A stretch of 33,912 bases of DNA from Lenisia limosa (Eukaryota; Protista; Breviatea): positions 1-33,912 of the forward strand of contig LPNZ01006159.1 in assembly GCA_001655205.1 (NCBI GenBank), written 5' to 3'. Made by a program: the position numbers and the translations under genes. Positions 1 to 33,912 of the stretch are shown in pieces. Under the pieces are notes generated by a model that saw only the letters and a list, made by a program, of their open reading frames with translations, had not been told where the DNA came from and searched no databases. Position 1 is the first letter of the stretch. Each line of letters begins with the position of its first letter.

Positions 1-411
1 GATGGTATCATGCTATATTTATTGCGTACATTGATCATAGAAAAAAATAAAAGCGAATAATACAAGACATATTATTCCATCTCTCTTTTGTTGTGTTATT
101 TTTGGATTTATTTCTCTTGAAGGTGGAAAGATGGCGGATAAATCTATCACAAAATCCTGCTGTTTACAATCTTCCAACTATTCAAATTCCCCATACAATC
201 AGCCTCCAAGGGCGAAATAACTGAAGACAATGCCGATGACATTGGCCGGCTTGGCCTCGGACTAGAATGTGAGAAGGCTATGAAAATAGGGGAAAGGCGC
301 CAAAAATTGGGAAGGATCTCAGACAAATTAGCACAGCTTGCTTACGCCTCATTTTGATCAGCAAATAGGTTCAACGGTAATTGGTCATCAACTGGGGATA
401 CGTTCCTCAAG

Positions 412-583
412 TGACGTTGTCTTGACGCCGGGTTGAGAGCCTGGTTAAACAACATTTGTCTTTTCATGCCAACGGTGAGCTACAAAAAGAGGGAGTAGTC
501 TCTTGAAACGATAAAAACACTTTAGTATTTAAATTTATAACGAATGCAGGAATGCAGCAGTAGTAGGCCAACAAAACAGCCAT
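412..583 (-). CDS. Possible small spliced hypothetical gene or exons, continuing to ~245
   Basis: ATG at 583 gives MAVLLAYYCCIPAF|gt, followed by an open exon after tttgtag (LTVGMKRQMLFNQALNPASRQRHL..NEA|gtaag). No recognisable homology. Confidence 0.2.
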
Positions 584-1055
584 TATGACAGAGATCATCT
601 GTCAACATTTTTGGCGCCAAAAGGGCTGGACTTTTGTTTAGTCCACTGACGGCAGTAGAAGGCCTCTTGCCTTAAGGAATTTCCTAGATTTTGTGTTTTA
701 TTCATAATAATAATAGTAGTTTTACTTTTAAGCGCTTAGAGTTGCCAAAATGCCAAAATGGAAGAAATACCTTCACCCTTTTATCATTCCGGCCGCATGG
801 ACTGCCCGATTGCAAAATCAAGTGTCCTTTTTAAGTCTTTTATTCCCTTTTCAGTCCACATCCGTCTCGCGACAGTTTCATCTGTCCAAAAAAGCCACAC
901 TTTTTTTTCTCTACTTTGTATTTGAAAGAGGGTTACACCGTGCTGAAATGGAAAGATAACAGTGTATCGGGAAACAAATCGAAACAAACTGTGCCTACTC
1001 TCTGCACAGATTAAAACCATAATAATAACCATAATAATAACCATAAATAAAAGAC

Positions 1056-4000
1056 TTAGTAACGCTGCTGAGACAGAGGGTGGAAGAACTTGGAAGGGGG
1101 AAGCGGAGAAGAAGGTAAGGGGCTTGGTGGGGGTGATGGCGTGGGGTGTGAAGGCACGATTGGGGGGTTGGAAACAGGGAGGAAGTCACTGAACATGGCT
1201 TTGACTGTTATGTCACCTAAAGAGTAAGATGAATAAAGCATGCGATGCGGGTGGAAAGGCAACCCCCCCCCCCCNNNNNNNNNNNNNNNNNNNNNNNNNN
1301 NNNNNNNNNNNNNNNNNNNNNNNNNNNNNNNNNNNNNNNNNNNNNNNNNNNNNNNNNNNNNNNNNNNNNNNNNNNNNNNCTAAACAGTGAAATGCACAAG
1401 AAAATGGATATTAATAAGTTGAAGTACCCACTTTTTTGCCCTTGCTATGACAGAATAATCGCCTATCAAGGCTAGATCATAGATCGACATCCCATGACAC
1501 CGTGCTACAAGCACTCCAACGGCTCGGTCAAGGTCAGGCCTATTGGGGTCAGGTCAAGACGGTAAAATTGGAGAATTTATGAACAAAAAAGCCCAAAATC
1601 AACTCTGTTGGCTAACACCACATGAGTTGAGAACAACAAAACAAACAAAGNNNNNNNNNNNNNNNNNNNNNNNNNNNNNNNNNNNNNNNNNNNNNNNNNN
1701 NNNNNNNNNNNNNNNNNNNNNNNNNNNNNNNNNNNNNNNNNNNNNNNNNNNNNNNNNNNNNNNNNNNNNNNNNNNNNNNNNNNNNNNNNNNNNNNNNNNN
1801 NNNNNNNNNNNNNNNNNNNNNNNNNNNCATTCCAAAAGAGAAGACAGTAAGCAGAAACGCCACAATGCCCACTCGTGCCAAGGCTTATGCGATATGGACC
1901 TGGCCCAGAGTGCCAGGGGTGGGGATGCATTGAAGTTCAGCGACACAGTCCAGGCAAGTGAGTCGCAAGAGTCGTGCCAGTGACTCTGAAGTATGAGGAA
2001 TGCTTGTAGTAGAGAGAATAAAATTAAACTCATTTAAATTCCAATGATTATAAAACATTGTAGAGTTTACCAATTCTGTGGTCTGAAAAAAGCTGAGACC
2101 TTTTTTTGAGAAAGAAAAGCTTACCGTGATCTTAGGGGAATTGCCTAAAAGAGCGGCGGTTGAAGCGTANNNNNNNNNNNNNNNNNNNNNNNNNNNNNNN
2201 NNNNNNNNNNNNNNNNNNNNNNNNNNNNNNNNNNNNNNNNNNNNNNNNNNNNNNNNNNNNNNNNNNNNNNNNNNNNNNNNNNNNNNNNNNNNNNNNNNNN
2301 NNNNNNNNNNNNNNNNNNNNNNNNNNNNNNNNNNNNNNNNNNNNNNNNNNNNNNNNNNNNNNNNNNNNNNNNNNNNNNNNNNNNNNNNNNNNNNNNNNNN
2401 NNNNNNNNNNNNNNNCACGTGCATGCTACTGTCTATCTAATTACAGTCTAATCATTCCAGAACCATTAACGAACTCATTCACAATACGTTAAAGTTTTGG
2501 TTTAGTTTTGCCTTCGCCTCCCCGTCACAGATAGACAGCCAACCCGCAGCCAACCAGCAGGTCGTGCCGCTGCAGCGTCAATGAGGTTTGTAATAGCCAG
2601 GGAACTGGGGGACAAACGCAGAATAATGCGCAGGTGGCCTTTGTCCTATGCGGAATATTACAAAATACACAAACTTTCTATGTCACATTTGTGGAGCTTC
2701 AAAAAACTGTTAACTCACAGATTGCAGTTAAATATCATATGATATTAGGAAAGTCTGAGGAAAGCCACTCTAAAGCACCCACTGAAGAGTAAGGCAGGAA
2801 CGAGTTGATGTCATGGTAGCCTTCGGAGGGAGGTGCGGGGTCCAGGTACGACCCATGTTCAATCTGGAGAGGGCGAGTGAAAAGGTGGTTGTAAAACAGA
2901 CTTCTATTCGAATTAAGCTTCAAAGAAAGAACCTTCAATGACTATTACCCATATCATACTAAATAAAATCACATATCCCTCTCACCCTTACACAACATTA
3001 ATATCACATACTCAAACATTAATATCACATATCCCTTTCACCCCACAGATATTTAACGATACTTTCTACATGCTATCATAACAATATCGCTTACAGCATT
3101 GACTAAAAGCTCTCTCAAGGCGGGGGCAAGACTGGACTGGAACACCCTGGTTATCCAGGGCACTTGCAGGGACTCGGCGCGTGACATTGCGTCTATTCGT
3201 GACCATGTAGTACCTATGTGAAGATGAGGGGAGGTTGACGATAAAGACCTTACAGAACAAATTTAACATCGGTGAAAATTAGTTGTGTTGAGAAAAGAGG
3301 AAATGCTTGTAGTCAAGCCAACTAACCCAGAAAGAGTCTCCATGGACCTTTGAACTCCAAAACTGCGCCTTGGCATGTTTTTACCGATTTCGCGCCGCTG
3401 AGTGGTGAACTAAAGGAACAGATGAACAAATTCAGAAAGCTATAAATACATTGTAACCAAAAAACATGAGTTTTAACTTGTGTGATATCCTAATGGGAAA
3501 ACAAACTTTCAACTGATGAAACACCTCTACTTACCCTGGAACGAATGCCTTAGAATTGAGAGAAAGGCCCTTGGTTCGCTCATTCGGCGTTCCAGGATCG
3601 TCGGACGAAATTGTTCGATATCCAGAGGGCAACTCTCCGAAACCATCCCATTCCTCGTCATCACCTAATGCAGTTACGGAGATATTGTCATCATCAATAT
3701 GAATGTACAGATGAGCTTTGGAAACAGGAGTTGAGTATTTAGACAATATTGGAAGGGAGGGGGGGGGGAGGCTTCAAAATGACAAGTTGTGCCTACCATG
3801 AACAACGACGCGCACGACGTACTCGCCAAAAAGGGCGTCAATAGCTCTGCGCTGTGTCACTTCACTCTCGTTCCAAAACCGAGCCGATTCCTCCGAGCCA
3901 AGCCCTGCAGAAACGTTTTGTCAGAGCGAGGTATGCTGGCTACGTTTGGAAAAAGCGATAATGCTGAATACTTGGAGAAGTATTCATAGATTCTCTTTGT

Positions 4001-7000
4001 ATAATTATTACAGTGGAGTGTCAAGTCCCAATAAAACATCGCAAAAGTTACAGTGTAGTGTCAGGTCCCAATGAAACATCGCAAATATTACAGTGGAGTG
4101 TCAGGTCCCAAAGAAAAATCGCAATTGACAGTATCCACTGGATTGGTCCAATGACAGCCCATCGCACCGCTATCACCAATGCGTAGAGCTTTCGGCAGCA
4201 TCATGTTGAAGCACTTCTGAATCCCTGATCTCCCAATCCTGTGATGATGAGCTGAATATGGGTGGTCCATTCAACATGGTTCACAAAAAAGAGGGAAATA
4301 GTTCGATCCTGAATAATATAAAATAACAAGTCATAAGACTTATAATCGTTATTTTTGTTGGGGAAACGCCACTTATAACCTACTTGGTGGACGCGGGAAG
4401 AGCGGAAGCATCGCGAGGCTGCGGGAACTTCTGAGAGAGAATGGAGAGATCGCCATCAACAACTTGAAACTAGGCGTGATTAGCTCCATCACAATCGCAT
4501 TTGGATGTATCCGATCAAACTTATCAAATCAATAACAGGAACAGAGCAGCCTAATACTGAACTACTATAAAAGCTGAACTTTTGTACCAGGATAGAATCG
4601 CCACCCACCTGGCTTTCTCCGGTTTGCGTGAACGCGCGGCCTTGATACGTAAATGGCGTATCCGAAACTCCAGTGCTCATCGTCAAAATGTACCGTTGTG
4701 GCTTTTTGGAAGAAATGGAAACCACTGCCATTTCAATCTATTGGATTAATAAAAAACATGGGGCTGGGAACGCGAAAACTCAAAACTTGTGCAAACTTTG
4801 GAATAGGGAGAAACATTGCGTCGAATTTCGGCCGACAGCAGAGCCTGTAACTGGGTGACCTCATGTTGCGTGAAACCTTCCACAAAAGGCGCCGAGTTGG
4901 GGTCCTCACGAATACCGAAAATCTGGACAATTGAGACTGAAAACCAACAAAGAGCTTAGCAAAACAAAGAAAGCATCCCAATACCCAGCGGACACACACT
5001 ATCTAGAATGACAATAGATCCTTTTTTGCTTACCATGACACAGGCAATTTCTCTGTTTTGGGAGTGGTACGCCAGTGAACAAGCTAAACTGTCAGTGACA
5101 ATGTGGACAGCTCCGATGAAAACTGGAACTAAGCACGAGTAAATATTTAACCAAGACCCACAATTAGCTCCTGCGATAAACTGCCGGAAGACCCTGTCAT
5201 AATCGGGCTTTCCAAGACGATTAACGGGGCCCTTCTTAATCTATATAGATAAAACTTAGACCTGTAGTTCAAACATTTGGAGAACACTTGATACGGAAAC
5301 CAGATATTCTGTTCAAACATTAACTGATTAGGCTTCAACACCCACCTTGGGGATTTGGGCCTTGTATTGGAGGCACACAGTGAGGTCATCAATGGTTGTG
5401 AAACCTTCATATCGTGGAAGTGCTAAGGGGTTAAAACTGCTTTTACCATATCACCAAAATGAGAAGTAAAAACATATCATATTTAGAGCCGCTTTTACAA
5501 GGTTATTTTTGGTTTTAGCATCCCTTGCAGAAACATACCATCCAAGTTTGAGAGAATAGACCAAATCTGCCTTCCAGTCGGTGCAGGGTCTGCAACTGAT
5601 AGAATAAGTGATAATTTACGATTATGAAATTGCACGAGAAAAGAAAAAAAGAGCTTCATTCTGATGAACCAGAAGGAACACTCTAAAAGGCCACATGCTT
5701 GTTATACAAAAGGAAAGGTAAGGAGTCCAACAGCCAACCATGCGGGTCCTCATGATAGGCAATCAAACGCCTTACTCCCTGGAAGAGTGCCCTAGTTGGT
5801 GAGCGTCAATACACTGAGTATAATATAAAAATAGGGTTGTAATATAAAAATGACACTTTCACCATAATTATCGCATTCGATCACCAAATCAACAGTTCCA
5901 AACCTTCCTGAAACTTCGCCCAATGTGGCCACAAATGTGTCAACCTAATAATAGGTCAAGATTGTGTTTTTAAAAAAACACTTCAATGCAAAAAAAAACA
6001 ATAGTTTTTTGTTTACAATCAGCTCACAGGAAGTCCAACGAATTCATCCCAGTCCAGTACGGCGAACTCTTTCGACTGTGAGGAGTATTTGCCGCCTCGG
6101 TACCACTCCAGAAAGCTGACAACTGGCTTGGATGCTGTGGGGGGTGGGGTGACTGTACAACTAAATTATCGACTATTCAATATTCTACTGGGCTTTTCAG
6201 GACTTAGAAAAGAACTAATGCCAAGAGCACAAGGAAGGATAACAACGCTTACAATGCTGTAATTGCGGAATTTCTGGCAATATCAACTTGTCCGGAACCC
6301 TGCGTTCACTTTCCCTCCTCAGATCTCGGCTTTGGCCATGAAAAGGCTCCAGCGGCGGGCCTTTGATTGCGGAAACAAAAGTCTGCAATCTTGAAGGCGA
6401 TGGTGGAGGCGTATCCTCTTTAAACCGATCGGGGTGAACAGGGTCAATAGGGTGGATGGAGGCTTTGGGGAGAGGTGGCTCTGGCAGTGTATTACCTACA
6501 GAATCAGAAAATTCAAATTTTGAACCTTGTGACAAAAAACTAATTAAGCTTCCAACTCGAAAAGAAATCACCGTTTGTAAAGAAGAGCAGGGTGTCACTT
6601 ATTCCGTAAAAGACTGGTAAAATATCGATATTTATTTAGTCTTTTTCGGACCGAAGCGACGCCATCAAGAAAAGTATCCATACATACCATCCTTTTGGGC
6701 TTCAAGTTCATCTTGCTTGGTTGCAAGGAAGGATATGATTGGCTCCGGGAGAGCTGGCGGCTGCATGATAGAATCGATAGCAGGAAGGTCACTGAGGGAC
6801 GCCGAGCGGTGCTTCTCCATAGGGGCTGTGAAGATGACACCGTGGATTCAAGAATGATGATGAAGAGGAATAGACAAATTAACTGAATGATGATGAGGAA
6901 TAGATAAATTAACTCGCATTTCTTGAAAACATTCCTCATGCACCACGAACCTGACAAACTGGACCCTCGTGGACGTGTGAAACTAGGGTTGGAATCAACC

Positions 7001-8139
7001 AGGGTATCGAGGGCTTTCTGGAGATCCAGTGACTCCAGTGACACGGGTTGGGGTAGTAAGTTCGGCTCCAGTTTAGGAGAAGGCGGCTAGTGATTGTTAG
7101 TGTCACTTGAACTGTGATGATATAATATACACGGGAAAAGTAAGACGAACGCCAAATTTCCTCGTGTATTATAATAATATCAACAACAAAATGGGTAATA
7201 GCATAATGAAGATAAAGATGGACAAAGCACTTCAATAATGCCTCTACCCCCCCAACCGAGGCAACCGATCCAAAAATGGGCATGGCTGAATCCTCTCCAA
7301 CATGCAGTGCGCGGAGAGGGATACCCGCATCATGGCCTGCGGCCAGTTAGCATGCCATTAACTACTTCCAAAATTGAACCAGAATCATGGTGTTTATATT
7401 CCCAGTAAATCAATTCTCACCGGCAGCGACAGGCAGCAGGTACGGCAGCCTTAACTCCACAGGTTGAAGGCCTGGCTGCGTTTCCTTCTTCCATAAGTGC
7501 GAGAAACGAGAGAGACCTACACGTTTGTGAGTCCTGGAAGGTTTCTATTGCGCTTTGCTTCAAACATTTACCAAATTTCCAATGTCTATAATCTTTATCG
7601 CTTTCTTAGAGCCTTATAATCGATCATGATAGATTCCAGTGGGAGTCCAAGTTATCAAAATCACAATAACGTTCTAATGTATGATACAGTTAAATAAACA
7701 GCTGGGTATAAATTTAGAAGCAATGCCCTGATCAATTCTTCAAACCTGGAGAGAATGCACGAAGTGCTGAACCAGCCACCCTTCCAATGAACGACATCGT
7801 CAGTTGGAGTTGGGACAAAAGAAGGGTGAACGCAAGTACATGTGGAGAATACTTGGCTTATTGGCTGTACTCCTGTTAGTATTATAAAAAAATAAACTCA
7901 TTAAAGCGATGGAAGGGGACTAATGCGTTAAGGGAAGAGAATTGACTTGCACAGCTCTCCCTAATACGAAATACTTGTGATATTTTTTGAATTTTTGGAC
8001 TTAATATCTGATGATTTGAATGACTGAATGACTCCTTTGGGCATTAGGATTTTCCGGGATTGTTCCGGGCAACCGGGATATGTTGCATCGAAAAGAACAG
8101 AGATCTATGATCCATACAATGCGCTTTTTTGCCTGGCAT
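1056..8139 (-). CDS. Multi-exon gene for a putative Schlafen/AlbA_2-like + GHKL (HATPase_c_4 / RecG-C-terminal-like) protein with a Pro-rich C-terminus. The 5' boundary is uncertain and two internal N-gaps interrupt it.
   Basis: Hand-spliced GT-AG exons give, in order: LPRYEGFTTIDDLTVCLQYKAQIPK (~5435-5350); KPDYDRVFRQFIAGAN (~5210-5165); IFGIREDPNSAPFVEGFTQHEVTQLQALL (from 4922); IEMAVVSISSKKPQ..DTPFTYQGRAFTQTGES; AIDALFGEYVVRV; AVLEFKGPWRLFL (~3400-3330); LAPALRELLVNA|IEHG (junction 3095/2863); HLRIILRLSPSSLAITNLID (~2630-2575). The stop at 1056 and the start at 8139 (MPGKKAH|gt) are tentative. Family assignment is by recalled motif resemblance, not a database search. Confidence 0.5.
4008..4127. 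repeat. Tandem repeat, 3 x 40 bp, intronic in the minus-strand gene
   Basis: Unit ~TTACAGTGGAGTGTCAGGTCCCAATAAAACATCGCAAAAG starts at 4008, 4048 and 4088, with a few substitutions between copies. Confidence 0.9.
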
Positions 8140-8337
8140 CCGCTTTAGCAACCTTAGAGGAGATTTAAAGAAGATATAGAATAGAAGAGGATTTTTCGTC
8201 GAAATACAGGGGTATTTATAAGTAATATGGAATATTCTTGAAATTTAGGCGCCTTTTATTTTGATATGTCAAGAATTAGACGCCTCCTTCCATATTCTAC
8301 CTTTGTATACAACAAAAATAGGCATTGAAACGTCACC
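8140..8337. promoter_or_regulatory. Short divergent (bidirectional) promoter region
   Basis: AT-rich gap between the tentative minus-strand ATG (8139) and the plus-strand ATG at 8338 (caccATG GAG GAT AAA C|gtgagt). Contains TTAGGCGCCTTTT at ~8245-8257. Confidence 0.35.
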
Positions 8338-11300
8338 ATGGAGGATAAACGTGAGTTGGCCGTTCTCCTGTTGACCTTTTAGATTCTGTGAAGTCAAAGC
8401 GCATTGTTGAGAAAGGCGACGAGGTTGCTCTGGTGAGGATGGATATCAACATGCTTTATTTGTAACTGGAATGTGACTGTTTAATTTGAGTCGACTAAAA
8501 GACCCTGATAACACAACAGATGAAACTCCAACAACAGTCGCGTGAAGGAGTCCTGAATTCTCGCAACCGCAACCCAGCTGTCATCCGTCTATTTGTAAGA
8601 AGGGCTATAAACTACAAAATTGATCTAATGAAAAGATATTTATCAGGAGAGCCAAATGATTCAAGTTCTGAAAAAAAAAAAAAGCAAATCCACCCTTTTG
8701 TTTAAAAAGCAAATCCATCATTACTGTTCAAGAAGCAAATTCATCATTATTGTTCAATTGTTTTTCATAGTAGAATTGACAATTTTAGCATAAGGAGGTT
8801 CCATCGTTGTCAACGCCCAAAAAGAAGAATCTATCATGCAACCCTTCAAACAAAATGATAAAGGGCGGCACGAGTGCTATTCCGCCGGCGTCGGTGCAGT
8901 CTGCCCGGGATAGACACCTGAGCACCATGGCCCAGCAGAACCAGCACAAGGTGAGGCTCTGGGAGGGAAGTGGCACCTTCAGTACAAGAGACAGGAAGCT
9001 ATTCTTGGAAGATAGGTAGAAGTGACTTGGAATGTCAACAAGTTGGATGACCTGTTATCAATAGTGTGTTGTAATAGTCTTCTATTTAGTATACTCTAAA
9101 ATGGGAGGTTTTAAAAAATAGTGCCATTTTATTAATTATTTACTTTGACTATTGTAGCAGGGAGCGCCTGTTTTTGTCCCTCAAACAACGCATAAAGTGA
9201 GTGTGGTGCTTTGGTGTACACCAACAAAGTCTCTTTCGAAACAGATTATTGGACTCGAAGATCAAATTTGCCATTTAGTATATTCCCAGTGAAAACTTGA
9301 GACCATTTATTACTAATTTTTTTAACGTTTCAGGCGCCCTTTCCTATTCCAACCTTGCAGTGAGAGGTTGAATGAGTGCTTTGTTAACCTGTGAAATGAC
9401 AATTTTCCTCTCATGATTTCAAATAACCTGCATTTGGAAGCTAACGAAGCACTTTAATTCCGACCTAACTTCCTTTTAGACGTACTGACAACATTCCATC
9501 GTCAAAAACCAAGCCACTCCCACCCCAACGCCCAGAACATTTTGTGTATGAACGAATACATCAAAGTCTCGTCTCGAAATTTATGTATCATGTCGATACT
9601 GCCCTCTCTGACGCTTTTAGTCAACCAGCCAGTTTTCTCCAGTCCCACAATTCACAACTAGTGCCCAACGCTAGGCAGCCGAAGTATGGGGATCGCTTTG
9701 GGCGTTACCACTACTTAAAATAAATCAGGAAAATATCTTATTATCTCAATTGCTTGAGAAGATCTAAAAATATACTATTATATTAATGAAGTGAAGGCCT
9801 CTTGTAATGAGTTGCCACCATCCAACTAAACAAACCAACTATAAGCATATGATAATACTACCTTAAGCTTGCACAAGTACTTCTAACCTCTTTTTATGAC
9901 ACTTTAGTGCCCATCAACCCCAGCAGCCACAACACTCCCGGAGCCATCGTCACCACACCCCGCGTGCCCCTCACCATATCCCTCTCAAGCCCTCGCACAG
10001 GTAATGGAGTTGAAAAATAGGATATTTAGGTGCTCTGTTTATTATTGATTTTGCCATTGTTTTGCTACTAATTCTCAAGGACTCCACCACCAACACGAAC
10101 TTACAGTACCCGGCAATCGGCAAAGAAGGCGGCGAAGGTATGGGCGGAAAAAACCCAAAATCTTTCACCATTGACTCTTAGACTGATGGTTTGACATTTA
10201 TAGAAAGAACCGGAGGTGATAGCGCTTTCTTCTTCAGACAGTGATGCTGAGGATGAGCCAGAATACGCCACGCTGGAAACGGATTATCCCGGCCCTTCTT
10301 TGGGTTTGTTGCTCTTTTCTCACTCTCAATGCCAACCTTTCAGATTTAAGGATCATTATGATGGATAAAAATGGGCAATTTACCCAAAAAGACACACATA
10401 CATGACCCTTTCAGATGATGTGCTAGAGAATGCCCAAGACATCGTACCTATTCCTCAGGTATTCTGGAGGCAAATGTTGCGTGATAAAAGATAAGACTTT
10501 TCTAACATGTGTAGAACGTAGGAAAGACGCCTTATCTTGCAGAGGTGCATGGATCCCCCATAGACTCGCAGACTCCGGAGCCTCTGCCCTCGCTCAGGCC
10601 CTGCATTCCAGGTGGGATTGCTGCCTCCAGGGGCCTGGTGTTTCATTCGTTTCTTGGAGAGTTTGGTTCTAACATGCTCTTGAAAGGGTTGACAAAAGGA
10701 CATCTTTTTTTGCCTCTGACAAGCCAGTAACTCCCGAGATCTGACACTATAGAAACTCCCGACATCATTGGCACTATAGAAACTCCCGACATCATTGAAG
10801 AGGAAACAGCAATCGACGACTCGCAACAGGAAGTCCCACCAACCCCCGAGGTTCCCATTTCTTCCGGTAAGCTCTCCTTGGTGCCTGATATTATGGAGCT
10901 CTCTTGTATCTACTTCAATTTGGTGCCCAAACAGTCGGATTTATCCAATACCTAGGTCCTTTAATACCCCTTCAGATATTGGTGACAGCAGTAGTGACAG
11001 TGACAATGTGACTCTACTGCAGCAAAACACTCCAAAACAGAAACCGATAAGAGAACAGGAGATTCCCATCGACATCCTGGCTATTAGCGATGGTGGGTGG
11101 GCTCCAGCTTCTTGGGTCGGAACGAACTCACCGCGCCTTTTTCTACCGAAGTGAAGCCCAACACTATTCTCATGTAGTATATACCATATATATATATATA
11201 CTATATATCATATATTATATACACACATAGTACATGTTTTGGATCAGCCTTAGCCTTGGCAAAAGTTCATATGGATCAATAGACCACTCATGTTTAGTTC

Positions 11301-13670
11301 CAATACCTCCCCCCCTCCATCCCCCTAACTACATGTCATATGTATTAGTATTTCTGGGTACGTTGGTGCAACCAAGAGCAAACAACATACCAAATAACCC
11401 ATGTCAGATAACATAACAAATAATCCATATCAATTCACCCGCAAAAAGCCTGTATCTAATTATTAAATCACCCATATCAATAACCCAAAAAAGAGGTCGC
11501 TGCCACGCCGTCCAAAAGTCTACAGCTCATTTGCACCAAATCCACTACCCGAATTGTTACGAATGATGAAGAGGTCTCAATCAAATTGGCCAAATTCTTT
11601 GTGAGTGTAACTGAATGTTGCTTTGAAATTTATTCCCACTCCCTCTCTATCATTTCTTCGCGGTTGTAAATCCTGACTTTACAGCATTCCAAAAAGACTC
11701 ATGTGCCCTTCATTGCATTCAACTGCACAAAGTCTATCAAAGAGAAACTGGGCAAGTTTATTCATTTCGCTGGTAGGAATGGCTTTTGTTTGAGGCAAAT
11801 TGGAAAGGCGTTTTTATCATTTTTGTTCTTTTTTTTTAATTGTTATATCGTATAGTAATAATTATGCATATAGCTAGCAATATGTAATATCATCTGACAA
11901 TATCCCAGGTACAGGACATAAGATTCTGTTGAAATTCAACCAAGATCTACTTGAACAAGTCTTGCCAGACCTCATGTTGGAGGGGAGAGGTTCACTTGAT
12001 GCTTTGGACAAAGATTGAAGAATATGATGTGTGTTACTGACAATGTATCATGACTGCTTAGTATAATGCTGAACTCGACGGAGAAGAAAGACAATATCTT
12101 TTTCAGTATGGAGGGGGGGGGGGCTAAAGNNNNNNNNNNNNNNNNNNNNNNNNNNNNNNNNNNNNNNNNNNNNNNGTCACTACATGTAAACATTTGGAGA
12201 CCACATGCTATAGAGACCTCTATTAGTACAAGACATGCTAATATTTGACCTCTATTGACTCTTCAGGCGAACCTATCATCCCTTCGACACCTCCAGTAAG
12301 TCGAAGATCATCTGTGACCCCCCTCCCCCCGTCTTATATGATTCCCATTCAAATTTATGGGCTCTGAGAAAGAAATCTGATTGAAATATGTTATTTCGCG
12401 CTTGCCGCTCACTTCACCCTCTTACTTCACAACATTTCCCAACCTCACCATCAAGAAAACCCCGAACCCTCTCCAATCAGTCAATTTCTACGGTACCGCC
12501 ACCACTAGTAAGTCACTCCTTTCGTTGTGTGACCTTTTCTCCTTTCGTTGTATGACCTTCTCTCCTTTCGTTGTATGACCTTGTCTCCTTTCGTTGTATG
12601 ACCTTCTCTCCTTTCGTTGTATGACCTTCTCTCCTTTCGTTGTATGACCTTCACCCTCCAGATTCCCCTGCTCCCACACCCTCCTCCGGCACCCACCCTT
12701 CTGCCCTCAAGGAACGCCTGCGTCAAAATGAAACGTTCTTGGTATGACTGAGGGAAATGAGAATTAAAACGTCAGTATCTTCTGAAAGTGCCATGGTGGT
12801 GATCCGAAATGCTTGAGTGGATATTGTGATGATTTTCTTTTTTGAATCGAAATGAAGCTCTAAACCACGTGATGTGTTGATGACTTTTTCAAATCAATGG
12901 ATAAACCTTCACCTCCACAGGGAGAACAACAACCAACCCTGCCGCCGGTCCAGCTACTCGGTGACAGTAAAAGACCCAAGCGAAACGCTGCTGTGAAGTC
13001 CCGCGCTTCTTTCAGGTGGGGGGAGGGTATGCTGAAGTGGGGTGCCTCTTTTCAAAACAGATGTGGGGGTTGGGGCAACACATGGATAATTAGGGCTTAG
13101 AAGGTACAATATCGATAATTTCGAGGATTGATCAAGAAATTCAGCCTTTTTTTGTGACCGTTAGGAAGCCTTATTGATAATTAAATGACGATGCAGGAAC
13201 CATGCTGCAGGATTAGACGCAACTGACCCCGTTAATGACCCGTTTCCACCTGTGTCAATGTCCCCTTCCCCGTCTCCATCACCGTTCGGCACTACCAAAG
13301 GTTTCTATTCGTGGGGGGAACGATTTGTAAATATTAAAGAATGGCGGTGTTAATCGCAAATAGACTGATTGTAAACTCTTTAGTTATGAAAGCTTTGTTT
13401 TATTTTGTTTGCTACCAGCGTGTAAGTTGTTTCAAACAAGGAAAATAAATCTACATATATATATTTCTCACAGTATTCACTGCATTCAGATTACTACAAC
13501 CACGAACGGAGAACCTTCTCAAGTCCACGACACATAGGCTTCTCTGCAGTTTTCCTTTTGGATCTCCTGGTTCGTCTCGGGGTAAAATGAGCTCGTTGCT
13601 GTTTTTAGCAAAAAATACTGGGGGTTGAAAAGCTAATGAATATTGATACTGTTGTTGATTTTGACATCTA
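8338..13670 (+). CDS. Multi-exon low-complexity (Pro/Ser/Thr/acidic) coding region, probably the N-terminal extension of the downstream Ulp/SENP protease gene
   Basis: A chain of plus-strand GT-AG exons: MEDK|HSVKSKRIVEKGDEVAL|MKLQQQSREGVLNSRNRNPAVIRLF|HKEVPSLSTPKKKN..; TIETPDIIEEETAIDDSQQEVPP; EIPIDILAISD; EVAATPSKSLQLICTKSTTRIVTNDEEVSIKLAKFF|HSKKTHVPFIAFNC..; LLCSFPFGSPGSSR leading into the protease domain. Some exon phases were not resolved, so it could be a separate gene. Confidence 0.5.
8682..8757. repeat. Imperfect tandem repeat, 3 x ~25-26 bp, intronic
   Basis: AAGCAAAT(C/T)CA.. recurs at 8682, 8707 and 8733. Confidence 0.75.
10745..10797 (+). repeat. 27-bp in-frame tandem duplication (TIETPDIIG / TIETPDIIE)
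   Basis: CACTATAGAAACTCCCGACATCATTG occurs at 10745 and 10772. Confidence 0.9.
12516..12653. repeat. Intronic minisatellite, 6 x 23 bp
   Basis: Unit CTCCTTTCGTTGTATGACCTTCT at 12516, 12539, 12562, 12585, 12608 and 12631, lying between a gtaagt donor (12508) and a ccctccag acceptor (12661). Confidence 0.95.
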
Positions 13671-16600
13671 TAGAAGCCGTCAATGTCACCCACGAGGACT
13701 TCTGCAGATTAATGCCTGGAGAAATGCTCAACAACACCATTGTGGACTTTTTTATCAAACAGTGGGTAGCGTCTGCTTCCCGCCCACAGCTTCAGTGGCT
13801 ACTTTCTTCGCTGTCAGATTTAGTACTATCAATTTTTGATATCTTGCCATAGTCCTTATTACTTCTCATTTCCATATTATCATATTCAATGTATTTAAAA
13901 ACTATTACGAGATTTTCATTTTTTGTAAGGCCAACATTAACACTTCAGTCTTCACCAGCAAATCAACATGAATGAAAACGAGAAGTTTTATCTTCGTGCT
14001 GTTGGCAAAATAAAGGTTTGAATGGCTTCAATGACAAATCAATACATATCGACTTGAGCTTCCCTTTCTCTTCTTAGCTTATTATATGCTATAAAGCCCA
14101 AGAGAGGTGTTGTATTTATCTGAAATGGGTGGGGGGCAACGGTAAGTCTTCACACCCCGCACAACTGACTCTTAAGGTGTTTTCGTCCTTCCTGTTCTCC
14201 AGAATGCAGAGACGCGTACAAAACAAGTTTGTTATTCCTGGGTTTTCTAAACGATTTCTGGGTCACTGAATATGCAGAGTTGTGCAACCTATCTATCCAA
14301 ACATTTACATGTAAATCTGTGATATTTGATTTCATTGAATAATAGTTCTTTGTTTTGCTTTCATGTAACCGTGTCCAGACTTATCGACTTCGAAGGAGTC
14401 AAAAACTGGACCAGAGACATTGACGTCTTCAACCAGGATATCATTTTCCTTCCCATCCACAGCCCGTATGCAAAAGGGTACTCACATTCGAATCCGTCTG
14501 AGAGAGGGGGATTCAATCCGTCTGAGAGAGGGGGATTCAATCCGTCTGAGAGAGGGGGATTCAATATTCGCTTATTTACCATATCATATGCATATTCTTG
14601 GGGAGGGACGGTGTTGAAATCATCTTGCTGTTGGCTTCAGTGCACGGTATTTTACCCCTATAGTGCCCATTGGTCGTTGGTCGCCATTGTGAGCCCCGGA
14701 GCTTGGTATGGGGAGTCCGCACAAACAATATATCATGTGTAGTACATACATACATATATATACACATATATTACATGTATTATAATATATCATACACTGT
14801 ATACTGTATCATATACACAAATTTATATCATATAGTAGACTAAATCATTGCATACTCTAACCACTTCCCCATATCATCAACTCCTTACTTGGTGTGGGTG
14901 TTTCTTCAATAGAGTCTACTTTCCATCATATTTACCACCCACTTTTCACCAATATCCTCACGATGGCAGGGAGGGACCTGAGGAGTGGCCTGGAGAGTCC
15001 AACGAAAAATCAGTTGTAGCAAACAAAATGTTCTCTAAGTAGGGGGGGGGGGGNNNNNNNNNNNNNNNNNNNNNNNNNNNNNNNNNNNNNNNNNNNNNNN
15101 NNNNNNNNNNNNNNNNNNNNNNNNNNNNNNNNNNNNNNNNNNNCTCCCCTCGGAAAAGACCTGGGGCAGCAGCACCCTTCGTAAAGATTCCGAAGAAGTC
15201 CATCAAGGTCCCAACTTCAGCGCTGACACAGTCCACGCCGCCGGCACCGTCTTTCTTGAGTCACGCCAATAAGATGACCCTGGACAACGATCATGAGTGG
15301 GCTTTTTTGTTTTGAACAAGAGAAATAATAGACATTAGCAATCTGGGGAACAAATAAATACGTAGGGCTACTGCGGGTTCGATGATGAAACTTGATTTTA
15401 CTGTTTCAGGGAAGAAAACAGTGATGATGGCAACATCCCTCGAAACCTTTTCGATTCTGGCACACCCGAGGTACGATGATCTCTGAATCTGTAAACAGTT
15501 TGTCATCACCTTATTTTTTGTGGCATATTTCTTTTGTCGTATCAATACAAGTGATATTAATGTCTCTTTTGGACCAGTAAACCCTACAGCTTTCTTCTTG
15601 ACACCCCCAGGTTCCATCAGTAGAATCGCTCAAAAAGGCGAACTCCCTTCTCGAAGATGACCTTTTCGGATCCACTGATCAAAATGCAGATGAGGTGGAA
15701 CCAAGTAAAACGATCCGAAAACCCGACGACCTCCCTCATAAGGTTTGCGTAGCTATTGTGTGTGACTTGGGACTCTGTATACGGAGGGGGGGGGGTGGNN
15801 NNNNNNNNNNNNNNNNNNNNNNNNNNNNNNNNNNNNNNNNNNNNNNNNNNNNNNNNNNNNNNNNNNNNNNNNNNNNNNNNNNNNNNNNNNNNNNNNNNNN
15901 NNNNNNNNNNNGACGACCCCTCCAGAGCGTCGCTCTCAGTACCCAAAACTGACAGGTGTGTCAGGAACGGGAAAGCACATAGGAACAAATGGACGTGATG
16001 AAGTGCCTTTGCAGAAATCTCCATTCATTTTGGCCTTTCAAAGAGATATTGACGAGATTAATTTATTTCCTCAGACTCTCGCGCCCCCTACCCTCTGCCA
16101 AGCCGCGACCATCACCACCCATCGCGCCTTTCCTTGACAAGCCAAGACCCACCAAGGCCAAACGCCCCATCCTCATCTTTCTTGACTCCTTGGGCCTCAC
16201 AATGCCCCAGCTCACCCGCGACCAGATCCTAGAGTACGTCTCTTCTCTTGAATAATATGATGGATTTCAATGTTTTGTGTTTTGTTTACTTTCCAATCCA
16301 TTTTGACCACCCAGATGGCTTTCAAACGAGTGGTGCTCCAAGAGGCCCAATGCCCCCGTTAGGGTATTCAATGGCAAGACGTGTCTTGTTGCCAAGAGTC
16401 CTAATGTGGGTCCCATCATGACGTCGTCAACTGTTTCTCTCCCATCTGCTTGGATTTGTCATGTTCTTTAACAACACCATCTCTGTAGACTCAGAAGCAG
16501 ACCAATCACGTCGACTGCGGCATTTTCATGTTGCAACACATCGAAAAACTGGCAACCGTCCCCCTCCCTGTAAGCCCAAGTCTCAAAATACAGAGTATTG

Positions 16601-18105
16601 GAGAATTATACCATCGAAAAGAGTGCTTGTATTTCATCACGGTAACAAAGGATAGGAGTAACATTTACCACGTCATATTCTAACATGATAGGATGAGGTT
16701 ATCAATGCTTCGAATTCCGCCACGGCAACCAAAGTGGGCTGGGCTTGGGTTCTTCTGTTCCATGTTTCTTCTCCTTCTTTTTTTTTTGATTTAGGTACAT
16801 AGTAATATATGTCCTGACTTGCTGGTTTTGACTCTTCAGAACCTCTCGAAATTCCTTCGGACGCGGCAATACACCAAGGACTGGCATCCAGATTCCTTCA
16901 GAGCACAGGTATGCGGCCGGCGACGTACCTAGCGAATTATTCGTCGTAGAATGTTCCATACTCCCCCTCCCCACGTTATCCAAGATGATGCGACTGGTCT
17001 GGGCTTTGTTTGTTTTGTTGATCTCAACCCTCATATGTTGCTACCAACAGAGTTGATTTTTGGCTTTTTTTTTGTTTCATAAATCACTTTTACTCCCCCG
17101 CTCGTCTTGAATGTGATTTCTATTTCAAAACTCCGAGTGTCTCAGAGCTGACCTTGAGGGGGGGGGGGTCGCAATATAACATTCCGATTTACCGCCTTTC
17201 AGATTGCGAACGCTATTGGACACCAGAATGACGTTGCTGTTCTGAAGAGGAAAACGGAAATGGCAAGACTTAGCGAACAACCCGAGTCTAATAAGACCGA
17301 AAAGGCCACAACAGTTCAAGGTGACACTGAGGACAGGGAAGAGAAGGAGAAGGAGAAGAAGGAGGTGATGGAAGAGGAAGAAGAAGAAGAGAACGTGAGA
17401 CAAGAAGGCAAGGAAGCAGATGAAGGAAAGGAAAAACGAAGGAAGGAGGATAAGGAAGGAGAGATACGACAAAGCAAACTTGAAGAAGATGCATCCGATG
17501 AAAAAGATACATCTGATGAAGAAGATAAAAAGGATACAAGGAACAATGAGAGTAGCGAAGAAAAGGAGGAAGAAGAGGATGAATTGGAAAAGGAGAAAGA
17601 CAAAGAAGAGGAGGAAGAAGAGAGCGATAGTGACGAGGTAAAAGCTGATAAAGAAGAAAAAGAAGATAATGATTGTGTGAGCAAAGAAAAAGAAAAAGAA
17701 AAAGAAACGAAACTTGAAATGGAAGAAGATGATGATGAAATTGAGGAAGAAAAAGAAGAAGCTGAAGATGAAGATGAAATTGAGGAAGAAGAAGAAGAAG
17801 ATGATGATGATGATGGAGACGAAGAAGTTAAAGAAAACAAAAAATATGATGAAAGTGGTGTGAAAGAAAAAGATGGTGATGATAAAAGTGGTTTAAAAAG
17901 AGAAGCAGTTGATGAGACTGATGTTGAATCCGGAAGTAAGCAGGAAGGCAAAAAGGAGAAGAGGGAAATAGTTAAAAGAAAAAAAGAGAAGAAAAAGGAG
18001 GGAGAATTGAGGAAGAGGGAGATGAATATGAATAAGAAGACAAGGCCATGGAAGGAGGCGGTTAATCACTATCTTGGGTTGTTAGAAAAAACAGGGGTCA
18101 AATAA
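13671..18105 (+). CDS. Ulp1/SENP-family (peptidase C48) SUMO protease, Ulp2/SENP6-7-like, with an acidic C-terminal tail (multi-exon)
   Basis: Spliced motifs: AVNVTHEDFCRLMPGEMLNNTIVDFFIK; VKNWTRDIDVFNQDIIFLPIHSP|AHWSLVAIV (catalytic His 14668-70); RPILIFLDSLG (Asp 16184-86); ILE|WLSNEWCSK; SPN|TQKQTNHVDCGIFMLQHIE (oxyanion Gln, catalytic Cys 16516-18); NLSKFLRTRQYTKDWHPDSFRAQ|IANAIGHQ, in frame with the acidic ORF 17260-18105, which ends in TAA. These match the established C48 motif order. Confidence 0.88.
14491..14562. repeat. Tandem repeat, 3 x 24 bp, inside the intron just before the catalytic His exon
   Basis: AATCCGTCTGAGAGAGGGGGATTC at 14491, 14515 and 14539 (NPSERGGF x3 if translated). 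Confidence 0.95.
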
Positions 18106-18574
18106 ATCCCCATCTAGGTATTTATTATTATTATATGGTAAGATTTTAAGTTCAGTATTATTTAGTTTCCTTCTTGATACAAAATAGTTGTCTTTTTTCT
18201 TTATCAGATTAAAATTGTGAGTAAATAAATAATAAATAAATAGAATTAGACCTGGGAACTTCGAAACATACAGCAAATGAACAAGCAAAACATGACCATG
18301 AAAATAAAATGCAAAATACCTAATAAATCAGCCAAATATCAGATAACTCAAGGCAGACTTTCACCTTGAACTGTAAATATCCTGAAACAACGGTTAACAA
18401 ATTTCACCCCCCTCCGCCCACGTGATAATTCCTAAACCTTGTGTCCAGAGAGCCCCCAAGAAGGATCTCATCATTTCGGCACCTGTCCATTGTAAGTTTG
18501 TCTCTTCCAAACTCATAAAGTCAATAATAAATACTGTTCAGATGAGAGAAGCCCATTCGAGGAAGCCATGCAAG

Positions 18575-21500
18575 AGCAACATAACCCGATTACTTCACTG
18601 GCGCGCATTCCAGAGCCAAATTGTCTAAACGTAGATTCATCTTTTTGATCCCTCCTAAAGTATCAATCAAAGGCTCAAGAGAATCACACAACCTTTGTTT
18701 TTGTCTATCTAACCCACCTTTCAGAGCCTCCTTTGATGGTACATCCGGTATGCTCTAAGATAGTAAAAAGAGATACCCAAGATATTGATACCCCCAAATG
18801 TTAATAACTCTTTACTAACAGAAGTGAAGCATCTCGACTGTGCACAAAGATGTGCAAGAAGGGGCTGTGTTATGGTGACGAAGTTAGCTAGAGAGGCCTG
18901 CTCTGCCGCTGTGGCTAGGCGCACTCCATCGCCCCACTGCTTGGTAAATCGATATCATGTTGCTAAGTTTGTGGTTACAACAAATCAGCAAATAAATTCT
19001 GAATATATTAGACAATGACATTAACTCTGAACCTCCTGAGGTTCACAGCTGGTGATGAAGCCAAGGAGTTTGCTCAGAGTGATGATATTGATATTATACA
19101 TATCCTATTGAGTTGGCCCACCATCAGGAGCCGAGGCCTATTTGCGCCGACAACACCCGCCACTACGCGCGAAAACGTGGCGCCGACGCGAACTGAAAGA
19201 GACTCATTCGATATCATGGCCTTGGTGGTGAGTGGAGAATCCGATTCATGAGAAGCTAACCGGTCCAGAAGCGAAGTTAAGACCAATTATATCTGCTGTT
19301 AAACCAGCCACACCTCCCCCCCACTATAGAGGAAACATGGAAGTACCCCCTCTCACGTTTTTTATATTTGTGACAATAGTGGGAATGGCCTTAGCAACGG
19401 TCAGAACAGAGATAACGGGAGTGGAACTGGTTCCTTCGATTCCTGCAATGCCCTTTTTGGTCAAATGGGATTAAGATTCACTTCTGTCAAAAAAAAGACT
19501 AACAAATTTCAAATCATATAATGTTTATCGAGGACATATGGGAAATATAGTTTACTATTGGGAGTACCATTGTTCCCAAAAATGGTCAAAAAAGATACAG
19601 TGAAGTCCCATCCTACCACCCAAGCATCTCCCACGGTGTATATACGGTACACCCCTGTTTGGGTGAGTTTAAAATAATAAGAAAAAAAAACAATTCAGGG
19701 AGCAGTGGAGACAGTATCACATTAGAATAGGATATCTAACTGCACTTGCGGAGAATAATAATAAAAAAAGTCAAATCTGACAGAGTTACCATAGGTGTCA
19801 CCATACTATTCTTTTTGGCGATCGCGTCGATGGATAGCACTATTTTGTTGAGGAGTCGGAAGAGGGCATTTGCGGTTGTGCGTTGTGAGAGACTCGTGAA
19901 TCCCACAAGGTCAGACTGTGGTCATAGTTAATGTATAGAAAATGCATGGAATTTGATAGTCAGCCGGGAATAGTTCAGTCTTCATCGGCACGGATAGTGA
20001 CAGCTTGATACGTGCCTTGGCCATCTTACCTGTACTACTGCAATGGGTCTGGGGAGCTCAAGAGTGACGACTCCTTTCTTTATGAAAATTGGCACCAAGT
20101 TGGCGGGAATAAGGCGTGATAGGAATCCTACAGCAGCAGTGACTCTGAAATCTAGAAGAAAAACAATTCAATGTTCATGACAAATTATTAAAAAAAACAG
20201 CCTGTATTACAATGCTGCGTCTGAAGTTCCTCCCTACGTTTAGCACTGGTGCGTTGAGTGGACAATGCTTCCTAATGTGTCATAAAGGAACATGTGAATA
20301 TATGTATGTTTGAGTACATTGTTATGGTTATCACAAGGTTCTGGAACTACGTGAGGAAAATATGGGGAGGGGGGGTTAGCAAGTGTTAGTTCACTTCTTC
20401 TATAGTAAACAAATTAGCGTGCATCTGATCTTCGCCCCCGGTTACCTTTTTGATGAATGATTCTCTGGCCAATTGCTCCCTATTCGATGCCACATATGCA
20501 CCAAATATTATGGCCTGGAATTGAAATTAGTATGTTTTTTAGATGATTGTAAATAACTTGGTGGAAGCTGGTTTCCACATAATATCATACGTTTATAATA
20601 TCCCGCACGTACCACAATAGCCATCAATGTTCGGATAAGCAGATGGTCATGGGGATAGTCCCCTATAAAGTAGAGCACGCTAAATTGAAGGGATAAAGCA
20701 ACACCACTGAGTTTCAATCTAAAGGGTTAAGGTCAAAATATTTTGACTCATAATCTTTTTGACCAGATAATAATGGCTTACACAGTCAAAATGCTCAGTT
20801 TGGTACCAAGGAAACCTCCATAGAACACAACCGTGAAAGAGGATGAGTAAGCGGTCAAGTCACCCACAGCCTCAATGTCACCTGAGTGAAATGACAATTC
20901 AAAATCAAGCCGTAAATCTCACTCCTCAATACTCAATGCAAACATTCTTGAGACTGAGCTTACCCTCTAAGACAATGCTAGTGAGAAAGATGGTTGTCCA
21001 AAGCAGCTTGTCAACTGTAATATGCGTACGTCTGAATTGCTAAAACAAAAAGTCCCTGAAAACTCTCCTTAATTTTCATTCACAATGGCCTGTATCAAAA
21101 ACGATGAATTTCATTTTGACAAGTTGTGATAAAAAATCCCCATCATTACAACACCCCCGCGTACTGGGAGTATTTGAAACCATTTAGATGCACAAAAATA
21201 TGCGCAACGTTTACTGCTATAGCCATCCAATCCGTCACTCTTTGGAACTATGGGATTAGGGTAATTTGAAATGATAATCTTAGCTGTTGCTGTATTCCTC
21301 TGAATTCATTGCACGTGCCAGGTAAAAATGACAATAAGCCTACCCAAATAAGGTCACCTGGGGTAAGCCAGCCCCTTATGTGGTAGCCCATTTTGAGGAA
21401 AAAGTTGAGGCATCCAATTGTCAAAGAAACTTGCTAAACGCGTAAATCCATTCTCTATTAAAATCACTCTAAAAAAGGATTGTGTAACAAGTGCACAATA

Positions 21501-24500
21501 AGAGAAGCATTTGATATGTTTATGAAAAAGTGTTATACACCTGTGACAATTGCAGTAACCCACGCGGTACTCGAGATGGTATGGGAAGAAGAAGCTTTCT
21601 TCATAGGTTCGACACTCTGCAAGGACCAATGCTTGTTCTGAATGATAAATCAAAAGTGGTGCAGTGATAGAGTTCCAAACATCTGTGTTTTGTAAAATAT
21701 GATTGCAATCAAGCCCACAGGAAACAACTTAAACCAAGCCTGCAAACCTTGCTTCTTGGTAAGTTTATTATTTTTTGCTGCTTTTGGTGTTGTGTTCACA
21801 ACTGAACTTTCAGTGTCGTTCTGCTGACCCAAAGGCAGTAAAGGCAATCTTCTTGCACCTTGTTGAGCGAGCGGGCCTGGTTTGAAAGCCTCAATTGATG
21901 ACGTGTCACTTCGAGGGGTGTACATGTCCGCTTTTTTCTGCTTCTTGCTCCGAGCTGAGAGGCTAGAAAGGGTCTTGGAAAACCCCTCGTCGTCAACAAC
22001 AGCATTTCGCCGTCGAGTTGTGGATTTGAATGAGCTACTCAGAATGCCTGAGACTTTGACACCGGTGAGGTCGGACACTGAGTTTTGTGCTACAGAGTAA
22101 GTCGAATTCAATTGGACACATATCCGTCTTACGTTGTCATGAATTGCTCCCACTTACTGGCATAATACTCATTCTTTTTGTTGACTTTGTTGTTGTAACT
22201 GAGACGACTATGACGGCTTGATGATTGCATATGTCTGCCAGAATAATGACGAACAGTGAATTGAACAAGAATACCAGATTATTGAATGAGTCATTTTCTA
22301 AAGAAGAGTTTTCAGATACAGTGTATGCGGAATAGTGATACAAATTAAAATGTATTGGCTAAAGAGAAAAGCGAGATATTTTAATACTAATCTTCATTTG
22401 GTGAGTGTTCTGTTGAAAAATGGTTTCTTGTTTCTGTAAAATTGTTTGAGTTGGTATGAAACCGTAACATCAAAAAGTTAATACCCCCCCCCCCCANNNN
22501 NNNNNNNNNNNNNNNNNNNNNNNNNNNNNNNNNNNNNNNNNNNNNNNNNNNNNNATCTTCCGAATCGGAAACTGTGTCGGAGATTTCCTCATCCGAACTA
22601 CCAAAATCATCAGCCACTTCAGCCTCATCTTCCTCATCTCCGTCCAGGAACACAATGCGTTTGGAGTATGACGTGTCACCACGCATGTCAGCCGCCTTCA
22701 TATTGGGTACAACATCCCAGATCTCCAAGTCGCCTACTCCTTTGGCGTGCACGTGACCCGAATATCGAGTTATCCAAAACCCGGAAAGGGAGCGGAGGGG
22801 CTGGATCGAAGAATCAGAGGCTGGAAGTGTATTGAGCCTGGTTGTCACCCCAGGAAGATTGGATCCTGAATCAGGCATTCCAGGAAGGTCATTTAGTTCG
22901 GGCAAGAGGGTCGAAACGAAGACGGGTCCAGTGAGAGTGGACAGTGCAAGGTATTGCATGGTGACAGACGAGATTTGGAATTTGCCATGGGCGGGTGTTG
23001 TTTCGTTTTCAGACTGAAATATTAAATCTGACTCGAGTGAAGAATTCAAAATGTTTCTTTCAAATTGACGATGATCAGTGGACATACCACAATGGTGCTT
23101 GCCACTCGTGAAGCAATGTTAATAGCAGCCCCCACTACACACCAGTGGAACGTTGTCAGTCCTGTGTTGTGTCATGGTTGAAGGAAACTGATGTATTTCA
23201 GGCAGAATATCGAGGAAAAGATAAGACCAAATTTCCCCCCTCACCAAGTACTCCCGCCACTACGGAGCCTGAATGAGCCCCTATTTTGACGCAAAGCTTC
23301 GGGTTATCAGAAAACTTCCTGAGGACCAGGGACCCTAGGGTGATTGCTGCCACTGCGCCTGCGTCAGATTGCTGAATCGTCAAATCATGCATGATTTGGG
23401 GTACAAAATAATCATACTATATTATGTATTATACCTAGCTACGTAACACAATGGTCAACTGGTTCATCTTGGATTGATATCCCCCTCACAGTCAGAGATT
23501 GCTCTTCGTCTACAAACTTTCCTGAAAGATCAATAATCTAGAAATAAACGATTTATGTTTTACTATTGTCAATTTATTTTACAATCTTGGTATTTCCGAA
23601 AGATATATTGAGACCCCCCCCCCCCNNNNNNNNNNNNNNNNNNNNNNNNNNNNNNNNNNNNNNNNNNNNNNNNNNNNNNNNNNNNNNNNNNNNNNNNNNN
23701 NNNNNNNNNNNNNNNNCAACCTGCTCGATCTTGTAGCTGAAAAGTGATTGCTTACTCCAATTATTCTTGGATAAACCCATATCTGAATAACATTCATCAA
23801 AGACCAGAGACTATTTTTCCAACACTGACATCACCCCAACCCACCAGTTATGCACAGCAATGAGGCGGTCAAAGTCTGCCAAAGTTCTTTCAATAAGGCC
23901 CACCAGTCCATTTGGTTGGTCCGGGGATATCGCGGTTTGGTCCAGACCCAGCTGGAGTGTCAGGTATTGAAAAGGACTGAAGATCAAAATAGAATAGAAT
24001 ACTTCCAAGACTAGACTCACATCGACAAAAACAATGGTCACATCAGGGAAGTTGTCAATGGGTAAGTCCCTTCGTCCATTCTAAAAAGACAAAGTAAGCA
24101 AGGGCGCAACGTGCAAATTAGAACAGCTGGATAGCATCATTGGGACGTCATCGCAGACATTAAAGCCTATCTTCTCATCCCCTTATGTCACATTCTCACC
24201 GTTCGCAAGTGGCCAAGAACATGGTGCGGAAGCATTGTGGAAAGAATATTTTCTGTTAACAATAAAGCTAGGCAAGGCAAAACATCAACAGTAAAAGAAA
24301 TAGGCAAACCTATTCTTGAACTTTCCCTTTGAAGCCTTAAGGAGGTAATGACTTCGCTCTGAAACATTTACCGAAATTTTTTTCAGTATGTTTCATTTTT
24401 AAATCAACACCCTGGTAACAGTAGATATTCGGACCAAAGTGAAGGTCTAATAAGTACATTATTTTCTTCTACTCCGACTGAATAACCCAATAAGTACGGA

Positions 24501-26200
24501 CCTTCAAAACAGCATCCCGGTCAGTCTGTAGACGACAGAGCACAATGTACATTACAGTAGCAAGAGGAAGAAGAAGAATGTCAACCCTATTTAGGGTTAA
24601 AAAGAACAAAAGACACCAAGTCAAGCAAAGATCACAAACAGTTTTTTAAGAGTATTTTGTGTGAAAGACAAGATTCTTATAATATTATGTTATCTTGCAG
24701 CTTACTTGGCCTTTGCAATGACAATGCTGATGTAGTACGCGATGATGATGAGAAAGGCCATAATTCGACTGTTTCTTGCCGGCATCATGTCGAAACCCAC
24801 TGCAATATCAGTTCATAACTGCTTCTATTAATGTATGTAAATCAGAATTACAATGTGTCTTCTAAGAATACTCAAAAAAACTTCAAGATGCGGGATTACA
24901 GATAAAAAGAGATATAGAAAAATATTACAAGTTATATATTGTCCAGAAAGTCCCCTCAGACTTATACTGCAAATTGACACGGTCACAAGGCTCTGACTGT
25001 AGAATGTCGAGAAATGAAACATCTTCGAGACAAAGGCCATAGCAAAGGAAAAACTGATCATCATCTGCGTGCAAACTACATTGTTATCAAGGTTACTGCT
25101 TTGTGGGAGGTTAAAAATGAATAAGAAGTGTAATGAAGTGAGATCATTAGAACATTCTAGAAATAAAGGGCTACATTCAAAGAAGAGCCTAATGACCTAA
25201 AGGAACAACCCAAGGCATCTTAAACAAGCAACACCCACTGAAGACGGCAGCGGCAAGCCATGGAACGTGTGTGGAGAGGTGCCAGTATGAAGGTCTAATA
25301 CGCAAGTCTATTGGGTCAACGGGGAGGGGGGGTATTTTTGCGCATCCAGAATGGAATTCATCCTTATTCATACCTGATGCCTTTTCAGTAATTTCGATAT
25401 TGCGCGTTATGTTCTCCTTTTGGAAGACTGGGGCGTAGATTTTAGACGCAATCTGAAGAAAAAGGTGACACGAAAGAATTTAATGAAGAAACGAGTGCAT
25501 CTAGAGACCGGCGGGGTTATGGACAAAATGTTCCACTTTTTTTCAAATTTGTGAATTGAAAGTATCTTCTAAAAAATCCTCACATTTCCCCAGCATACCA
25601 TTGATAGAAAAAGCTGAAAAAGTCCAGATGCAGTAAATCCAAAAATAGCAATCTAAAGGTGAGTTCTGGTAAATGAAAAGAAGTTGCTTTTTCTTCTTGT
25701 TTTTCTTGTTTTTGTATTTTTGAGAAAAGAAAACATATTCCACAATCTATGAGCACAAAACTTCATGTCGCAAGTTTAGATAAGTCAGTTGGCTTTCCAA
25801 ACATAATGTCAACCTCCCGACACTATTCAAAATAAATCCAAGGTTGTGCGTGGGAAAATGTTGAGAAAGTTAAGGGGGGAGGACAGTGTCAGTGGTGAAA
25901 GTGTTTATCGCACTCCCTACCTTTTCTGCCAACTTCATTTCGAGACCAAGGTAAAGCTCAGCTAAGGGAAACATGATTATCCCCACGAAGTACATGAGGG
26001 TCCCGACCTAAGTGATAATTTAGGGGAAGACAACTGTGGGGTGGGGGGGGGGGATACTCATCTACGCATAACCCATTCATTTCTCATAACCATCCCCACC
26101 TTAGAGTCGAAGAGCTGTCTCCGGGCCTTAGCAACGGCGAGAGACCGGTCCACTGTCGCTCGGTAGCTCTCTGTCGCATCCTTCACCACGGTCATTCCCA
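18575..26200 (-). CDS. Multi-exon membrane class III nucleotide cyclase, likely guanylyl cyclase, with two TM blocks and two cyclase domains. Both ends are approximate.
   Basis: Domain I: VTIVFVD|LGLDQT..LVGLIERTLADFDRLIAVHN|CYKIEQV(gap), LCVKIGAHSGSVVAGVLG|LTTFHWCVVGAAINIASRV, GKFQISSVTMQYL, HAKGVGDLEIWDV. Domain II: SDLVGFTSLSQ..LFRLLNKIVLSIDAIAKKN|RVYRIYTVGDAWV, LSVRVG..VVAGVVGANRPRLLM|WGDGVRLATAAEQ. Hydrophobic exons lie at ~25300-24700 and ~22300-20450, ending AIIFGAYVASNREQLARESF. Confidence 0.85.
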
Positions 26201-26921
26201 GGGGGTTCCGTCACTCGTTGTCAGCAGAACTGTTTCTTAATTGCTGTACAAAGCACAGAAAAGGATCAGAACAGTCGCGAAAGCCCTGCGGGAGCCCTAA
26301 CAATGCCTGCAACGAGATGAACAATGCAACCGGGGTGAAGTGAGTGGTTTCTTCGTAGTTTCGTACCTAATCCACGCAACTACTGTCATTAATTGAGCGT
26401 AGGGTGCGAGGGGGAAGGTCAGAGGAGACACCTTCGGAAGAACATCACGGCTTAAGCTTTATTACTTGCCCTCAACAAGTATATCGATAACACAACTACG
26501 TTATAACGTTATAATGAAAGCAAAATTGTGGAATTTTCGTTAAAACGCCCAGGAAAACCGGGGTTTTATTCGGGTTGATTTCCCCGGTCTTGACAGTTAT
26601 TTCCCAAAGGTCATTGTTTGTCCGGAGGCGTGAGATGTTTCAATTACTATCGTGTCTGCTCTCAGTTGTTTTGTATGTCGATTGGCTGATTGGCTGTTAC
26701 AAGTTTGTATGTTTGCAAGTTTACTAGGTACCAGTGAGGTACCAAGTCACTGTCACTGTCATGCCAAGTCGCAACCAAAGGCACCAACCAAGGTCCATAT
26801 GGTGTGGTGACCTCGTCAATGGATTTGTCCACCTATCATTGTTGCTCAGTTTCGGTACACCTGTGGGATGCAAGACTAATGCAAGAAACGTAGAAACATG
26901 AATAAAAGACCATACAAGAAC

Positions 26922-29900
26922 CTAGGAGAAGTCGACAGAGACCTCCTCAGACGCGCTATCGCACCACATGCGGAACGTCTCCTNNNNNNNNNNNNNNNNN
27001 NNNNNNNNNNNNNNNNNNNNNNNNNNNNNNNNNNNNNNNNNNNNNNNNNNNNNNNNNNNNNNNNNNNNNNNNNNNNNNNNNNNNNNNNNNNNNNNNNNNN
27101 NNNNNNNNNNNNNNNNNNNNNNNNNNNNNNNNNNNNNNNNNNNNNNNNNNTCAGCGCAAATACGGACCACACGGTGGCCCTCGGGAATGCAGGCGTTAGT
27201 GAAGTCAACCTCGTCATCTTCGTCTTCCTCCTCATCATCAACGATCCACTCATCGATCTCCTCCACCTTCGCTCCTTAAGGTGTCATATCAAATAATTAC
27301 AAAGGAAACACACCCAAATAACACCTTATTCCGGACCACACAAAGCCTCCCCCATACCAGCGTCCTTCTCCAAAGCAGTAAGGCCACTCAGGCAGATCTC
27401 AGCAATGGTCTTCTCTTCACCCTCCTCATCTTCATCGTCGTCTTGGCCGTTGAAATACTTCTCACGACGGCTCTCCTCCTCAGCATCTCCTTCAGCAGAC
27501 TCCACAATGTTAACCTGGGGGGGGGGGTAAATTTATGAAGCAACAAAAATAAAGGATACTTTACACAAGAGAGTGGAAAATGGCATTAGACAACATGGTG
27601 AATGGTGAATGAGTTCATATTTCCCAATAAGAATAACCCGAAGCCGAAGGTGAGAGTTTTTCTGTCGCGGAGCTAAAGAGAGCTTTTTCCGCTCGAAAAT
27701 ATATTGGTGGAGTACACGAGTAATGTTTGCGGGAAAAACTCGAGTTAGCGGAGCAGAAGAAGGACCCGAACCTGGAGGCAAGGGTATTTTCGGTTGGAAA
27801 CAACTGTAAGCACAAGGAAAAATCACGGACTCCTTCTTTATTGTATTCAAGAGGGCGACAGAGGGGGGAAGTGCTCTTTTGGAAGGAGCAAGTTCCACCT
27901 TCCATAGTCCATCCAGAATATTTTTTGACCACCCACCATCCATCCGGATCTCTACATTTTTTACATATACTTTCATTTTCTCCATGTGTATTCTCTCAGC
28001 TCCAGAGATTGTTAGTTTTTTTTAGTTTCAGTCTTAAAAATAATGTGTATTTTATTGTAGGTTCTGGCTCTCTTTCGATAGATTGTCTAGGCAGTTTTCT
28101 CGGTAACACTCTGTATTTTCCCGGAGAGTGCGAGTGATTTTCCTGCGATCCCCCCCCCCCTAACAGAAATGGCGTCGGTGTCAATGGCAACTGCGAACTT
28201 GCGGTAGGCCTATGGGGTGAAAACTTCGGGTGGCGGCATGCGCAAGGAGTAAAAGAGTGATACTTCAAAAGGATTATCCAATTAAGTCGTTAATGTAATC
28301 TAAGAGAGGAGCAGACAACAGTAACTCAAACCATATAGAAAGCCACACAGACCTTGAGAGGAAGGGGGGCGCCGCGACCGATGAGGGGCACCCAGCTGTC
28401 CCCGATAGCAACACCCAGGCCGCGAGCTACGGTCTTGGTGGGGAGCTTAGCCTGGGGGGGGGGGGNNNNNNNNNNNNNNNNNNNNNNNNNNNNNNNNNNN
28501 NNNNNNNNNNNNNNNNNNNNNNNNNNNNNNNNNNNNNNNNNNNNNNNNNNNNNNNNNNNNNNNNNNNNNNNNNNNNNNNNNNNNNNNNNNNNNNNNNNNN
28601 NNNNNNNNNNNNNNNNNNNNNNNNNNNNNNNNNNNNNNNNNCATAAGATCAAAAGATCGCCCAAGCCAGGCTGAGCAGCAAACCTGGCATTGGGTCACAA
28701 TTCGGGCCTCCTTCTTGGCTGACTCGGCTGAAACACCGCAATCGGTTCCTAGGGGGTGAAGGAGGAAATGTTTAGGATGGACATTCAGGGAAAAGACCAA
28801 CAGAGAAACGAGAAGCCCATTGTGTGCATATTGGGGAAAAGGTTTTAAAAATATGTTGTTTTTTTGAAAAAAAAATTGTAGTTGAATTTCCACCGGAAAG
28901 CCACCTAAAAAAGGACTCCCAACCGTAATGAAGGTCTCCAGCAAGGACAGCGGCACCCTGGGCTGAGAGCTCCTCGGGGGCCTCAGCAGGCTATACATTG
29001 AGAATGGCAAATAAGGTTGGCTTGGCTGACACCTTCCTCACAATCACGTTTTAACAGAATTATATTGTATGCAGTTTCAACCCATATAGCAGATGCCAAA
29101 CCCCCTTATCTTGATGAATCCACGATAAATATCCCCCAAAACCCGCACATACCTCGAACATGGGGGGCTCTTCGGACTCCTCAAGGAAGGCCTGAATGAC
29201 ATTCTGGAACTTGGGGGTACGGGCGACACCACCAACCAGCACGACGCGGCCGATGTCTACCATTTCGTATTTGGCTGAAGTCAGCAGCTCCATGATGGTC
29301 TGGGGGAGGGAGNNNNNNNNNNNNNNNNNNNNNNNNNNNNNNNNNNNNNNNNNNNNNNNNNNNNNNNNNNNNNNNNNNNNNNNNNNNNNNNNNNNNNNNN
29401 NNNNNNNNNNNNNNNNNNNNNNNNNNNNNNNNNNNNNNNNNNNNNNNNNNNNNNNNNNNNNNNNNNNNNNNNNNNNNNNNNNNNNNNNNNNNNNNNNNNN
29501 NNNNNNNNNNNNNNNNNNNNNNCAGGCAGAGTTTACTCAGAGATTATAGATCATATCATAAGACGTCTTCAGAGTAAAATGAAGCCCCCCACTTGGAAAG
29601 GTTGAAGGACAGATCGTGACCGTCAGCGAAGGCGTCAACCTCAATGCTCTGGCTGGCACGGGTGGTCAGGACTCGACGACACTCCTCAGCAGCAAGGTCA
29701 AGCTGGGGTGAGAGTTAAAGTCAATGGCAAACGAAGGAAGATGATAGTTAGAATAAAAGAAAGGAAACCTAAAACCCCAAAAGAGTGTTATGACTGCCGA
29801 CCTTCATGGCGTTCTTCTTGGAGGGCTCAGACTTAGAGAGGGAAGAAAACTCAGATCTCGCGATCTCAGCAATGGCGTCGTCGAGATGCATACCGGAAAT

Positions 29901-31590
29901 GGCCTTGTCCTCGGCCACTGCGCTGGTGTAANNNNNNNNNNNNNNNNNNNNNNNNNNNNNNNNNNNNNNNNNNNNNNNNNNNNNNNNNNNNNNNNNNNNN
30001 NNNNNNNNNNNNNNNNNNNNNNNNNNNNNNNNNNNNNNNNNNNNNNNNNNNNNNNNNNNNNNNNNNNNNNNNNNNNNNNNNNNAAACCGATAACACACCG
30101 ACTAGGCCAAGTAGTTACACTCTTGCATTAATTTGAGAGGAAATTAATTGACGAAAATTTAAATTAAATTGCCAATAAGCCTCCCCCCCTCCCCGCACCT
30201 GTTGTTGACAATGGCGACACGAGTAGTAGTGGCGCCGGCGTCGACAATAAGAGAGGCCTCGGGGGACAGAGAGCCAGACACTCCACTGGCCTGGGGGGGG
30301 GGGGGGGNNNNNNNNNNNNNNNNNNNNNNNNNNNNNNNNNNNNNNNNNNNNNNNNNNNNNNNNNNNNNNNNNNNNNNNNNNNNNNNNNNNNNNNNNNNNN
30401 NNNNNNNNNNNNNNNNNNGGTACTAATCACGAAACGAACAATCTGAAACTCCAAACAAACAAAAAAACAAGCAATAACAAACACGAGCAAACAACGCCAA
30501 CGCTAAAACTAATCCATAACCTAGGCCGGGCTTACGATGGCGGCGGCGGTGAGGGGGTCCACGATTCTGATGCAAGGGCAACCGGCAAGGTCAGCAGCCT
30601 TCTCAAGCGCAGCAGCGCGCGCGGGTGTGGCGTCATCAAGACAGTACACAGCCTGGTGGTGAGGAGGGGGGGGGGGTTGCAAAAGGATTTACTTAGGACC
30701 GAATATGGACAAATACTGCTTGATAGGAACTGTGGGGATGGCAACAACAACCCTCGTACTCCGTGAGGGAACTCTCCAAGGAAAGACTCAGCGGTCAGGG
30801 CAAGATCCTTGATAATCTCAGCAAGAGCCTCGTCTGAACTGTAAAGAACAGATAGCAGACTCCAGAGAAACACAACCTGCTCAGAACATCGCGATGATGA
30901 GTCAGGGATATCCTTAGCCTCCCTGAAGTACAAAATATCTTGATGTATCGATATCAATATTTAGCCAGCCCACAGATAGGAACATGTCTGTCATCAACCA
31001 TGGTTTCGATTCCGTTCTCGCCCATTTGGAGCTCGTGGTTGGTGTGTTGAACGATCTCGTGGACAAGGGGGTCATCGGGACTGCGAGGTGAAGAAACCGC
31101 ATAGAGTGCTATTGTGTCGCAAGCACTGGACATTGTCCTCTCATCCTTGACCAAAAAAGAGTCTCATAAAAAGCTGATTATCGCATTCTCCACCCTCCTA
31201 CGTGCGACCAAGAAGAGCAGGCACATCAGCAATTGTGTGATCAGCATGAAGAGGAAGTTGGTTCTTGGCGGCAAGCCCAACCACAACCTCACCACTGCAA
31301 GAATTAGTTCATGTTTCGAGTGAAAAGAAGAAGATCGCAGAGAAGAAGGTCCAAAGTAAGCCTACGCTGCGTAAGCGACAGAAGATGGAGTTTCACGCTC
31401 TCCATCAGCGTTAGCAACGATCACAGCCTCACCACGACGCCAGACAGCGACACGGCTGTAGGCAGAGCCTGAACACATTACATATATCGCCCTATTTCCC
31501 AATTATCCGCTTAGTAACATAAAATTAGAACCAAATAGCCATCATACCAAGGGAAATACCCACAACAGGAGAGAATCCGTCGTTCACCAT
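26922..31590 (-). CDS. HSPA14: Atypical Hsp70 of the Ssz1/HSPA14 (ribosome-associated complex) type, multi-exon, with several exons partly inside N-gaps
   Basis: MVNDGFSPVVGISL|GSAYSRVAVWRRGEAVIVANADGERETPSSVAY|GEVVVGLAAKNQ..LLGR; AADLAGCPCIRIVDPLTAAAI; LIVDAGATTTRVAIV; ISGMHLDDAIAE; EECRRVLTTRASQSIEVDAFADGHDLSF; VVLVGGVARTPKFQ; PEELSAQGAAVLA; GLGVAIGDSWVPLIGRGAPLPLK. Stop TAG at 26922. All are collinear with the Hsp70 NBD+SBDbeta. The missing GIDLG Asp, acidic SBD insertions and absent lid point to the Ssz1/HSPA14 subfamily. The symbol is a subfamily guess. Confidence 0.85.
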
Positions 31591-31900
31591 TTTTTTCTAT
31601 TCACTTTCGCGAGATTTACAAGTTGCAAAAATAAATGTGTCAAGTACCTTGCAAGGAACAGGACGATAAAGAGGACAGAACTTGGAAAATTTTCGGAGAA
31701 AAGGGGAGATACCTGGGGTGGACAGTGGCAAGAGAGTTGACTTGGAGTTGACAGAGTTCTCTTGTTCTCTTCTCCTCATCATTATGGTCCCTTTGGTAAG
31801 TTTAGGTGCTTGAGTCTTGAAATTACATCACTTCTTGAAATACTATGCTATTTTCGGATTTTCCTCTTTGAAGATAGTCAAGCTCATCACGTTCCACTCA

Positions 31901-33912
31901 CATGGTTCTAACACACCAGGAGGTTTTATTTGGGAAGCTTGAGGAAAATAGCGATTGGCAAGCTATTTCTGATGGTTGGGGGGGGGGTAGAGAGGTTGAT
32001 GGTTTCATCTTAGAATTGTAAGCTGTTCATATTCTTTCTGCTCTTTATTTCTTTTTTGCCTCCCCATTTATTTGTCTTTTTTTTAAATAAAAAACAATTT
32101 ATTTTTCCTTATTTCCAATTGATTTTTTTGTCTCTGCTCACCAGTCAGTTTTTCAAGAAATAGTTACGCCAGCTAGACAAGACCCCTCACTGTTTGTAAG
32201 TCTCATGATAAAAAACGCAGACAATGTCAAAAAACAGGTGAGTGTTGTGTTTGATTGGCCATTAGATTGCAGCACACTTTAACCCTCATAGATGACATCA
32301 ATTCGGTCAAAGTTAGTTGGCAACGTATTCACTTCTCTCAGTTCTATTTGCCCCGCTCTTGGTAAGTCATCTTGAAATTGCAATAGCTCTTATTATTCTC
32401 AGGGGGAGTTGGCAATTCACTGGTTCCAGTGTTCTTTGAAACAGCGTGCAAAGTATCAACGAGCAAAACTGCCGTGAGTACCTTAGGTTACCCTCGAATA
32501 TCTTACTGGACAGGCAATTTCAACACCGGCATGCCTTTTTCTGTCACTTGTTGGCCAGCATTGTTTCTCAAGTGACAGCATGGACACGGTTAAGCCCATT
32601 ATTGTCAGCATCGGATTATTGTTGAGTAGTTCAAAGGATTTTTTTGTGTGTTCATGCTATTCATTGCTCCTTGTTTTAGGTTTTAAAAAAATGAAGCGAA
32701 TAACTCGTATCCCTAACTCAACAGGAAACCCACAAAAACGGACTGGTCCGTGCAGCAGCTCTCACTGGACTGGCAAGTTTTATCAAAACATGCGCATCAA
32801 AGGATTACTGTGAGCCCCCTCCCCCATTAATTATATTTGCAGATGCTAGCGATGTTTTTGCATCAATAGCCAAGACCAATATCCGACATAAGGAGGCCTC
32901 GTGTAGAACTGTGGGGGGCTTATTTTAACATTATATTCTAATTACATAATTAAGAAGTGCTATAGTAGCTATATGATATGTGTCACTTGATTAATGGATG
33001 TTCACATTTGTATTTATTATTTGATATCATTTTTCATCTCGATATGTCAAGAAACAATAATAGGCTGTATCTGGCACGCAATCACGCTTAGAAGAGATAT
33101 TGGATTATAGTATACAAAATTATTTCACTCAGTCATATGAGTTGCAACTTGGGTCCAGCTGTGAGCCTCATAATTTTGTTGAGGAAAGGAGTAACTTTCT
33201 TAGGCGTTGCGGAAACTTCTTGAAGAAATTTCAAAAGGTGACAAGACAAAGTTTGACGAGTGGGCGGGAGAATGTATTTTGAAATACTACTTTTACTCTG
33301 ATTTGTAGCCGTCAGATTTCTGTTGTTTTTTAATATTCACTTTTTGATATTTTCTCCCATTTCCAAATGAACACAACACTTCAACATACCCATCGAAAAT
33401 TGGATTATTTTTTTCCAATTTGAAGTGAACAAAGATTGCAGGTGCTATCATGGAATAGATAGAATATTAAGACTTCGGACCCCCCCCCCCCTTTTTTTTT
33501 TNNNNNNNNNNNNNNNNNNNNNNNNNNNNNNNNNNNNNNNNNNNNNNNAAGATTTCGGGGTAATTGGACTCTAAAGAATAAAATTTCCACAATAAAAGTT
33601 GATTCCAAGCAGTTCAGGGAAAACAAAGATATTTAACATAAGCAAGTTCGCTTCATATTATACCAGCTAGTATATCGTAGTTTTATGAATACTTTTTTAA
33701 AAAATAGTCTTTTATTGTGTTCAGGATTCTTCAACTTGCTGGAAAGGATGTTTCCTCATCGTTCGCACCCACTAAAATTTCAAAAACTGCAAGGTTTGCC
33801 CAATCACAGTTTTGCTTTAATAATATATGCATATATTATATCATATATCGATATCCACATCACGCTTATAGAGATATTGGATTATATAATCTTAATTCAC
33901 CTAATCATTTGC
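31901..33912 (+). CDS. Multi-exon hypothetical protein, possibly alpha-solenoid/HEAT-like, incomplete at the window end
   Basis: Plus-strand GT-AG exons: MVLTHQEVLFGKLEENSDWQAISD|..FQEIVTPARQDPSLF|TMSKNR|LQHTLTLIDDINSVK; ETHKNGLVRAAALTGLASFIKTCASKDY|DASDVFASIAKTNIRHKEASCRT. The start could be upstream (~31770). The HEAT-like call is weak. Confidence 0.4.

What the first reader, a model, noticed from the sequence alone, without database searches (positions are those of the whole stretch)
2500..5435. Intron-rich eukaryotic gene with a bacterial-style Schlafen/AlbA_2 + GHKL (HATPase_c_4) architecture
Seen in sequence: joining exons that are invisible in the ORF track gives an ordered motif series. 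It runs QYK..RQFIAGAN..IFGIRED..FVEGF..VVSISSK..PFTYQGRAFTQTGES, then ALFG, then EFKGPW, then PALRELLVNAIEHG, then LRIILRL...LAITN. Established knowledge: bacterial AlbA_2/Schlafen proteins fused to the 'RecG C-terminal' HATPase_c_4 domain show the same order (EFK..AFAN..GG..IGVxD; PY..G..Y.R.G; LLFG; GPL; ALREALVNAxxHRDY; I.I....lEI.NPG). Schlafen domains are tRNA/rRNA endoribonucleases in animal innate immunity and have been implicated in prokaryotic defence. Inference: this may be a laterally acquired, intronised defence or translation-control nuclease in a protist, an architecture I do not associate with eukaryotes.
Basis: partly seen in the sequence, partly recalled or inferred. Interest (0 to 1): 0.75.

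Follow-up and report, generated by a model that had tools for sequence, protein, structure and literature searches.

The report
Divergent Schlafen-ATPase-like gene in a protist
An expressed, intron-rich gene of a eukaryotic microbe probably encodes a very divergent copy of the bacterial Schlafen-plus-ATPase defence module, but the match is weak and several residues the enzyme would need cannot be found.

Summary
The quoted motifs all exist on the minus strand, in about 13 short exons (window 5599-2555). RNA contigs of a polyA library confirm three GT..AG introns in the 3' half. The 5' half and the last exon, hidden in an N run, have no RNA support.

No single exon matches Pfam, NCBIfam, PDB or the ESM Atlas. 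Exon 3 finds no relative among 1.84 billion proteins, and the genome holds no paralogue.

A local profile of real bacterial AlbA_2+HATPase_c_4 proteins does place the exons in order:
- Exons 3-4 align with the AlbA_2 core: 23.9 bits against 12.8±1.8 for shuffles.
- The exon 10|11 join gives the GHKL N box: 22.4 bits against 11.8±1.7.
- The whole chain scores 32.6 bits against 14.1±1.8 (0 of 1500 shuffles, 0 of 88 unrelated proteins).

QYK=EFK and ALFG are not supported. The GG, HRDY and NPG hallmarks are degenerate.

Verdict: probably (about 0.65) a highly divergent eukaryotic member of the known prokaryotic "Schlatpase" architecture, perhaps no longer an enzyme. Lateral transfer and nuclease activity are untested. 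The joined protein was sent to no search or fold tool. The scan had already noted a different Schlafen-helicase gene in this genome (s1-194164).

The parts
5540..5599 (-). Possible exon E0, uncertain. The open frame reaches back to an ATG at 5659. Donor GTATGT lies at 5538.
   Evidence: Open stretch and splice signal only. No RNA and no profile match.
5346..5422 (-). Exon E1, holding the QYK string.
   Evidence: Open frame between a TAG acceptor and a GTGGGT donor. Its match to the family's E..EFK motif is not above shuffles.
5162..5240 (-). Exon E2, ending in FIAGAN.
   Evidence: Weak match to profile positions 28-39 (the A.AN motif): 8.8 bits, 26 of 200 shuffles as high.
4797..4936 (-). Exon E3: first part of the AlbA_2-like core (IFGIRED..FVEGF..helix).
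   Evidence: Rank 2 of 1309 open stretches, profile positions 47-86. hhalign P 0.013. Part of the 23.9-bit E3-E4 alignment.
4609..4737 (-). Exon E4: second part of the AlbA_2-like core (strands, then PF.Y.GR....G).
   Evidence: Rank 4 of 1309, profile positions 92-122. hhalign P 0.024. The free spliced alignment picks it unaided.
4384..4469 (-). Exon E5 (linker), inferred.
   Evidence: Open frame and GT/AG only.
4177..4238 (-). Exon E6 (linker), inferred.
   Evidence: Open frame and GT/AG only.
4007..4124 (.). 40-nt tandem repeat, 3 copies, inside intron 6.
3797..3904 (-). Exon E7, holding ALFG. Inferred.
   Evidence: The ALFG match is not above shuffles.
3535..3715 (-). Exon E8: acidic insertion of about 50 residues relative to bacterial members.
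   Evidence: Only one frame is open. The 3' part (3535-3646) and its donor are in RNA contigs.
3327..3397 (-). Exon E9 (EFKGPW).
   Evidence: Both borders are shown by RNA joints. Weak match EFKGP to profile positions 234-238.
3095..3213 (-). Exon E10, ending in the first half of the GHKL N box (ALRELLVNA).
   Evidence: The acceptor is RNA-confirmed. Donor GTAAGC is the only consensus-like one of 11 candidates. Rank 6 of 1309. hhalign P 0.001.
2783..2863 (-). Exon E11, starting with IEHGSY (second half of the N box). It adds a loop of about 23 residues compared with the bacterial proteins.
   Evidence: The donor is RNA-confirmed. The acceptor has the best pyrimidine tract of 7 candidates. The N box across the join scores 22.4 bits.
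2555..2645 (-). Exon E12: strand plus ITN, where the family has I.NPG.
   Evidence: The acceptor is RNA-confirmed and an RNA contig covers the exon. 12.1 bits at profile positions 295-308, 3 of 200 shuffles as high.
2170..2415 (-). N run that most likely hides the last exon (E13) and the 3' UTR.
   Evidence: The RNA contig goes on for about 255 nt beyond 2554. Those letters are absent from the window and from the genome.

Best explanation
A single, expressed, intron-rich eukaryotic gene on the minus strand (about 5599 to 2555, plus a last exon hidden in the N run) encodes a protein of roughly 430-510 residues. This protein is a very divergent relative of the prokaryotic Schlafen(AlbA_2)-GHKL ATPase module, PF04326+PF13749, recently named the 'Schlatpase' supradomain.

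[quoted passage not shown] In this copy the following are shown:
- the exon structure of the 3' half;
- transcription of the 3' half;
- the collinear profile match of the AlbA_2 core, the N box and the following strand.

The following are inferred: the 5' exons, and that both halves lie in one transcript.

The N-terminal acidic motif cannot be placed. GG, HRDY and NPG read S/I, HGSY and TNL. My best guess is therefore that the fold, and perhaps nucleic-acid or nucleotide binding, are kept, while nuclease and ATPase chemistry are weakened or lost. That would make it a regulatory or sensor protein rather than a classical effector. The origin, old lateral transfer or not, is open.
For: RNA:
- Three minus-strand GT..AG joints and exon pieces come from a polyA metatranscriptome.
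- The RNA-fixed joints keep one frame open through E8-E9-E10.

Profile built from Pfam-verified bacterial members:
- The E3, E4 and E10 open stretches rank 2, 4 and 6 of 1309. Clustering p = 0.012.
- The exon chain scores 32.6 bits against 14.1±1.8 for shuffles (0 of 1500) and 14.8±2.0 for real unrelated proteins (0 of 88).
- E2-E4 score 23.9 bits against 12.8±1.8 (0 of 1500, 0 of 546), aligned to profile positions 46-121.
- E9-E12 score 22.4 bits against 11.8±1.7 (0 of 1500, 0 of 523), aligned to positions 275-286.

Other support:
- hhalign, exon by exon, puts E3, E4, E10 and E12 at the same collinear places.
- A spliced alignment with free exon choice ranks this strand first of 18 segment-strands and recovers E4, E10 and E12 with the RNA-confirmed acceptors.
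- The E10|E11 join that creates NA|IEH uses the best donor and the best acceptor available.
- The N box is conserved in an independent member, PDB 3LMM.
- Family biology: bioRxiv 10.64898/2026.05.29.728809; PMC13462974.
Against: - No exon reaches any threshold in Pfam, NCBIfam, PDB or the ESM Atlas.
- Six-frame PF04326 and PF13749 scans of the genome miss this locus but find canonical AlbA_2 exons elsewhere.
- tblastn with bacterial members gives only noise.
- With free exon choice the excess is only z 2.1-2.75.
- The 22.4-bit C-terminal score rests on 12 residues. The N-box columns of my profile are inflated, because the members were fetched with an N-box DNA pattern.
- The family was proposed from these same motifs, so my p-values are not independent of the hypothesis.
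- Some 5' exon borders were chosen with the family in mind.
- E1 and E7 do not match where claimed.
- E2 aligns at least as well to the N-box region.
- No RNA covers 3647-5700.
Confidence: 0.65

Rival explanations
1. A real, lineage-specific gene of some other or unknown fold, whose resemblance to AlbA_2 and HATPase_c_4 is a set of chance short motifs picked out by eye.
For: - Every per-exon search is blank. There are no relatives among 1.84 billion proteins for E3 and no paralogue.
- Several claimed motifs are at chance level.
- The excess with free exon choice is modest.
- The hypothesis was generated from the same data.
Against: - Two independent parts of the protein each exceed all 1500 shuffles and all 500-odd real protein pieces, and they fall on the two expected domains in the expected order.
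- The window-wide clustering test, which uses no exon model, gives p = 0.012.
- The pattern E...NA..H..Y is rare by itself, about 1.5e-7 per position by my own estimate from residue frequencies.
Confidence: 0.22
2. Two neighbouring genes: an AlbA_2-like gene (E0-E7) and a separate GHKL-like gene (E8-E13). In that case the fused architecture is an artefact of joining exons.
For: RNA contigs cover only 2554-3646. Nothing links E7 to E8. The linker exons E5-E7 have no profile support.
Against: - The frame stays open across all inferred joins with GT..AG introns of ordinary size.
- The spacing fits the bacterial linker plus one insertion.
- E8 has no in-frame start context of its own upstream of the RNA-covered part.
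- A polyA library read at low depth (47 million letters) is expected to favour 3' ends.
Confidence: 0.08
3. A recently transferred bacterial defence gene that still works as a tRNA/rRNA nuclease.
For: The domain order equals that of the bacterial Schlatpase. The gene is expressed.
Against: - Similarity to bacterial members is at noise level pairwise.
- There are twelve introns.
- The acidic catalytic motif cannot be found.
- The GG, HRDY and NPG hallmarks are lost.
Confidence: 0.05

Closest known systems
Prokaryotic 'Schlatpase' proteins: SLFN_AlbA_2 (PF04326) + GHKL HATPase_c_4 (PF13749), usually with a C-terminal HTH. Examples here: L006-L008 and P0005-P0124. Solved member: PDB 3LMM (DIP2311-like).
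   Same: - Same order: AlbA_2-like core, then a linker, then the N box, then a strand plus an I.N motif.
- Similar overall length.
- The N-box residues E, N, A, H and Y are in register.
   Different: - Eukaryotic, with 12 or more introns.
- No pairwise similarity and no Pfam hit per exon.
- GG, R-D of HRDY and P-G of NPG are replaced.
- The acidic E..E.K motif cannot be found.
- An acidic insertion of about 50 residues (E8) and a loop of about 23 residues after the N box.
- Presence of an HTH is unknown and unlikely: at most about 85 residues remain.
SLFN-pAgo (RzAgo) of Runella zeae, bioRxiv 10.64898/2026.05.29.728809
   Same: It carries the same Schlafen+GHKL supradomain, and it supplies the only worked-out mechanism: ATP-driven tetramerisation followed by tRNA cleavage.
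   Different: RzAgo has an Argonaute core and intact catalytic and ATP-binding residues. This gene has neither.
Eukaryotic Schlafen-domain proteins: mammalian SLFN11/12/13, SAMD9/9L, and the AlbA_2+DEAH helicase gene of this same genome
   Same: They hold an AlbA_2/Schlafen-type domain in a eukaryotic, intron-containing gene.
   Different: Those proteins pair the domain with helicase or P-loop NTPases, not with a GHKL N box. L001 and L002 keep the canonical ANT.GG..GV.DDG motif, scoring 22 and 17 bits. This gene scores about 1-2 bits per exon.

Membership tests
SLFN_AlbA_2 (PF04326) | Pfam model hit at or above the gathering score (25.3 bits) | tested here: not met
   No hit for any open stretch or exon at E<=10. 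The six-frame genome scan finds L001 and L002 but not this locus. The joined protein was not tested.
SLFN_AlbA_2 (PF04326) | Core from ..G[VI].DDG.. through the strands to P..Y.R.G, collinear with the family | tested here: met
   E3-E4 align to local profile positions 46-121: 23.9 bits against 12.8±1.8 (0 of 1500 shuffles, 0 of 546 real pieces). hhalign P 0.013 and 0.024.
SLFN_AlbA_2 (PF04326) | A.AN..GG motif | tested here: inconclusive
   AGAN is present at the end of E2 (8.8 bits, 26 of 200 shuffles as high). GG, about 0.8 conserved in the profile, is absent.
SLFN_AlbA_2 (PF04326) | N-terminal acidic catalytic motif E....E.K (compare CbCash E17/D22, PMC13462974) | tested here: not met
   E1 against profile positions 1-34 scores below the shuffle mean (127 of 200 as high). 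The string equated with EFK reads QYK.
HATPase_c_4 (PF13749) / GHKL | Pfam model hit at or above the gathering score (26 bits) | tested here: not met
   In L006-L008 the model starts after the N box, so it would rest mostly on E12 and the hidden last exon.
HATPase_c_4 (PF13749) / GHKL | N box A.RE...NA..HRDY | tested here: met
   ALRELLVNA|IEHGSY keeps E, N, A, H and Y in register (5 of 8 hallmark positions). It scores 22.4 bits against 11.8±1.7. Caveat: these profile columns are ascertainment-biased, though conserved in PDB 3LMM.
HATPase_c_4 (PF13749) / GHKL | Strand followed by I.NPG (G1-like) | tested here: inconclusive
   E12 scores 12.1 bits at profile positions 295-308, 3 of 200 shuffles as high. 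It reads ITNL, so P and G are absent.
HATPase_c_4 (PF13749) / GHKL | R-N-P stretch and G.G (G2) box, ATP lid | not testable with these tools
   These would lie in the last exon, hidden in the N run 2170-2415. A look-up in other assemblies gave nothing.
Schlatpase supradomain | AlbA_2 and GHKL in one polypeptide, in that order | tested here: inconclusive
   Order and spacing fit: the chain scores 32.6 bits against 14.1±1.8. No RNA links E7 to E8.
Spliced eukaryotic gene | Introns removed from polyA RNA | tested here: met
   Three GT..AG joints in RNA contigs.

The most novel reading that the evidence does not exclude
A free-living anaerobic protist has kept, intronised and still expresses a prokaryote-type Schlafen-GHKL immune module. 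This would be a eukaryotic 'Schlatpase' in which a GHKL switch, rather than the helicase of animal Schlafens, controls a Schlafen domain. It would be a missing link between bacterial and eukaryotic Schlafen immunity.
Probability: 0.2. Interest if true: 0.65.

Novelty: new member of a known kind. Interest (0 to 1): 0.4.

Why it matters
Schlafen nucleases act in both bacterial and animal immunity, and how the module passed between the domains of life is an open question. A eukaryotic gene with the bacterial Schlafen+GHKL layout would show that this layout also entered eukaryotes. It could then be tested for ATP-driven assembly and tRNA cleavage. As it stands the evidence is moderate, and the copy looks enzymatically degenerate, which limits its weight.

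Tried and rejected
Searches that gave nothing:
- Single exons or open stretches against Pfam, NCBIfam, PDB sequences and the ESM Atlas: nothing.
- phmmer of E3 against 1.84 billion representatives: four hits, all coiled-coil or repeat proteins, so spurious.
- Paralogue search in the own genome: only self hits.
- tblastn of three bacterial members against the window: noise.
- Rfam: nothing.
- Pfam on ten neighbouring ORFs: nothing.

Attempts to reach the hidden last exon or a spliced transcript:
- RNA loose-end letters searched in the window and the genome.
- An E12 pattern in metagenome contigs.
- A relative search in metagenome contigs.
- An exact-protein look-up.
All were blank.

Other dead ends:
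- An AlbA_2-motif DNA pattern, meant to give an N-box-unbiased family set, fetched only glycine-rich phage proteins.
- My first chain test put an X at every exon border, phase-0 borders included, which broke the N box and gave p of only about 0.003-0.015. It was replaced by the version with true junction residues.
- Contigs C8785 and C11617 were checked for a canonical Schlatpase gene in this genome. Only single-exon hits turned up.

Rejected: pseudogene, because the frame is intact and the RNA is spliced.

The only use of ordered exons was in local scripts, against a local profile.
Full report
**What is there.** The finding lies on the minus strand. Three-frame reading of 2417-5700 shows every quoted string in short open stretches, in the stated order. 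I placed GT and AG borders around them. This gives twelve firm exons plus an uncertain first one (E0 5540-5599), and the last exon is missing from the window:

| Exon | Window coordinates |
|---|---|
| E1 | 5346-5422 |
| E2 | 5162-5240 |
| E3 | 4797-4936 |
| E4 | 4609-4737 |
| E5 | 4384-4469 |
| E6 | 4177-4238 |
| E7 | 3797-3904 |
| E8 | 3535-3715 |
| E9 | 3327-3397 |
| E10 | 3095-3213 |
| E11 | 2783-2863 |
| E12 | 2555-2645 |

The introns are 59-272 nt long, all GT..AG, and one frame stays open throughout.

**RNA evidence.** One polyA metatranscriptome run of the same study as the DNA holds contigs over 2554-3646. These show three minus-strand joints. Read with the allowed shifts, they are GTAAGT..CAG (3534..3398), GTTAGT..TAG (3326..3214) and GTGGGT..TAG (2782..2646).
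- These joints keep the only open frame of E8 running through E9 into E10.
- One contig is unspliced over 3369-3564.
- The contig that covers E11-E12 continues for about 255 nt that are not in the window or anywhere in the genome. The last exon therefore most likely lies in the N run 2170-2415.
- No RNA contig covers 3647-5700, so E0-E7 are inferred.
- Earlier notes of this scan, unchecked by me, name the organism as the breviate Lenisia limosa, assembled together with bacterial contigs.

**Standard searches, exon by exon.** All were blank:
- Pfam and NCBIfam at E<=10, PDB sequences and the ESM Atlas.
- phmmer of E3 against 1.84 billion cluster representatives gave four hits, all repeat or coiled-coil proteins.
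- The genome has no paralogue of the E3 or E10 stretches.
- Six-frame scans of the whole genome with PF04326 and PF13749 do not pick this locus. They do find canonical AlbA_2 exons elsewhere (L001, L002) and a possible GHKL exon (L003).

**A family profile.**
- I fetched natural bacterial members from viral contigs with back-translated N-box patterns.
- I verified three of them as PF04326+PF13749+HTH and added nine spaced homologues.
- From these I built local HMMs of 24 and 38 sequences.
- As positive controls, the canonical AlbA_2 exons of L001 and L002 in this same genome score 22 and 17 bits.
- tblastn of single bacterial proteins against the window is pure noise.

**Tests that use no exon model.**
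- Among the 1309 open stretches of all six frames of the window, the stretches holding E3 and E10 are the two best with the first profile.
- With the broader profile, the E3, E4 and E10 stretches rank 2, 4 and 6, at profile positions 47-86, 92-122 and 274-284.
- Each score is only 0-2 bits. Even so, three collinear hits among the top six within 2.5 kb on one strand occurs in 2438 of 200,000 permutations, p = 0.012.
- I also ran a spliced profile-to-DNA alignment with free choice of GT..AG introns. It ranks this strand first of 18 segment-strands at intron penalties of 2-4 bits (z 2.1-2.75). It recovers E4, E10 and E12, including two RNA-confirmed acceptors, along with some junk exons.

**Tests that use the exon model.** In a local script I aligned the ordered exon peptides to the profile, filling split codons from the DNA.

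| Exons tested | Score (bits) | Shuffles within exons | Unrelated real proteins or pieces | Profile positions |
|---|---|---|---|---|
| All, chained | 32.6 | 14.1±1.8 (0 of 1500 as high) | 14.8±2.0 (0 of 88) | - |
| E2-E4 | 23.9 | 12.8±1.8 (0 of 1500) | 0 of 546 | 46-121 |
| E9-E12 | 22.4 | 11.8±1.7 (0 of 1500) | 0 of 523 | 275-286 |

The E2-E4 alignment covers the AlbA_2 core from ..G[VI].DD.. to ..R.G... The E9-E12 score comes from twelve residues, ALRELLVNA|IEH.

- E12 adds 12.1 bits at positions 295-308 (3 of 200 shuffles as high).
- AGAN (26 of 200) and EFKGP (17 of 200) are weak.
- QYK versus EFK (127 of 200) and ALFG (35 of 200) are at chance.
- hhalign, exon by exon, agrees on E3, E4, E10 and E12. 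It also shows that E2 can align to the N-box region.
- The E10|E11 join that creates NA|IEH uses the only consensus-like donor of 11 and the best acceptor of 7. In all, 37 of the 77 combinations keep the frame open.

**Caveats.**
- My profile's N-box columns are inflated, because its members were fetched by an N-box pattern. The box is nevertheless conserved in PDB 3LMM, which was found by homology alone.
- The family was proposed from these very motifs, so the p-values are not independent of the hypothesis.
- Some 5' borders were chosen with the family in mind.
- The Pfam model PF13749 starts after the N box. A Pfam-level test would therefore depend on E12 and the hidden exon.

**Reading.**
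- Most likely (about 0.65) this is a very divergent eukaryotic relative of the prokaryotic Schlafen+GHKL 'Schlatpase' module.
- That module makes up 60,692 of 103,533 prokaryotic Schlafen proteins. [quoted passage not shown]
- Prokaryotic Schlafen catalysis needs acidic residues such as CbCash E17/D22 (PMC13462974). Here the acidic N-terminal motif cannot be placed, and GG, R-D of HRDY and P-G of NPG are replaced.
- Compared with the bacterial proteins, this one has an acidic stretch of about 50 extra residues (E8) and a loop of about 23 extra residues after the N box.
- I therefore expect a fold-level relative with weakened or lost catalysis.
- Lateral transfer is untestable at this divergence, and a recent transfer is unlikely.
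- HATPase_c_4 has been listed in coral genomes (PMC6214176), so the domain is rare in eukaryotes but not unheard of.

**Left out.** That step (HHpred/Pfam and AlphaFold of the spliced protein) is the decisive one.

Noticed in passing
L001 (G000:C9591:6710-9844), minus strand: An intron-containing gene with a canonical AlbA_2 exon (..FANTEGGDLVFGVNDDG.., 22 bits) next to an exon carrying a helicase Walker A motif (GETGSGKST).
   Followed up: partly
L002/L171 (G000:C11617, about 1504-1575 of L002), minus strand: A second canonical AlbA_2 exon (..ALANTSGGRVVIGVTPDG.., 17 bits) on a 77-kb contig. No GHKL exon was found within 1.5 kb downstream.
   Followed up: partly
L003/L170 (G000:C8785, L003 1486-1650), plus strand: An open stretch resembling the GHKL G2-box region of HATPase_c_4 (..ENRGGGVKFI.., 10 bits; Pfam 17.8 bits with a TGA inside). 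No AlbA_2 exon was seen on the first 9 kb of the contig.
   Followed up: partly
window 2646-5538: The introns of this gene are 59-272 nt long with ordinary GT..AG ends. Earlier notes on this genome describe 21-34-nt introns that often end in TG. Either both intron classes coexist, or this contig comes from another eukaryote in the culture.
   Followed up: no
window 3369-3564: One RNA contig runs unspliced through the 137-nt intron 3398-3534, beside a spliced one. This could be intron retention, pre-mRNA, or DNA in the RNA library.
   Followed up: no
window 4007-4124: A 40-nt unit repeated three times (88% matches) inside intron 6.
   Followed up: yes
window 17260-18105, plus strand: A 281-residue open frame that is almost entirely E/K/D-rich low-complexity sequence. 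It has no Pfam hit. It produced the highest null scores in my alignments.
   Followed up: no
window 5163-5240 (E2): By hhalign, the E2 peptide (..PDYDRVFRQFIAGAN) also aligns to the family's ..P.YP..A.RE...NA N-box region (P 0.0017). This is as good as its claimed AlbA_2 placement.
   Followed up: no
window, 14 N runs (for example 1275-1379, 1651-1827, 2170-2415): Fourteen N runs of 46-246 nt in 34 kb. A public DNA contig spans the stretch next to 2170-2415 without a break, so at least that N run holds real sequence elsewhere.
   Followed up: partly
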